A DNA stretch of 64,000 nucleotides. Origin: an uncultured Chthonomonadaceae bacterium (GTDB lineage Bacteria > Armatimonadota > Chthonomonadetes > Chthonomonadales > Chthonomonadaceae). Numbering within the stretch: position 1 is the stretch's first letter; every line of letters starts with the position of its first letter. Both the position numbers and the translations under genes were made by a program. The stretch is taken from the NCBI GenBank assembly GCA_963817895.1, contig CAWFQB010000005.1:512001-576000 (forward strand). Reading direction: 5' to 3'. The notes beneath the pieces were generated by a model that was not told where the DNA came from, did not search any database, and saw only the letters and a program-made list of their open reading frames with translations. Shown here in pieces: positions 1 through 64,000 of the stretch.

Positions 1-2
1 TT

Positions 3-287
3 ACGGGGCGGTACTTCTTTAATAATAGCGCCGATCAAGCCGGTTTCCTCTACGATCACGGGACGTACTACACGCTGCAATATCCGGGCGCGCAGTTCAC
101 AAACGTAACATACGGCGCCATCAACGACCACAACCAGATCGTCGGCTTCTATCAGGATGCCAACGGCGCGGATCATGGCCTGCTGATACAGATCACGCCC
201 GAACCCGGCAGCGTGGCTTTGCTGACCGGCATGGTAGTTAGCGGCGGATTATTGCTGCGCCGCGCCCGAAAGCGCCGCGTTTCCTGA
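3..287 (+). CDS. PEP-CTERM sorting domain protein, 3' end (partial)
   Basis: Hand translation: ...GAINDHNQIVGFYQDANGADHGLLIQITPEPGSVALLTGMVVSGGLLLRRARKRRVS*; PEP motif, hydrophobic helix and basic tail. Not in ORF track. Confidence 0.9.
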   Translation, partial: TGRYFFNNSADQAGFLYDHGTYYTLQYPGAQFTNVTYGAINDHNQIVGFYQDANGADHGLLIQITPEPGSVALLTGMVVSGGLLLRRARKRRVS

Positions 288-321
288 CGCCAGCGAACAG
301 ACTAAATGCCTCTTTAGCACA

Positions 322-460
322 GTGACCACTCCCCCGGCGTTTACGCCGGGGCTTCTATCCCGTCAAGCGGGAGCACTGTATTGCTCCACAGCGATTTTAA
401 GTAAGAAGGTTCCTGGCGGCGTTCACGTCCCTATTCAGCACAAGGCCCCCGGCGCATCTG
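322..460 (-). mobile_element. IS200/IS605-family remnant: tnpB 3' tip plus right end
   Basis: Minus strand encodes HRCAGGLVLNRDVNAARNLLT* (resembles the TnpB RDxNAAxN C-terminus), followed by GAAGCCCCGGCGTAAACGCCGGGGGAGTGGTCAC (subterminal hairpin ending in TCAC). Confidence 0.75.
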
Positions 461-606
461 TGAGGAATCGCGCCCCGCTGCAAGGACCAGACGAGGAACA
501 GCACACTGCCAAATTGCCGCCGCCAGTTTAACGCGCTCTCTGCGCGTCCTGACGCGGTTGAAAGGCATGTGTGTCCGGGGCATGTACTGTCTGAGGAGCG
601 GCGAGC

Positions 607-1107
607 ATGAAGCAAGTACAGGAAGCGGGCAAGCTGATTGTGAGCAAGGGCGAATACGCGAAGAGACAGAGCCAGCGAGCCGGACAAGGTTTGCTGGGAA
701 CAGGGCTGTATGTCTCTGCGGTTGTGTGTGGATTTTTGGCTGTGTCTTTGCTCGTCGTTTTCTGGCAGACTCTGATGCTCTACAAACAGAAGGTAGGCAC
801 TTCTGATGACATAGTAATTTTCCAGTTGAGTGCCATGCTCGGATTTGTTATCCTCAGCGCGCTCTGTGCAGGAACCTGGTTTTTCCGCAAGTCGGCTTTA
901 CTTATTCTCAAGCAGGCGAAAGAAATGGAAATGGGCATTCCCCTCACCCGCGCCAACACTGCCAACCTACCCACCCTCAACAGCCTGGTACGCGCCAGTC
1001 AGGAACCCATTCAGGCGCAAGGGGCCGTGCTGCTGCGAGCGGCTGTGGGAACGCAGGAGAGGCCGCAGGAACAACTGCTCAGGGCGTCGGCAAAAGAGCA
1101 GGATTAA
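607..1107 (+). CDS. Hypothetical two-TM membrane protein
   Basis: 166 aa ORF, RBS-like GAGGAG upstream, two hydrophobic segments, C-terminal LVRAS/LLRA repeats. Confidence 0.7.
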   Translation: MKQVQEAGKLIVSKGEYAKRQSQRAGQGLLGTGLYVSAVVCGFLAVSLLVVFWQTLMLYKQKVGTSDDIVIFQLSAMLGFVILSALCAGTWFFRKSALLILKQAKEMEMGIPLTRANTANLPTLNSLVRASQEPIQAQGAVLLRAAVGTQERPQEQLLRASAKEQD

Positions 1108-1290
1108 AACCGGCGCGGCGCGGTTTTCGGTTGTTACGGCAAACTGGTTCCCCTGCGGCGAAAAGTCGCCCCGCGTATAATCCGCGCTCTGCAAAGGTTG
1201 CGCCCATCACTGTCAAGCCGGAACCGCCTTTTTCGGTCAGGGAACACACAAACGCTTCGTCCTCCGTTTCGCGCTCCAGATTATACAGGT

Positions 1291-1437
1291 ACAGCGATAA
1301 AATGTCTGTTCCGTAATGCCAGGTTTACGGCAGGCGTCGGCGACCAACGTGCCGCCTTCCACCAACCTCAAGGTGGCGACGATCTGTTCCTGCGTGAACT
1401 CTTCTTCATGGTCTGGTTCATTCAGAAGGAAAGTTCA
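1291..1437 (-). pseudogene. IS3-family transposase orfA N-terminal remnant
   Basis: Minus strand reads MKK/FTQEQIVATLRLVEGGTLVADACRKPGITEQTFYR (IS3/IS407-type HTH). It is frameshifted after codon 3 and truncated. Confidence 0.75.
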
Positions 1438-1591
1438 AGATATGCCCGCTCCTCACCTTCCAAACAGTCCAGATTTTCGGGAATGTGTCACTTATGGCGA
1501 AGACGCATTGTGCCAGAGATCGACAGACAAGCCCCCGGCTGTAAGGAGGAACCATATCTGCGTTGAATATTATCCTGTACTCGGAACAGAG

Positions 1592-4500
1592 TTACGGTGA
1601 TGAGGTAATGTGCGTGGCATCGGCAAACCATATTTTAGCGCCATCGTAAGAGCCGATTACGAGACGCTTGCCGTCAGGAGAGAAAGCAACCACCTGGAGT
1701 TCTCCCGAGCCTGTAAAGCCTTTTAGCGTGAGCAGTTCCTGGCCGCTGTGGGCGTCCCATATCTTCACCGTTTTATCTGCATAGCCCGTAGCGATGCGTT
1801 TGCCGTCCGGGGAGAAAGCGACAGAACTGACTAGGCTGACATATCCTTTCAGGATGAACTGCTCCTTTCCTGTTGCCACGTTCCATACGCTCACTATGCC
1901 GTCTTCGCTGCTCGCTGCAAGCTGCCTGCCATTCGGAGAGAAAGCAACCGCTCTAACGTCGGCTGAAAGTCCTGTGAATCCGGGAAGTTCCTTGCCGGTG
2001 AGACTGAAAATCTCCTTGCCGGTGACGGCATCATATACCTTCACCACTCTATTCCTGCCGCCTATAGCGATGCGCTTGCCGTCAGAAGACAGGGCTGCCG
2101 AGGTGTAATTGCGCGTGTCTGTTTTGAGATTGAGAAGTTCCTTGCCCGTAATCGTGTCCCAAACGTGGACGGTTTTACCCCAGCTGTCTGCCGTGAGGAT
2201 GCGTTTCCCGTCCGGGAAGAAAGCGGCAAACTCGACTGGAGATGTATGCCCTTTGAGTTTGAGAAGTTCCTTGCCGGTTGCCACCTCCCACACCCTGGTT
2301 GTATATTCTTTTGCGGTGTAGTCTGCGCTGCCCGTTACAAGCCGCTTGCCATTCGGAGAAAAGGCCGCAGCATTTATTACTTCGCCTTTTGCAAATCTCT
2401 GTATGGGTGTCAGGATTTCCTTTCCTGTTGTTGTGTCCCACATAGCGAATTTGAGCCCGCCTGTTACAAGCCGCTTGCTGTCAGGAGAAAAGGCAACTGT
2501 GTAGACATTGCTGGATTCTTTGCGAAGCGTAAGAGACTCCCGGCTGCTCTGTGGCGTCCATATCTTTGCCGTACCGTCCATACTGCCGGTAGCAATTCGC
2601 TTGCCATCAGGAGAAATCGCAACCCCCAAAACGTGATACTTATGTCCCTTGAGGGTAAGCGGATTGCGGTAATCCGCATCCCATGCTGTGCCGTCCTGTC
2701 CAGCCTTTCTACTCCACACGATTGCTGTGCTGTCTTCACGGCCTGCGACAATCCCAAGATTAGGCGAGAAGGCGATACATGTAATGCCGCCGGTATGTTC
2801 AAGAGGTACGCGAGTCGCTTTGTCGGTTGTCACGTCCCATACGCTTACGCCTTCGTTGCTGCGGCTGCTGACAAGGAGTTCGCTGTCGGAAACGAAGACG
2901 ATGGGATCGACGGACGCAAAAAACAGTGTGTTGAGCGCCTTGCCGGTTGCGGCCTCCCGTACCGTTATGTCATTTCCACCGGCTGTTGCGATGCGCTTGC
3001 CGTCAGGAGAGTAAACAACGGATCTGTAGAATGGTCATTCAGGGTGAACAGTTCCTGACCTGTCTGTGCGTCCCACACTCTTGCCGTTGTGTCGTTACTG
3101 CCCGTGACGAGTCGCTTGCTATCAGGAGAAAACGCAACAGACGCGACAACGCTGGTATGTCCATTAAGCGTCAGCAGCACCTTGCCTGTCTGCGCGTCCC
3201 ACACCCTGGCTGTCTTATCTTCACTGCCGGTTGCGATGCGCCTGCCATCAGGAGAGACTGCGACGGACACAACGGCGGAGGTATGCCCCTTGCAGGTGAA
3301 CAGTTCCTGACCTGTCTGTGCGTCCCACACCTTTGCGGTTTTGTCATAACTGCCCGTAACGAGACGCTTGCCATCGGGAGAAAACGCAACAGACTTGACA
3401 ACGCTGGTATGTCCGTTGAGGGTGAGCTTGTCTCGATGACAAAGCCATTTCCAGTACTCCCATTCGAACATGCCGCGCCCGCGCGCACTAGTCTGGTCGA
3501 GCAGTTCCCTTAAATTTCCAATGCTGTTGGTTTCCCAATCGCGCTGTATCAAAGCCATGTCCGCGACATACAGGTTGCGGTTGGCTTCTGCGGCGTTACG
3601 CTGTGCGGCAATTTTGGCCTTTGACTCAGAGTGACGAGCGTTGTTGGCAGCGTGAGCGGACCGTTTTGCCGCTTCACTCTGCTTCACTTCGCGGACGGCG
3701 GCGTCCCGCGCCCTCTGCGTCTGCCGGACGGCTTCTGTTTTGGCATCTTCAGCCTTTTGCCGCGGCCTTAGCCCTTATCAGCGCGTCCGACTTGACTGCC
3801 TCGCTCCTCCGGGCGTTCTCCGCGCTCTTGTTCGCATCTTCGGTCTTCCGGGTGGCAATCAAAGCGTTGCGATTGGCGCGGTCGGTTTCGTCACGCGCAA
3901 CGCGGGCGTTGTGGACAGCCCACACAGCGAGGGAGGCAACGACACTCAGCACCAGGCCGGAAATTGCTCCTGCCAGGGACAGACCCCGCTTGAAGGCTTG
4001 CTTCTGTCTTCGGAGTTCCGCGTCAGGGAGGTGCTGCTCGACCCACGCCACATCAAAGACTTGCGCGTAGATGCGATTTCGCACTCGCAAATCTCCCTCC
4101 ACTACTTTGACGATCCCGGACAGGCGCAGCACGTCGTGCAGAGGATTGGTGGCGTCATCCCGGAATTTGCGGCCGCGCAGCAGTTGGCGGTACAAATCGA
4201 GGAGAGCAGTCCTGTCCACGTCCCCATGCAGCAGGCGACTGCGCGCGAACGCCAGATTGTCGTCTGCCAGCTGTGCCCGCTTGCTCAGGAACAGGGCTTC
4301 ACACGCGCTGTCCACATCCCGCCGAGTCAACGGTTCTGCCTGCGCCGTCTGTTCGCCCGTCTGCTCCGCAAGCGCCCGGCACAACATCTGCGTCAGGTAA
4401 GGATGCCCGTCCGTCCAGTACAAAATACAATTCAGGGTTGAAGCCGGGGAGAAAGGAAACAGGAGAAATGAGAAAGTCTGTGCCTCGCTGCTTTCTCCTG

Positions 4501-5169
4501 TTTCCTTTCTCCTTTCTCCTAATCCCTGTGCGAGTGGCGCGGCTTCTTCCGGGGTGAAATCGGTCAGTTCTATTCGGGTGCCGATGTTGAAGGGCGTGGT
4601 GCGAGGGTCGCGGATCAAGTCGGTGGGGGCCGCTACGCCGAGCAGACAAAAGGTAAGGCGCGTATAGGCGACATCCTGCGCGCGACGGTTGTAACACTCG
4701 CGGATACCGGCGAAAAATTCATCGGTGGAGAACGGCAGGCTGCGAACCGCGTCGATCTCGTCCACGAAGATGCAGATGGGGTGAGCGTCCTGTAAAACGA
4801 TCTGGCGCAGAGCCATCATCCACTTCTGCATCGGTGACAGACGTTCATGCCGCAGCCAGAAGGCTTCCAATTCGTCTTCCAGATGCAATTGCTCGGCGAT
4901 CAGGGTGAGCAGGCCATCGTACCACGCTTCCACGCTCACGTTCTGGCCGATAGCGGTCAAATCAAGGACGGCGACGCGAACGCCTTCCGCGCGCAAGGCT
5001 TGCGCGGTTCGCACCATGAGGGAGGATTTGCCGATCTGCCGCGTGTTGAGGACGTAGCAAAACTCGCTCTGCCGCAGCGCTGCCAGCAAATCCGTGTCGG
5101 CGCAGCGCGCGACATAAAATCCGCGTTAAGGGGCAGTGTGCCGCCGGTGATATAAAAGTTGTCGCGCAT
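1592..5169 (-). CDS. AAA-like (AAA_35-type) NTPase + TM/coiled-coil + WD40 repeat protein, split by frameshifts
   Basis: Start MRDNFYITGGTL at 5169; Walker A-like TRQIGKSS and Walker B IFVDEID (3749..5089); many GH..V..VAFSPDG..W-D repeats (2965..3687, 1592..2833). Confidence 0.85.
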
Positions 5170-5321
5170 GGGTTTTGGGCCGTAATCTTGTCCGCTCAAT
5201 TAAAAAAGGCAAGCGCGTTCGCGCGGCGCGGTTCACGACGGCAGATTTGCCGCCGCGCCGGAAGCGGGCTGCTATTATTCTTGCACAAGATCGAGCGAAA
5301 TTTACGCGAGGAACCCCATTG

Positions 5322-5396
5322 GTCACGCAATGCCGCAAAAGCAGTCACGCTGGTCACGTTAGCGTCACGCTGCCGTCACGCGGGTTGGCATATACT
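5322..5396 (+). promoter_or_regulatory. GTCACG direct-repeat array (OmpR/PhoB-type boxes) and -10 TATACT
   Basis: GTCACG at 5322, 5344, 5353, 5364 and 5375 (last three at 11-bp period); TATACT at 5391-5396. Confidence 0.55.
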
Positions 5397-5505
5397 GAAC
5401 ATGACCCTGCCGCAAGCGCGGCGAGATAATCACTCTGCGCTATCCGCTGCCCGGAAACATTCGGCGCAGCCACTCATTGAACATTGAACAATGGAACATT
5501 GAACG

Positions 5506-6297
5506 ATGAAAAGGAAGACCATGCGAACTCACACACCCAACACGCGGCATTTAACCCGCAACCGGGCTTTCACTCTGATTGAACTGCTCGTAGTCATTGC
5601 CATTATCGCCATTCTTGCGGCGATACTGTTTCCCGTGTTTGCCCAGGCGCGGGAAAAGGCGCGTTCCACTTCGTGTCTGAGCAACACGAAACAGATTGGC
5701 CTGGCAACCGCGCAGTACACGCAGGACTATGACGAAATGGCGACGCCCGCGGAAATGCGCCCTTCGGATACTCTGCCTATCACCTGGGCGCAACTGCTCA
5801 CGCCGTACACCAAAAACGCGCAAATACAGCGCTGTCCCAGCGCGGCCAACAGAACAGCGGTCAGCGCCTTTCTTACCAATCCCGGCCCCTCCGGCTTTGT
5901 CAATCCCACGCATCTGGACTACGTGATGAACGCGCGGGCGGGATACAACCAGTATTACACGCTTGCCCTCGCGCAGGTCAACAATCCCGCCGGATGGGTC
6001 TATGTTTGCGATGGCGCGACACAGGCCGACCCTACCGCAAAGGACAAGCATTATATCACGGCCGCTTCCCCTTACAAACCGACGGCCTATATGCTGGAGG
6101 ATATGGCGGGAATGCCGAACTGGCCGGATTCAGCGCAGTTTGTGGCTTCAACCAATACGGAGTGGGCCGCGCCCATTCTGCGGCATCAGGGCCTGACAAA
6201 TACCCTGTTCTTTGATGGTCATGCCAAAGCCGCACACGCGGATCAGTGGTACTACCCGAATACGCCCTGGCTGGACCCGGCAGGCGCGGGCAACTAA
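5506..6297 (+). CDS. DUF1559 / prepilin-type N-terminal cleavage-methylation protein with H-X9-DG motif
   Basis: [33 protein letters not shown]...C.SN.KQIGLA; C-terminal [16 protein letters not shown]. Confidence 0.95.
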
Positions 6298-6427
6298 GAA
6301 CCTGTTCCAAATGGCCCTCAACCCCTGACCCCTTCTCCCAAAGTTGGGAGAAGGGGAACCTGTTGAGATAAACGTCCAATTACGAGCAACACACTCTCAA
6401 CGACTTGCGCCGTGAAAAGGAGACACC

Positions 6428-8769
6428 ATGAAGACGCTGTTTTCCGCATTGACATCACCAATAAACTTACGCTCAGGGCGGCGAACTTGCCTGCGAAATG
6501 CGCTGATGCTCGGCTGTGTTCTCGCCGTCAGCCTGTTTGCCCCCGCGCTTGCCCATGCCGACGCGGTTGTGACCGAGCCGACGGAAGCCGCGCTCGACGC
6601 GGCGCTGGCGCAGGTAGCGAAGGGCGGAACCATTACCTTCGCCTGTGACGGAACCATCCCCATCACGAACACGAAAAAGATTACTGCCGTTTCTACTACA
6701 TCCCCTACCGTCACGCTGGATGCCACCGGACACAACATCACTCTGGATGGCGGTGGCAAAACCACTCTGTTCTCTGCAACAGGACACATACAATATAATC
6801 CGATTGAGGACGTTAACATCCGCTACAGAGCGTCCATCGTTTTCAAGAGCCTGACGTTGACCAATAGCGCGGGCAGAGCCGTGTCAGCCAACCTGGGGAA
6901 TGTGACGGCCTCCAATTGCGCTTTTACCAACAATGGCGGTATCGTTGTCACCGGCGGCAATTTGAACGCCACCAACTGTTCGTTCACCAATAATACCGCT
7001 GCTTCGGGAGGAGCCGCGCAGGGCAGCAACGGAAGCATGACGGCTTCCTATTGTACCTTTGTCAACAATGTCGCTTCTTCCGGGGGCGCGCTACAGGGTT
7101 CTTCACTGATAGTGACTTCGCATTGCGCCTTCCTCAACAATCGCGCTACGAATGGCAATGGCGGAGCCATCTGCAACACTGTCAATGGCGTGTCGCTTTC
7201 AGACAGCGTGTTTGCGGGCAACTCCGCCGAGTACCCCGGCACCGGCGCGTCAGGCGGCGCGGTCTATTACGGGGGGCGAGGCGGCGCAAACACGATTACG
7301 CGTTGCGCTTTCCTCAACAACGCTGTAAGCGCCTCCGATGCCAGCATTGTTACCGGCGGCGCGCTGATGGCGGACGGCCCCTCATCTCCTACCAGCATAA
7401 CCAACTGCACGTTTGTGGGCAATCGCGCGGCAGGCGGGGGCGCAGCGGCAGGCGGCGCGATTTACTTTATCAGCTCCATGTACGGCGAACCAACAACCGT
7501 ATCACAAACTGCACGATTTCTGGAAACAATGCGACAGGCGGGCAGGGCAGCGCGGGTTCCGGCGGCGGCATTTACGACAACACGGCAATGCTTACGCTCG
7601 TCAACACGATTGTCGCCAACAACACCGCCAGCACGAGCGGCAACAATGGCAGGGGAACCCTCACGGATGGCGGCCACAATCTTTGTTCGGACACATCCTG
7701 CGGCTTTACTTTTGCTTCCAGCCTCAACAACACCGACCCCCACTTTGGCCCGCTCATCTATCCCGGCAACGCTGCCCCTACCCTCTCGCTGCTGGCAGGC
7801 AGTCCGGCCATAGACGCGGGCGACGACAGTTACGCGCCCACAACCGATCAGCGTGGAGCGGCTCGCGTGGGCGTAAGCGACATCGGCGCGTATGAGCGTC
7901 CACTCTGGCAGGTGGATAGTTTAGCTGTTGGCTCGGACGCCAAAACGCGACTGCTGTGGAACAAGAGCAATGCCGCCGCGCAGTTGTGGAACGTGGACAC
8001 GAACACGGGCGCGTACAGCATGTTCTGGCAGGGCGGGCTGTCAAGCGCGGGAACCATCACGAGCGTTACCGTTGGCGGCGATAGCGCCACCAATTTGCTG
8101 TGGCAGAACACGCAGGGACGCGCCCAACTGTGGCGGGTGAACACGACAACGGGAGCAGTCCTCAACCAGCATAGTTATGGCCCCAACGCGGGCTGGACAG
8201 TCTCTTCACTGGCAGTGGGAAGCGACAACCAACAACGGGTGCTGTGGAACAACCAGAACGGTTCCACGTTTCTGTGGAACGTCAACAGCGGCACGGGCAA
8301 CATTGGATGGGGCGCGTTCTACGATGTCATTCCCAACTGGACGGCAACGGCGCTGGCAGTCGGCGCGGATGGCAACCTGCGGGTCTTGTGGAACAACGCG
8401 AGCGGACAGATGTTTCTGTGGAGCGTCAACACCACAAGCGGGCAACTCGTCTCAGGAGCCTCCTTCGGCCCGGTTCCTGGTTGGACAGCAACGAACATCG
8501 CGTGTGGCAGGGACAACAACATTCGCGTCCTTTGGCAGAACGTCAGCGGCCAAACCTTTGTGTGGAGCGTGGACACGATAACCGCGCAGATCGTGTCGGG
8601 CTGCACATTCGCGCCCCGAACCGGCTGGAACGCGGCGGGCATTGCGGTAGGAGATGGCAACAACACGCGGGTTCTGTGGCAGAAACTGGATGGAACTGTG
8701 GAACTGTGGAATGTGGACACCGTAACCGGCGCAACGCTTTCCACGCAGAACTATGGCCCCCTGCCATAA
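6428..8769 (+). CDS. Secreted beta-helix (Pmp/choice-of-anchor Q-like) protein with C-terminal Trp-rich repeats; one frameshift near 7495
   Basis: Signal peptide ending AHA, F.NN.A..GGA repeats, L.AGSPAIDAG...DQRG..R...DIGAYE, then about six LAVG.D..R.LW.N..G...LW.V repeats. Confidence 0.85.
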
Positions 8770-8868
8770 CCGACAAAAAACTCACGGCGCAGAATAGCCG
8801 CTTCCTTGCGCAGGGCGCATTTTAGCCGCGCGGCCAACTTGCATAGAAAGTCAAGTCGGAGAGGAGGA

Positions 8869-9474
8869 TTATCGTTCCTCCTCCTCCGGCCCATTGAGCA
8901 ACGTGGGCGCGGCGCGGGGCGCGGGCGGCGGCGTATAGGTGGGAATGGGGGCCGGGGTGCTGCCGCCTGCAAGCGCGGGCAGAGATTGTTCCGCCGCAGA
9001 CAGCAGGGCAGACAACAGCCCGGCATCCCTCGCGCGCAGTATGTCGGCGTCATCCAGCGTTTTGCCGGATGGCACGACGACATGGCCTCGTATGTCGGTG
9101 ACATCCATTGTCAGGATACGGCCAATATAGCGGCGGGATTCGCGGTACTCTTCCACGCTGTCGAGCAGCCGCGCTTCCTTCGCGTTTTCCGTTTTGGCGT
9201 ATTGCGTTTGTACGGTTTCGCGTAAATCCTGCGTCTGCCCCTGCACGACCGCGCCCGCCAATGCCGCCAGTTTGCCCGCCTGCCGCGCCCGCGCCAGTAT
9301 CGCGTCGTCTATGCGCTGCCCCGCTTCGGCCAGCGTGTTACCCGCATCGTCCGTCACGGCCACGCCCGCAACCCTGCCCCGCGCAAAATCCGCCTGTTTC
9401 TCCCCGACCGCTTTTTCCGCTTTGCCGCGCAGCCCCTTCAACCAACCGCCAATACCGCCCAATTCTTCAGTCAT
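8869..9474 (-). CDS. Hypothetical protein with internal duplication
   Basis: 201 aa ORF with two copies of GR....VTD..G......G...DDA...RAR..G.L..L. Confidence 0.7.
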   Translation of the reverse strand: MTEELGGIGGWLKGLRGKAEKAVGEKQADFARGRVAGVAVTDDAGNTLAEAGQRIDDAILARARQAGKLAALAGAVVQGQTQDLRETVQTQYAKTENAKEARLLDSVEEYRESRRYIGRILTMDVTDIRGHVVVPSGKTLDDADILRARDAGLLSALLSAAEQSLPALAGGSTPAPIPTYTPPPAPRAAPTLLNGPEEEER

Positions 9475-9500
9475 ACTGTTCCCACCTGACTTTCTATGTA

Positions 9501-9621
9501 ACTATTCACCACCAAGTCACCAAGAACACCAAGAAATGCAAAGAGAAAAACTTCGATGAAGATTGCCGCAAAATATTTTCTTTTCTCTCTTGGTGTTCTT
9601 GGTGACTTGGTGGTGAATAGT
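9501..9621. repeat. Inverted nonamer (CACCAAGAA-type) repeat element
   Basis: ACTATTCACCACCAAGTCACCAAGAACACCAAGA ... TCTTGGTGTTCTTGGTGACTTGGTGGTGAATAGT, perfect arms of about 34 bp. Confidence 0.9.
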
Positions 9622-9631
9622 CGCCTTTCGA

Positions 9632-10324
9632 TCACCCCTCAACTCTCTGCAACGGCGACTCCGCCAGCCGTTTGTCAAGCAGGCCGGGAAAGCGTTCCAG
9701 CCACATCTGGTTGAGCGGGGACGGGTGCGGCAGGGGCGCGAGCGTGACCGTTTTTTCCACAACCTGCCCGTCACATTCGGCTTTCAGGATACACGTAAAC
9801 TCCGACTCGAACTTGTCCGGCTGTTTCCAGAAAGCGTCAAACTCCTTGCGGTCGGCATACGGCTTGAACCAGTCGAACGCTTCGGTTCCCATCGTGATAA
9901 TGTAGTTGCCCGCGAAGTGGCAGACAAGCAACTGCGCGACATACGGACGCAGGCGTTCTTTGACGCTCGTGGGATACGCCTTGTTGCCGACGGGTTTATA
10001 CGGAACCGTATTTGTCAGCAGCACATGCTCTGCCGCATCCGCAAGCCGCGTATCTTTTAAGGGCGGATCGGAATCGAACAAATATCGGTACACAGCCTTG
10101 CGAACGCGCTGCCCCGCATCCCCGATCAGCGGTTCGCCCTTCAAAACTTCGTGCCGTCCCAGATCACGCGCAAAAAACGCTACGGATGTATCTAATTGAC
10201 CGCCGAACAGAATGGGCTTGTTCGGGTCTTTCTTCGCTTCCGTGTACACGTCCATATCCAGCGAAATCTCGCCCTTCCGCGCTTCAGCCTCAATTCGCGC
10301 GTTCAGTTCTTCCAGCGTCGCCAT
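9632..10324 (-). CDS. Uracil-DNA glycosylase superfamily protein
   Basis: GEPLIGDAGQ, LTNTVPYKP and HPSPLN motifs. Confidence 0.85.
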   Translation of the reverse strand: MATLEELNARIEAEARKGEISLDMDVYTEAKKDPNKPILFGGQLDTSVAFFARDLGRHEVLKGEPLIGDAGQRVRKAVYRYLFDSDPPLKDTRLADAAEHVLLTNTVPYKPVGNKAYPTSVKERLRPYVAQLLVCHFAGNYIITMGTEAFDWFKPYADRKEFDAFWKQPDKFESEFTCILKAECDGQVVEKTVTLAPLPHPSPLNQMWLERFPGLLDKRLAESPLQRVEG

Positions 10325-10535
10325 GCCGGCTCCTTTGAGTTGTTAGGTTGTTAGGTTGTTAAGTTGTTGGTATTCAGGTGACGGTGGAAAATTTATTTCT
10401 CAATACATCTTGAATACGAAACCGATACAACATTTATACTCCATACCTGCCGACAAAAGGGGAAACATGCGCCTCTCTCCATCCGTCCGACAGCAAACGC
10501 GAGGAATTACAGCCAGAAGAATTATGGAGTACGCC

Positions 10536-10883
10536 ATGAGAACAACGCAGCAGATGCAGGATGAGAACATCAGCGGGGATAATCCGATGGGTCTGGAAGT
10601 GTATTCGTCGGATGGGCAACTTATCGGGCGTATTCACGGGTATGTGGACGAAACGCCGGACGATGAGGCGGATACAGCAGAAGGGGCCGTTGACCTGACG
10701 GATCGCGCCGGACATTTGTTGGGCGAACGCCGCGTCATCATAGACGGACAGGGGTTTGTCACGCAGGCCCAGATCGCCGTTCCGCTTTCCCAACTTGCCC
10801 TCGACTACAAAGGCCGCCGCGCCACGCTGCCCCTGACTCTCGCCGAAATTGAGCAAATCCCGCATCATCTGCCGGAGATGTAA
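10536..10883 (+). CDS. PRC-barrel-like protein
   Basis: MGLEVYSSDGQLIGRI...IAVPLSQL...LPLTLAEIEQIP pattern; GGAG RBS upstream. Confidence 0.7.
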   Translation: MRTTQQMQDENISGDNPMGLEVYSSDGQLIGRIHGYVDETPDDEADTAEGAVDLTDRAGHLLGERRVIIDGQGFVTQAQIAVPLSQLALDYKGRRATLPLTLAEIEQIPHHLPEM

Positions 10884-10944
10884 GAGGGGGAGAAGAGGAG
10901 ACAAGGAGATGGGGTTCCCACTCTCCTTGTCTCCTTTTCTCTCC

Positions 10945-11433
10945 TCATCGCGTCAGGTTGAGCATCGTGGCGGAGTGGGCGTGGCAAACGGCAATGGCAA
11001 GCGCGTCGGCGGCGTCGTCGGGTTTGGGGGTTTTGTCCAGCGACAGCAGTTGCGTAATCATGTACTGCACCTGCTTTTTGTCCGCCGCGCCATAGCCGAC
11101 AACCGCCATTTTCACCTCCATCGGACGATACTCCACCCAGGGCAGGCCGCGTTGCGCCGCCGCCAGCAGCAGGACGCCAATCGTGCCGCCTACGGATAAC
11201 GCGGTATTGACATTGTTGCTGAAAAACAGTTTTTCCGTCACCAGCACATCCGGCTCGTGAACATCGAGCAGGCGATTGAACTGCGTGGAAATGGCAAGGT
11301 ACCGATCCGGCATCGCCATCTCTTTGCTCGTCAAAATCGCGCCATGCGCGATGTACGTGATTTTACTGCCCTGCTTTTCCACCAATCCAAAGCCGGTTGT
11401 GGCCGTGCCGGGATCCATGCCGAGAATAATCAT
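10945..11433 (-). CDS. ruvC: Holliday junction resolvase RuvC
   Basis: ILGMDPGTATTGFG, EKLFFSNN, VKMAVVGYGAADKKQVQYMI, DDAADALAIA. Confidence 0.97.
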   Translation of the reverse strand: MIILGMDPGTATTGFGLVEKQGSKITYIAHGAILTSKEMAMPDRYLAISTQFNRLLDVHEPDVLVTEKLFFSNNVNTALSVGGTIGVLLLAAAQRGLPWVEYRPMEVKMAVVGYGAADKKQVQYMITQLLSLDKTPKPDDAADALAIAVCHAHSATMLNLTR

Positions 11434-11598
11434 AAGAATTTTCACCACCCGCTGCGCTAGAGACACAGAGACACAGAGGGTTCACAGAGAAAAGATAGAA
11501 AAAGGAAGAGAAAAAGAACTTCCTAATAATACCTCCCTTGCCTCACTCCTAATCCTGTCCATCCTGAAAAATCCTGTTAATCCTGTCTATTCTTCCCC

Positions 11599-13251
11599 TT
11601 AATGCGCTTCGGCGGCGGCAGCGGGGGCGCCTTTGGGCTTGCGCAACAGGAGGACGGCGGGGGCGGCGCAGACGAATACCGTCAAAATGAGCAGCCACGA
11701 GTCGTTGTAGGCCAGCATGGAGGCCTGCCGCATCAGCGTTCGGTCAATGGTCGCGTAGGCGACATGCTGCGCGGCATCCGCAGACAGTCCGCGCCCCGTA
11801 AAGGTGTTCGTCAGTCCCTGTAGCCGTGACTGAAACGCCGGGTTGCCGGGATAGATGTTGCCGATAAGATCAACCCGGTGGAACTGCGTGTGGTTGGTCA
11901 GGTACGTGCCTAGAATGGCGATACCGAACGAACCGCCCAATTGCCGCGCCAGATTGATAAGCCCGGAGGCCTGCTGCGCGATTTTGGGATCAATGTTGCC
12001 ATACGCCACGTTGTTGATGGGCGCGAACAAAAATCCCAATCCAAAGCCGCGCAACAGCAGGGCAAACCGCACGTCGCTTTCTCCCGCCGCCGTTGTCAGA
12101 TGCGCCATAATCCACATGGATACCACGAAAATCGCCACGCCGAGGAAAATCAGCATACGCGGGTCTATTTTGGATTTGGGGTTACTCAACAGCCGCCCGC
12201 AGATTAACGCGCTTGCCGCCGTTCCCAACCCTCCCGGCAGCAGTTCCAGCCCGGTTGTCGTGGGCGTGAAGCCGAGCAGGTTTTGGGCGAACAGGGGAAA
12301 CAGATACGTGCCTCCGTACAGGCCGAAGCCGAGCGAGATAAACAGGAACAGCGACACGGACAGGTCCCGGTTTTTCAATACGCGGAAATCCACGACGGGC
12401 GTTTTGTTACGCGGCGACAACTCCCACCAGAGCATCGTCACGAGAGTAACCGCCGAAATGAGGGACAGGCGCAAAATCAGCGGATCGTTGAACCAGTCGT
12501 CCTGCTGCCCCTCCTCCAGCACGTATTGCAGACACGACAGACCTACTCCCAGCAATATGATGCCGAAAAAGTCTACACCCCCGGTGCGGCGCACATAAGC
12601 AGGCGGGTCGTGCAGGAACGTGTACACCAGAAACGCGGATACCAGTCCGATGGGTATGTTGATGAAAAAACACCAGTTCCACGTATAATTGTCGGTTATC
12701 CAGCCGCCAAGCGTGGGGCCGAGCGTGGGCGCGACAATCACGCCCATCAGGAAGATGGCCTGTACCATGCCCTGCTGTTCGCGTGGGAAAATCTGTCGCA
12801 GCGTGGCCTGCGCAGTGGAAAGGAGGGCGGCTCCGCCCGCGCCCTGCACCACGCGCCACAGCACGATTTCACCCAGAGTGTGCGACGCCCCGCACAAAAA
12901 CGAGGCGATGATGAACACAAAAATGGAGAACGTCAGGTAATTGCGCCGCCCGAACGTTGCGGTCAGGAAGGCCGTCAGGGGCAGAACCACGACGTTGGAC
13001 AAGATGTAGCCCGTAGAAATCCACGCCACTTCCTGAAACGTCGCGCCCAGGTTCCCCGCCATCTGCGGCAGCGCGACGTTGATAATGGTGGTATCCAGCA
13101 CCTCCATTATCGCCGCCGTAATCAGTCCGAGCAGAATCAGCCACCGATATTCGCTGATGTCGGAGTGTTCCCCCCCGCCCGCGTGTGCCGCCGCTGCCGG
13201 TGGTTTGGCGGGAGGAACGCCCTGTTTGGTTGTCGCAATTTGTGTCGCCAT
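11599..13251 (-). CDS. emrB: DHA2-family MFS efflux permease (EmrB/QacA)
   Basis: MEVLDTTIINVALPQM, APTLGPTLGGWITDNYTWNWCFFINIPIG, ASGLINLARQLGGSFG. Confidence 0.93.
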   Translation of the reverse strand: MATQIATTKQGVPPAKPPAAAAHAGGGEHSDISEYRWLILLGLITAAIMEVLDTTIINVALPQMAGNLGATFQEVAWISTGYILSNVVVLPLTAFLTATFGRRNYLTFSIFVFIIASFLCGASHTLGEIVLWRVVQGAGGAALLSTAQATLRQIFPREQQGMVQAIFLMGVIVAPTLGPTLGGWITDNYTWNWCFFINIPIGLVSAFLVYTFLHDPPAYVRRTGGVDFFGIILLGVGLSCLQYVLEEGQQDDWFNDPLILRLSLISAVTLVTMLWWELSPRNKTPVVDFRVLKNRDLSVSLFLFISLGFGLYGGTYLFPLFAQNLLGFTPTTTGLELLPGGLGTAASALICGRLLSNPKSKIDPRMLIFLGVAIFVVSMWIMAHLTTAAGESDVRFALLLRGFGLGFLFAPINNVAYGNIDPKIAQQASGLINLARQLGGSFGIAILGTYLTNHTQFHRVDLIGNIYPGNPAFQSRLQGLTNTFTGRGLSADAAQHVAYATIDRTLMRQASMLAYNDSWLLILTVFVCAAPAVLLLRKPKGAPAAAAEAH

Positions 13252-13379
13252 AATTTTAGGTTGTTAGTTTTCAGGTTGTTAGTTGTTGGTGGTCAGACCA
13301 ATCTCTTCACGCTTCTCGACTTCTCAATTTGTTCTCGCATCGGCTTTTCCTCTGTGTCTCTAGCGTAGCGGGTGGTGAA

Positions 13380-15458
13380 TTATCTGACTCCGCGAATGGC
13401 AGGCGAAGGCGGGGCAGGATAACCCGGCTGATTGGCGGTGAAGGAGAAGCGGCCTGCCGCCCGGTCTATCTGCGCGCGGGCGTTGTTGTAGTCGTACAGG
13501 GCGTTGATCTGGTTGGATTGCGCCTGCGCCAACGTGCTTTGCGCGTTGCTGAGTTCCAACTGCGGCGAGATGCCGGTTTGCTGCGACACGCCCGCGTTGT
13601 AGCGGACGCGGGCCAGCCGGTACGCTTCCCGCGCCTGCGACAGGCCGACATTGGAAACGGCCACGCGGTTCCGCGCCTGCACGAGCGCGATGTAGGCCTG
13701 CTGAACATCTACCTGCACCTGGTCTACGGACGAACGGCGGCTGACTTCCGCGCTTGCCGCCACGCCCCGCGCTTCCCGCAATCGGCCCCGCGCCAATCCG
13801 CCGTCGAAAATGGGAACCGTCACGCCCAACGTCACCGAACCCTGATTCTGACGCGCAAAGGCGGCAGGGTCGGGCTGGTACGAGTCGTTCAGAGACAGAT
13901 TCACCGAAGGCAACTGGCTGCGGCGGGCGTACTGAATACCGCGCTGCGCGGCGGCGATTTCGGCGTCCCCTTCCAGAATCTCCGGGCGCGTTCGCAACGC
14001 CTCTTGCAGCAGCGCGTTGAACTCCGGCCCAAAATCAAACGTGTCCTCGACATCACCGGTATTGGGCGCGGTCAGGGGAACAATGGCGTTGCCGTTCAAG
14101 GGTCCGGCAGGCTGCGGCTGCGGCGTTTCGATGGGATTGGGCGGCGCTACAGGCGCGATTGGATTGGGCGCGGTCGGGTTCGAGGGCGTACCGAGTGGCT
14201 GTCCGTTCGGCCCGATGGGCGGCACGGTCGGCGGCGCGATACCGGGCGGATAATCTACCGCATTCTGATCCGTAATGCGCAGGCGAGTCGGCAGGGCAAG
14301 CCCGATGGTGTTTTTGAGCGCGGCCAGATTCACGCTGAGTTGGGCGCGGGCATTGATTAGGTCCTGCTGCGCGTTCGCTACATCCCGCTGCGCGGAGATT
14401 ACATCGAACCGGGGGGCCGTTCCCGCCGCGTAGTTCTTGTTGGCGTCGCTCAAGCGGCTCAGGGCGTTGTTGACGTTGTCCGTCGCCACGCCGATTTGCG
14501 CCTGCGCCCGCAGGACGTTGTAAAACGAATTCTTGACGTTGTATACCACGTCGTTGCGAACGCGGTTGATGTCTATACGCGCCGCGACCTCCTGAAACTG
14601 CGTCTGGCTGATAGCCGCCCGCAGCGTTCCTGCCACATCGAGGGGCAGGGCGAGCGTTGCCGACAGGACGGGAAAGAACTGCGGCGTGATGGTCACGGGC
14701 GGCGGCGCAGTCGCTCCGGGTTGCCCACTGCTGAAAAGCGCGCCGAAGTTGGCAACCGTAGGCGCGTCGTAGCCGGTCAGGTTGGCGTTCGCGCTCACGA
14801 CAGGGTTGAGGGCGCTACGCGCCTGCTGTGTCCGTCCCCGCGCCTGTTCCAAAGCGGCTACGGCTCGCGCAAACTCCCGATTGGTGTACAGCGCGATGGC
14901 AACCGCGTCCTGTAACGTGATGGGCCGCTCCTGAACATAGCCGTTAATCGCGCTCAAATTGGGCGAAGTCCGCAGCGGCATATCGCCATTGGGCAAAAGT
15001 TGCGCGGGTGACGGAACCGTACCCTGCGGCGCAGTGGGCGGCGGGCCTTGCGGCAACGGTATCACGCCCGTCGGCACGGGAAGCGGCTTGACCGGGAGGG
15101 TATCGTTCTGCTGCGCAGGCGCGGGTGTGGCGGTCGTCTGCGCCATGCCGTTCTGCAATGACAGGATCGAGAAAGCAATGATGAGGATGCACCTCACCCC
15201 AACCCCTCTCCTTGCCGCGCAACGCGCCAGGAGAGGGGCTTTATTGTTGAACCCTATCTTTGCGCTTGCAAGTAAGGGTATTAAAATCGGATCAAGCATA
15301 CTTCTGTGTGTTAGGGAGGAGAATTGTGTACGCATACTTCTCTTTGCCGCACTATATAGCGAACAATCAGGCAAGTCTCCCAATTTCTGCCTCCTCTCTC
15401 CTGGCGCGTTGCGCGGCAAGGAGAGGGGTTGGGGGTGAGGTAAAGTAGGCATAGTCAT
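13380..15458 (-). CDS. TolC-family outer membrane efflux protein
   Basis: ITLQDAVAIAL, YNVLRAQ, RYNAGV...LELSNAQ repeats; start overlaps the HlyD stop; N-terminus interrupted by a palindromic element. Confidence 0.9.
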   Translation of the reverse strand: MTMPTLPHPQPLSLPRNAPGERRQKLGDLPDCSLYSAAKRSMRTQFSSLTHRSMLDPILIPLLASAKIGFNNKAPLLARCAARRGVGVRCILIIAFSILSLQNGMAQTTATPAPAQQNDTLPVKPLPVPTGVIPLPQGPPPTAPQGTVPSPAQLLPNGDMPLRTSPNLSAINGYVQERPITLQDAVAIALYTNREFARAVAALEQARGRTQQARSALNPVVSANANLTGYDAPTVANFGALFSSGQPGATAPPPVTITPQFFPVLSATLALPLDVAGTLRAAISQTQFQEVAARIDINRVRNDVVYNVKNSFYNVLRAQAQIGVATDNVNNALSRLSDANKNYAAGTAPRFDVISAQRDVANAQQDLINARAQLSVNLAALKNTIGLALPTRLRITDQNAVDYPPGIAPPTVPPIGPNGQPLGTPSNPTAPNPIAPVAPPNPIETPQPQPAGPLNGNAIVPLTAPNTGDVEDTFDFGPEFNALLQEALRTRPEILEGDAEIAAAQRGIQYARRSQLPSVNLSLNDSYQPDPAAFARQNQGSVTLGVTVPIFDGGLARGRLREARGVAASAEVSRRSSVDQVQVDVQQAYIALVQARNRVAVSNVGLSQAREAYRLARVRYNAGVSQQTGISPQLELSNAQSTLAQAQSNQINALYDYNNARAQIDRAAGRFSFTANQPGYPAPPSPAIRGVR

Positions 15459-18187
15459 CAGCGTCCCCCTCCCGCTCCCGCGCCTGCTCCACCACCGGTG
15501 GCTCCACCGGCGCCGGTACCCACTCCCGCCCCGACTCCGCTTCCACCGATACCACCGGCCCCTGTCCCGCCGGCGGCTCCCGTACCCTGACTGGTTCCGG
15601 TTCCCGTGCCGTTGACGCCGTTCGGCCCGGTTCCGGCTCCGGGCGTATTATTGCCGTTGCCCATACCGCCGTTTGGCCCGTTTCCGTTTTGCCCGCCGAA
15701 GCCGCCGTTATTGTTGCCGTTGTTGCCCATGCTTGCATTGTTGCCGGAACCGTTATTCCCGTTGGAATTGCCGTTGTTACCGCTGTTGCCGTTATTGCTG
15801 CCGTTTCCGTTGGGGCCGGAACCGTTGTTCAGACCGCTGCCGGGGCCATTGCCCATACCGGTATTCGGGCCGTTGTTCTGGCCGTTGTTCTGGCCGTTGG
15901 AGTTGAACGAACCCGCGCCCGGATTGGCAAGGTTGTTGGGGTTGTTGGAATTTCCTCCGCCGTTTCCCTGACCACTCCCGCCGCCGTTCTGCATCCCGCC
16001 CGTATTCATGCCGTTGTTCATGCCGCCGTTCATTTGCCCGGAGTTCGCGCCGCCGTTGCCGCCCGAACTGTTTCCGCCGCCGTTGAAACTGCCGTTACCG
16101 CCGGAATTGTCCATTCCGCCGCCGTTGCCGCTGTTGCCGCCGTTGAAGGAACCGACGCTGCCGCCGGACGCTCCCATGCCGTTCTGACCGCCGCCGTTGC
16201 CATTCCCGGAACCACTGCCGGAACCGTCGGCCTGACGATTGCTGTCGTTCTTCGCTCCCTCACCACCCGTCGTGATAACCGCAGTGACCGACATGCCCTG
16301 CCGCAAACCGCGAATCTCTTTTTCGGTGGCAAATTTGTTATCGTCGCCGCTGCTTGCCGCCACCAGTTCAATTCGCACGGGGATGCGCTGCACCACTTTG
16401 GTAAAGTTGCCGGTCGCGTTGTCGGGCGGAAGCAGGGAGGTGGCCGCGCCCGTCGCCTCGTTGACGCTGCGAACCCGCCCCTTGAAAACTCTGCCGGGGA
16501 AGGCGTCCACTTCGATTTCGGCGTCCTGTCCGGGCCGCACGTCCGTCAATTGCGTCTCCTTGAAGTTGGCCTGCACCCACACGTATTCGCCCTGAGTCAT
16601 GGTGAAAATGGACTGTCCGGGGGCTAAGGACGCGCCGACATTGGTTGTTTTGCGGACAACTACGCCGTCGTTGGGCGCGAAGATAGCCGCGTCTCCCAGC
16701 GTGATCTGCGCGTTGGCAAGCTGCGCCTGCGCCTGCTGCGCCTGCGCCCGATAGGTTTCTATCTGCCGTCGCCGCGCTTCCACCTGCTCCTGCCCCGCCT
16801 GCGCCGCCTCTATGTCCGCCCGATTTTCGCCGGTCTGCGTGGTAGCTGCGGCAAGATTGGCGGCCTGAACCCCGACCTGCGCGAGATTGGCCCTTGCCAG
16901 TCCCAACCCGGCCTGCGCCACAGCCACCTGTTCGCGGGCAACTCGAACCTGCTGTCCGGCGGCATCGGCGGCTTTTTGCGCGGCCCGCTGCTGCGCCTGC
17001 GCCTGGCTCACGCTTTTACGCGCCTGCTCTACCTGCGACTGCGCCTGCCGGACACTGGCCCGCGCCTGTTCTACCTGCGACTGCGCTTCTTCCGTTTGCG
17101 ACTGGCTGGCCTGCAAATTGGCCGCCGCGTTACGGGCCTGCGCCCGCGCGTTGTCGTACACCTGCGCGGAAACGGCGTCCTGCGCGTACAGAACGCGATA
17201 CCGCGCCTCGTCCTTACCCGTTCGCTCGGCCTCGGTTTGCGCAGCCTGAACCCGCGCCTGGGCCGCCTGCACCGCTTTTTGCGCGGTCTGCACCTGCTGC
17301 TCATAGTTCTGCAAAGCGGCCTGCGAAGTTTGAATGGCCTGCTGGAAGTTTTCCACATTGGCCTGCGCCGCGCTTGCCTGCGCCTGCGCCTGCGCCGCGT
17401 TTGCCTGCGCCGCCTGGGTTTGCGCCTGCGCCGTGCCAACCTGACTTTGCGCCTGCAGCACCTGATTGCGCGTTGTGCCGGTTGTCAGGCCGACCTGCGC
17501 CTGCGCGCCGGATGTTTTCGCCTGCTGCGAACTCAACCCGGCCTGCGCGCGGCTGATGGCGGCTTTGGTCGCCAGTTGTTGATAGCGCAGATTGCGCTCG
17601 GCTTGCGGTATCTGGCTCAGGGCGGCGGTGTAATTGGCCTGCGCCTGTCGCAAACTCGCCTGCGGTCCGGCAGGGTCCAAACGGGCCACTAGCTGCCCTC
17701 GATGCACCACATTGCCCTCATCCACCAGTAACTGCTGTAGTGTGCCGCTGACGATGGGGCTGACGCTGACCAGATTGCCCGTCACATAGGCGTCGTCCGT
17801 AGACACATGCGAGTGCGAGTAGTTCCAGTAGCGGATGCCCCACGGAACGCCGAAAATCAGCGCGAGAATGCCAAGCCCCATAAGCAGCGGCTTGACCCAC
17901 GCGGGACGCTTTTTTTCTTCTTTGCCGTTTCCATTAGCAGGGTTCGGATCGCCTGCGGGCGGCTTGTTGGCCTCCTGCGCGGGAGGCGCGTTCTCATCGG
18001 CGTTTGCGTTGGCGGAGGAAACGTTCTTTTCGGGAGTATCATCGGTTGACGGCATAATGCGTGTCCTTACAAAATCCGGCTTATAAAAAGCCGGTTTTAC
18101 GGCCTTCGGCCAGTCGTCCTGTGGACGAGATGCTCTCACTGTGATGGCCTGCTCCAAAATGAGAGTTACTGTATTTTTTGAACTCAC
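15458..18187 (-). CDS. HlyD/EmrA-family membrane fusion protein with long coiled coil and Gly/Asn-rich tail
   Basis: STDDAYVTG, WVQANFKETQL, TGAATSLLPPDNATGNFTKVVQRIPVRI; alternative start at 18055. Confidence 0.92.
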   Translation of the reverse strand: MSSKNTVTLILEQAITVRASRPQDDWPKAVKPAFYKPDFVRTRIMPSTDDTPEKNVSSANANADENAPPAQEANKPPAGDPNPANGNGKEEKKRPAWVKPLLMGLGILALIFGVPWGIRYWNYSHSHVSTDDAYVTGNLVSVSPIVSGTLQQLLVDEGNVVHRGQLVARLDPAGPQASLRQAQANYTAALSQIPQAERNLRYQQLATKAAISRAQAGLSSQQAKTSGAQAQVGLTTGTTRNQVLQAQSQVGTAQAQTQAAQANAAQAQAQASAAQANVENFQQAIQTSQAALQNYEQQVQTAQKAVQAAQARVQAAQTEAERTGKDEARYRVLYAQDAVSAQVYDNARAQARNAAANLQASQSQTEEAQSQVEQARASVRQAQSQVEQARKSVSQAQAQQRAAQKAADAAGQQVRVAREQVAVAQAGLGLARANLAQVGVQAANLAAATTQTGENRADIEAAQAGQEQVEARRRQIETYRAQAQQAQAQLANAQITLGDAAIFAPNDGVVVRKTTNVGASLAPGQSIFTMTQGEYVWVQANFKETQLTDVRPGQDAEIEVDAFPGRVFKGRVRSVNEATGAATSLLPPDNATGNFTKVVQRIPVRIELVAASSGDDNKFATEKEIRGLRQGMSVTAVITTGGEGAKNDSNRQADGSGSGSGNGNGGGQNGMGASGGSVGSFNGGNSGNGGGMDNSGGNGSFNGGGNSSGGNGGANSGQMNGGMNNGMNTGGMQNGGGSGQGNGGGNSNNPNNLANPGAGSFNSNGQNNGQNNGPNTGMGNGPGSGLNNGSGPNGNGSNNGNSGNNGNSNGNNGSGNNASMGNNGNNNGGFGGQNGNGPNGGMGNGNNTPGAGTGPNGVNGTGTGTSQGTGAAGGTGAGGIGGSGVGAGVGTGAGGATGGGAGAGAGGGR

Positions 18188-18198
18188 AAACTCAGGCG

Positions 18199-18804
18199 TC
18201 AGAGGCGCGTATTCAAGCCCGTGAGTACGAGATCAATAACTTGCTGCGCGCGGATGGCGATTTCCTCGCGGGAACCGAGTTCGCGCGGCGATAAATTGGT
18301 GGGACTAAGCCCGCTCACGCAGGTAATCAGTGTTTGCGCCGCGCTGTCCGCGTTGTCGCAGGCGAAAACCCCCTGATCGCAGCCCTCCTGAATGACAACG
18401 GCAAGCAGTTGGGCCAGTTCCGCGTTCCATTCGTCGCGGCGGGAAAGCACGACCGCGCGCAGGGACGCCAGTGTTTCGTCCAGACTTTGCCGATAGCGAC
18501 ACGCCGAATCAAACCCGCTCAATACAATTCCCGCAACCATCTGCCGCAGTCGCGCTTCCGGGGGCGCGTCCGCGGCAAGAATAGCGCGGCACTGCTCCAG
18601 AATCACCTTGCGCTTGCGATCTACAACGGAAAGGGCAACATCTTCCTTGCTGTTGAAATAGCCGTAAATGGTGGCTTTGCCGATTTGCGCCTCCTGCGCA
18701 ATGTCGTCCATTGTCATTTTACGGTAGCCGTGCCACTCCATCAGGCGCATGGCGGCATCCAGAATAGCTTCGCGCACATCTGAGGGCGCGGCAACGCGGG
18801 GCAT
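18199..18804 (-). CDS. TetR/AcrR-family regulator
   Basis: ILDAAMRL...GY..MTMDDIAQEAQIGKATIYGYFNSKED HTH. Confidence 0.95.
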   Translation of the reverse strand: MPRVAAPSDVREAILDAAMRLMEWHGYRKMTMDDIAQEAQIGKATIYGYFNSKEDVALSVVDRKRKVILEQCRAILAADAPPEARLRQMVAGIVLSGFDSACRYRQSLDETLASLRAVVLSRRDEWNAELAQLLAVVIQEGCDQGVFACDNADSAAQTLITCVSGLSPTNLSPRELGSREEIAIRAQQVIDLVLTGLNTRL

Positions 18805-18832
18805 ACTTCCTCCTCTGACTATCGGCCTATTC

Positions 18833-18855
18833 CGACCAAAACAGTTTTTTGTTCG
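18833..18855. promoter_or_regulatory. Candidate TetR operator
   Basis: CGACCAAAA-N5-TTTTGTTCG (8/9 palindrome) about 30 nt upstream of the tetR start. Confidence 0.5.
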
Positions 18856-18921
18856 TAATGATACTTACGAACCACTCGCGGGCAAAGTTCTGTATAATGA
18901 GATAATAGTTTTGAAATCCGA

Positions 18922-18969
18922 TAAAAAGCCCGCCGCTTGATGATTTATCAAGCGGCGGGTTTTGGTTTT
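18922..18969. terminator. Intrinsic terminator after glnK
   Basis: AAAAAGCCCGCCGCTTGAT-GATTT-ATCAAGCGGCGGGTTTT. Confidence 0.85.
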
Positions 18970-18988
18970 GTGAGATTGAGGGAACGCC

Positions 18989-19331
<343 letters not shown>

Positions 19332-19382
19332 GTTACGGCCTCTTTTCTTCCGTTCAGGCTTGCAGCCCTTGCGCAGCCAGAT

Positions 19383-21036
19383 TTATAACGAGTCTACGCG
19401 GGGACTGGTTTGCGACGCGCTGACGGCGGCCAACCCGCCGTCATGGGGAACAGCCCCGTGCGCGGTTGCCGCATCCACAAGCGCGAATTCAGGGTAGGCG
19501 GGAATGCCATGCTCATGCACGTCCAGACCTTCCAGTTCGCCCTCGCGGGAGACGCGCAGTAGCCCGGTAGACTTTACCGCAAGCATCAGGACCATCGCAA
19601 CCACAAAGGTACAGATGGTAATGATCGCGCTGCCGATGAACTGCGCTTTCAGCACCGTCAGGCCGCCGTGATAGAACAGCCCTGTCAGCACCGCGCCGGA
19701 GGAGTTGTCCGGGCCGGTCGCGCCGGACGCGCCGAACTGCCCGCTGGCGAACAGGCCGAGCGAAAGCGTTCCCCAGATGCCGCAGAAGCCATGTACGGGA
19801 ACCGCGCCGATGGGATCATCAATGCGCAGCTATTCCAGCAGGTTCACGCCCATAACCACGATCACGCCCGCAACCGCGCCCAGAATGACGGCTCCCGTCG
19901 GCGTCACCCAGTAGCAGGGGCAGGTGATGGCGACCAGGCCGGCAAGGAAGCCGTTGACGGTGAAGCCCAGGTCCCACTTTTTCGTCTGCGGGTAGGCATA
20001 GAACATCGCCGCCAGGCCCGCCCGCGCAGGCCGCAAGCGTGGTGTTCGTCGCGACGCGCCCGATGCCCTGAAAGTCCATCGCCGAAAGCGTGCTGCCCGG
20101 ATTGAAGCCGTACCAGCCGAACCAGAGGATCAGGCCGCCGACAGCGGCGATCACCAGGTCATGCGGCAGCATGGGGCCGCCGCCGTCGCGCTTGAAGCGC
20201 CGCCCCAGACGCGGGCCAAGCACAATGGAACCCGCAAGGGCGATAAAGCCGCCGATGGTATGCACGACAGTGGAACCGGCGAAGTCGTGGAAACTGGTCC
20301 CAGACCCAGGGCAGCATGTGCCCGTCGCTGCCCATCGTGTTCAGCAAGCCATCCGGCCCCCACGCCCAGTGGCCGATGATCGGATAGATGAAACCGGATA
20401 CGCCCACGCTGTAGAGCAGGTCGCCGATCAAGCCCGTTCGCCCGATCATGGCGCCCGACGTGATGGTGGAGCAGGTATCGGCAAACGCGAACTGGAACAG
20501 CCAGAAGGCCAGGAACGCCACGCCGGTTGTCTCGTAGGTGGCGGGCGCATTCGCAGGAAGAACCAGTTCGCGCCCTTATCCGCGCCCCAGCCGATCCAGC
20601 CGTTGCCGTGTCCGAACATGAACGCGAAGCCGAACGCCCAGAACAGCATGCCGCACAAACAGGTATCCACGATACACTCCATCAGCACGTTGACGGTTTC
20701 GCGCGAACGGCAGAAGCCGGCTTCCAGCATCGTAAACCCGACCTGCATTCCGAAGACGAGGAACGCGGCCAGCAGCACCCAGACGGTGTTGAGCGGATTG
20801 ACGATGTCGTTGCCCTTGAGAACCGGATCATCGGCATGGGCCGCGCCGCCCCGGAAGGCGGTGAACAGCGCGAAACAGGTAATCAGAATGGCGATGGCCG
20901 TGACTTTGCCCAGCATCACCAGATACGCATACCGCCGCCATTCCGGCTGGCGCATGCGCTCCGCCAGTCGGACAAACTTGCGTCCGCGCGAAATTTTTTC
21001 CGCGCCCTCGACAGGATTTTGGATTGATTTTCTCAT
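19383..21036 (-). CDS. amtB: Ammonium transporter (several frameshifts)
   Basis: Fragments LVFGMQVGFTMLEAGF, FQFAFADTCSTITSGA, WFGWYGFNPGS, NGFLAGLVAIT, LRVSREGELEGLDVHEHG. Confidence 0.93.
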
Positions 21037-21179
21037 AAAACTCACGATTGCGTTTCTCCCTTCAAAAGTGCCGAAGCGAAGAGCAGGTAGATAGTAGATA
21101 GGAGATACGAGATACGAGTAAATACCCTGCAAAAGGTCAGCATCCTTCTCGTATCTCCTATCTCGTATCTTGTATCTCC

Positions 21180-22769
21180 TCAAAATTTGTAAGCCGCGCT
21201 GCCGTAGATGGTGTCCTGATCGCGGACGGCGTTGCTTCCCGCGCCGAAGAAGTTCTGGTTGGAAGCGTCGTGGCGGTACTCCAGGCGCGAGATCAGATGC
21301 CCGCGCAGCAGAGCGTATTCCAGCGTTACGGTTCCTTCGCGCAGGCGGTTATAGCCCACAGCCCCTGTGCGCAGCCCCCCGCTTGTCCTCGAACTGCTCG
21401 ATGCGTCCGGCAAGCGCCAGTTTCGGGGTGAGCTGATAGCGCGCATATCCACCCAGACCGAGCCATGTGCCGGAAACATGCGTCTGTCCACTGCCCCCGG
21501 CAGTTGTCACCAGGGTATGCCCCGACGCGGTTCCATAGTCCACGATGCCGGAGAGTTTGAGCGCGGGAGTGGCCTGAAAAATGCCCTGCGCCTCATACAC
21601 GTAGGTGTTGATGCCCGCCTTGTTCTTGGGAGCGAGAACGGGGCCATACGCGCCCGTGCCTTCGCTGCCGCCGATGAAGCCGAAGATGCCCGTCAGCGTA
21701 CTGGTAGGTTTCCAGGTAAACTGCGCGATAGCGGTTTTGCCGTCGTTGTCGTCGGCGATGTTGTTCCAGCCGTTCACCCCCGCCGCAGCAGTTGCAGTTT
21801 GGAAGAAAAGGGGACGGTTGCGCGAAAACCCGCATGGTAGAGCGGAATGGCGTACTGGAAGCCGAAACTGCGCGAGTAGTTGTCGTTGCTCGTGCTTTCG
21901 ATGACTTCCAGGCCAAGCGGCGTGACGAAAATGCCGCCGTCAATGGCAATGTCGCGCCCGCCCGCATGAATGGTTTTGGTCAGGTACAACTGCTGCAACG
22001 TTTGCCAACTGCTCGTGCCGCCGGGTTCCGTGGCATGGACCAGACGGGCGGTATCGCCCAGCGTCAGCGTAGCGGTGACACCCAGCGGAAAGCCTTTGCC
22101 TTCGGTGCGGTTGATGTTGAACTCGCCCAGGCTGAATGAGGGTTCGCGGTCATTGATATCGAAGGAGCGTCCCACGTTGTCAATGCCGAAGCGTTCGCCG
22201 TTGGGGAACACTAAGCCGGTATAGGATTTGCCGAAGGGACCTCCACCCGCGGGGCTGTGGGGGGCGCGGGCATTGACGCCGAAGTACACGTCAATGAGGC
22301 CGGAGTACGTCACGGTTCCCGGCGGCGTGGCAGCAGGCGCGGCGGGCGCGGCGGGCGTTTGCGCAGGCTGGCCTTCGGCAGGCTTTTGCGGCGGCGTACT
22401 CGTCTGCGGCGGATTGTTCTGCGCGGGCGCGTCCTGCGCGCGGGCAATCAGGGTGTTGGGAGTGGAGGGAGTTTCTTTTCCCTTTTCCCTTTTCCCTTTT
22501 CCCTCTTCCTTTGTCGGAGCGGGCGCGTCGGATTTTGTCTCCCTGTCTCCCTGTCTCCCTGTCTCCGTATTGGTTTTGGGCGCGTCTTCGGCGCGGGCCA
22601 TTCGCAAACCGCCGGTCAGCAGGGCGCAGGACAACAGCGAGAGAGTCAGCAGCGGGCGCGAATGTTGCAGGCGTCCGGCAGGGCTGGCCGAAGGGGAAAT
22701 AGCGCGACGAGAATTCAAGCGTCGGGAAGCGCGAAAGCGCGGATGGCCTTGCAAGGTACACAGGTTCAC
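21180..22769 (-). CDS. Outer-membrane beta-barrel porin (DUF1597/BBP2-like), copy 1, frameshifted
   Basis: Signal peptide, SGLIDVYF, G.EVIES..N.NYSRS, NGWNNI.D.NDGK, RLEYRHD, terminal YKF. Confidence 0.85.
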
Positions 22770-22927
22770 GTAGGGTTCTCCTCTGAGATGATGAGAGCGG
22801 CTGGATGGCGCCGAAACGCCGAAACTACCTTCGCAGCCAGGGGCGATATATGACAATCTACAAACAGGAAAATAGGGAGGCGTTCGGAAAGGCTTCAGGC
22901 ATGAAGCAGGCCGGAACGAAAAGCGCG

Positions 22928-23051
22928 GACAACGACGCCGTTGTCAAGATAAACTTTGGAATTTAGAGGTGGAGCATGGCGACATCGCCACAGCAGTTTT
23001 CGGCGTCAATGCCGGCAACTGTTTGGTGTGTATGCTGCGGCGTCCTGCCGC
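22928..23051 (-). promoter_or_regulatory. ANTAR-target RNA leader (tandem small hairpins plus an overlapping alternative hairpin)
   Basis: CGGC-AUUGAC-GCCG, 10-nt linker, UGGC-GAUGUC-GCCA; further GAC-AACGGC-GUC nested in GACAACG-GCGU-CGUUGUC. Adjacent to an ANTAR gene. Confidence 0.7.
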
Positions 23052-23240
23052 GAACGGGCGCGATGGGGTAAATACGCCCGATACAAACGAACAGAAACAG
23101 GCTGGTGGCCTGTCTGTCCACGCGCCTCACAGACGGGAATGTGTCTGTGAGCGGGGAGGAAGGGGTAAGGGGTAAGGGATAAGGGATAAGAACATAATCC
23201 CTGTAAACCTGAAACCTTAGAACCCTAACAACTTAACAAC

Positions 23241-23849
23241 CTAACGACTGCGCTGCGCCTGCGGCAGTTCGTCACAGATATTGGATGTGAGCAGGATACA
23301 CTCGGCGATTTCGCGCAGGGGGCGCTCGGTGGATAGCGCCTGCGCGTTCAAGCGGCGGAACGCTTCCTGATCGCTGATATTGTGCCGCTCCATTAAGACC
23401 CGTTTGGCGCGTCCCACAAGCCGTCCGGTTTCGATCTGGTCCTGCGCATCGTCCCGCGAACCTTCCAGCGCGCGCATTTCGCGATACCGGGCAATGGCTA
23501 TTTCTACGGCGGGCTGTATCTCCTGCTGCCGGTAGGGCTTGACGAGGTACGCGAGGACGCCTGCCCGACTCGCCTGCTCGATGAGCGGCGTGTCGCTGTA
23601 GGCAGTCAGCAGAATCACAGGGCCGAGGCGTTCCTGATTGATAGCCTCTGCCGCTTCCAGGCCGTTTTTGCCGGGCATCATCACGTCCAGAATGGTCAGG
23701 TCGGGGCGCAGGCGGCGGGCGAGGACAAGGGCGGCTTCGCCGTTGTCCGCTTCGCCAATCACGACATGCCCCAACGCTTCCAGGATCGCGCGCAGGTCCA
23801 GGCGCAGTACGGCTTCATCGTCCGCAATCAGTATCCGTCCCTGGTGCAT
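23241..23849 (-). CDS. ANTAR-domain response regulator (AmiR/NasT/PdtaR-like)
   Basis: REC domain (ILIADDE, ILDVMMP, YLVKP) plus VGRAKRVLMERHNISDQEAFRRL. Confidence 0.95.
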   Translation of the reverse strand: MHQGRILIADDEAVLRLDLRAILEALGHVVIGEADNGEAALVLARRLRPDLTILDVMMPGKNGLEAAEAINQERLGPVILLTAYSDTPLIEQASRAGVLAYLVKPYRQQEIQPAVEIAIARYREMRALEGSRDDAQDQIETGRLVGRAKRVLMERHNISDQEAFRRLNAQALSTERPLREIAECILLTSNICDELPQAQRSR

Positions 23850-24147
23850 AGTTCGTACGCTTCGGTCTTTCCAGATTTTTCAAACATCAGTAGCAGCATT
23901 GCCAGTGGAGCGAATTATAGCAGATATTCGCGTTCGTGTCAATTGCATGTCTGATTTTCCGTGAAATTGGACGAATTTAACTGTGGAAACGCCAATCTTC
24001 CCCGTAATCGCTGACAAAAACGCGAGGGGTACAGGCGTAATCCAGCACAATTGCGGTATTTTATTATTGGTGAGCGCAGGAGGAATCGGGCGCGGGGAGA
24101 ATATAGTCGCGCGTAGAACACAGTCTGAGAACCAACTGGAGGAGATT

Positions 24148-24921
24148 ATGAGCCTTGCCGATACGCCCGACGCGCCGACAAAAGCGACTGAACCATTTTT
24201 GAAGAGAAACAGGAGGGTTCTGATCGGGTTGCTTGTCAGTGCCGTTGTGATCGTCGGCCTGATGGCGGTGATGCTGTCCTATCATCCACGCTGGCACATG
24301 GTGACAGGAGTGGGGAAGCCGGGAACCTGGGTCAGCAGCGTGGAATGTCCCCAAGACTGGCAGCCGAGCGCACAGGACGCGCGAATGCGCAATATGGGCT
24401 TTACCGGCTTGACGGTCCGCCGTAGGCCGCTCACGGGCGTTTGGGCGTGGCTGAACCGCCTGATGCCACATCCATCGAATAACAAACCAGCGGAACTCCA
24501 CGTCTACGTCATGCCGAGAACACGATCCGCAAGCCGCGGCCAGCCCCTCCCTCCGGTCGGCAGTCATGCCGATCACGTACGCGATGCCGAGGCTACTATC
24601 CACAGTTTTGAGATGGCGTACAAACAGGGAGGATGGCGGATGCGGGGATATAAAATTTTCTGCGAACGGGTTTCGCATCCTCTCGGCCCCGCCATTGCCG
24701 TTTCTATGGAGAACCTGATGGCAGCGCCCGTAAATACGGGGGCAGGCAACAATGCCTTAACAAACGTTTCACGCCACGACTCGCTGTATATTGCGCCGAC
24801 CGAAGCCGGGGATTTCACAGGAATGATCAGCGTTTCGTATTCTGGCGCGCCGGAAGAGGCTGCCGCGCTGAAGCCAATCATGGAGCGCATGATGCGCAGC
24901 ATCCGCGTGGTGAAAAAATGA
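24148..24921 (+). CDS. Membrane-anchored hypothetical protein, tandem paralog A
   Basis: GGAGG RBS before ATG 24148; N-terminal TM; blocks shared with the next gene. Confidence 0.8.
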   Translation: MSLADTPDAPTKATEPFLKRNRRVLIGLLVSAVVIVGLMAVMLSYHPRWHMVTGVGKPGTWVSSVECPQDWQPSAQDARMRNMGFTGLTVRRRPLTGVWAWLNRLMPHPSNNKPAELHVYVMPRTRSASRGQPLPPVGSHADHVRDAEATIHSFEMAYKQGGWRMRGYKIFCERVSHPLGPAIAVSMENLMAAPVNTGAGNNALTNVSRHDSLYIAPTEAGDFTGMISVSYSGAPEEAAALKPIMERMMRSIRVVKK

Positions 24922-25670
24922 CACTTGCCGCCACGCTCGCCACGCCCATTAAAGTGGCAAATCCACGCCAGAAAAAAATTAAGCGCGTACTGACCAGGAT
25001 GTTCGCCTGCGCTGTATTGTCTGGCTGCCTGCTGATTATTATGCTGGCAAGCCGCCCGCCGTGGCATACTGTGACAGGAACCGGCAAGCCGGGTGAATGG
25101 GTCGCGCGCGTGGAATGTCCTGAAGACTGGCAATTGGAAGCGAACCCGAATAGCGGGCGTTATGCAGAGGATACGACCCTGACTGTGCGCCGTAAACCGC
25201 TCACGGGCATGTGGGCATGGTGGAACAAGTTCGTGTTGCATCGCGCGGACAACAGCGCCCCAACAGAATTTCATGTTTGGGTGATGCCTCAAACGCGTTA
25301 TAATGTGCTGAATTATAGCCCTGCGCCGCCTGACGATCATGATGATGTCATCCGCAACGCCAATGCCGTTCTGGACGCCATTCAATCCATTGCGCAGAGT
25401 ATCAGGGCGCAGAGTACCACCTTTCAGCGTCGTTCTTACCCGCTGGGACCGGCGCTCTTTGTTTCGCAGCAACAGGCTGAATGGACAGTGCGCGGAAGTA
25501 ATATTGTAAATGTCACAAATCGTTATGATTCGCTTTATATTGCCCCCACAGAGGCGAAAGATTTCATGGGGCATGTAACGGTGACATGGCTGGCCCCTCC
25601 AGGCGAAGAAGCTGCGCTCAAACCCATCCTGGAGCGCATGACGCGCAGCATCCGTCTGGTGAAGCAATAA
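24918..25670 (+). CDS. Membrane-anchored hypothetical protein, tandem paralog B
   Basis: ATGA overlap; shares WH.VTG.GKPG.WV..VECP.DWQ and DSLYIAPTEA with paralog A. Confidence 0.8.
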   Translation: MTLAATLATPIKVANPRQKKIKRVLTRMFACAVLSGCLLIIMLASRPPWHTVTGTGKPGEWVARVECPEDWQLEANPNSGRYAEDTTLTVRRKPLTGMWAWWNKFVLHRADNSAPTEFHVWVMPQTRYNVLNYSPAPPDDHDDVIRNANAVLDAIQSIAQSIRAQSTTFQRRSYPLGPALFVSQQQAEWTVRGSNIVNVTNRYDSLYIAPTEAKDFMGHVTVTWLAPPGEEAALKPILERMTRSIRLVKQ

Positions 25671-25692
25671 TCGTTTCCGGCAGAAAAGCGGC

Positions 25693-26326
25693 TTAACGCT
25701 TCAGCAGGGCAAAGGCTATGTTGGTTCCTGCGCCATACTTGAGCGCCATCGTGATCCACAGCCAGGCGGCGGCTTCCAGCAGGGGGGATTGCGTCAGCGG
25801 GCCGGAATCTTACGGGATCGAAGCCGAGTTCCGAGGCCAGTTGCGCCCCGATCTTTTTAGCGTCGGCATTATCCCCGCAATAAAACATCGCGGGAAGCTG
25901 CGACGCGAATTTAGAATCCGCCATGATGTTCGCGCCCGCCGTATTGAAAATCTTTACGACATTCGCGCCCGTCGCCCATTGCGCCACCATTTCACCCGCC
26001 GAGGTGGTATGCCCGATTTCCAGCCCGGAAAAGTCCGCTTTGATCGGGTTGGTGCAGTCGAACAGGGTTTTGCCCGCAAGATTGCCCATGCTGTAAACCG
26101 CGTCCTGCGCGGCCTGCCAGGGGACGGCAAGCGCCACCACGTCGCCAAACGCGGCGGCTTCGGCGGGCGTACCCGCCGTTGCCTGCGTTCCCAACTCGGT
26201 CAGCAGCGCGCCGATTTTGCTGGCAGCCGGGTCCGGCACTCCGAACTTCACCTGATGCCCGTTAGCAACCCATCCTTTCCCCAGCGCCCCGCCCACATTT
26301 CCCGCCCCGATGATGCCGATTTTCAT
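25693..26326 (-). CDS. NADPH-dependent F420 reductase-family oxidoreductase (frameshift near 25805)
   Basis: MKIGIIGAGNVGGALG, DCTNP, VVKIFNT, CGDN..AK. Confidence 0.88.
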
Positions 26327-26634
26327 GTTTGCCCTGCCTCCTTTTGTTAAAACCAATCCGTTGTTTTCAGCCATCAGCGCTGCTTCAGGCCGACAGGCAC
26401 AGTATACTAAAACAGAGCGCCAAAAAGCATGTTTTCATGCCACTCGCAACACATTCTTCCCCCTCTTTCAGCCCCGCTCTTTCGGGCAGGCATTTTGAAG
26501 TATGTAGGGCGGGGGCTTGTCCCCCGCCGATGCGGTCTACGTTCCGCCAAAAAGGAAGCGTTTTGAGACAATCGTACTCCCATAACAACAGCCCCACACC
26601 CGTTGGCGATAATGCGCAGGCAAATGCGCGAACA

Positions 26635-28427
26635 ATGCCGTCGGGCAAGCCGGATATCAAGGTGTTTCGCCGCGTGTGGCCGTACCTGCATCCCTATCGC
26701 GCTAAAATCGCGCTTGGCGTGGGCCTGCTGCTCATTTCTACGCCGCTCGGTTCCGCGCATCCGCTGATCTGGAAGTACATCGTGGATGATGTTGTCGGCC
26801 TGCGCCATGTCAATCATTTATGGCCTGCCCTGCTGGCGATGTTCGCCATTCAGGGAACGGCAACCCTGCTGGACGCCATGAAAAGCATCCTGCTGGAACG
26901 GGTCGGGCAAAAGTTCGTGTTCGATCTGCGCAGCGCGGTGTATCAGAAACTACAGTCGCAGTCCCTCGCGTATCTCAGCGACAACCGTACCGGCGATCTG
27001 ATTTCGCGGGCGATGTCGGATGTGGACGTGTTGCAGGAGGTGGCGTTTCAATCCATTGATTCGGTTTTGGGCAACACGCTGAGTTTTCTGGTGGTGGCGG
27101 GCATCCTGATTCATCTCAACGCGAAACTCGGCGTCGTGACGCTGCTGCCAATTGTGGTGGTGTTCTTCCTGACGCGCTTTTTCAATACCCGCGTAAAGGC
27201 TATTTACCGGCAGGCGCGGGATCGGCTGGGCGAAGTGAACGCGCGGTTACAGGAGAATCTGACCGGACTGACGCTCATCAAGGCGTTTGCCAAAGAGCGG
27301 TACGAAACGGAGCGGTTTCAGGGCGTGGCGCGACGGCTATATGCAGACGAATTTTCGCGCCATCTTCGCCCGCAACACGTTCTTTCCCGCCGTGCGCTTC
27401 ATCGGCTTTTTCAGCAACATTCTTTCCGTCGGCTATGGCGCGTGGCTCGTCCTGCACGGGCAGTTTACCGTTGGCGGGTTGGTGGCGTATCGCGGTTACT
27501 GGTGGCAGCTTTTCAGTCCTATCAACAGCCTCGCGACCATCAACGAACTGTTGCAGCGGGCGAACGCGGCGGGAGCGCGCGTGTTTGAACTGCTGGACGC
27601 GCCGGAAAGCGTGACGGACGCGCCGGATGCCACAGACATGCGGCTGCGCCGGGGCAGACAGTTCCGTAGTTTTTCAGCAGGTGTCGATTCGGGTATGGCG
27701 ACAAGCCGATATTGCGGGACGTGTCGTTCCGTGTGGAGCCGGGGCAGATGATCGCGCTTGTCGGGCCGTCCGGCGCGGGCAAAACAACCGTTCTCAACCT
27801 GCTTCCCCGCTTCTGGGACGTGACAGACGGGCGTATTCTGATCGGCGGGCAGGACATACGCGGCGTGACGCAGGAGAGTTTGCGCCGCCATCTGGCAATC
27901 GTTTTGCAGGAGACGTTTCTGTTCAACGGCACGTCGTGGACAACATCCGCTACGGCAGGCCGGACGCGAGCAAGGAAGAGGTGGAAGCCGCCGCCCGCGC
28001 CGCGAATGCCTACGACTTCATACAGGAATTGCCGCAGGGTTATGAAACCGAAATCGGCGAACGAGGCGTCAAACTATCGGGCGGGCAGCGGCAGCGGTTT
28101 AGCATTGCCCGCGCCTTCCTCGCCAACCCGGATATTCTGATTCTGGACGAGCCGACATCCAGCGTGGAACCGGAAAGCGAAGCCATCATCACGCAGGCGT
28201 TGGAGCGGCTCATGCAGGGCCGGACGACGTTCGTCACTTCGCACCGCTTTTCCCTTGTGCGCGGAGCCGACAAAATTCTTGTCTTTGAGGAGGGGCGGCT
28301 GGTGGAAGCAGGAAACCATAGCGAACTGATGGCGCAAAACGGATTGTACGCCGAAATGTACAGCCTGCAAATGGGCCACTCACAATTACAACAGGTACAG
28401 AAGGAAGAACTGGAGGTTATGCGATGA
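26635..28427 (+). CDS. ABC exporter, fused permease/ATPase (MsbA-like), frameshifted
   Basis: TM domain RTGDLISRAMSDV, Walker A GPSGAGKT, LSGGQRQR, ILILDEPTS across three frame breaks; start uncertain. Confidence 0.9.
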
Positions 28428-28963
28428 AGGCAGAAATTGTGGATGTGAAACCTGTGGAGGGTATGGACATTCAAACCGGGCTGCTGCTGGCAATGCTGGA
28501 CGACGCCACGAATTACTGGCGCAAAGAATTGGGCGATGTGTCCGAAGACGCGCTTTGCTGGCAGCCGATTTCCGATGGTCATAGCATCGGCGCGGTTCTG
28601 CTTCACATCGCGGACGTGGAATCCCACTGGCTGTATGCCGTCTCGACAGGGCAACCGCGTTCTGAAGAGGAGGTCAGTCGTCTGCTTTCCAGAGAAACGC
28701 GGCAGTACGCCGTTCAATGGCCTGCCCCGCCGCGCCAACCGCTGTCATGTTACTACGCGCAGCACGACGAAATTCGGGAGCGAACGCGCCGAACTATTCG
28801 CGAACTGAATAACCCGGAACACATCGGGATTCGGCGGGAACAGGGGTTTACCCTGCGCTGGCTGCTGCACCATGTCATCACGCACGAAGCCTACCACAGC
28901 GGGCAGGCCGTGCTGCTGTCCCTGCTCTACGCGAAACAGGAATTAAAGGAACCGCAAAGATGA
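28424..28963 (+). CDS. DinB/DUF664-family protein
   Basis: SIGAVLLHIADVE..W and TLRWLLHHVITHEAYHSGQ. Confidence 0.88.
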   Translation: MKAEIVDVKPVEGMDIQTGLLLAMLDDATNYWRKELGDVSEDALCWQPISDGHSIGAVLLHIADVESHWLYAVSTGQPRSEEEVSRLLSRETRQYAVQWPAPPRQPLSCYYAQHDEIRERTRRTIRELNNPEHIGIRREQGFTLRWLLHHVITHEAYHSGQAVLLSLLYAKQELKEPQR

Positions 28964-29050
28964 GCGCGCCGTTGCGTAAACCGCGAAACACGCGAAATAC
29001 ACGAAAAATTACTCCATTGTCTTTGTTTCCAGATGTGCAGCATCAATGCG

Positions 29051-29746
29051 CTACGCATCACAATCTTGCGCCCACATAACGTAGCACAAAATGCCGTCGC
29101 GCTGGCTGATCTTGACAATTTCGCCTGGCTGAACAGACTTACCGAACAGCCTGCAAAAAGCCGCAAAATCATCAAAATGTTCGTTTGTCGGGCTGAAAGA
29201 GTGTAAGATACAGACGGCTACATTCGCGCGAAAGCGTCTGGCCTCCAAAATGGCGCTTGCCATGCGGTGCAGCAGTTGATAGCGGATGCCATCCGGCACA
29301 GGCTCAGGTAAGCCGAGCAGTTCCATCAAAAACGCCAGACGCGCCCGCTTGCCTTCCGAAGCATTGACAAGCCACTCTGACAGGAGCGGCCCGAACGTTT
29401 CAGAAACCTTGCCTTCTACGACAATGGACGCAAGGCCGAGGGCATGGGACGCCAACACCCATACATCGCTTTGCGAAGCCGCCTGCCCGCCGGGAAGCGC
29501 GACCTGATGTTCCGGCAGAATCAACAGCGGCGCGAGTGAACGCAACGGTTCCTCCGCCCCCGCCAATACAGAGGCGACAGCCGCCGGAAAACTGTCTGCT
29601 TCCTGCCACGCCTGCGCAAGCCGCTTTGCCGAGTACCCGTCCTTCCACTGCTTCTCAGGTTCCGCAAGCAATGGCTTCCAATCCTCAACGCTTTTTGCTG
29701 GAACATACACGCGCTTCAAAGGCTTCTCCTTGCTAAACGTCCTCAA
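29051..29746 (-). CDS. DUF6946-like putative PD-(D/E)xK nuclease-fold protein
   Basis: QWKDGYSAK.LA.AW, PEHQV.LPGG...SQSD, VEGKVSETFG, RYQLLHR. Confidence 0.7.
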   Translation of the reverse strand: MRTFSKEKPLKRVYVPAKSVEDWKPLLAEPEKQWKDGYSAKRLAQAWQEADSFPAAVASVLAGAEEPLRSLAPLLILPEHQVALPGGQAASQSDVWVLASHALGLASIVVEGKVSETFGPLLSEWLVNASEGKRARLAFLMELLGLPEPVPDGIRYQLLHRMASAILEARRFRANVAVCILHSFSPTNEHFDDFAAFCRLFGKSVQPGEIVKISQRDGILCYVMWAQDCDA

Positions 29747-29838
29747 AATAATTTCAGCATCGCCCTTGACATATAGCGGTATCCTGCTATAATGCTACTA
29801 TGAACAGTTTGAGACACTGTGTAAAGGAGGATACAGCC

Positions 29839-30045
29839 ATGTCTGTTGTAGATGTTCCCCCCAAAATTTTGGAGGCAACCAACTCCAATATTCCCCCTGC
29901 CATCAATCCTGAAGAAGCTGACGAGCGGGAGTGGGCATTACAATTTGCAGCCTCCGGCGATTTTCTGATGCAACTTGTCGCTGAAGCGCGCGAAGAGCGG
30001 AGGCAGGGGCTACTTCTCCCGTTAGACACGGTTCTGGATGAGTAA
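29839..30045 (+). CDS. Putative antitoxin
   Basis: Small acidic ORF with AAGGAGG RBS, DEREW..QFA.S...L..L..EA..E motif, directly upstream of the toxin. Confidence 0.75.
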   Translation: MSVVDVPPKILEATNSNIPPAINPEEADEREWALQFAASGDFLMQLVAEAREERRQGLLLPLDTVLDE

Positions 30046-30050
30046 GCCCA

Positions 30051-30311
30051 ATGGAATCGCATACCACGCGCAGGTTTCGTAAACTCTACAAAGACCTTCA
30101 GCCAGATATAAGGAAAGATGCCAAAGACTCCTACAATCTCTGGAAAATAGACCCTTATCATTCCAGTCTTCATTTTAAAGCGCTGGAAGGCCATACGGAT
30201 TTATGGTCTGTCAGAATAGGATTGGGATGGCGGGCAATTGGCGAAAGAATTGGCGATGAGATTACATGGATATGGATTGGCTCCCATGCTGGCTATGATA
30301 AGCGCATATAG
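30051..30311 (+). CDS. ParE/RelE-superfamily toxin
   Basis: TTRRFRKLY..L, DPYHSSLHFKAL, WSVRIGLGWRAIG, W.WIGSHAGYDK. Confidence 0.85.
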   Translation: MESHTTRRFRKLYKDLQPDIRKDAKDSYNLWKIDPYHSSLHFKALEGHTDLWSVRIGLGWRAIGERIGDEITWIWIGSHAGYDKRI

Positions 30312-30350
30312 CACAGGCTGAATGGATCCAGAAGGTACTGATCTGCGATG

Positions 30351-30392
30351 AAACCCCGCTAATTACTTGGTAAGTAATTAGCGGGGTTTTTT
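30351..30392. terminator. Bidirectional intrinsic terminator
   Basis: AAACCCCGCTAATTACTT-GGT-AAGTAATTAGCGGGGTTTTTT between convergent genes. Confidence 0.9.
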
Positions 30393-30401
30393 CTTGAAGT
30401 G

Positions 30402-31802
30402 CTACCCGAACGGCAGGAGCAGTTTGGTTAGCGTGGCGCGAACTTCGTCCGGGGTCGTCATGCCGACCGCCTGCACGATGCCTTTTTTGTTGACCACGAT
30501 GTTGATGGGGACGCCGCGCAACCCCAACCGCGTCATGTACTCGCCCTCCGCATCTATCAGCACGTCGTTATGCAGTTTATGGATGGAGCAGAAATGCTTC
30601 GCCTCGTCCGTCGGCTTCACATGCTCCCACACGTTGATCATGACCACTTCCAGGCCATACGCTTTGGCGCGACGCGCCACCTCTTCTAATAGCGGAGCCT
30701 CCGCATTACAGGGCCCTCACCAACTGGCAAACATGTTGATGATATACGGCTTGCCGTGCCACTCGGCGGACGTGCGTATCTGCCCCGAATTCATATCCGG
30801 CAGGCTGAACGGCGGAACCGGCTGCCCGATAAGCGGATGCTTGACGCTTTTGGGCAACGTCGCGGGCTTGGCCTGCAAATTGTCCCGAAACACGCTGATG
30901 CTGTTGCTGCCCGCATTGGACACGAAGATCGTGCTGGTGGCCTCGTCTACCGCAAGGTCGCCCGGCGCTTCCCCGACGGGAACTCGCGCCCACTCCTTGC
31001 CGCTGGCATAATCAATCACGCTGATGCTGCCCGCGCCCCGATTGGCGGCATAGATGTGCGTTCCGGCTTTGCCGCTCGCCATGCCAACGGGCGCGCGCTC
31101 GACGGAAATCGTATCCACAACCTTTTCTTTGTTCAGGTCTACGACCGAAACCGTGCTGACAAGCGAGTTGGCGATATAGGCGCGGGCGCGAGGCACGTCA
31201 ATGACGATTTTGCACGGCGCGTAATCTACTTTAATCTCCCCGATGGCCTCATTCGTCGTGCCGTCAATAATGGTAATGGACGCATCCCCGAAGTTGACGC
31301 AGTACACTTTGTCGCGGGACGGATCGGGCGCGATGCTTCCCGCCGCCAGTTTCGCCGGAACCACGGCCAGAACTTCCAGCGTGTCCGCGTCAATCACGCT
31401 GACCGTGCTGGCGGCCGTGTTGCCCGTATAGATTTTGCGCTTTTCGGGATACGCGCCGATGCCCGCCGGGTAGGTGCCGACAGGAATCTGCTTGATGAGT
31501 GTCATCTTCTCGGCGTCAATCACGCTGCACAGGTCTTCGCGCGCATCGGACGTGAATACGCGCTTTGTGGGCGGGTCATACGCAAGCCCGATGGGTTCCT
31601 TGCCGACCGCCACTTCGCCAATGGACTTGAGCGTGTCCATGTCGAAAACAGTGACGCTGTTGCTGCGCGGGCAGGCCGCAAAGCCCCGGCGCAGTTCGGG
31701 AACCAGGACAATGCCTTCAGGCCCTAGCCCGACGGTTATTTCGCCAAGCGAAGGGAACGCATCCCCCGTTTGGACGGGTGTAGGTGGAGCGGAACGTGCC
31801 AA
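30402..31802 (-). CDS. YncE/YVTN beta-propeller fused to a TlpA/redoxin domain; probable selenoprotein (UGA at 30719-30717)
   Basis: Propeller repeats, then PPFSLPD...YIINMFASW-TGA-GPCNAEAPLL continuing in frame to LRGVPINIVVNKKG; 466 aa with readthrough. Confidence 0.88.
30687..30708 (-). promoter_or_regulatory. Bacterial SECIS-like hairpin
   Basis: UAAU-GCGGA-GGC-UCCGC-U-AUUA; apical loop begins about 17 nt after the UGA and contains G. Confidence 0.7.
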
Positions 31803-32054
31803 ATACTTCTCCCTGAATAAAACGCTGGCGTTAAAACCAGTGTTTGAAAAACGTCTTTCCCTGTTCTCGCGCTGTTTCGTTCAGCGGGACGGAAAAACGC
31901 GGTTGTGTGACAGCCTGTAAAACGGTACAATGTCGTGTGTCATCGTCACGCGCTGAATAGAGCTATGGGACAACTTTGAACATACCTTCAAGGAGTATAC
32001 CATACAGGGCTGATGTTCCATAAATATCGCGGGCGGTGAAATCAAAATGGAGGC

Positions 32055-32588
32055 ATGGAAAAGCAACGCATGAGTTCAGCAGACACATTGACTGTGATTG
32101 GAGCCAAATACCTGATTATTCTTCCCCTGCTGCTGGTTTGTTGGGAGTTCTGGCGCGCGACGCCCCAGGAGCGGCAAACCATGCTGCGGCGCGGAATTCT
32201 GGCCGGGATTTTAGCCCTCGCGTTCGCCAAAATCGGCGGCGCGTTGTACAATGAGCCGCGTCCGTTTGTGGCGCATCACTTTACGCCCTTGATCCCACAC
32301 GAACCGGATAACGGCTTTCCTTCCGACCACACCCTGCTGGCGTTTACATGCGTGTTCCTGCTGCTGGCGCAATTAGCGGTTTCTGAATTTATTCTCGCGG
32401 CCCTGTTCGGCCTTGTTATTGCCGCTTCCCGCGTTCGCAGCGGCCTGCACTCCCCACTCGACATTGGCGCGAGCATCGTGTTTGCCGCCCTCGCAGTCGG
32501 CATCTCCACTCTTGTTTTCCGCAGTACATGGCACAAATCATCTTCCGCAGTCCATAGCAAGAGGCATAAGAAACACGAAACAGGATGA
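32055..32588 (+). CDS. PAP2-family phosphatase (BcrC-like)
   Basis: EPRPF, GFPSDH, SRVRSGLHSPLDI. Confidence 0.9.
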   Translation: MEKQRMSSADTLTVIGAKYLIILPLLLVCWEFWRATPQERQTMLRRGILAGILALAFAKIGGALYNEPRPFVAHHFTPLIPHEPDNGFPSDHTLLAFTCVFLLLAQLAVSEFILAALFGLVIAASRVRSGLHSPLDIGASIVFAALAVGISTLVFRSTWHKSSSAVHSKRHKKHETG

Positions 32589-32741
32589 AAAAGGCTATTC
32601 GCCCTTACCTGCCTTACTCGTTTGCCGGAGGAACCTCGTAGACGCTATCAATTACCATTCGGCTCATAATTTCTTTGTGGTCGCCATTCCACTGTTCAAA
32701 GTAATCTTCGCTGCCATTGCCCCGCCACAAGTAGCGCGTAA

Positions 32742-33209
32742 TTACATCAATCCCGCGCGGCGGTTCCTGCGATAAAATGTAACGAGCGCGCCGTCTTGCA
32801 AATACCACACAAACGCTTTTGCTCGACTGTTGGGGAATTCCTTGCGGTACTCCTTGCGACAGCGCGTAACGATATATGCGGGCCAGTCACTGTCCTCGCC
32901 ACACATCACTTCAAGAACAGGCTCTTTCACCGGGAGCATCGGCAGGCGACGCATCTGCCACTCGCAGTATCTTTTCTCGTAGGCTTCAATGTACGCGAGG
33001 GGATGAGGATAGCGGATGCCATGCGCTGTAAGAGAACCGTCCTGACCGAGATTTAAATCGCCAAGTTGTGTTTGAAGATAACGAACCAATGCTTGTGTCG
33101 CATTTTCGGCGCGGACAAGATGGATAACCGCATGACCGCCATAGTCATCGGAGTTATACGGCTTGAAATAGATAACAAAATAACACTCTGTCGCAGGTTC
33201 ATAACTCAT
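32742..33209 (-). CDS. Hypothetical protein (may continue to 32614 through a frameshift)
   Basis: 155 aa ORF directly after trpF; overlapping ORF 32614..32808 could be its C-terminus. Confidence 0.55.
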   Translation of the reverse strand: MSYEPATECYFVIYFKPYNSDDYGGHAVIHLVRAENATQALVRYLQTQLGDLNLGQDGSLTAHGIRYPHPLAYIEAYEKRYCEWQMRRLPMLPVKEPVLEVMCGEDSDWPAYIVTRCRKEYRKEFPNSRAKAFVWYLQDGALVTFYRRNRRAGLM

Positions 33210-33218
33210 AGAGTAGAT

Positions 33219-33872
33219 TTATCTTTCCTGCGCTGCCGCGACAAATGCCGCTAATTTTGCCACATCCAGTTGGCCGTTCGTCCGAACGCCGCTGCAAATA
33301 TCTACGCCGAACGGCTGCACAAAATCAATGGCCTGCGCTACATTGTCGGCGTTCAAGCCGCCCGCAAGAAAGAGGGGTAAGACGACGGCTTCCCGAATGG
33401 CGCGGCTGATTTCCCAATCATGGACGCGCCCGGTTCCGCCCAATTCTTTTACGGTCAGGGATGGATTGCCCGAATCCAACAGCAGAGCATCCACATAAGG
33501 CGCAACACTCAACGCTTCCGCAACCGAGGACGGCCCGACAACATGAATCACCTGCACAACTTTGATACCCGGCAGTTCGGCGCGAAGTCGAGCGTATTCG
33601 TCAAGCGGCAGGCTGTCTACAATCTGTAACGTGTTGGCGCGCGTTCGTTTCTGCTGCGCGATAATGGCAGGCGCGTTCTGTTGACTGGTGAGCAGAAATG
33701 TGGCAATCGGCGGCGGAACAGCTTCGATGATATGCGCGATTTGGTCTTCCGCTATGGGCCCAGGACCGCTCGGCATAGCGGATACCAGCCCAAGCGCGGA
33801 GGCGCCGCTGTCAATGGCAAGCCTCGCCTCTTCCCGGCTGGCAATGCAGCAAATTTTAATGCGGGGAGTCAT
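33219..33872 (-). CDS. trpF: Phosphoribosylanthranilate isomerase
   Basis: RIKICCI, LLLDSG...GGTGRVHDW, LAGGLNADNV, PFGVDICSGV. Confidence 0.93.
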   Translation of the reverse strand: MTPRIKICCIASREEARLAIDSGASALGLVSAMPSGPGPIAEDQIAHIIEAVPPPIATFLLTSQQNAPAIIAQQKRTRANTLQIVDSLPLDEYARLRAELPGIKVVQVIHVVGPSSVAEALSVAPYVDALLLDSGNPSLTVKELGGTGRVHDWEISRAIREAVVLPLFLAGGLNADNVAQAIDFVQPFGVDICSGVRTNGQLDVAKLAAFVAAAQER

Positions 33873-33923
33873 GGCGTATTTCTGTACTCATTTCACGAAA
33901 AGAACGCGCAAGCGCGTTTGTTG

Positions 33924-34538
33924 TCAATCATTGGGTGGGCCTTCCACAGGAGACATTTCGAGCGGCGGCGGAAAGGTAACATCCTGATAAATTTCGCCAA
34001 ATGGCAAGGTAACACCGGCAAGGTCGAGCCGTAGCGTGGTTTCCATGCCTTTCAGAACCGTGAGCAGCCAGGTATCGTCCGGCTGACGCGCATATACCTC
34101 AACGATGGGCGCGTCCTGTTGTATCAGGATATAGAGTTGCAGCGAGGACAGGGAACGATAGCAGGCGAATTTGCTTCCGCGATCAACGGCTTCCGTACTG
34201 GACGACAGCACCTCGAAAACAACCGTCGGGTTGCGTACCATCTCCGACGCGCCCTCCTCGTACTGCGGCTGACCACAAACAATAAAGGCATCGGGATAGA
34301 AGTAGGTGTTACATTCGCGGACGCGAACGCGCGTATCGCCCAGGAACAGATTGCACGGGCTACCGTCCAATTGGTTCCCCACACGACGCACAAGATTGCG
34401 AATAATTTGGTTATGTCGGGGGGTGCCGCCCGACATCGCCACAATTTCGCCGTTCCAGTATTCACTACGAAATTCGGCTAAATCTTCCTGTTGCAGGTAC
34501 TGTTCCGGCGTCACGTAACTCCGTGCCAATGCTGTCAT
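33924..34538 (-). CDS. Uma2-family endonuclease
   Basis: EYWNGEIVAMSGGTPRHNQI, YFYPD, EVLSSSTEAVDRGSKF..Y. Confidence 0.93.
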   Translation of the reverse strand: MTALARSYVTPEQYLQQEDLAEFRSEYWNGEIVAMSGGTPRHNQIIRNLVRRVGNQLDGSPCNLFLGDTRVRVRECNTYFYPDAFIVCGQPQYEEGASEMVRNPTVVFEVLSSSTEAVDRGSKFACYRSLSSLQLYILIQQDAPIVEVYARQPDDTWLLTVLKGMETTLRLDLAGVTLPFGEIYQDVTFPPPLEMSPVEGPPND

Positions 34539-34658
34539 CGTTTATTCTCCTTATCAGCAAGTATCTAAAACAGCATACTATGCGGCGCGGCGCTATTCAG
34601 GAAATTTCTCCTGCAATCAGGCGAAGAAACTTGCGCCGGTCTACGCCCGGTATGAGGG

Positions 34659-35495
34659 CTATGGAAACAGTACCTTTTCACCGGCTTTGCCCACCCACGA
34701 ACGCGCGCCGGGATATTTCGCCTCCAGATACCGGACGAACTTTTGCGGGTCTTCCTGATTGCCCACAAACATATCGTAGTGCGCGGGAACGACAAGCCCG
34801 GTCTTCAAATCTCCCGCCAGTTCTACCGCTTCCTGATAGGTCATGTTGCCGATGCAGCCACTCAAAAAGCGTTCCGCGTCGCGCCCGTTGATGGGCAGAA
34901 ACATCACATCTATATGCGGCCATTGGCGTAGCGTGTCGCGCAGGCCGTCGTACAAAATCGTGTCGCCCGCATGGTAGAACGTCACGCCGCCCGCTTCCAC
35001 GACGTAACCGAGATAGGGGAAACCCAGTTCCGGGTCTTCGTCGAACTCCTCGTGCTTGGCTTTGATGGCCGTGATTTTCACGCCATGCTCTTCCCACCAG
35101 TTGCCCGCGTCGAGCGCATGCAGGCGCGATTCGGGAATCTGCCCTTCGGTTTTCATGCGGATGGCCTCGGTTCGCGGACAGAAGAACTGCGCGTCCGGCG
35201 AAGCAACCGCCATGTGGGGGAGCGTGTCCGGGCAAAGGTGATCGCCATGCCCGTGCGTAATCAGGGCAAAATCGGCGTGTCGCGCCTCCTGTGGCGTGAG
35301 CAGGGACGGCGTTTGCCGCGACTCCCAATCGGCAAACCACGGATCGAAATAGAATACCCTGTCCCCGGCCTTCACCACAAACGTATGCTGCCCCAGCCAC
35401 CAGAACGCGCCCTGCCCCCGCGCCGTCTGTGTGTCCCGAATATCCCCTAACAATGTCGCGTGATCCTGCGCGATCTGCGCCCCTGCCAATCCCAT
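34659..35495 (-). CDS. MBL-fold metallo-hydrolase (UlaG-like)
   Basis: WWLGQ, THGHGDH, YHAGDT, FLPING, PAHYDMF; AGGAGG RBS. Confidence 0.9.
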   Translation of the reverse strand: MGLAGAQIAQDHATLLGDIRDTQTARGQGAFWWLGQHTFVVKAGDRVFYFDPWFADWESRQTPSLLTPQEARHADFALITHGHGDHLCPDTLPHMAVASPDAQFFCPRTEAIRMKTEGQIPESRLHALDAGNWWEEHGVKITAIKAKHEEFDEDPELGFPYLGYVVEAGGVTFYHAGDTILYDGLRDTLRQWPHIDVMFLPINGRDAERFLSGCIGNMTYQEAVELAGDLKTGLVVPAHYDMFVGNQEDPQKFVRYLEAKYPGARSWVGKAGEKVLFP

Positions 35496-35830
35496 GATTT
35501 CCTCCTGTGGAAAGAGTGTAAATAGCCGCGAATGAACGCGAATATAATCTGAATTACGCATAAAACGCTTTATGGTTGTCTTTTCGGTGTCACGTTGTGC
35601 GCCAACGCGCGTTTAGATGAGGGTAATAGATTCTAGTGTAGGGATTACAACAGCAAACAGGTAATTAGCGGGGGCGGCGCGCGGCCTTGAAGCGGGAACA
35701 AACGTTGTGGAGCGTCCGTCCTATACATACCAAAAGCTGTAAACCGCAGGTTGGAGCCGGGATGTCATGAAGCGTTCGCCCGACCTGACATAATAAAACG
35801 AACACAAACGTGTTTGGGGAGAGAACTAAA

Positions 35831-36157
35831 ATGAATACGAACAAGAGTGTGATGGCTGTTGGCGCATTGGTTGCTTTTATGGGATCGGCTGTGATGGCCC
35901 CCATGACGGCGCGGGCGAGTGAAGAGGGCAAGCGCAACACCACGCTGGGGTTAGGCGCGGGCGCAGCCGCCCTGCTGCTGACGCAGAAGAATAAAATTCC
36001 GGGCGCTCTGGTCGGCGCGGGCGCGGTATATTCGGGCATTTCGCTGCAAAACGACATCAACCGTCGCCACAAGCGCGAACGTCAACTGGCGTATGAGCGC
36101 AGAGTACGCGAACGCCGCGCAGCCCGCGCGCACCGTACCTACCGCCATGATCGGTAG
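35831..36157 (+). CDS. Small exported protein with Gly-zipper-like segment and basic tail
   Basis: Signal peptide ending ARA, GLGAGAAALL...GALVGAGA. Confidence 0.7.
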   Translation: MNTNKSVMAVGALVAFMGSAVMAPMTARASEEGKRNTTLGLGAGAAALLLTQKNKIPGALVGAGAVYSGISLQNDINRRHKRERQLAYERRVRERRAARAHRTYRHDR

Positions 36158-36211
36158 GATAGTTGATAGTCATCCGTTGCTTACTGAACTTCTCTTCGGC
36201 AACGATTAGAA

Positions 36212-36253
36212 CAACCCACTGGAAAATTAATTTTCCAGTGGGCTTTTGTTTTT
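36212..36253. terminator. Intrinsic terminator
   Basis: CCCACTGGAAAA-TTAA-TTTTCCAGTGGG-CTTTTGTTTT. Confidence 0.85.
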
Positions 36254-36296
36254 ACGCGCCCTGAAGAATTTCAGTGTCCTATCAACTATCAACTTC

Positions 36297-37259
36297 CTAA
36301 TGATCCGCGTAATGCTCGAACAGTTCGCTAACGGAGTTGTCTTCGTGGATGCGGAGGATGGCCTGCGCTAACAGGGGCGCGACGGACAGAACCTTGATCT
36401 TGGGGCTGTGCTTGTGCGGGGGCAGGGGGATGGTGTCCGTGACGACGAGGGAGCGCAGGGGCGAACAGTTGACGCGCTCAATGGCCTTGCCCGACAAAAT
36501 GCCGTGCGTACAGCAGGCGTGAACTTCGGCTGCGCCGCGCTCAATCAGGGCTTCCGCGCCCTGCACGATGCTGCCGCCCGTGTCTATCATGTCGTCAATC
36601 ATCACGCAGCGTTTGCCCGCCACATCGCCGATGATCTCCATGATCTCCACTTTGTTGGGTTCCGGGCGGCGCTTGGCGATAATGGCGATGGGGGATTTCA
36701 GATTTTCGGCAAGGGCGCGGGCGCGGGCCACGCCGCCCACGTCCGGCGAAACGACGCAGGTGCTGCCGTCATACAAACCCTCGGAAAGCAGATGCTCGGC
36801 AATCAGCGGGCCGGCGTACAGATGATCTACGGGAAGATCGAAAAATCCCTGAATCTGCCCCGCGTGAAGGTCCAAAGCAAGAACCCGACTGGCCCCCGCC
36901 TGTGTAATCAGGTTGGCGACCAGGCGAGCCGTCACGGGTTCGCGCGGCTTCACCTTTTTATCCTGACGGGCATAGCCATAATAGGGCAAAACAACCGTGA
37001 TGCGCTGGGCGGACGCGCGACGGAAGGCGTCAATCATAATCAACACTTCCATCAGGTTGTCGTTGACCGGGGCGCACGTCGGCTGCACGATGAAAATGTC
37101 CTGCCCCCGCGCCGACTCCTCGATTTTAACGCTGATTTCCCCGTCGGAGAAATGGCTGACCTGAATCTCGCCAAGCTCTACCTTGAGTTCAGCGGCAATG
37201 CTGGCGGCAAGGGCGGGGTTGGCATTACCGGTAAAGATACGCAGGTTGGAACCACACAT
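36297..37259 (-). CDS. prs: Ribose-phosphate pyrophosphokinase
   Basis: [43 protein letters not shown]. Confidence 0.98.
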
Positions 37260-37409
37260 AGCCGTTCTCCTCTGGCAATGGACTGAAACAGGCGGTGGCG
37301 GCAGGAAATACAGAGATTAAGAACAGCCGCGAATGAACGCGAATACACGCGAATGGGATGATGAGTTTAAGCGCAAATACGCTTCAGGGCGATACAGCCA
37401 TGCGAAACG

Positions 37410-38900
37410 TTATTCCGGTGACGGGACGACTTCGGCAAGAGTGGATTCGTCCGACATGGCAGACACGGCTTTGGCTTTCGCCTGCCGCGCATGGTACTCG
37501 GCGGCCCAACCCTCTTTTACCGTCGGGCGGGCGCGCGCAATTCCCAATGCGTCGGCGGGAACATCTTCGGTTATCGCGGACGCGGCGGCGATAAACGCGC
37601 CGTCGCCAATCGTTACGGGCGCGACAAGGGTTGAATTGGACCCGATAAACGCGCGTTCGCCAATCAGGGTACGGTATTTGCGATACCCGTCATAATTGCA
37701 GGTAATGGCTCCCGCGCCGATGTTGGTTCCCGCCCCGATTTCGGCATCCCCAATGTACGACAGATGCGACGCCTGTGCGCCCTCGTGGAAAATGGCGTTC
37801 TTCACTTCCACAAAATCGCCAATTTTCACGCGCCTGCCAAGATGCGTACCCGGACGCAAATTCGAGAACGGGCCGACTTTGACGCCATCTTCCAGTTCGC
37901 TGTCCACAACCTGCGAGGCAAGGATGCGGACGCCGTTCCCAATGCGGCTGTTTTCAATGCGGGTCATGGGGCCGAGGACGCAGTCTTCGCCGATGGTTGT
38001 GCCGTGCAGCAGATATGTGTTCGGTTCCACAACCGTATCCTGCCCGATGGTAACGCCCACGTCTATATACGTGTTCGCCGGGTCAATGATGCTCACGCCC
38101 GACAGCATCAATTCGTTTAATATGCGCTGCCGCAAAATCGCGTCACAGCCCGCAAGTTCCACGCGGTTATTGACGCCAAGCACGTCCCGCGCGTCTTCGG
38201 CGGCAACGGCTTCCAATTGCGCGCCCCGGTCGGAAAGCAGGCCGATGGTATCGGTCAGGTAAAATTCGCCCTGCGCGTTCACGGGCTGAATATCGGCAAG
38301 GGCAGACCACAAAGCCGAACTCTGAAAAGCGTACAGGGACGGGTTCCACTCTTTGATGGCGCGTTCGATTTCGGAAGCGTCGCGGTGTTCCACAATGCGC
38401 TGAACCCGCTGCGCCGAATCGCGAATCACGCGCCCGTAGCCGGTTGGGTCGTCCAGAAACGCGGTAAGAAGCGTGGCCGCCGCGCCGGTTTGCTGATGGT
38501 GTTGCAGCAGGCGGGACAGGGTTGCGCCGGGAAGCAGCGGCACATCCCCGGCCAATACCAGAATCGCGCCGGGCCAGTCGCCGAGCAGGGGTTGCGCCGC
38601 CCGCACCGCGTCGCCCGTCCCCTTTTGCTGCGCCTGTAAAACGTACTCGACCTCATTGCCCAACCCGGCTTTTACGGCTTCGGCCTCGTGTCCGACAACC
38701 ACGACAATGCGCTGTACTCCTGCCTGCCGACAAGCGCGAATCACATGCGCGGTCATGGGCAGGCCACAAAGCGGATGCAGCATTTTAGGCATTTTAGAGC
38801 GCATCCGGGTAGATTTGCCCGCTGCCAGAATAATCGCGGCGACCGGCGGATGGTCCTTCGGCGCGGTCTGCGCGGCTGCCGTGGATGCGTTCTCCATCAA
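37410..38900 (-). CDS. glmU: Bifunctional GlmU
   Basis: ILAAGKSTRMRS..PK, NAQGEFYLTD, HLSYIGDA, GAGAITCNYDG. Confidence 0.98.
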   Translation of the reverse strand: MMENASTAAAQTAPKDHPPVAAIILAAGKSTRMRSKMPKMLHPLCGLPMTAHVIRACRQAGVQRIVVVVGHEAEAVKAGLGNEVEYVLQAQQKGTGDAVRAAQPLLGDWPGAILVLAGDVPLLPGATLSRLLQHHQQTGAAATLLTAFLDDPTGYGRVIRDSAQRVQRIVEHRDASEIERAIKEWNPSLYAFQSSALWSALADIQPVNAQGEFYLTDTIGLLSDRGAQLEAVAAEDARDVLGVNNRVELAGCDAILRQRILNELMLSGVSIIDPANTYIDVGVTIGQDTVVEPNTYLLHGTTIGEDCVLGPMTRIENSRIGNGVRILASQVVDSELEDGVKVGPFSNLRPGTHLGRRVKIGDFVEVKNAIFHEGAQASHLSYIGDAEIGAGTNIGAGAITCNYDGYRKYRTLIGERAFIGSNSTLVAPVTIGDGAFIAAASAITEDVPADALGIARARPTVKEGWAAEYHARQAKAKAVSAMSDESTLAEVVPSPE

Positions 38901-38992
38901 ATGCTTTCTCCAGTGAAATTATAATTCAGCCTGCGTCGGTGGCAGGAGTATCGCTGACTTCCCACAAAGGGAACGGCGGAACCAACACGACT

Positions 38993-39021
38993 ATTATAAA
39001 GGAATGGGAAAAAGGAGTCAA
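38993..39021 (-). promoter_or_regulatory. Sigma70-type promoter of glmU-prs
   Basis: TTGACT-N17-TATAAT on the minus strand. Confidence 0.8.
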
Positions 39022-39272
39022 GCGGATTCGGCGCTAATTTTGCCAGCCTTGCAGATAATCCTTCACTATTTTGCTTTGGGAGTGCAAGCCTGTTCAGAAT
39101 TCCCAGAACGCTTCCCGATTCCGCATGGAAAAGACAGGGGCGAGACAGACGCGGCGTAGCGAATGAAAACGCAGGTTATGACGACTGCCTGCCCCTTTTC
39201 AAACTCTAATGCTCGTGTCCATCAGCCTCTGTCTTTGAACTTGAACCAACTTCAGAGTCAGGTTTGCTGTCG

Positions 39273-39800
39273 CTATTCCAGCGTTTCGCGGTAAGCGTCG
39301 AGCGCGGCCCGCGTCAGCATCACATTCTCAATCCCGCTCAGATCGTTGATAACCTCTTCCAGTTGAAGCGGGCTGAACAGGCACTCGAAAGGGTCGAATT
39401 GATCGGCAGGCGTGTTGAGAAAACTGCGCAGGCGCGGGCGCATCACGCCGTAGCGCGACTGCATTTCAACGCGCATTTCGCTGTATTTGCGCGACATGTC
39501 CATCGTCGCGCCCTCTTTAGCGGCGCGGCACAATAAATCCACCATGTCTTCATAATGGACGGTGAAGTCTGCAAGCTGCGCCAGTTGCCGAACGCGCTGC
39601 CGCTGTCGGGCGCGTTCACGCAGGCTCCAGCGATGCAGGTTCGCCGTTGCGGCGCGCTGCCACCAGGCGTGAGCGTCCGCGCGCCATGTCAGCGCCTGCT
39701 CGTTCCAGATGCGCGATTGCCGCAGAAATTGATTGCGCGTGGCGTGCCATTGCAGGCGTAACCGGGCCAGACCGGGCGGGGGACCCAGACGAATCGCCAT
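39273..39800 (-). CDS. Hypothetical protein
   Basis: 175 aa ORF with AAGGAG RBS. Confidence 0.7.
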   Translation of the reverse strand: MAIRLGPPPGLARLRLQWHATRNQFLRQSRIWNEQALTWRADAHAWWQRAATANLHRWSLRERARQRQRVRQLAQLADFTVHYEDMVDLLCRAAKEGATMDMSRKYSEMRVEMQSRYGVMRPRLRSFLNTPADQFDPFECLFSPLQLEEVINDLSGIENVMLTRAALDAYRETLE

Positions 39801-39970
39801 TCTTCTCTCCTTGTTTGCTCCGGTTCACCCGAAAGGGGCTGTCACCGCAACAGCCGGCATCCGCTCTGCAAACGCTTCTAACGAGCGTTTTATGAAAGTA
39901 TACACTGCATAGTTGAACAACTTTCATCGCAGACGGCTTGCCGCCGTTTTATGTTCGCTTATATTTTAGC

Positions 39971-40549
39971 TTAACGTTCCTGCATTTTCGCCAGATAGTT
40001 GACCCGCAGGTCATTGAGGCGGCGCTGCATTTCGCGGCGTTCCTCGGCTGTCAAACCGGCGTCTATCTTGCCCAACAGAAACTGTACGCAGTCAATGGCG
40101 ATTTGCGCTTCGGGCAGGTTCTTTTCCGTCTGCCCGGTCATGGGATTGGCGACCAGTCCCATGGCTCGCCACGCCTGCCCGGAGAAAACGCCGAGCAGCG
40201 TGATTGCCAGCGTTTTTACGTCCATCTGCATGGCGACATACGCCAGCAACGCGCCGGGATCGGGCATGGACATGGCATTGTCGGCGGGTTCGGCATCATC
40301 GGATTCATCGGACACGCCGGGAAGGGTATCCCCGGATGAAGATGAGGACGGGGCTGTAGCCTGCGCGTCCTGCGATTGGGCAGGATTTGCCTTTGCGTTT
40401 GTAGAAAAAGTGTCGGCGGGGACATCTGCGTTGGAACCGTCGGACGCGGGCGGTTCCGCAAGCGTGGATTCGGCGGCTATCGGTTCCTCGGATTGCGCGG
40501 ATCGGCGGCGATCCACGACGTGAAAGGCCGGTTTTTCGGGGTCTGTCAT
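39971..40549 (-). CDS. DUF1844 domain protein
   Basis: F.VVDRRR, AWRAMGLVANPMTG..EKNLPEAQIAID...L..LRVNY. Confidence 0.85.
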   Translation of the reverse strand: MTDPEKPAFHVVDRRRSAQSEEPIAAESTLAEPPASDGSNADVPADTFSTNAKANPAQSQDAQATAPSSSSSGDTLPGVSDESDDAEPADNAMSMPDPGALLAYVAMQMDVKTLAITLLGVFSGQAWRAMGLVANPMTGQTEKNLPEAQIAIDCVQFLLGKIDAGLTAEERREMQRRLNDLRVNYLAKMQER

Positions 40550-40849
40550 CGCGGGGTGTAACTCCTCGCGCCTAAAGCGCGTTTCGTTTCAAACGTGCGT
40601 CAGTATAACACAAGTGGCAGGCGATTACAATGGCGAATCGGCACTTTGGCGACTCTTTTTCGACTCTATTTTCACCCAATTGCGAGTCATAGCAGACGCC
40701 TGTTTACAGCGTAATTCGCGCGATTCGCGGCCCATTGCGCAGCAACTATCGGCTATGCGCAACGCTTGCTTTTAAGGCCTACAGGCGCTGGTTGTAACGT
40801 TAATGTATCACTTTCAACTTATCCTTTAACCCCTGCTCGGAGTTTTTTA

Positions 40850-41605
40850 ATGTCACAACTAACCTCTCTGGTCGCGTATTTGAACGAATATCTGGCTGTG
40901 CGCGACGTGCCGGATTACAAGGAGGCGTACAATGGCCTACAGGTGGAGGGCAGGGCTGAAGTTCGCCGCGTCGCCGTTGCCGTAGACGCCTGCAAAGCGA
41001 CCATTGAGCAGGCGATAGCCGGGGGCGCGGACATGATGATTGTGCATCATGGCCTGTTCTGGGGCGCGAAAGCGCCGGTTACGGGCCTGTATTATCAGCG
41101 ATTGGCGCTGCTCATTAAGAACGACCTCGCGCTGTACTCGTGCCATGTGCCTCTGGACGCGCACCCGGAAGTGGGTAACAACCATGTTCTGGCGCGGCTG
41201 TTGGGCTTGAGCGTGTCGGGGTTGTGGGGCGAAATGGAGGGCGTTCCGATGGGCGTGTACGCGGACGTGGACATAGCCCGCGACGAACTGGCTTCCCGTA
41301 TCCGAAATGTGCTGCAAATCGAGCCGCATGTAATCGCTACCGGCCCCTCGGAACTGAAGCGCGTCGGAATTGTCACGGGCGCGGCGGGTACGTGGGTGGA
41401 ACGGGCGCAGGCGCGGGGCATAGATACGCTGTTGACCGGCGAAGGCCCGCACCACACCTATTTCGACGCCGAAGAGCGCGGCCTGAACCTGATTTTCGCC
41501 GGCCACTACGCGACGGAAACGGTAGGCGTCAAAGCGCTTGCGCAGCATCTACAGGAACGTTTCGGACTGGAAACCTTCTACATTGACCATCCCACAGGAC
41601 TGTAA
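40850..41605 (+). CDS. Nif3-like dinuclear metal centre protein (YbgI)
   Basis: NGLQVEG, VHHGLFW, H.PLDAHPEVGNN, AGHYATE. Confidence 0.95.
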   Translation: MSQLTSLVAYLNEYLAVRDVPDYKEAYNGLQVEGRAEVRRVAVAVDACKATIEQAIAGGADMMIVHHGLFWGAKAPVTGLYYQRLALLIKNDLALYSCHVPLDAHPEVGNNHVLARLLGLSVSGLWGEMEGVPMGVYADVDIARDELASRIRNVLQIEPHVIATGPSELKRVGIVTGAAGTWVERAQARGIDTLLTGEGPHHTYFDAEERGLNLIFAGHYATETVGVKALAQHLQERFGLETFYIDHPTGL

Positions 41606-41692
41606 GGAGTAAGATACGAGATACGAGATACGAGATACGAGGTACAAGAAATTCTACTCGTATCTCGTATCTCGTATCTTGTATCTCGTATC

Positions 41693-42070
41693 TCACCCCG
41701 GCGGCCACTGCATGAAGCGCCCGCCCAGAATGTGCCAGTGGACGTGATGCACGGTTTGGCCCCCGTTGTCGCGGGTATTCAACACGACGCGAAAGCCTTC
41801 GTCCGCTATGCCCAAAAGGGTTGCGGTTTGCTGCACGGCAAGCAGGGCGCGGCCTAACAAACCCTCATCGCTCATGTCCATCAGCGTTGGGAAATGCGCG
41901 CGGGGAATCAGCAGGACGTGAACGGGGGCCTGCGGATGCATATCGCGAAACGCGATAAACTCCTCGTTTTCAAAAACCGGCGTGACGGGAATCTGTCCCG
42001 CCGCGATTTTGCAGAAAACGCAGTCGCTTTCGACGGGTTGTTCGCTGTTCGATTCACTTGCGCCTGTCAT
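41693..42070 (-). CDS. Histidine triad nucleotide-binding protein
   Basis: DCVFCKI, PQAPVHVLLIP, GQTVHHVHWHILGGR..WPPG. Confidence 0.95.
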   Translation of the reverse strand: MTGASESNSEQPVESDCVFCKIAAGQIPVTPVFENEEFIAFRDMHPQAPVHVLLIPRAHFPTLMDMSDEGLLGRALLAVQQTATLLGIADEGFRVVLNTRDNGGQTVHHVHWHILGGRFMQWPPG

Positions 42071-42265
42071 GGCGAACTCCTCCACATTTAGGTTTTGGAT
42101 AACTGGTATTATTGGTGGGAAGAATACCCGATAAAGTGGCGTGAAGACTACGGGGAGGAGGGAGAGAAGGAGGCGCGGCGGCAGGGCCACGCGGCGGAAT
42201 GACTTCAACGTCAACCCGACGGCTTGCAGCAATTCGTAAACAGGCGTGGGCAGGGTAAGGAACCC

Positions 42266-42754
42266 TTAGTTGTTGATGCTGCTATCCGCAGGCGCGGTAT
42301 CCGGCACGGCGTTTGCGGACACGCCCAGTTTTTTCAGGCGGCGCTCCCATCGCTTGTGGATCACGCTGCGCACTTCGCGGCCTATCAAAATGATGCGCCC
42401 GCTGTGGCCGTGCGTGGGCGTCCCCGTAATGAAGTGGTAAATCACCTCGTCGTCGGCGATTTCGCGTTGCACGAAACTGATGTTCTCCGAGGCGCGATGC
42501 CCCCACCAGCCGTAGAACAGGGCGTCCAGATCGAACAGGGTGCTGACGGGCTTGATAACCTCGTACCGCGCCACCACTTCCGTCTCTTCCGAAAGACACA
42601 TGCCGCGCCCGACCAGCCCGAACTTGCGGCTGATACGCATAATGTCCTTCTCGAAAATGGACAGGTCTTCGGCGATACCGTTCTGATTGTTGACGCTGTT
42701 GAGCCATCGTTCGCCGTAACGCTCAACCAGCAACGCTTTCACATCTTCCAGCAT
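42266..42754 (-). CDS. Hypothetical protein
   Basis: 162 aa ORF with coding-like composition downstream of the TolB-like gene. Confidence 0.7.
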   Translation of the reverse strand: MLEDVKALLVERYGERWLNSVNNQNGIAEDLSIFEKDIMRISRKFGLVGRGMCLSEETEVVARYEVIKPVSTLFDLDALFYGWWGHRASENISFVQREIADDEVIYHFITGTPTHGHSGRIILIGREVRSVIHKRWERRLKKLGVSANAVPDTAPADSSINN

Positions 42755-42790
42755 GGCAGTTTTCGTCTCCGATCTATGAACCGGTTCCGG

Positions 42791-43999
42791 CTACGGAGTC
42801 CAGTCCGCGATAAACACATTGGTTTCGTGCGGCACAGCGCCGTGACGGTTCGAGGCCCACACCAGTCTTTTGCCGTCCGGGCTGAAGTTGGGAAAGCCGT
42901 CGAACTGGCCGCCCCAGGTAATCTGTTCCGGGACGCTGTTGGTATCCGGGGTCCCATCCGGGTTGTCAATGCGCAGGGTGTACACATCAAAACCCCGGCG
43001 TTTTGCGTCCCCCCGGTTGGACGCGTAAATCAGGCTATGTCCGTCCGGCGTCCAGCTTGGGCCGAAACTGGCGATGTTGGCGTCTCGGTCATTGGTGATG
43101 CGCCGCTTCCCACCCCCGTCGCCGTTCATTACGTATAAGTCGAGCGTGGTAGGCCGTATCAGATGTTGCTTGAACAACCGTAGATAGTCGGCCTTTTCCG
43201 TATCCGTCACGGGATGATAAGCGCGGTAGCAGATGCGCTTGCCGTCCGGCGACCACCAGGGGCCGCCATCGTATCCCAGATCATGCGTCAGTTGTCTGGC
43301 ATGGCTGCCGTCCACATTCATCACCCAGATGTCTAAATCGCCGCCCCGGTCACTGGTGAAAACGACTTTTTTGCCGTCCGGCGACAGAACACTCTCTGCA
43401 TTATAGCCGGGTTCCTCATTTTTCTTCAGCTTTGTTGGGAAAAGCGGCTTCAAATCGCTGCCGTCCGCGTTCGCCGTATAAATGCGGTAGGTCGGATAGA
43501 CCGGCCACACATAGCCGAGCGAGTTATCCGGTTTGGGCGGGCAGGCCGGGTCGGACGCATGGGTGGAGGAGAACAACACGCGCTTGCCGTCTTTCATCCA
43601 CCAGCCGCAAGTGGTGCGTCCCGTCCCTGTGCTGACGCGATTCGTAACTCCGCTGCCAATATCCATGACGAATTCCTGATCACATTCGTGACCGTCGCGC
43701 TGCGATTGCAGCACCAGCTTTGTGCCGTCAGGACTGAAATAGGCTTCGGCATTTTCGCCCCCGGAAGTTAGCTGCCGGACATTCGCCAGATGCGTTTCGC
43801 GGGCATCATGGAGTGCGGCAAGCGGGCCGTTGGTTTGAACGTTGCCCTCAACCCCCCGCCCCTTCTCCCAAAAAGGCCTGGGAGAAGGGGAGTAGTTAGG
43901 AGTATGCGCGATTGCTTGCGCGGCGAACCATGCGCAGGCCAGCGTCAGGGCGGGAGCGACAATACGGCGGGGTAAGCGCGTCGGATTCAGGGGACGCAT
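42791..43999 (-). CDS. TolB-like PD40 beta-propeller exported protein
   Basis: QLTSGGENAEAYFSPDG, GYDGGPWWSPDG, FDGFPNFSPDG...ETNVFIADW; AAGGAG RBS before 43999. Confidence 0.9.
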   Translation of the reverse strand: MRPLNPTRLPRRIVAPALTLACAWFAAQAIAHTPNYSPSPRPFWEKGRGVEGNVQTNGPLAALHDARETHLANVRQLTSGGENAEAYFSPDGTKLVLQSQRDGHECDQEFVMDIGSGVTNRVSTGTGRTTCGWWMKDGKRVLFSSTHASDPACPPKPDNSLGYVWPVYPTYRIYTANADGSDLKPLFPTKLKKNEEPGYNAESVLSPDGKKVVFTSDRGGDLDIWVMNVDGSHARQLTHDLGYDGGPWWSPDGKRICYRAYHPVTDTEKADYLRLFKQHLIRPTTLDLYVMNGDGGGKRRITNDRDANIASFGPSWTPDGHSLIYASNRGDAKRRGFDVYTLRIDNPDGTPDTNSVPEQITWGGQFDGFPNFSPDGKRLVWASNRHGAVPHETNVFIADWTP

Positions 44000-44623
44000 A
44001 CTGGCTCTCCTTCGAGATCGGAACTTCAGGCATTGGGAAAGACAAAGAGTGTGAGTGGGCTTTCCGGGCAGGGTTGGGAAGCGCGGCGGCGCGCTTGCAG
44101 CGATTGAACAGGCAACGTTGGCGGCGGAGCCAACAGATGTATCTGCGGAAGCGTTTGAACTATCAGGGACGGCTGCAACCGGGCGCGGCAGCCACAACAT
44201 TGTTGAGGGGACACAAAAATTGTATTTGCAAACCGCGGCAAAGGTTGTCTGCGCAATCAGGGTGACGGAACCTCTACATTTCAATCATGTTAGCATAAAA
44301 ATCCCTATATCGCAAGGGGTAGGAGAATATTTTTATACGGCTCATTTCTATCTTTGCCATCTATAAGCGCTTATCCCTACAGCCGCGATAAATGGGACCG
44401 TTACAGCCTGAAGGTGGGCTGTTCGGCCCATGCAAGTGTTGTCGCTCGACTTTATACTGAAAGCATCTTTGTTTTCTTGTGGAGGAAACGCCATGAAACA
44501 GATACTGATGCTTTGCCTGATACTCGTATCCCTTCCTTTGATCGGAGCCATATTGTACTTACTGCTTGTTTGCCTGCTATATTTTGCTTGTCCAGGTATG
44601 CGTTGCTAAGGCATGTTCGTAAA

Positions 44624-45268
44624 TTACGTGAGCATCTGCCTGATTTCGGCCTTTCGTTGCTCTGCGCTGTCATACTCCGCAGGCTGTTTCGCATAATCAA
44701 AGGCATTCTTGCCTTTTGCATCTTGAATTGTCGGATTTGCGCCATGCGCCAGCAGAAGGCGAACGGCGTCAGGGAACGCTCGCTGCACCATTAATATCAA
44801 AGCAGTACGCCCTTCATAGCCTGCGCCATCTACGTCAGCACCGTATTCGAGCAGCAGTCGCATACATTCCAAAACGTCTTCATTTTGGGCAGGTCCCCAG
44901 TTACTATCCGATTCATCTCCCATTTCCTGCGCCGCTTCCAGTAATGGAGGATTGCCAGGCTCGTAGATGACCTTGTCCCAGTCAATGGTTTTTCGGTAAA
45001 GTGAAGGTTGCGAACCGGTCACAATCCAAAAATCAACGGGTTCATCATAGATGGCATGGTCATACGGATCAACAATGTTCGGATTGCCTCCATGTTTCAA
45101 AAATGTAGACATCAGGCGCGGTGATGAGCGACGCGCAGCGATGCTCATAAAAGGTTGCGTCCATTGATCATCAGTATTGACATTCGCCTTCTCCTGCAAA
45201 AATTTGGCGATCATCTCGTCTTCTTCTTGACGCTCTCGCATCAGTGCAAGTTCGGCTTCGGTACGCAT
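44624..45268 (-). CDS. Ankyrin-repeat protein
   Basis: LLLEYGADVD...GRTAL, VRLLLAHGANPTIQDAKGKNAFDYA; start uncertain. Confidence 0.82.
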   Translation of the reverse strand: MRTEAELALMRERQEEDEMIAKFLQEKANVNTDDQWTQPFMSIAARRSSPRLMSTFLKHGGNPNIVDPYDHAIYDEPVDFWIVTGSQPSLYRKTIDWDKVIYEPGNPPLLEAAQEMGDESDSNWGPAQNEDVLECMRLLLEYGADVDGAGYEGRTALILMVQRAFPDAVRLLLAHGANPTIQDAKGKNAFDYAKQPAEYDSAEQRKAEIRQMLT

Positions 45269-45433
45269 CAGTTGTTTCCTCTCAGGAACAGTATCAGAAC
45301 AGTGTACAAAAACATTTATCATCTTGTCAACGCTTAGTTTCAAAGGAGGACTATGACAACCAAGTGTCACATTGTTAAGAACGGGTTGTCTGTGTAAACG
45401 GACAACCACTCAGATGTTGATAAGGAGAATTGA

Positions 45434-46555
45434 ATGTCGGCTTCGAGATTCATCAGGCAGTTGATATTGGGAATAGCGTTTGGGGTGTTTTGTAAAGGGA
45501 CGGCACACGCGCAGGTTCCTGAAGATCTGGCGCGAAAGAAGGACTTTACCGCGCTGCGTTCGTCCAGCACGGACCCGAAGGGCGGCAATGCGGACATGCG
45601 CCGCGTTCCCGCCGGGGAAACCCTGACCGTTGCGGACATCAAGGGCGCGGGCTGCATCACGCACCTGTGGTTTACCATTGCCTCGCCCTCGCCCGACCAT
45701 CTGCGCGAACTGACGTTGCGCATGTACTGGGACGACGCCAAAACGCCCGCTGTGGAGTGTCCCATCGGCGATTTCTTCGCGCTCGGTCATGCGAAATACG
45801 TGGAGTTCGCCAGCGCGGCCATCAGCATCGGGGCGCACAAGGGGTTGAACTGCTACTGGCCCATGCCTTTCAAGAAACACGCGCTTATCACCGTCACCAA
45901 TGAGGGCGGCAAACAGGTAGATTCGCTGTACTACAATCTCGACTACCGATTGGACAAACGCGCCCCGCGTGACGCCCGCTATTTTCATGCGCAATACCGA
46001 ACCTACTTCCCCGCGCCCGTCGGCAAGGATTTGACCATTTGCGACGTGAAGGGCGCGGGGCATTATGTCGGCACGTTCGTCTCTGTCATGGCGAATTCGG
46101 ATGGCTGGTGGGGCGAGGGCGACGACAATTTCACCGTTGACGGCGAGGACAAACCGAGCATCAGCGGAACCGGCAGCGAGGACTACTTTTGCGGCGGCTG
46201 GGATTTCGGTCGCGCGTTCTGGTCGCCGTTCTTCGGCGTCCCCTACTACGACAATGCGGAAAAGGGCGGCGAAAAGCGGGGAATTCTGAATACGTGCTAT
46301 CGCTGGCATATTCAAGACCCCATCCCCTTCAAAGAGTCGCTTGTCTTCACGCTGGAACACGGCAAACAGGGCTTCGACCGCGACCGCAAGCCGTTCACCA
46401 ACCACTATACCACTGTCGGCTACTACTACGTAGACCATGCGGAGGGTGACACCCCAACTATTCCCGCCTACAAAGACCGCGTTCCCGTCCTGATACCGCT
46501 TCCCACAGAGGAAAAGAAGCCGGACGCGAAAAAACCAGAAGAGAAAAAGCCTTAG
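45434..46555 (+). CDS. DUF2961 / glycoside hydrolase family 172 protein
   Basis: GAGCITHLW, NCYWPMPF, WWGEGD, GTGSEDYF, YRWHIQDPI. Confidence 0.92.
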   Translation: MSASRFIRQLILGIAFGVFCKGTAHAQVPEDLARKKDFTALRSSSTDPKGGNADMRRVPAGETLTVADIKGAGCITHLWFTIASPSPDHLRELTLRMYWDDAKTPAVECPIGDFFALGHAKYVEFASAAISIGAHKGLNCYWPMPFKKHALITVTNEGGKQVDSLYYNLDYRLDKRAPRDARYFHAQYRTYFPAPVGKDLTICDVKGAGHYVGTFVSVMANSDGWWGEGDDNFTVDGEDKPSISGTGSEDYFCGGWDFGRAFWSPFFGVPYYDNAEKGGEKRGILNTCYRWHIQDPIPFKESLVFTLEHGKQGFDRDRKPFTNHYTTVGYYYVDHAEGDTPTIPAYKDRVPVLIPLPTEEKKPDAKKPEEKKP

Positions 46556-46631
46556 CCAGTTTCAGTACACAGAGAAAAGTTAGCCGCGAATGAACGCGAA
46601 TAAACGCGACTTCACTACTGGACACATCTTT

Positions 46632-46763
46632 CCGGGCATTGAAAATACCCGTCTGAGTGGCGTTCCGCCAAGCGTCCTTCGGACGCAATCCTTTGTTTAC
46701 CGAGTTCTGCGTCCGAAGGACGCTTGGCCGCAGGCCATACAGACAGGGGTTTTCAACCCCTGG
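46632..46763. repeat. REP-like palindromic element (GCGTCCGAAGGACGC family)
   Basis: Two inverted arms, each with a GCGTCC-TTC/GAA-GGACGC hairpin; a related arm occurs at 49989-50030. Confidence 0.8.
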
Positions 46764-46799
46764 CAAGAATGTGTTCCGTAGTAAAACGCGAATTTAGGA

Positions 46800-48500
46800 A
46801 TGAGGAAACAAAGAATGTTTTCTAACAATTTAGTCTGCAAGGGTTTGATTTTCGGGTTTTTAAGTCTGTTACTCTGTGTCGGCGCAATGGGAGATTCCAA
46901 CGCGCAGCCACGCTCGACACCCGCGAAATTAACTTCGGGGATGCAGAAGCGCTGGCTGTTTATCTGGCGCGATATGAGCGATCCGAAAGAGGTGGAGCGC
47001 GTGATTGCCCGTATGCCCCGCGCTCAGGCGGACGGGTACAACGGCGTCGCGTTCTCGTACAATGTTGCCCCCGCAAAGGCGGCGGAATTGCGGCAGGCGG
47101 CGCAAAAGTACAAACTCGATCTGGTCGCCATTGTGATGAACGGCTCGCGTGACCGCAATTATGCGGAGGGCGTCCTTTCCAAAGACGCGCTGTTCGTCGC
47201 TCAAAATGGAACGGCAACTCTGAAGCAGGATAACCCGACGCGCCTGAACAACGCCGATTTCGAGAACGCGAACGGCAACCATTTCCCCGGCTGGGCGTTT
47301 CAGGATGATGAGGGCGTGACCACGTTTGCCGACCACGAGATTACGCATGGGGGCAAAACGTCCCTGCGCATGGAAAACATCGGCAAAAATAAGGATCGGC
47401 ATTGTCGCATCGAACAGCCGATTCAACTACAGCCGCATCGCCAGTATCACCTTTCGCTCTGGATTAAGACGGAGAACATGGCCCCCGCTGACCCGGAAGT
47501 GAAAATCCTGACGAAGGACACGGGCCGTCAAATCAGCTGGCAGACCTTCCACACGGACAAAACGCAGGACTGGAAACGCTATGACATCGTTTTCAACAGC
47601 CTGGAGAATACCGAAGGGTTGCTGTATCTCGGTTCCTGGTACGGCAAGGAGGGCAAGGCGTGGTGGGACGACATTCAGATCGAAGAGGTTGGACTGATTA
47701 ACGTCCTGCGCCGTCCGGGTACGCCCGTCACGGTGCGCGGGGAGAATGGAACCGTGTATCAGGAGGGGCAGGACTACGCGTCGATTGTAGACCCGCAATT
47801 AAATCCCTGGCGGGCGTACCACGAAGCCCCGCTTCTTAAACTGACGCCCAATACGCGCATCAAGTCCGGCGACCGTTTGCGCGTCAGTTACTACCATCCC
47901 ATCATCATTTATGAGGATCGGATAACAAGCTGCCTGTCGGAGCCGAAAATCTTCGCCGATTGGCGCGAGGAGGTAAAACAGGCCAATACCCTGCTGCATC
48001 CCGCCGCGTTTCTGATGTCGCACGATGAATTGCGCGTCATCAACCAGTGCGCCCTGTGCCAGAGCAAACACGAAACACCCGGCGAACTGCTGGCGGAAAA
48101 CGTCCACAAGGCGGCGCAAATCATCCGCGATATTCGCCCGGACGCCGAAATATGGGTATGGAACGATATGTTCGATCCCTTCCACAACGCCGTAGACGAT
48201 TTCTATGCGGTGAACGGCAGTTTGAAAGGCTCCTGGAAGGGGCTGGACAGGGACGTTGGGATTGTCAACTGGAATGGCGGCAAGATGGGGCAAGACTGCC
48301 CGTTCTTCGCGGATTTAGGGCTGCGGCAAATCCTGTCAGGCTATTACGATGGCGACGAGGACGGTTCCGGTATCCAGAAGTGGAAGGACGCGACCAAAAC
48401 CGTTCCGGGCGTTGTGGGCGCGATGTACACGACATGGGAAGACCGATACGACGCGATGGACGTATGGGCGCAGAAGGCCTGGGGAGGCAAATCGAAATAG
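46800..48500 (+). CDS. Secreted protein with carbohydrate-binding (CBM4/9-like) module and glycoside-hydrolase-like barrel
   Basis: Signal peptide, LNNADFE...GW, YHLSLWIKTE, MSHDELR, VWNDMFDPFHN, MYTTW. Confidence 0.7.
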   Translation: MRKQRMFSNNLVCKGLIFGFLSLLLCVGAMGDSNAQPRSTPAKLTSGMQKRWLFIWRDMSDPKEVERVIARMPRAQADGYNGVAFSYNVAPAKAAELRQAAQKYKLDLVAIVMNGSRDRNYAEGVLSKDALFVAQNGTATLKQDNPTRLNNADFENANGNHFPGWAFQDDEGVTTFADHEITHGGKTSLRMENIGKNKDRHCRIEQPIQLQPHRQYHLSLWIKTENMAPADPEVKILTKDTGRQISWQTFHTDKTQDWKRYDIVFNSLENTEGLLYLGSWYGKEGKAWWDDIQIEEVGLINVLRRPGTPVTVRGENGTVYQEGQDYASIVDPQLNPWRAYHEAPLLKLTPNTRIKSGDRLRVSYYHPIIIYEDRITSCLSEPKIFADWREEVKQANTLLHPAAFLMSHDELRVINQCALCQSKHETPGELLAENVHKAAQIIRDIRPDAEIWVWNDMFDPFHNAVDDFYAVNGSLKGSWKGLDRDVGIVNWNGGKMGQDCPFFADLGLRQILSGYYDGDEDGSGIQKWKDATKTVPGVVGAMYTTWEDRYDAMDVWAQKAWGGKSK

Positions 48501-48528
48501 CGCTGATACGTCATCAAGGCAAATAATA

Positions 48529-48630
48529 CGTAGGGGCGCTGCTTGCTGCGCCTAAAATGGCGAATTGCTGCGCCTAAAATGGCTTGCTGCGCCCTCGGTT
48601 GAGGAGGGTTCAGCAAGCAGAACCCCTACG
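48529..48630. repeat. GTAG-type REP doublet
   Basis: GTAGGGGCGCTGCTTGCTGCGCC ... GGGTTCAGCAAGCAGAACCCCTAC with internal TTGCTGCGCC repeats. Confidence 0.7.
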
Positions 48631-48643
48631 TAAGGGTTCACGC

Positions 48644-48994
48644 CTAATGATGGTAATGGAAATTGAGTATCAGGCCACCCACCACATACACAATCGCATA
48701 CGCCGCGATTCCCATACGTCCGTAACGGCGCACCAGCAGGGGATACCGACGGGCAAGACATTCCAGCAGCAGCAGTTGCGGGATGGTAAACAGCAACTTC
48801 GCCATGACGAACGCGGCGGGCGAAATGGAGGCATAGGCGGCAAGGAGAGGATTGGCTTCCACAACAACGCCGGTTCGCATTAAATACAGGGTGGAGAGCA
48901 TGTCGATCAGGGACAACCCCCCCAGAAGTTTGGCTTCAAGGCCAAACGAGAATTTTCGCAATTCAAAAGTGTCGTTGTGAAATGCCAGAGCCAT
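48644..48994 (-). CDS. DUF5658-like membrane protein
   Basis: LSLIDMLSTLYL.....EANPLL...F...K pattern. Confidence 0.7.
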   Translation of the reverse strand: MALAFHNDTFELRKFSFGLEAKLLGGLSLIDMLSTLYLMRTGVVVEANPLLAAYASISPAAFVMAKLLFTIPQLLLLECLARRYPLLVRRYGRMGIAAYAIVYVVGGLILNFHYHH

Positions 48995-49154
48995 GAATGG
49001 ATTGATCCTTTCCGAAATACAAACGGTGAGTTGCGCATCCATCCTGAGACACGTAACTCATTATGGCGATTTGTCTGCCGAAAGTTCTATCAGGTTCCAC
49101 CAATGTTAGATGTCTCTTCCCTCTTCTCCTTCTCAGACGGCGTTATTTCCAATT

Positions 49155-49829
49155 TCAGGTACTTCTACCGGCGCGGACGATCACCCGCCCCAACGCCATC
49201 GGCTGTACCAGGATCGCGCCCGCTTCCAGCAGCAGTTCGCGGCAGGCTATCAGCGACATGCCGCTGCGGGCAATATCATCCAGCAACAACACGCGCTTTC
49301 CCGTTATTAGTTGCGAGTTCTCCACCCGAATCGTCTGCCGGTGCAACTCTCTGGTACTCGGCCCGCCAAACGTGATGCGGCGAATAGTCGTATGACGCGC
49401 AAGGCAGGAAGTGGCGTCAACGCGCCCGTTTTCCGCAAGCTGCCGCGCCAGAGTCCGCATCGGCCAGAAGGCTTGATTGCCCAGGTGCGGGGGAACGACG
49501 GCAATGGCAATATCCGGCTCTAAAATCGGGTCGAGCTGCGCGAACAGGCGTTTGAGGGGCCATTGCCGGTCATTGTTCAGGGCGTTGAGCAGCCGCGTCC
49601 AGCCTAAATTGCGGCGCATAGCGCGGGCGTCGTGTTCAGGTTGAGCGTCCGCGCCGTAAGCGGGCCGATCTTCGCGCAGCAGGTCTTTGGCCGGGGCAAT
49701 CTCCTCCTGCGGGTAAAAATGTCCCATCGTGACAATTCGGTTGGGCCGGTTGAACCGCACGCCCGCCGGAAGAAAACACCCCGCGCTTTCCGGTTCCGTT
49801 TCCAAATTCCTATCATCGGGTTCCGGCAT
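49155..49829 (-). CDS. Phosphoribosyltransferase-fold (ComF-like) protein
   Basis: IAVVPPH and GKRVLLLDDIARSGMSL. Confidence 0.8.
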   Translation of the reverse strand: MPEPDDRNLETEPESAGCFLPAGVRFNRPNRIVTMGHFYPQEEIAPAKDLLREDRPAYGADAQPEHDARAMRRNLGWTRLLNALNNDRQWPLKRLFAQLDPILEPDIAIAVVPPHLGNQAFWPMRTLARQLAENGRVDATSCLARHTTIRRITFGGPSTRELHRQTIRVENSQLITGKRVLLLDDIARSGMSLIACRELLLEAGAILVQPMALGRVIVRAGRST

Positions 49830-49960
49830 TGCTCATTATCGCCTGTACAAACACGCTTTCATTATTATGCGGACAACAAGAAACCGCGTCGTGTTGTTAA
49901 TCAACAGACGCGGTTTCTCGCCTCATAAGTTCCTGCAAACGCAGTCACGCTGCCACACTG

Positions 49961-50064
49961 AGAGCCTATCCCAACAGGCGATTGCATTTGCGTCCGAAGG
50001 ACGCTTGGCCGTAGGCCACTCAGACGGGTACGTTCTCTGTACCCGGCCTAATGGGATAGGCTCT
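49961..50064. repeat. MITE/REP-like element with AGAGCCTATCCCA terminal inverted repeats
   Basis: AGAGCCTATCCCA ... TGGGATAGGCTCT enclosing a GCGTCCGAAGGACGC arm. Confidence 0.75.
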
Positions 50065-50092
50065 TAGCAGCCATTTGCAGCAACCCGAACAT

Positions 50093-50938
50093 CTAAACCG
50101 GTCGCCCGGTTTTGTCGTCAAGCCGGTCGCCGGTCAGGGCATCAGCCGTTTTTTCCATGACGCCCCGCGTATCCGGCATACCGGAACCGTCAACGGCATG
50201 TCCGCCCGTCTGGATGCCGGGGATGTTGCCCTCCACGCCGGACGCAGCCACGCTCCGGTTGATATGCTCCCCGACTCCGGGCGTATAGCCCGTGTTGTTG
50301 CTGTAAGCGGTGTTGGAACCCGTGTACATCATGTTGTTGGCGCGGAGGCGGTCCCGCTCCGCCTGAAGCTCGACAGACGTGTAGGGCTGCGCGTCGGCGT
50401 TGTAACCCGTGTAGCCCGTCTGCTGATAGTACGCGGACCGCTGATTGATGTCTACCGCGCCATTGCGATTAAGCGCGTCCACGACGGGCTGTATCAGGTT
50501 GTCGGCAGTCTGTACGCTGACCAAAGTGCCACCGCGCCGGACGCCCTCGGAATAGTACCCCGCTTCGTCATGGGGAATACCGATGTCCACGAGCGCGCCG
50601 AGCAGTCCGCCCGCTGCCGCGCCCAATCCGGCTCCGGTCAGTCCGGCAACCAGCGGTCCCGCAGCGGCAAGCGGGCCAAGACCGGGAATTACCAGCAGAC
50701 CGAGTCCGAGCAGGACGCCGCCCACGCCGCCGATTGCCATGCCTGTTGTCGCGCCGGTTCCCGCAGCCGGCATGACGTAATCTTTGCCTGCCGTGTCGCG
50801 CCAATTCGTGTACTCGTTGTCGGAATTGTTGGCGATAATGCTCACGTCGCTATGCGCCACGCCCAACCGCTCCACTTCGCGCAGCGCGGCTTCCGCGTGT
50901 CCAAACGTGTCAAACAATCCTACCACTGTTCTTGCCAT
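50093..50938 (-). CDS. General stress protein (YflT/17M-like with Gly-zipper)
   Basis: TVVGLFDT..AE.A, IPGLGPLAAAGPL, GIPHDEA.YY.EGVRRGG.LV.V. Confidence 0.85.
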   Translation of the reverse strand: MARTVVGLFDTFGHAEAALREVERLGVAHSDVSIIANNSDNEYTNWRDTAGKDYVMPAAGTGATTGMAIGGVGGVLLGLGLLVIPGLGPLAAAGPLVAGLTGAGLGAAAGGLLGALVDIGIPHDEAGYYSEGVRRGGTLVSVQTADNLIQPVVDALNRNGAVDINQRSAYYQQTGYTGYNADAQPYTSVELQAERDRLRANNMMYTGSNTAYSNNTGYTPGVGEHINRSVAASGVEGNIPGIQTGGHAVDGSGMPDTRGVMEKTADALTGDRLDDKTGRPV

Positions 50939-51152
50939 GGTATTGTTCCTTCCAGGGAGGCTCTTGAAGCGCCGACAATGACACTTCAAAAGCGGCGCGG
51001 CGCTACTTTCCGCCGCGCAATCACGCGCAGTTCCCGGCCCTCACGCCCACTCTGGACGGATTTCACAATACTCAGCCGACTGCGCTACGGCATAGACGCG
51101 CCGATTAAATAGAGGGTTCCCTAACCTTCGGACTAGCGACGCTCCCTGCTTA

Positions 51153-51590
51153 TTATTTTGCAGAAGTTTCCTCGTCGCGCAACCGCCAGTAGGCTTGATG
51201 GTACTTGCGAACCCGCTCCATGTCTTTGTCGGTCAAATTGCGAATACGGCGCGTGTCCATGTTGTCCTGCAAGTCGGCCAATTTCACTTTGCGGGAAATA
51301 GGGTCGGGCAGGGCGCGAGCAATGAACGCTTCGTAAGTCTCGCCGTCCCGCGCCGTCACCCTCTCCAGCGCGGCAAGAACGGTTTCCGAAAATCCCTCTT
51401 CGCGCAGCAGTTCCGGCGTCCAGTCCGTATCCTCCACCACGTCATGCAGGATGGCGACGATTTTTTCCTCGTCCGTATCCATCTGCTGCATCATGCGCAG
51501 GGGATGCAGAATGTACGGCGCGCCCGCTTTATCGAATTGTTCCTGATGCGCGACAGCGGCAATCGCAATCGCGCGGGCGAGGGTAGACAT
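51153..51590 (-). CDS. HD-domain protein (small alarmone hydrolase-like)
   Basis: AH..Q.DKAGAPYILHPLR, AILHDVVED, VKLADLQDN. Confidence 0.88.
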   Translation of the reverse strand: MSTLARAIAIAAVAHQEQFDKAGAPYILHPLRMMQQMDTDEEKIVAILHDVVEDTDWTPELLREEGFSETVLAALERVTARDGETYEAFIARALPDPISRKVKLADLQDNMDTRRIRNLTDKDMERVRKYHQAYWRLRDEETSAK

Positions 51591-51600
51591 AAAGAAACTC

Positions 51601-51709
51601 CAGGTGTCAGGTGTCAGGTGTCAGGTGTCAGGTGTCAGGTGTCAGGCAACTTGATACTGCATAATATGACAGTAACGAGGATTTTCCTGACACCTGACAC
51701 CTGACACCT
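51601..51709. repeat. Inverted heptamer tandem repeat (CAGGTGT)n
   Basis: (CAGGTGT)x6 ... (CTGACAC)x3; a second copy lies at 62111-62199. Confidence 0.9.
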
Positions 51710-51711
51710 CC

Positions 51712-53067
51712 TCATGCGAGTGAGCGGATAATCAACCCGCTGTACAATTTAGGGTAGAAGAACGTAGATTTCTGCGGCATTTTGTCGCCTTCGGAAGCCA
51801 CGTCGCGCACTTCGGTCACGGTCGGGTTTTGCAGCAGACAGGCCAGTTGGAACTCGCCTGTTTGTACCTTCTGCACGGCCTCTTCTTCATCACGGGTATA
51901 CGCGACATCCGGCGTGTGCGCGAGTTCCTGCCAGCTGATGCCCAGACAGCGATCCAACACCAGCATTTGCAGAATGGTCACATCCAGATGTTTCCACGCG
52001 AGACAGTGCGAGTCGTCCATAGCCGCTTCCGCCTGCGACAGATCGCGCAGGATCAGGCCGTAGCCTTTGTCGGGCAGAACGATACCGAACCGCTTTTCCC
52101 CCGCGATTTCCTGCTTGATCCACGTTCGCAAATCGGGAATGGACATGAAATGAATATGGAAATACCGCTCCAGTTGTAGCGGCAAATCCTCCATCCGCGC
52201 CGGGGCAATGTTCCTGACCAGCCGATGCGTCGGCAGCACCACCATGCCGGGGTCCTCAAACGCGCTTAAACCGATAAGAATAAAGGATGAAGGATGAAGG
52301 ATGAAGGATGAATCCTCTCCTTCTCGTATCTCGTATCTCGTATCTCCTATCTTCTCCCCTTCTTCTCTCTGGAAGTTGAGCGCCGTCTCATACCGGTGGT
52401 GGCCGTCGGCGATCCAGACGCGCTGCGGGGCGAAGAAGGCTTCCAGTTCGGACAGGAGGGCGGGGTCGGTGTGGCGGTAGAGAATGTGCTGTTCCGTTTC
52501 CGTGCCGGTTTTGCCGGGCAGGTTGGCTTGCAGAAGGGGGGCGGTCGCGCCGCGCGATTGGCGCAATTTCGCTGTAACAGACTGGCCGGGGTCGGCGTAC
52601 AGGCCGTAAATGGGTTCGGGGTTGCAGTGGGTGGCCCGCATCAGTTCCAGACGGTCGGCTTTGGCTTTGGGGTGCGTCTCTTCGTGCGGCAGCACGACGC
52701 CGTTAGCATAGGGTTCCAGTTTCAGGGCGACAAACAGCGTGGTTCGCTCCACAATTCGCGTCGGGTCGAGGGGATGCTCGAAGCGCTGAATGTACTCGTA
52801 CAAACCGGGCGCGTCGTCCTGAACCAACACGCCGCGTTGCAGCGCGTCGCGCAGAAAGGCGTTGGCGCGGGTGTAGCGATTGTTGTCCGGCGTATCTTCG
52901 GGCGTATCTTTGTTGAGCATCAGGCGGACGATGTTGTCAGGATGGCGGGCGTACAATTCATTTTGCTGCGCTGGCGAAAGCACGTCGTAGGGCGGCGCGA
53001 TCACTGTTTCGAGCGGCACTTGCGAAGGAGCATAATGAATTGCGGCAAAGGGGGCGATTTGCGCCAT
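51712..53067 (-). CDS. DUF1015 family protein
   Basis: APPYDV, PHEET..K.DRL.L, IADGHHRYETA, MPQKSTFFYPKL.SG. Confidence 0.93.
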   Translation of the reverse strand: MAQIAPFAAIHYAPSQVPLETVIAPPYDVLSPAQQNELYARHPDNIVRLMLNKDTPEDTPDNNRYTRANAFLRDALQRGVLVQDDAPGLYEYIQRFEHPLDPTRIVERTTLFVALKLEPYANGVVLPHEETHPKAKADRLELMRATHCNPEPIYGLYADPGQSVTAKLRQSRGATAPLLQANLPGKTGTETEQHILYRHTDPALLSELEAFFAPQRVWIADGHHRYETALNFQREEGEKIGDTRYEIREGEDSSFILHPSSFILIGLSAFEDPGMVVLPTHRLVRNIAPARMEDLPLQLERYFHIHFMSIPDLRTWIKQEIAGEKRFGIVLPDKGYGLILRDLSQAEAAMDDSHCLAWKHLDVTILQMLVLDRCLGISWQELAHTPDVAYTRDEEEAVQKVQTGEFQLACLLQNPTVTEVRDVASEGDKMPQKSTFFYPKLYSGLIIRSLA

Positions 53068-53579
53068 AGTCTAAGGTCTTCTTTCTATAATGCGATGGGA
53101 ATATGGGATGGCAGTAATTTTCTATCTGCCTGAAGCGGACAGGTGTTTTATTTTATTATACCGCGCAGGGGCGCGAACCCTGAAGGTCAACAGGATGGTA
53201 TCTGTTCTCTGACAGGCAAAACGGGAACAATAATGCAGATGAGCGCGTCTGTTTTCCAGTCGCGCTAACCCCCATCGGCGCGTTTTCAGCAGAAAATCCA
53301 ATACTATCGCGTTAAACAATTCACGTTTTCCTGTGCCGCCGCCAAAATTTCCTGTTTTCAACGCGAATACGCAGGAAAACGCGCAGGCTATCTATAATCT
53401 AGCCTTGCAGACAACGACTTTTGAAGCTATTTTGAATTAATGCTGTCTGGATGCGCGACAAAGCGAAGCAATCGGGTATTCTTTTCAGAACGCCCCGCTT
53501 GCTCCTTGCTTATTCCTGAATTGAGGAAACGCCGGACAGCGCCCCTGAACAACCCAGAACCCTTTGGAGGAATGAAACC

Positions 53580-54452
53580 GTGAAAACCAATATGCAGCGT
53601 AACCTGATGTGCGCCTTTGCCGGAATGTTGAGTCTGGCCGTCGCCGCGTCCCTGACCACGCCCGCCAACGCGCAGGCCAAAATGAAAAAGCAGAAGAGCG
53701 CTCCCATGCAGAAAGACAGCATGATGAAGAGCGACAAGATGCAGGGCAACATGATGATGGACAAGAACGCCAGCGCGGAAGAGCATCGCATGCAGACGCT
53801 GGGCGAAAAGTTCGGCGATTACAAATACATTGATCCCGCGCCCCTGAACTATCCGATGGCCGCGCCCGACTCGCTGGACATTTACCATTTCGACAGCTAC
53901 ACCGGCGACCGGATTATGGCTGGCTCCGTTGTGGATCATCGCATGGACAAAATGATGATGGCGGACAAGACGGCCATGAAGATGGACAAGATGAACCATC
54001 GCATGACGCGCGGCGCGTACTACGATGATCCCTTTACCGCCGATCCCGCGCCCGTCAACTACCCGCTCGCCGCGCCGTCCAGCCTCGACCTGTACCATTT
54101 CAGCGACTATACGATGAATGAACTGCGCACAGGCTCCGCCACCGACAAAAAGATGGACAAGATGATGATGCAGGACAAAATGGTGCCGGGAAGCCGCTCG
54201 TTCTCGCGCCAGTCCTACTACGACAACCCGTACATGGCCGATCCCGCGCCCGTCAACTACCCGCTCGCCGCGCCTGCCAGCCTCGACCTGTACCATTTCA
54301 GCGACTACACCATGAATGAACTGCGCACAGGCTCTGCCGCTGACACAAAGATGGACAAGCAGATGATGAAAGACAACATGACGCCGGGCAGCGGCAAAAT
54401 GGACAAGATGGACAAAGGCGCGAAAAAGTCTTCCGGCAAAATGAAGAAGTAA
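53580..54452 (+). CDS. Exported Met/Lys/Asp-rich (MxKD-type) protein with three internal repeats
   Basis: Signal peptide; MDKMMM tracts alternate with DPAP.NYP.AAP.SLD.YHF..YT x3; GGAGG RBS. Confidence 0.85.
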   Translation: MKTNMQRNLMCAFAGMLSLAVAASLTTPANAQAKMKKQKSAPMQKDSMMKSDKMQGNMMMDKNASAEEHRMQTLGEKFGDYKYIDPAPLNYPMAAPDSLDIYHFDSYTGDRIMAGSVVDHRMDKMMMADKTAMKMDKMNHRMTRGAYYDDPFTADPAPVNYPLAAPSSLDLYHFSDYTMNELRTGSATDKKMDKMMMQDKMVPGSRSFSRQSYYDNPYMADPAPVNYPLAAPASLDLYHFSDYTMNELRTGSAADTKMDKQMMKDNMTPGSGKMDKMDKGAKKSSGKMKK

Positions 54453-54661
54453 CCCGCGCAAAGTATTTTTGCCGTTTTCCTGAATTTTGCTTGCACAGGA
54501 CGGCTTGCGTGTGGTAACATTAAACTACATTTCTGGTTGACAGATGCGAGGGGCTGCAAACGCGGTCCGGCGCTTGATGTAGGCCGGTATCCTGATGAGA
54601 CTGCCCCGCGTGGCAATTCTCGCCGCGATACCGGCCTTTCGCGTGTTCTGGAACGGATGTA

Positions 54662-55033
54662 ATGAACCGACCGACGAAGGGGACTCTGGAAGCCGAAATC
54701 GCCAACGCCATTACGCGCTTTCATCGGGAACAGCAGGGACGCGGACCAACGGATGTGCGCGCGCACCTGATAGGCGATCTGGTTCTGGCGCGTTGCGCGG
54801 GGATTTTTACGCCCACCGAAGCGCGATTGGCGGTCACGGACGAGGGCCGCAAACTTATCAAAAGCGCGCGTCAGGAGTTGCGCAGCATCAACCATCTGGA
54901 AATAGAGGGCATTGTTGCCGCTCTTGTCGGCTGTCCGGTACTGCGCAGTTACTGCGACGTGAATACCGAAGTCGGGGAACAGATGGAAGTGTACGCGCTG
55001 GAAGCCGACATAGAAAAGCGGCTGGCGCGGTAA
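54662..55033 (+). CDS. DUF2294 / MpsC-family protein
   Basis: TKG.LEAEI.NAI..F..E..GRGP.DVR, G..TP.E..L, GR.LIK..R. Confidence 0.88.
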   Translation: MNRPTKGTLEAEIANAITRFHREQQGRGPTDVRAHLIGDLVLARCAGIFTPTEARLAVTDEGRKLIKSARQELRSINHLEIEGIVAALVGCPVLRSYCDVNTEVGEQMEVYALEADIEKRLAR

Positions 55034-55308
55034 GAACTTGAGATAGAGAATTTTACAGGATTTGCGGTTGCCATGAGGAGGGGTAAGTTTTAGGCTTACC
55101 TGTCTGAGCGGAGGCCGAAGTTCGCAGACATGGAAACGTTTTCGCGTTTCTTGTGTCTTGCGTAACTTCGGCCTCTTTTTGTTTGCAAACCTGAAAAGCT
55201 TCATTCCTCGCAAGGAAAGAGTGACTGTAAGAGGGGTTGAACCCTTAAATAGCCCCTCTCCTAGCGAGGAACGAGCGACCAGGAGAGGGGTTGGGGTGAG
55301 GTAAATTC

Positions 55309-55392
55309 ATGCAGGACATTTTCTACACGGTTATCATTGTTGTTTTCTTCGCCGCCACCGCCGCTTATGTGCGCGGCTGCGACAAACTCTGA
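55309..55392 (+). CDS. Small hydrophobic kdp-upstream peptide (KdpG-like)
   Basis: MQDIFYTVIIVVFFAATAAYVRGCDKL*, 27 aa, immediately before kdpF; not in ORF track. Confidence 0.75.
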   Translation: MQDIFYTVIIVVFFAATAAYVRGCDKL

Positions 55393-55404
55393 GGAGAAAC
55401 GGTT

Positions 55405-55491
55405 ATGTTCGATTACCTTTGGACAGGCGCGGTCGCTCTTCTCCTCCTCGCCTATCTACTGTACGCGCTGCTGAAGCCGGAGCGTTTTTAG
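55405..55491 (+). CDS. kdpF: K+-transporting ATPase subunit F
   Basis: MFDYLWTGAVALLLLAYLLYALLKPERF*, canonical YL.YAL..PE.F; GAGGAG RBS. Confidence 0.92.
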   Translation: MFDYLWTGAVALLLLAYLLYALLKPERF

Positions 55492-55570
55492 AGCCTACAT
55501 CAACAGGTTCCCTTCTCCCAAATCTGGGAGAAGGGGTTAGGGGTTGAGGGCTTTTACCGGGAGGAACTCT

Positions 55571-57438
55571 ATGACACCCAATGGCGTCATCCAAATTTTA
55601 CTGTTTTTTACGCTGATCATGCTGGTGACGAAACCGCTCGGCGCGTACATGGCTCGCGTGTTCGATGGCGAACGGACACTCTTGTCGCCGCTCTTTCGCC
55701 CGATTGAAAAACTCTTCTACGGCATGTTCGGCGTCCGTGAAGAGGAGGATATGAAGTGGACGACGTATGCCTTCGCCATGCTGATGTTCAGCGTGGTCGG
55801 CATCGTGTTCACCTATATCCTGCTGCGCTTTCAGGGACACTTGCCTCTCAACCCCAAAGGTTTCAGCGGCAAGGACATGACGCCCGATCTCGCCTTCAAT
55901 ACGGCGAACTCGTTCGCGACCAATACCAACTGGCAAGCCTATGTGCCGGAAACAACCGTCAGCTACTTTTCCAATATGGTGTCGCTTGCCATTCACAACT
56001 GGATGTCGGCGGCGACTGGCATGGCGATTGCGATTGCGCTTGATACGCGGTTTTGCCCGACGCTCGGCAAACGGCATCGGCAACTTCTGGGTGGATATGA
56101 CGCGCTGTACGCTGTACATCCTGCTGCCGCTTAGTTTTGTCGCCGCGCTGCTTTTCGTGTGGCAGGGCGTCCCGCAGAACTTCCACGCTTATACCGATGT
56201 GAAAACGCTGGAGGGCGCGGCGCAGTCCATCGCGCAGGGCCCGGTCGCTTCGCAGGAAGCCATTAAGATGTTAGGCACGAACGGCGGCGGCTTTTTCAAC
56301 GCCAATAGCGCGCACCCGTTCGAGAACCCGACGCCGCTTGCCAACCTTGTTGCAGATGTTTCTGATCTTCTGCATCCCCGCCGGCCTGACGTACACATTC
56401 GGCAAAATGGTGGGTAACACCAAACAGGGATGGGCGCTGTTCGGAGCCATGTCCGCGCTGTTCTTTACGGGCGTGTTCGTGTGCTACGGAGCCGAGTCCA
56501 AAGGCGTGCCGACTGCGGCAAGCGCGGCGCACATTCTGACCGTAGATACGGGAACGCAGCCCGGCGGCAACATGGAGGGGAAAGAAACGCGCTTCGGCAT
56601 CGCCAATTCCGCCCTGTTCGCGACCGTGACAACAGATGCAAGCTGCGGCGCGGTCAACAGTATGCACGACAGTTACACGCCGCTTGGCGGCATGGTTCCC
56701 CTGTTCAACATTATGACGGGCGAAATCATCTTCGGCGGCGTGGGCGCGGGCTTGTACGGAATTCTGATGTACGCGATTATCGCGGTCTTCATTGCCGGCC
56801 TGATGGTCGGGCGGACGCCGGAATATCTGGGCAAAAAGATCGAGCAGTACGAGGTGAAAATGGCGATGCTGGCCGTCCTGGTTCTGGCTGCCGACATTCT
56901 GTGCTTTACGGCCATTTCCACCAACCTGAATATCGCGCCGGGAGCCACGTCGCAGACGTTTACCGACAAGCAGACAGCGGATGAGAGCAAACTGACGCAG
57001 CAGTTCCCGTCCGCGCAGTGGAACCACGTCAACAACAGCAGTCCGAGCAACTACTACGGCGCGACCTACAACAACCAGAACAACAGCGGGGCGCACGGCT
57101 TCTCGGAAATCCTGTACGCCTACACGTCGGCAACGGGCAACAACGGTTCGGCCTTCGCGGGCATCACGGCGAACACGCCCTACTACAACCTGACGCTCGG
57201 TATTGCCCTGCTCATCGGGCGCTTTATGATGATTATTCCGCTTCTGGCGATTGCGGGCAGTCTGGCAAAGAAGAAGTTCGTACCCGAATTGGCAGGCACG
57301 TTCCCGACAGACAGCGCGACGTTCAGTATCCTGCTCGTCGGCGTGGTTCTGATTGTGGGCGCGTTGACGTTCTTCCCGGCGCTCGCCCTCGGCCCCATCG
57401 TGGAACACTTCCAGATGCTTGGCGGCAAGACGTTTTGA
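55571..57438 (+). CDS. kdpA: K+-transporting ATPase subunit A (two frameshifts)
   Basis: [51 protein letters not shown]. Confidence 0.96.
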
Positions 57439-57540
57439 CCACAGATTACACAGATTACACAGATTAGCAGATAGGCGATCTGCGCGGAGTAGACGCTAAA
57501 GCTTATCCCGTGAAATCTGTGTAATCTGTGTAATCTGTGG
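57438..57540. repeat. Inverted nonamer repeat (CACAGATTA)n
   Basis: (ACAGATTAC)x3 ... (AATCTGTGT)x3 between kdpA and kdpB. Confidence 0.9.
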
Positions 57541-57555
57541 ATAAGGACACCAACT

Positions 57556-59685
<2,130 letters not shown>

Positions 59686-59697
59686 AAGGAGCCTTCC

Positions 59698-60354
59698 ATG
59701 TTACAACAACTGCGCGCCGCTGTGGTCAGCGTGCTGGTGATTACGGTCTTAACGGGATTGATTTTCCCGCTTGCGATAACGGCGATTGCCGGAGTGGTCT
59801 TTCCCCGACAGGCGAACGGCAGCCTGATCGAGCAGAATGGCAAAGTGGTGGGTTCCGCGCTCATCGGCCAGAACTTTGCCGCGCCGGGTTACTTTCATCC
59901 GCGCCCTTCCGCTGCGGGCAACGGCTACGACGCGGCCAATTCGAGCGGCACGAACCTGGGGCCGACAAGCGATAAACTGATTAACGGCATCCACAAGAAG
60001 ACGGCGGATGGCAAGGACGATCCGGGCAACTTCGACGGCATCAAAGACCTTGCCGACGCTTACCGCAAAGAGAACAATCTGTCGCCCACACAGGACATCC
60101 CTGCCGACGCCGCCACCCGTTCCGCCAGCGGACTGGATGCGGAAATCAGCCCCGCGAACGCGGAATTGCAAATCGGGCGCGTCGCCAAACAGCGCGGGTT
60201 GGGCGAAGATCAGGTGAAGAAACTTGTCGAGGAGAATACGGCAGGCCGTCAGTTGGGCGTGTTGGGCGAACCCCGCGTCAACGTTCTCAAACTGAATCTC
60301 GCCATAGACCAGGCCGCGCCCGGTAAATCCGGCGCGACGCCGCCAAGCCCGTAA
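59698..60354 (+). CDS. kdpC: K+-transporting ATPase subunit C
   Basis: QANGSLI, GSALIGQNF, YFHPRPSA, SASGLD..IS, GEPRVNVLKLNLA. Confidence 0.97.
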   Translation: MLQQLRAAVVSVLVITVLTGLIFPLAITAIAGVVFPRQANGSLIEQNGKVVGSALIGQNFAAPGYFHPRPSAAGNGYDAANSSGTNLGPTSDKLINGIHKKTADGKDDPGNFDGIKDLADAYRKENNLSPTQDIPADAATRSASGLDAEISPANAELQIGRVAKQRGLGEDQVKKLVEENTAGRQLGVLGEPRVNVLKLNLAIDQAAPGKSGATPPSP

Positions 60355-60514
60355 CTTTTACGCGGGACATAAACCTCTTTCGCAAGTCCTTGCCGGCGCG
60401 GCAGGTTCTATCGCATCCGACAGACTTATGAAAGAGGTCTACTGCTTCAGTGAAATAACCATTTATCCGTGTGACTATTCCTGAACTTCGACGAAGGAGT
60501 TTGTAGGGAGAAAA

Positions 60515-61923
60515 ATGAAGAAGGTATTGAGGACGAGCGCGAATTTCATTCAGAACGGCAAGGCAGGCGCAATACTGGCCGCCGCTCTGCTTACCATGAC
60601 GGCTGCGGCAAAAGCGGAGGATACCGCTGCCAAGCCGGACAAACCCACCCCTGCGCCGGTTCAGGCCGCGCCCGCGCAGAACAACCCGCCGCAGACGAGT
60701 ACGCCGCCACAGAAGCCCGCCGAAGGCCAGCCTGCCGCGCCCGCCGCGCCTGCCGCCACGCCGCCCGGAACCGTGACGTACTCCGGCCTCATTGACGTGT
60801 ACTACGGCGTCAACGCCCGCGCCCCACATAGCCCCGCGGGCGGAGGTCCCTTCGGCAAATCTTACGCCGGCCTTGTCTTCCCCAATGGCGAACGCTTCGG
60901 CATTGACAACGTGGGACGCTCCTTCGATGTCAATGACCGCGAACCCTCATTCAGCCTGGGCGAGTTCAACATTACGCGCACTGAAGGCAAAGGCTTTCCG
61001 CTTGGCGTCACCGCTACGCTCACGCTGGGCGATACCGCCCGTCTTGTCCACGCGACGGAACCTGGCGGCACGAGCAGTTGGCAAACGTTGCAGCAGTTGT
61101 ACCTGACCAAAACCATTCATGCGGGCGGACGCGATATTGCCATTGACGGCGGCATCTTCGTTTCGCCCATCGGCATCGAGGTGATTGAGAGTACTAGCAA
61201 CGACAACTACTCGCGCAGTTTCGCGTTCAATACGGTACGCCGCTCTACCATGCGGGTTTTCGCGCCACCCTGCCCCTGTCGTCGAAATTGCAGTTGATGG
61301 GCGCAATCGTCAACGGCTGGAACAACAACGCGGATGACAACGACGGCAAAACCGCTATCGCGCAGCTAACATGGAAGCCGACGGGCAAGTTCACGGGCAT
61401 AGCCAGCTTCATCGGCGGTTCGGAAGGCACGGGCGCGTATGGCCCCGTCTTCGCCCCCAAAAATCAGGCGGGCATCAACACCTACCTGTACGAGGCGCAG
61501 GGTATCTTGCAGGTGACACCGGCCTTAAAACTCTCCGGCGTCGTGGATTATGGAACCGCGTCGGGACACACGCTGCTTGGCGTTCCCGGCGGCGCAACGG
61601 CGCAGGGGCATGTTTCCGGCACATGGCTGGGCGTGGGCGGGTACGCGCGTTACCAGATCAACTCGAAACTGGCGCTGGCCGGACGTATCGAGCAATTCGA
61701 CGACAATGCGGGCGCGGGCGGCGTGGGACTGCGGACGGGCGGGCTGGGCTATAACCGCCTGCGCGAAGGAACCGTGACGCTGGAATACGCTCTCCTGCGC
61801 GGCCATCTCATCTCGCGTCTGGAATACCGCCACGACGCTTCCAACCAGAACTTCTTCGGCGCGGGAAGCAACGCCGTCCGCGATCAGGACACCATCTACG
61901 GCAGCGCGGCGTACAAATTTTAG
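60515..61923 (+). CDS. Outer-membrane beta-barrel porin (DUF1597/BBP2-like), copy 2, frameshift near 61230
   Basis: Mature region highly similar to copy 1; terminal YKF. Confidence 0.87.
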
Positions 61924-62041
61924 TTTGCAGCGTATAAAAGGCTATCTATAATCGGACAAGCGCATTTTACGCCACTCCGGTAGCAAGATAGGCCGGTAAC
62001 GGCGGCACGTTTGTTGGATACGCCGAAAGGGGGTGATTTTC

Positions 62042-62107
62042 ATGTCCAAGAAGAAAGATGACAAGAAGGGAAAGAAGAAGGGCGACAAGAAAGGTAAGAA
62101 GAAATGA
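62042..62107 (+). CDS. Lysine-rich micropeptide
   Basis: MSKKKDDKKGKKKGDKKGKKK* preceded by a strong SD GAAAGGGGGTGA. Confidence 0.55.
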   Translation: MSKKKDDKKGKKKGDKKGKKK

Positions 62108-62212
62108 TTCTCAGGTGTCAGGTGTCAGGTGTCAGGTGTCAGGTAATTCCTACTAAATGTAGTCTCTTCCTGAAACCTGAAACCTGAAACCTGACACCTA
62201 CAAAGGCTGTGC

Positions 62213-63832
62213 ATGAACCTGAACGTCACTCCGTTTTTCTGGCTGATTTTGATTGCGTTTATTGTCGCGCTGGCGGCGCGGCGCGTGAAGGTTCCCTACG
62301 CCCTCGCGCTGGTTGTCACGGGGCTGGTATTGGGAGCGGCGCATCTGCTGCCGCACACGCATCTGGAACCGTCGCTGCTGTTTACCGTGTTTTTGCCGCC
62401 CCTGTTGTTCGAGTCGGCGATGCACTGCGATGGAAGACTTGAGGCGGGACTGGATGCCCATCGGCATTTATACCCTTGCGGGAACAGTGCGTCCACCTTT
62501 ATTGTCGGCGGGTTGACCGCATGGGGACTGCATATTCCTTTCGCGGCGGGGTGCGTGTTCGGCGCGTTGATTTCGGCGACCGACCCGATTTCGGTTATCG
62601 CCATTTTCAAGCGGTTGGGCGCGGGCAAGCGCCTGACGCTGATTATGGAGGCGGAAAGCCTGTTCAACAACGATACCGCTGTGGTGCTGTTCGCCGTCAT
62701 GCTGCGGCGTAATGGCGGGCGGCAAAATTTCGCTGATGCAGGGTATCGGGCAGTTTGTGCAGTTGGTTGCCGGGGGCGCGGCGTTGGGAACCGCGATTGG
62801 CCTGTTTGGCGTCCCGCGTCCATAACGAATTAAACGATCATCTGGTGGAAATCACGCTTACGACGGTTGTGGCGTTTGGCTCATATCTGTGCGCCGAAAC
62901 GCTGCACGTATCGGGTGTTATGGCGGTCGTGGCGGCGGGGCTGGTGATTGGCAATGTGGGGATGCAGACGGCCATGACGCCCGGTACGCGCCTGGCCGTA
63001 ACCGCGTTCTGGGAATACGCCGGGTTTGTGGTCAATTCCATTGTGTTCCTGCTGGTCGGCATCGAAGTGGGGTTCGTGGATTGGCGGCACAAAATCGGTC
63101 TGGCCTTGGTTGCGGTCGTTATCGTCCTGGTCGGACGGGCCGCGATTTATCCGATTTCGCTGGTGGTGAACCGCTTAAAAGGGGATGTTCCCCTGTCGTG
63201 GCAGCATGTGCTGTTTTGGGGCGGATTGCGCGGCGCGCTTTCAATGGCGTTGGTATTGGGGCTGGATAAAGATTTTCCGCAGCGGGAAACGCTGGTGGCG
63301 GGAACGTTCGGCGTGGTGCTGTTTTCCCTGCTGGCGCAGGGGCTGACGGTCGGGCCATTGATGAATAAGCTGGGCCTGTCCAACGCGCAGCATCACGAAC
63401 CCAAAGACCATCGGCGGCTGGCGAATGAACTGGTGGCGTGCCAGGCGGCGATTGCCGAATTGGAGCATCTGCGCGCTGACCGAAGCCCACGCGAACTGGT
63501 CTATCGAACTGCTGATGCGCGATTATCGCGCGCGGCTTACCACGCTGGAACAGGCGCTGGAAGAGGTACAGCCGGGCCATAAAGTTCTGCACCGCAAACA
63601 GGCAGCGCGCGCGAAACGGCTGGCGCTGCAAGCCGAAAAAAGCTCTTTGCAGGAAGCCGAGCGGCAAGGCTGGCTGGACGAAGACGACTGGCGCGACCTG
63701 TCCGCCCGCATTGATGGGGAACTGCTGGCATTACATGGGGAGGAAAGTGATAAGATGATCGAAGCTGTAAGGAATAAGCAGGATGCAATCTTGCACTTAT
63801 GCTTGCCTCATCCCTTACACCTTAACCCTTAG
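62213..63832 (+). CDS. CPA1 (NhaP-type) Na+(K+)/H+ antiporter, frameshifted
   Basis: FLPPLLFE, FGALISATDPISV, EAESLFND, SGVMAVV, WGGLRGALS. Confidence 0.9.
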
Positions 63833-63847
63833 CGCTTATCTAAACAC

Positions 63848-64000
63848 ATGCAAAACCTGAAAACGCAATTATGGGTAAGTCACCTGCTTCTGGTGCTGCT
63901 GCTGGTGCTGGTGATGGCGGGGGCGATTGTTAATTTTGTTCGATTGGGGCGTTCCGTGGACCGCATCCTGAAGGACAATTACAAGAGCGTGATTGCCGCG
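63848..64000 (+). CDS. Probable membrane sensor histidine kinase, N-terminus (partial)
   Basis: MQNLKTQLWVSHLLLVLLLVLVMAGAIVNFVRLGRSVDRILKDNYKSVIAA: TM then IL.DNY.SV, as in sensors accompanying kdp loci. Confidence 0.65.
   Translation, partial: MQNLKTQLWVSHLLLVLLLVLVMAGAIVNFVRLGRSVDRILKDNYKSVIAA

Follow-up and report, generated by a model that had tools for sequence, protein, structure and literature searches.

The locus and its reading frame

The window, i.e. the whole 64,000-nucleotide stretch of DNA that was analysed, carries on its minus strand a lone gene in which a beta-propeller is followed by a redoxin domain and which is crossed by a single in-frame TGA (Table 1). Past this TGA the frame stays open for a further 104 aa as far as a TAG codon (30404-30402), with no other stop in between. 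In the window its neighbours are a PAP2 gene, which is divergent, and a toxin-antitoxin-like (ParE-like) pair, which is convergent. The perfect inverted repeat between the stop codon and this pair is probably a terminator and is not among the listings of a consensus terminator scan, and no sigma-70-like promoter was found for the propeller-redoxin gene. Frame breaks of the indel type occur elsewhere in the assembly, where an ABC transporter (26329-28427) is spread over overlapping ORFs and selB over three frames.

Table 1. Features of the propeller-redoxin gene and its flanks, in window coordinates.
Feature	Position	Strand	Basis
Full CDS, 466 aa with U362	30402..31802	minus	TTG start, TAG stop; full-length homologues align end to end
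Pre-TGA ORF, 361 aa, ending ...NMFASW	31802..30717	minus	TTG start, TGA 30719-30717
Shine-Dalgarno-like AGGGAG, 6 nt ahead of TTG	31809..31814	minus	Sequence; AGGGAG also precedes TTG in congeneric locus L029
Seven-bladed YVTN-type beta-propeller, ~residues 18-306	30885..31751	minus	AlphaFold2 secondary structure, fold matches, conservation
Cys44, conserved in 16/16 loci	31673-31671	minus	Alignment
Cys168, conserved in 16/17 loci	31301-31299	minus	Alignment
Cys197 (propeller), invariant in 17/17 loci	31212..31214	minus	Alignment
Linker, residues 307-324; length varies among homologues	30831..30884	minus	Alignment, AlphaFold2 model
TlpA/ResA-type redoxin, residues 325-466	30405..30830	minus	Pfam Redoxin and AhpC-TSA; nearest solved relatives ResA, CycY, DsbE
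Predicted Sec362, first position of U-G-P-C	TGA 30717..30719; U-G-P-C 30719-30708	minus	TGA in 17/17 distinct loci
Candidate bacterial SECIS, UAAU-GCGGA-GGC-UCCGC-U-AUUA	30687..30708	minus	Frozen codons, -7.5 kcal/mol, model geometry
Core stem-loop of the candidate SECIS	30704-30692	minus	Same hairpin
Loop of the candidate SECIS, 3 nt beginning GG, 17 nt past UGA	30699-30697	minus	Same hairpin
Cys405, conserved in 16/17 loci	30590-30588	minus	Alignment
G-V-P (430-432), expected cis-proline loop	30507..30515	minus	Invariant in 14/14 loci
Perfect 18-bp inverted repeat, 12 nt beyond stop codon	30351..30389		Sequence

Domain structure of the read-through product

Searched against Pfam, the read-through product matches Redoxin at 60.3 bits (cut-off 26.6) and AhpC-TSA at 60.2 bits (cut-off 26), both matches spanning the TGA, and the NCBIfam YVTN repeat model TIGR02276 scores 150 bits (cut-off 27.85) over six stretches. 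An AlphaFold2 model made from 11 family sequences consists of a seven-bladed propeller, a linker and a thioredoxin-fold domain (mean pLDDT 86.2, pTM 0.85), and the pTM of this single-chain model suggests that the domains may be held in a defined arrangement. A complex predicted between the propeller (residues 12-310) and the post-UGA piece scored 0.01, with the fold of the partner uncertain, and counts neither for nor against a contact. The redoxin domain belongs with the TlpA/ResA-like group by its profile scores above cut-off, a motif at the CxxC position, a cis-Pro loop and an extra beta-alpha insertion; the cis geometry of G-V-P is presumed from what is general in the thioredoxin-fold family. 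Conserved residues of the propeller are E29, C44, R46, E69, R88, Y111, N170, F171, C197, S213, L214 and R255, which the strand order of the model would place in loops and at strand ends, on what is by convention the top face.

The protein is probably cytoplasmic, since a hydrophobic stretch of the signal type is absent from all 19 N-terminal regions that were scored (maximum 1.84, versus 2.71 for a secreted paralogue), whereas the redoxin paralogues on contigs C3 and C11 begin with hydrophobic leaders. The first-pass annotation, made from the letters of the window, had described a 361-aa propeller ORF halted by a TGA with 104 open codons beyond, and the frame from 31802 to 30402 is confirmed; it had also held that the part past the TGA completes a TlpA/ResA-type fold and that no signal peptide is evident, which agrees with the Redoxin and AhpC-TSA matches across the TGA and with the 19 N-terminal regions respectively.

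Conservation of the in-frame TGA

Codon 362 is TGA in 17/17 distinct loci, which belong to Armatimonadota, Actinomycetota and one metagenome contig, and in the first 14 of these the propeller is 39-96% identical to that of the window protein. The close relatives are Chthonomonadaceae (Armatimonadota) from named contigs, and the same contigs add three Actinomycetota genomes. The phylum search of 401 genomes found the gene in eight, with one TGA in each, and searches of two actinobacterial classes found carriers in 2/401 and 4/401 genomes, counts that each include the centre genome; four of these carriers were new. A metagenome scan placed at least three family members among the 80 loci kept, the others being generic redoxins, and a single metagenome contig covers codon 362. 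No additional carrier was found among 120 genomes of the family of G401 (see below), and a plasmid search returned generic propellers only, none over 80% of the query. The 17-locus count leaves aside a partial second copy in G334 (L028/L036), which is identical around the TGA site, and L040 and L041, both of which end ahead of codon 362; L029, L030, L032, L133 and L140 were dropped as duplicates of L021, L022, L023, L035 and L033. In the tree, the metagenome contig groups with the Armatimonadota sequences in one clade (support 98/98) apart from the actinobacterial sequences; the root was drawn for display only and therefore no donor is inferred.

The part of the gene past the TGA is under purifying selection. 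Against four relatives, pN/pS was 0.02-0.15 in the post-UGA part and 0.07-0.28 in the propeller, and the post-UGA part was conserved at least as well as the propeller in 13/13 comparisons with the window protein. Directly after the TGA the residues G-P-C-N (codons 363-366) are fixed while their codons vary synonymously, and they are located ahead of any internal start codon, which means that codons 363-366 are translated.

Protein databases hold the family in pieces. The family proteins stop at FASW (P0002-P0005, P0061, P0063 and three short ones), and the 93 short database matches were classed as 88 post-UGA pieces (of which P0251 is a chimera), three proteins ending ASW and two Cys redoxins. 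The latter, P0252 and P0253, are stand-alone, unrelated proteins (33-35% identity) in which WCGPCNAEAP aligns at the U-G-P-C site. Judged from the sequences, the records cut at FASW are the footprint of a mis-called selenoprotein. One of them, P0063, is RefSeq WP_381569886.1 from Streptomyces coelicoflavus, whose protein ends FFASW, and the family probably includes a cultured Streptomyces. In the ESM Atlas the sole match was a truncated cluster of this family itself (0.98; 87 members), labelled as a lactonase-fold propeller.

No full-length Cys form of the fusion was found among the 7999 best-scoring protein candidates, and a second protein search (422 candidates) gave one match and no Cys form of the whole fusion. 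The best 150 of a profile search against 50% representatives, where clustering could hide one, likewise held no full-length Cys form; they were mostly long multi-propeller proteins, with two truncated family members at 386-390 bits. Taken by itself, the redoxin domain does have numerous Cys relatives, at ~30-35% identity. Sequencing runs X2 and X3 contain contigs of relatives that read across the codon with no difference at 30717-30719 among the matches listed, an agreement that lends weak support to the TGA and bears on neither expression nor habitat; the RNA run X19 leaves the codon uncovered, and when sequencing runs were compared by sampled words of sequence no run had half of those words.

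Selenocysteine machinery

The source genome (completeness 81%) encodes a tRNA-Sec (63.9 bits), selA (517.7 bits) and a selD of the Sec type, itself with an in-frame TGA. Its selB is below the family cut-off, with pieces in three frames that match model positions 1-255 and 450-579, a split most likely caused by assembly indels. Apart from tRNA-Sec, no tRNA with this anticodon, TCA, was found in this genome, which also encodes Cys redoxin paralogues.

Of the 16 carrier genomes, 14 have selA and 15 have selA or tRNA-Sec. Within the phylum sample selA was present in 8/8 Armatimonadota carriers versus 215/401 genomes across the sample, although the eight are not independent trials because the carriers are related. 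One carrier, G753, has selA-selB-selD-selC followed directly by the propeller-redoxin gene, all on one strand. In G403 selA was not found, and tRNA-Sec and the selB wing are present. L033 is the TGA-bearing copy of genome G401, which gave no match to selA, selD or the SelB wing, its single above-cut-off tRNA-Sec match being a tRNA-Ser; that it lacks Sec genes through incompleteness is a guess. As background, the SelB wing was found in 59/231 genomes of the class of G401, the only count into which six genomes flagged as unpublished enter (G947, G930, G938, G955, G966 and G959).

A candidate SECIS element

The published bSECIS model describes a loop of 3-9 nt, a stem of 4-16 bp, a G within the first two loop positions, a spacing of 16-37 nt and an MFE of at most -7.5 kcal/mol (PMC13188914). 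The hairpin downstream of the TGA lies within these limits, with a 3-nt GG loop, a 5-bp upper stem, a distance of 17 nt and an energy exactly at the threshold. In isolation it folds at -7.5 kcal/mol (z -1.88), and 9/200 shuffles fold equally well. For the 60 nt that begin with the UGA, the MFE fold differs from the hairpin (z -0.28), and because the hairpin is not the MFE structure of this stretch, folding energy alone is no evidence for a SECIS.

Among 96 invariant codons of at least fourfold degeneracy in 10 non-actinobacterial loci, 367, 369 and 370 are the only ones fully frozen, and among 63 invariant codons of two- or threefold degeneracy only 362 (the TGA) and 368 are; the frozen codons 367-370 coincide with the stem-loop. 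The core stem barely varies, and covariation in the hairpin is weak and no stronger than in a control slid by +3 (74.6% of cells pair; score 0.066 vs 0.107 for the control). The freezing of the +17 hairpin codons does not extend to the 7 actinobacterial loci, where a longer hairpin is predicted farther downstream, with a double change in 1/15 pairs; that this alternative hairpin serves as SECIS in those loci is weakly supported.

A triloop hairpin at +17 also occurs in three further UxxC redoxin genes of the genome (C3:2465, C6:13945 and C11:128878), and the C3 gene shares the identical 13-nt hairpin core though its protein is only 32% identical; in the SelD gene a GUU triloop hairpin lies at +33. 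A chance control, with criteria fixed after the gene had been seen, took as input 2544 TGA-ended frames of at least 250 aa, of which 302 stay open for at least 100 aa further, 24 have a triloop hairpin starting with G at +16 to +37 and 83 continue with xxC. All three features coincide in 3/2544 frames, where ~0.09 would be expected if they were independent, and all three of these are UxxC redoxins. An Rfam search gave no match near the gathering score.

Taken with the conservation data, these results support what the first-pass annotation had proposed, each of its suggested checks that was run agreeing with it. The Sec machinery on which its reading depends is there, with selA, tRNA-Sec and selD present and selB present but frameshifted; the hairpin placed just downstream of the TGA was located and has frozen codons in the 10 non-actinobacterial loci; and the question of Cys or TGA in homologues was answered by TGA in 17/17 loci, the full-length Cys form not being found in the searches above. 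The indel errors elsewhere, from which it had set this in-frame stop apart, do occur, and the proposal of a UxxC selenoenzyme is supported by the machinery, the conserved TGA and the frozen hairpin codons together.

Proposed function and alternative readings

SelB bound to a SECIS hairpin delivers Sec-tRNA at UGA. At this locus, SelB on the hairpin 17 nt past the UGA would bring Sec-tRNA to codon 362, Sec362 in W-U-G-P-C would be the attacking nucleophile, and C365 would resolve the intermediate as a selenenyl-sulfide. The conserved face of the propeller would dock a substrate or client protein and so keep the substrate beside the active site. It is nearly certain from the comparisons above that the UGA is read as Sec and that this is a real selenoprotein gene, and reductase chemistry of the UxxC domain is likely; docking of a substrate or client by the propeller, as the model suggests, is somewhat favoured. 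The account as a whole, of a cytoplasmic 466-aa selenol/disulfide reductase with a propeller that binds the substrate, is given a probability of about 0.6. A selenol/disulfide reductase is favoured because W-U-G-P-C fits the classic reducing thioredoxin motif and because the G-V-P loop is invariant. Such docking has been proposed for the cleft between the Trx domain and the propeller of NHLRC2/SOQ1 (PMC6107167; bioRxiv 10.1101/2024.11.01.621559). Counting against the reading, NHLRC2, the architectural analogue, is reported to have no activity in an insulin reduction assay (PMC6107167). Two loci of one family have a PEP-mutase (phosphonate) cluster downstream of the gene; upstream of it, three metagenome loci have an ABC transporter for branched-chain amino acids and one locus has the sel genes, and the other loci have unrelated neighbours. 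Because the neighbours differ between genomes they point to no substrate, and a family-wide pathway drawn from gene neighbourhood was rejected.

The readings in which no Sec is inserted are both very improbable. If the UGA were a true stop, the locus would consist of two adjacent genes, have inherited a nonsense mutation or be misassembled, and this could draw on the indel errors of the assembly, on TGA ending more long ORFs of the source genome (573/1493) than any other stop and on G401, which bears the TGA gene and in which Sec genes were not found. Against it, all 17 loci, drawn from two phyla and one metagenome contig, have the same TGA, G-P-C-N past the stop is conserved as protein, one copy lies directly behind sel genes (G753), and a break here would leave the first core strand of the thioredoxin fold on one side and the active-site helix on the other. 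The other such reading, that a changed code or leaky read-through places Trp, Cys or some other residue at the UGA, has nothing direct in its favour, the nearest precedent being UGA-to-Trp reported for another actinobacterial family (PMC13462651). The prevalence of TGA as a stop here counts the opposite way: since it remains the commonest stop in the genome, a general code change is excluded, and four of the homologues themselves end in TGA. Furthermore, the sole TCA-anticodon tRNA found is tRNA-Sec, and in redoxins the residue aligned with this site is the catalytic Cys.

A selenium-dependent switch, in which a propeller-only product has its own job and the selenoenzyme is made when selenium allows, is improbable, if less so than the readings just described. 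The propeller is already complete at residue 306, ahead of the UGA, and a Cys back-up form was found in no locus and in none of the protein searches; however, conservation is higher after the UGA than in the propeller, and the terminated product would end in ~55 further residues, made up of linker and half a redoxin. The propeller-only form that the first-pass annotation suggested is putative and would come with these extra residues.

A more substantial alternative, still a good deal short of even odds, accepts the selenoprotein and makes the propeller the working part, with the UxxC site recycling a propeller Cys (C197 or C44) in the same chain, for example in a sulfoxide or peroxide reductase step, or holding those thiols in reduced form to bind a cofactor or a metal. 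The conservation of C197 (17/17), C44 (16/16), C168 (16/17) and C405 (16/17) speaks for it, as do the many invariant charged or aromatic residues of the propeller and the presence of an enzyme subunit, hydrazine synthase beta, among the structural neighbours. In SOQ1 the Trx-like domain hands electrons on within its own chain, but the acceptor is the C-terminal domain and not the propeller (bioRxiv 10.1101/2024.11.01.621559). A His-type metal site is made less likely by the lack of any conserved His in the propeller. A related and tentative proposal, on which we would place rather little weight, is that of a Sec-only enzyme family of Armatimonadota and Actinomycetota with no whole-protein Cys orthologue, in which UxxC and the Cys-bearing face of the propeller would form one selenium-requiring site, possibly with a ratio of propeller-only to full-length product set by the UGA.

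Comparison with known systems

UxxC selenoproteins already catalogued include 'Redoxin family protein' (PF08534), 'Prx-like thiol:disulfide oxidoreductase' (PF00578) and 'Thiol-disulfide isomerase-like' (cd02966) (PMC13188914), with which the present protein shares domain families, Sec at the first position of CxxC and an in-frame SECIS. It differs from them in being fused behind a seven-bladed YVTN propeller, in having no export signal and in that a Cys version of the whole fusion was not found. Because the UxxC redoxin domain is already catalogued, novelty rests on the fusion family, which appears to be seen only with Sec and was not found in the catalogues searched. It is missing from the 119-entry inventory table of PMC13188914, and the word 'propeller' does not occur in the available text of that paper, in the main text and the part covered of the supplement of BSepDB (PMC13326102), which may label such genes as generic redoxins, in the main text of deep-Sep (PMC12013277) or in five supplements of PMC5029168. 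A literature search for bacterial selenoproteins combining YVTN or beta-propeller with thioredoxin returned no such protein, by title and the start of the abstract, and in NCBIfam 20.0 all whole-protein models were below cut-off, the YVTN repeat model alone passing. That the first-pass annotation did not recognise the architecture as a characterised one is consistent with the inventory table and with the lack of a whole-protein NCBIfam model.

The propeller superimposes on an archaeal surface-layer protein (1l0q; Z 38.6, rmsd 1.6, 275 residues aligned), E. coli YncE (3vgz; Z 38.5, rmsd 1.7, 288 aligned) and hydrazine synthase beta (5c2v; Z 37.7, rmsd 1.8, 285 aligned), but identity to these YVTN/YncE propellers is 20-32% and only the present protein carries a redoxin; its NCBIfam scores fall far short of the cut-offs for YncE (77.9 vs 400) and hydrazine synthase beta (88.6 vs 560). 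The best solved relatives of the C-terminal domain are ResA (4nmu, E 6e-16) and CycY (1kng, E 3.5e-15). Unlike the extracytoplasmic ResA/CcmG(DsbE)/TlpA proteins, it has no membrane anchor or signal peptide and Sec replaces the first Cys. Membership of the ResA, DsbE and TlpA orthologue groups was rejected on NCBIfam scores (57.8 vs 170, 54.3 vs 123.15 and 40.1 vs 230), as was the ResA-like WAxxUGC selenoprotein NF041054 (44.3 vs 300 bits), the motif here being FASWUGPC.

In overall design the closest counterparts are NHLRC2 and SOQ1, which likewise combine a TlpA-like thioredoxin domain with a beta-propeller in one chain and in which, as here, conserved residues suggest a common functional site and the bacterial operon is not conserved (PMC6107167; bioRxiv 10.1101/2024.11.01.621559). 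The present protein has the propeller first, with seven YVTN blades and WUGPC, whereas NHLRC2/SOQ1 have the Trx-like domain first, six NHL blades, CCINC (more generally CC(I/V)NC) and a C-terminal beta domain that is lacking here. NHLRC2 was absent among the best 60 sequence matches and the best 50 fold matches, and membership of the NHLRC2/SOQ1 family is ruled out by the reversed order, the number of blades and the motif, which makes the protein an analogue. The 2018 structure paper left the substrate of human NHLRC2 still to be determined (PMC6107167).

The data add a multi-phylum selenoprotein family whose members are split in gene sets into a 'YVTN beta-propeller protein' and a 'hypothetical protein' of ~80 aa. 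All loci have TGA and no Cys fusion was found, and the family is therefore a candidate for asking what selenium does beyond sulfur. It also provides a small, soluble and independently evolved counterpart of the thioredoxin-plus-propeller design of NHLRC2/SOQ1.

Predicted selenocysteine redoxins and Sec machinery of the source genome

Besides the propeller–selenoredoxin fusion gene, the source genome (G000) carries three redoxin genes with a UxxC motif, two of which, on contigs C6 and C11, are paralogues of each other (see table). The C11 product has an N-terminal DUF2092 (LolA-like) domain together with a hydrophobic leader, both paralogues scored below every cut-off in an NCBIfam search, and the two possibly represent a further fusion selenoprotein with no catalogue entry. 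The third, on C3, encodes a ResA-like protein that is 32% identical to the propeller–selenoredoxin fusion, and a 13-nt hairpin core is identical in the two genes. Sec use looks common in Armatimonadota generally, since selA is present in 215 of the 401 sampled genomes of the phylum. In the source genome selB is split over frames, probably by indel errors in the assembly; the broken ABC transporter gene in the window is an instance of such assembly frameshifts.

Coordinates of features in the window and the source genome
Feature	Location	Strand	Remark
Two small genes	window 29800-30311	+	convergent with the fusion gene
Terminator-like hairpin	window 31825-31840	-	directly 5' of the fusion gene's ribosome-binding site
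ABC transporter gene	window 26329-28427	+	in pieces, as overlapping ORFs
W-F-Y-x-U-G-A-C redoxin, paralogue 1	G000:C6:13634-14695	-	GUU triloop hairpin at +17
W-F-Y-x-U-G-A-C redoxin, paralogue 2	G000:C11 about 128023-129189	+	GUU triloop hairpin at +17
ResA-like W-U-G-S-C redoxin	G000:C3:2130-2702	-	N-terminus hydrophobic
selB	G000:C14 about 204960-206850	-	in three reading frames
72-nt tRNA, CUA anticodon	G000:C11:90528-90599		ARAGORN call, labelled Pyl
16 tRNA genes in array	G000:C4:227906-230044		all on the same strand

Hairpins and gene neighbourhood of the fusion gene

The frozen hairpin found 17 nt after the UGA, the candidate bacterial SECIS, is absent from the actinobacterial copies of the fusion gene (L033, L034, L035, L134, L141-L143), which may, tentatively, use a longer hairpin instead, with its loop near +28. 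At the 5' end, the congeneric locus (L029) has a hairpin similar to the terminator-like one, with an altered stem, at the equivalent position; in these two sequences, the ones compared, the hairpin is possibly a leader element.

The convergent gene pair comprises an 81-aa ORF with no match in Pfam and a gene for an 86-aa ParE-like toxin domain, and is a probable toxin-antitoxin module. At two loci, L120:99-8378 and L122:10423-11271, which come from different genomes within a single family of Armatimonadota, a PEP mutase gene lies downstream of the homologue; in L120 it opens a phosphonate-type cluster continuing with a TPP enzyme, a class V aminotransferase and an Fe-alcohol dehydrogenase.

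tRNA genes

The CUA tRNA has an ordinary cloverleaf; it has no counterpart among four related genomes and could be an amber suppressor carried by a mobile element, or else a sequencing error. Separately, the 16-gene tRNA array on C4 is of a type known from integrated elements.
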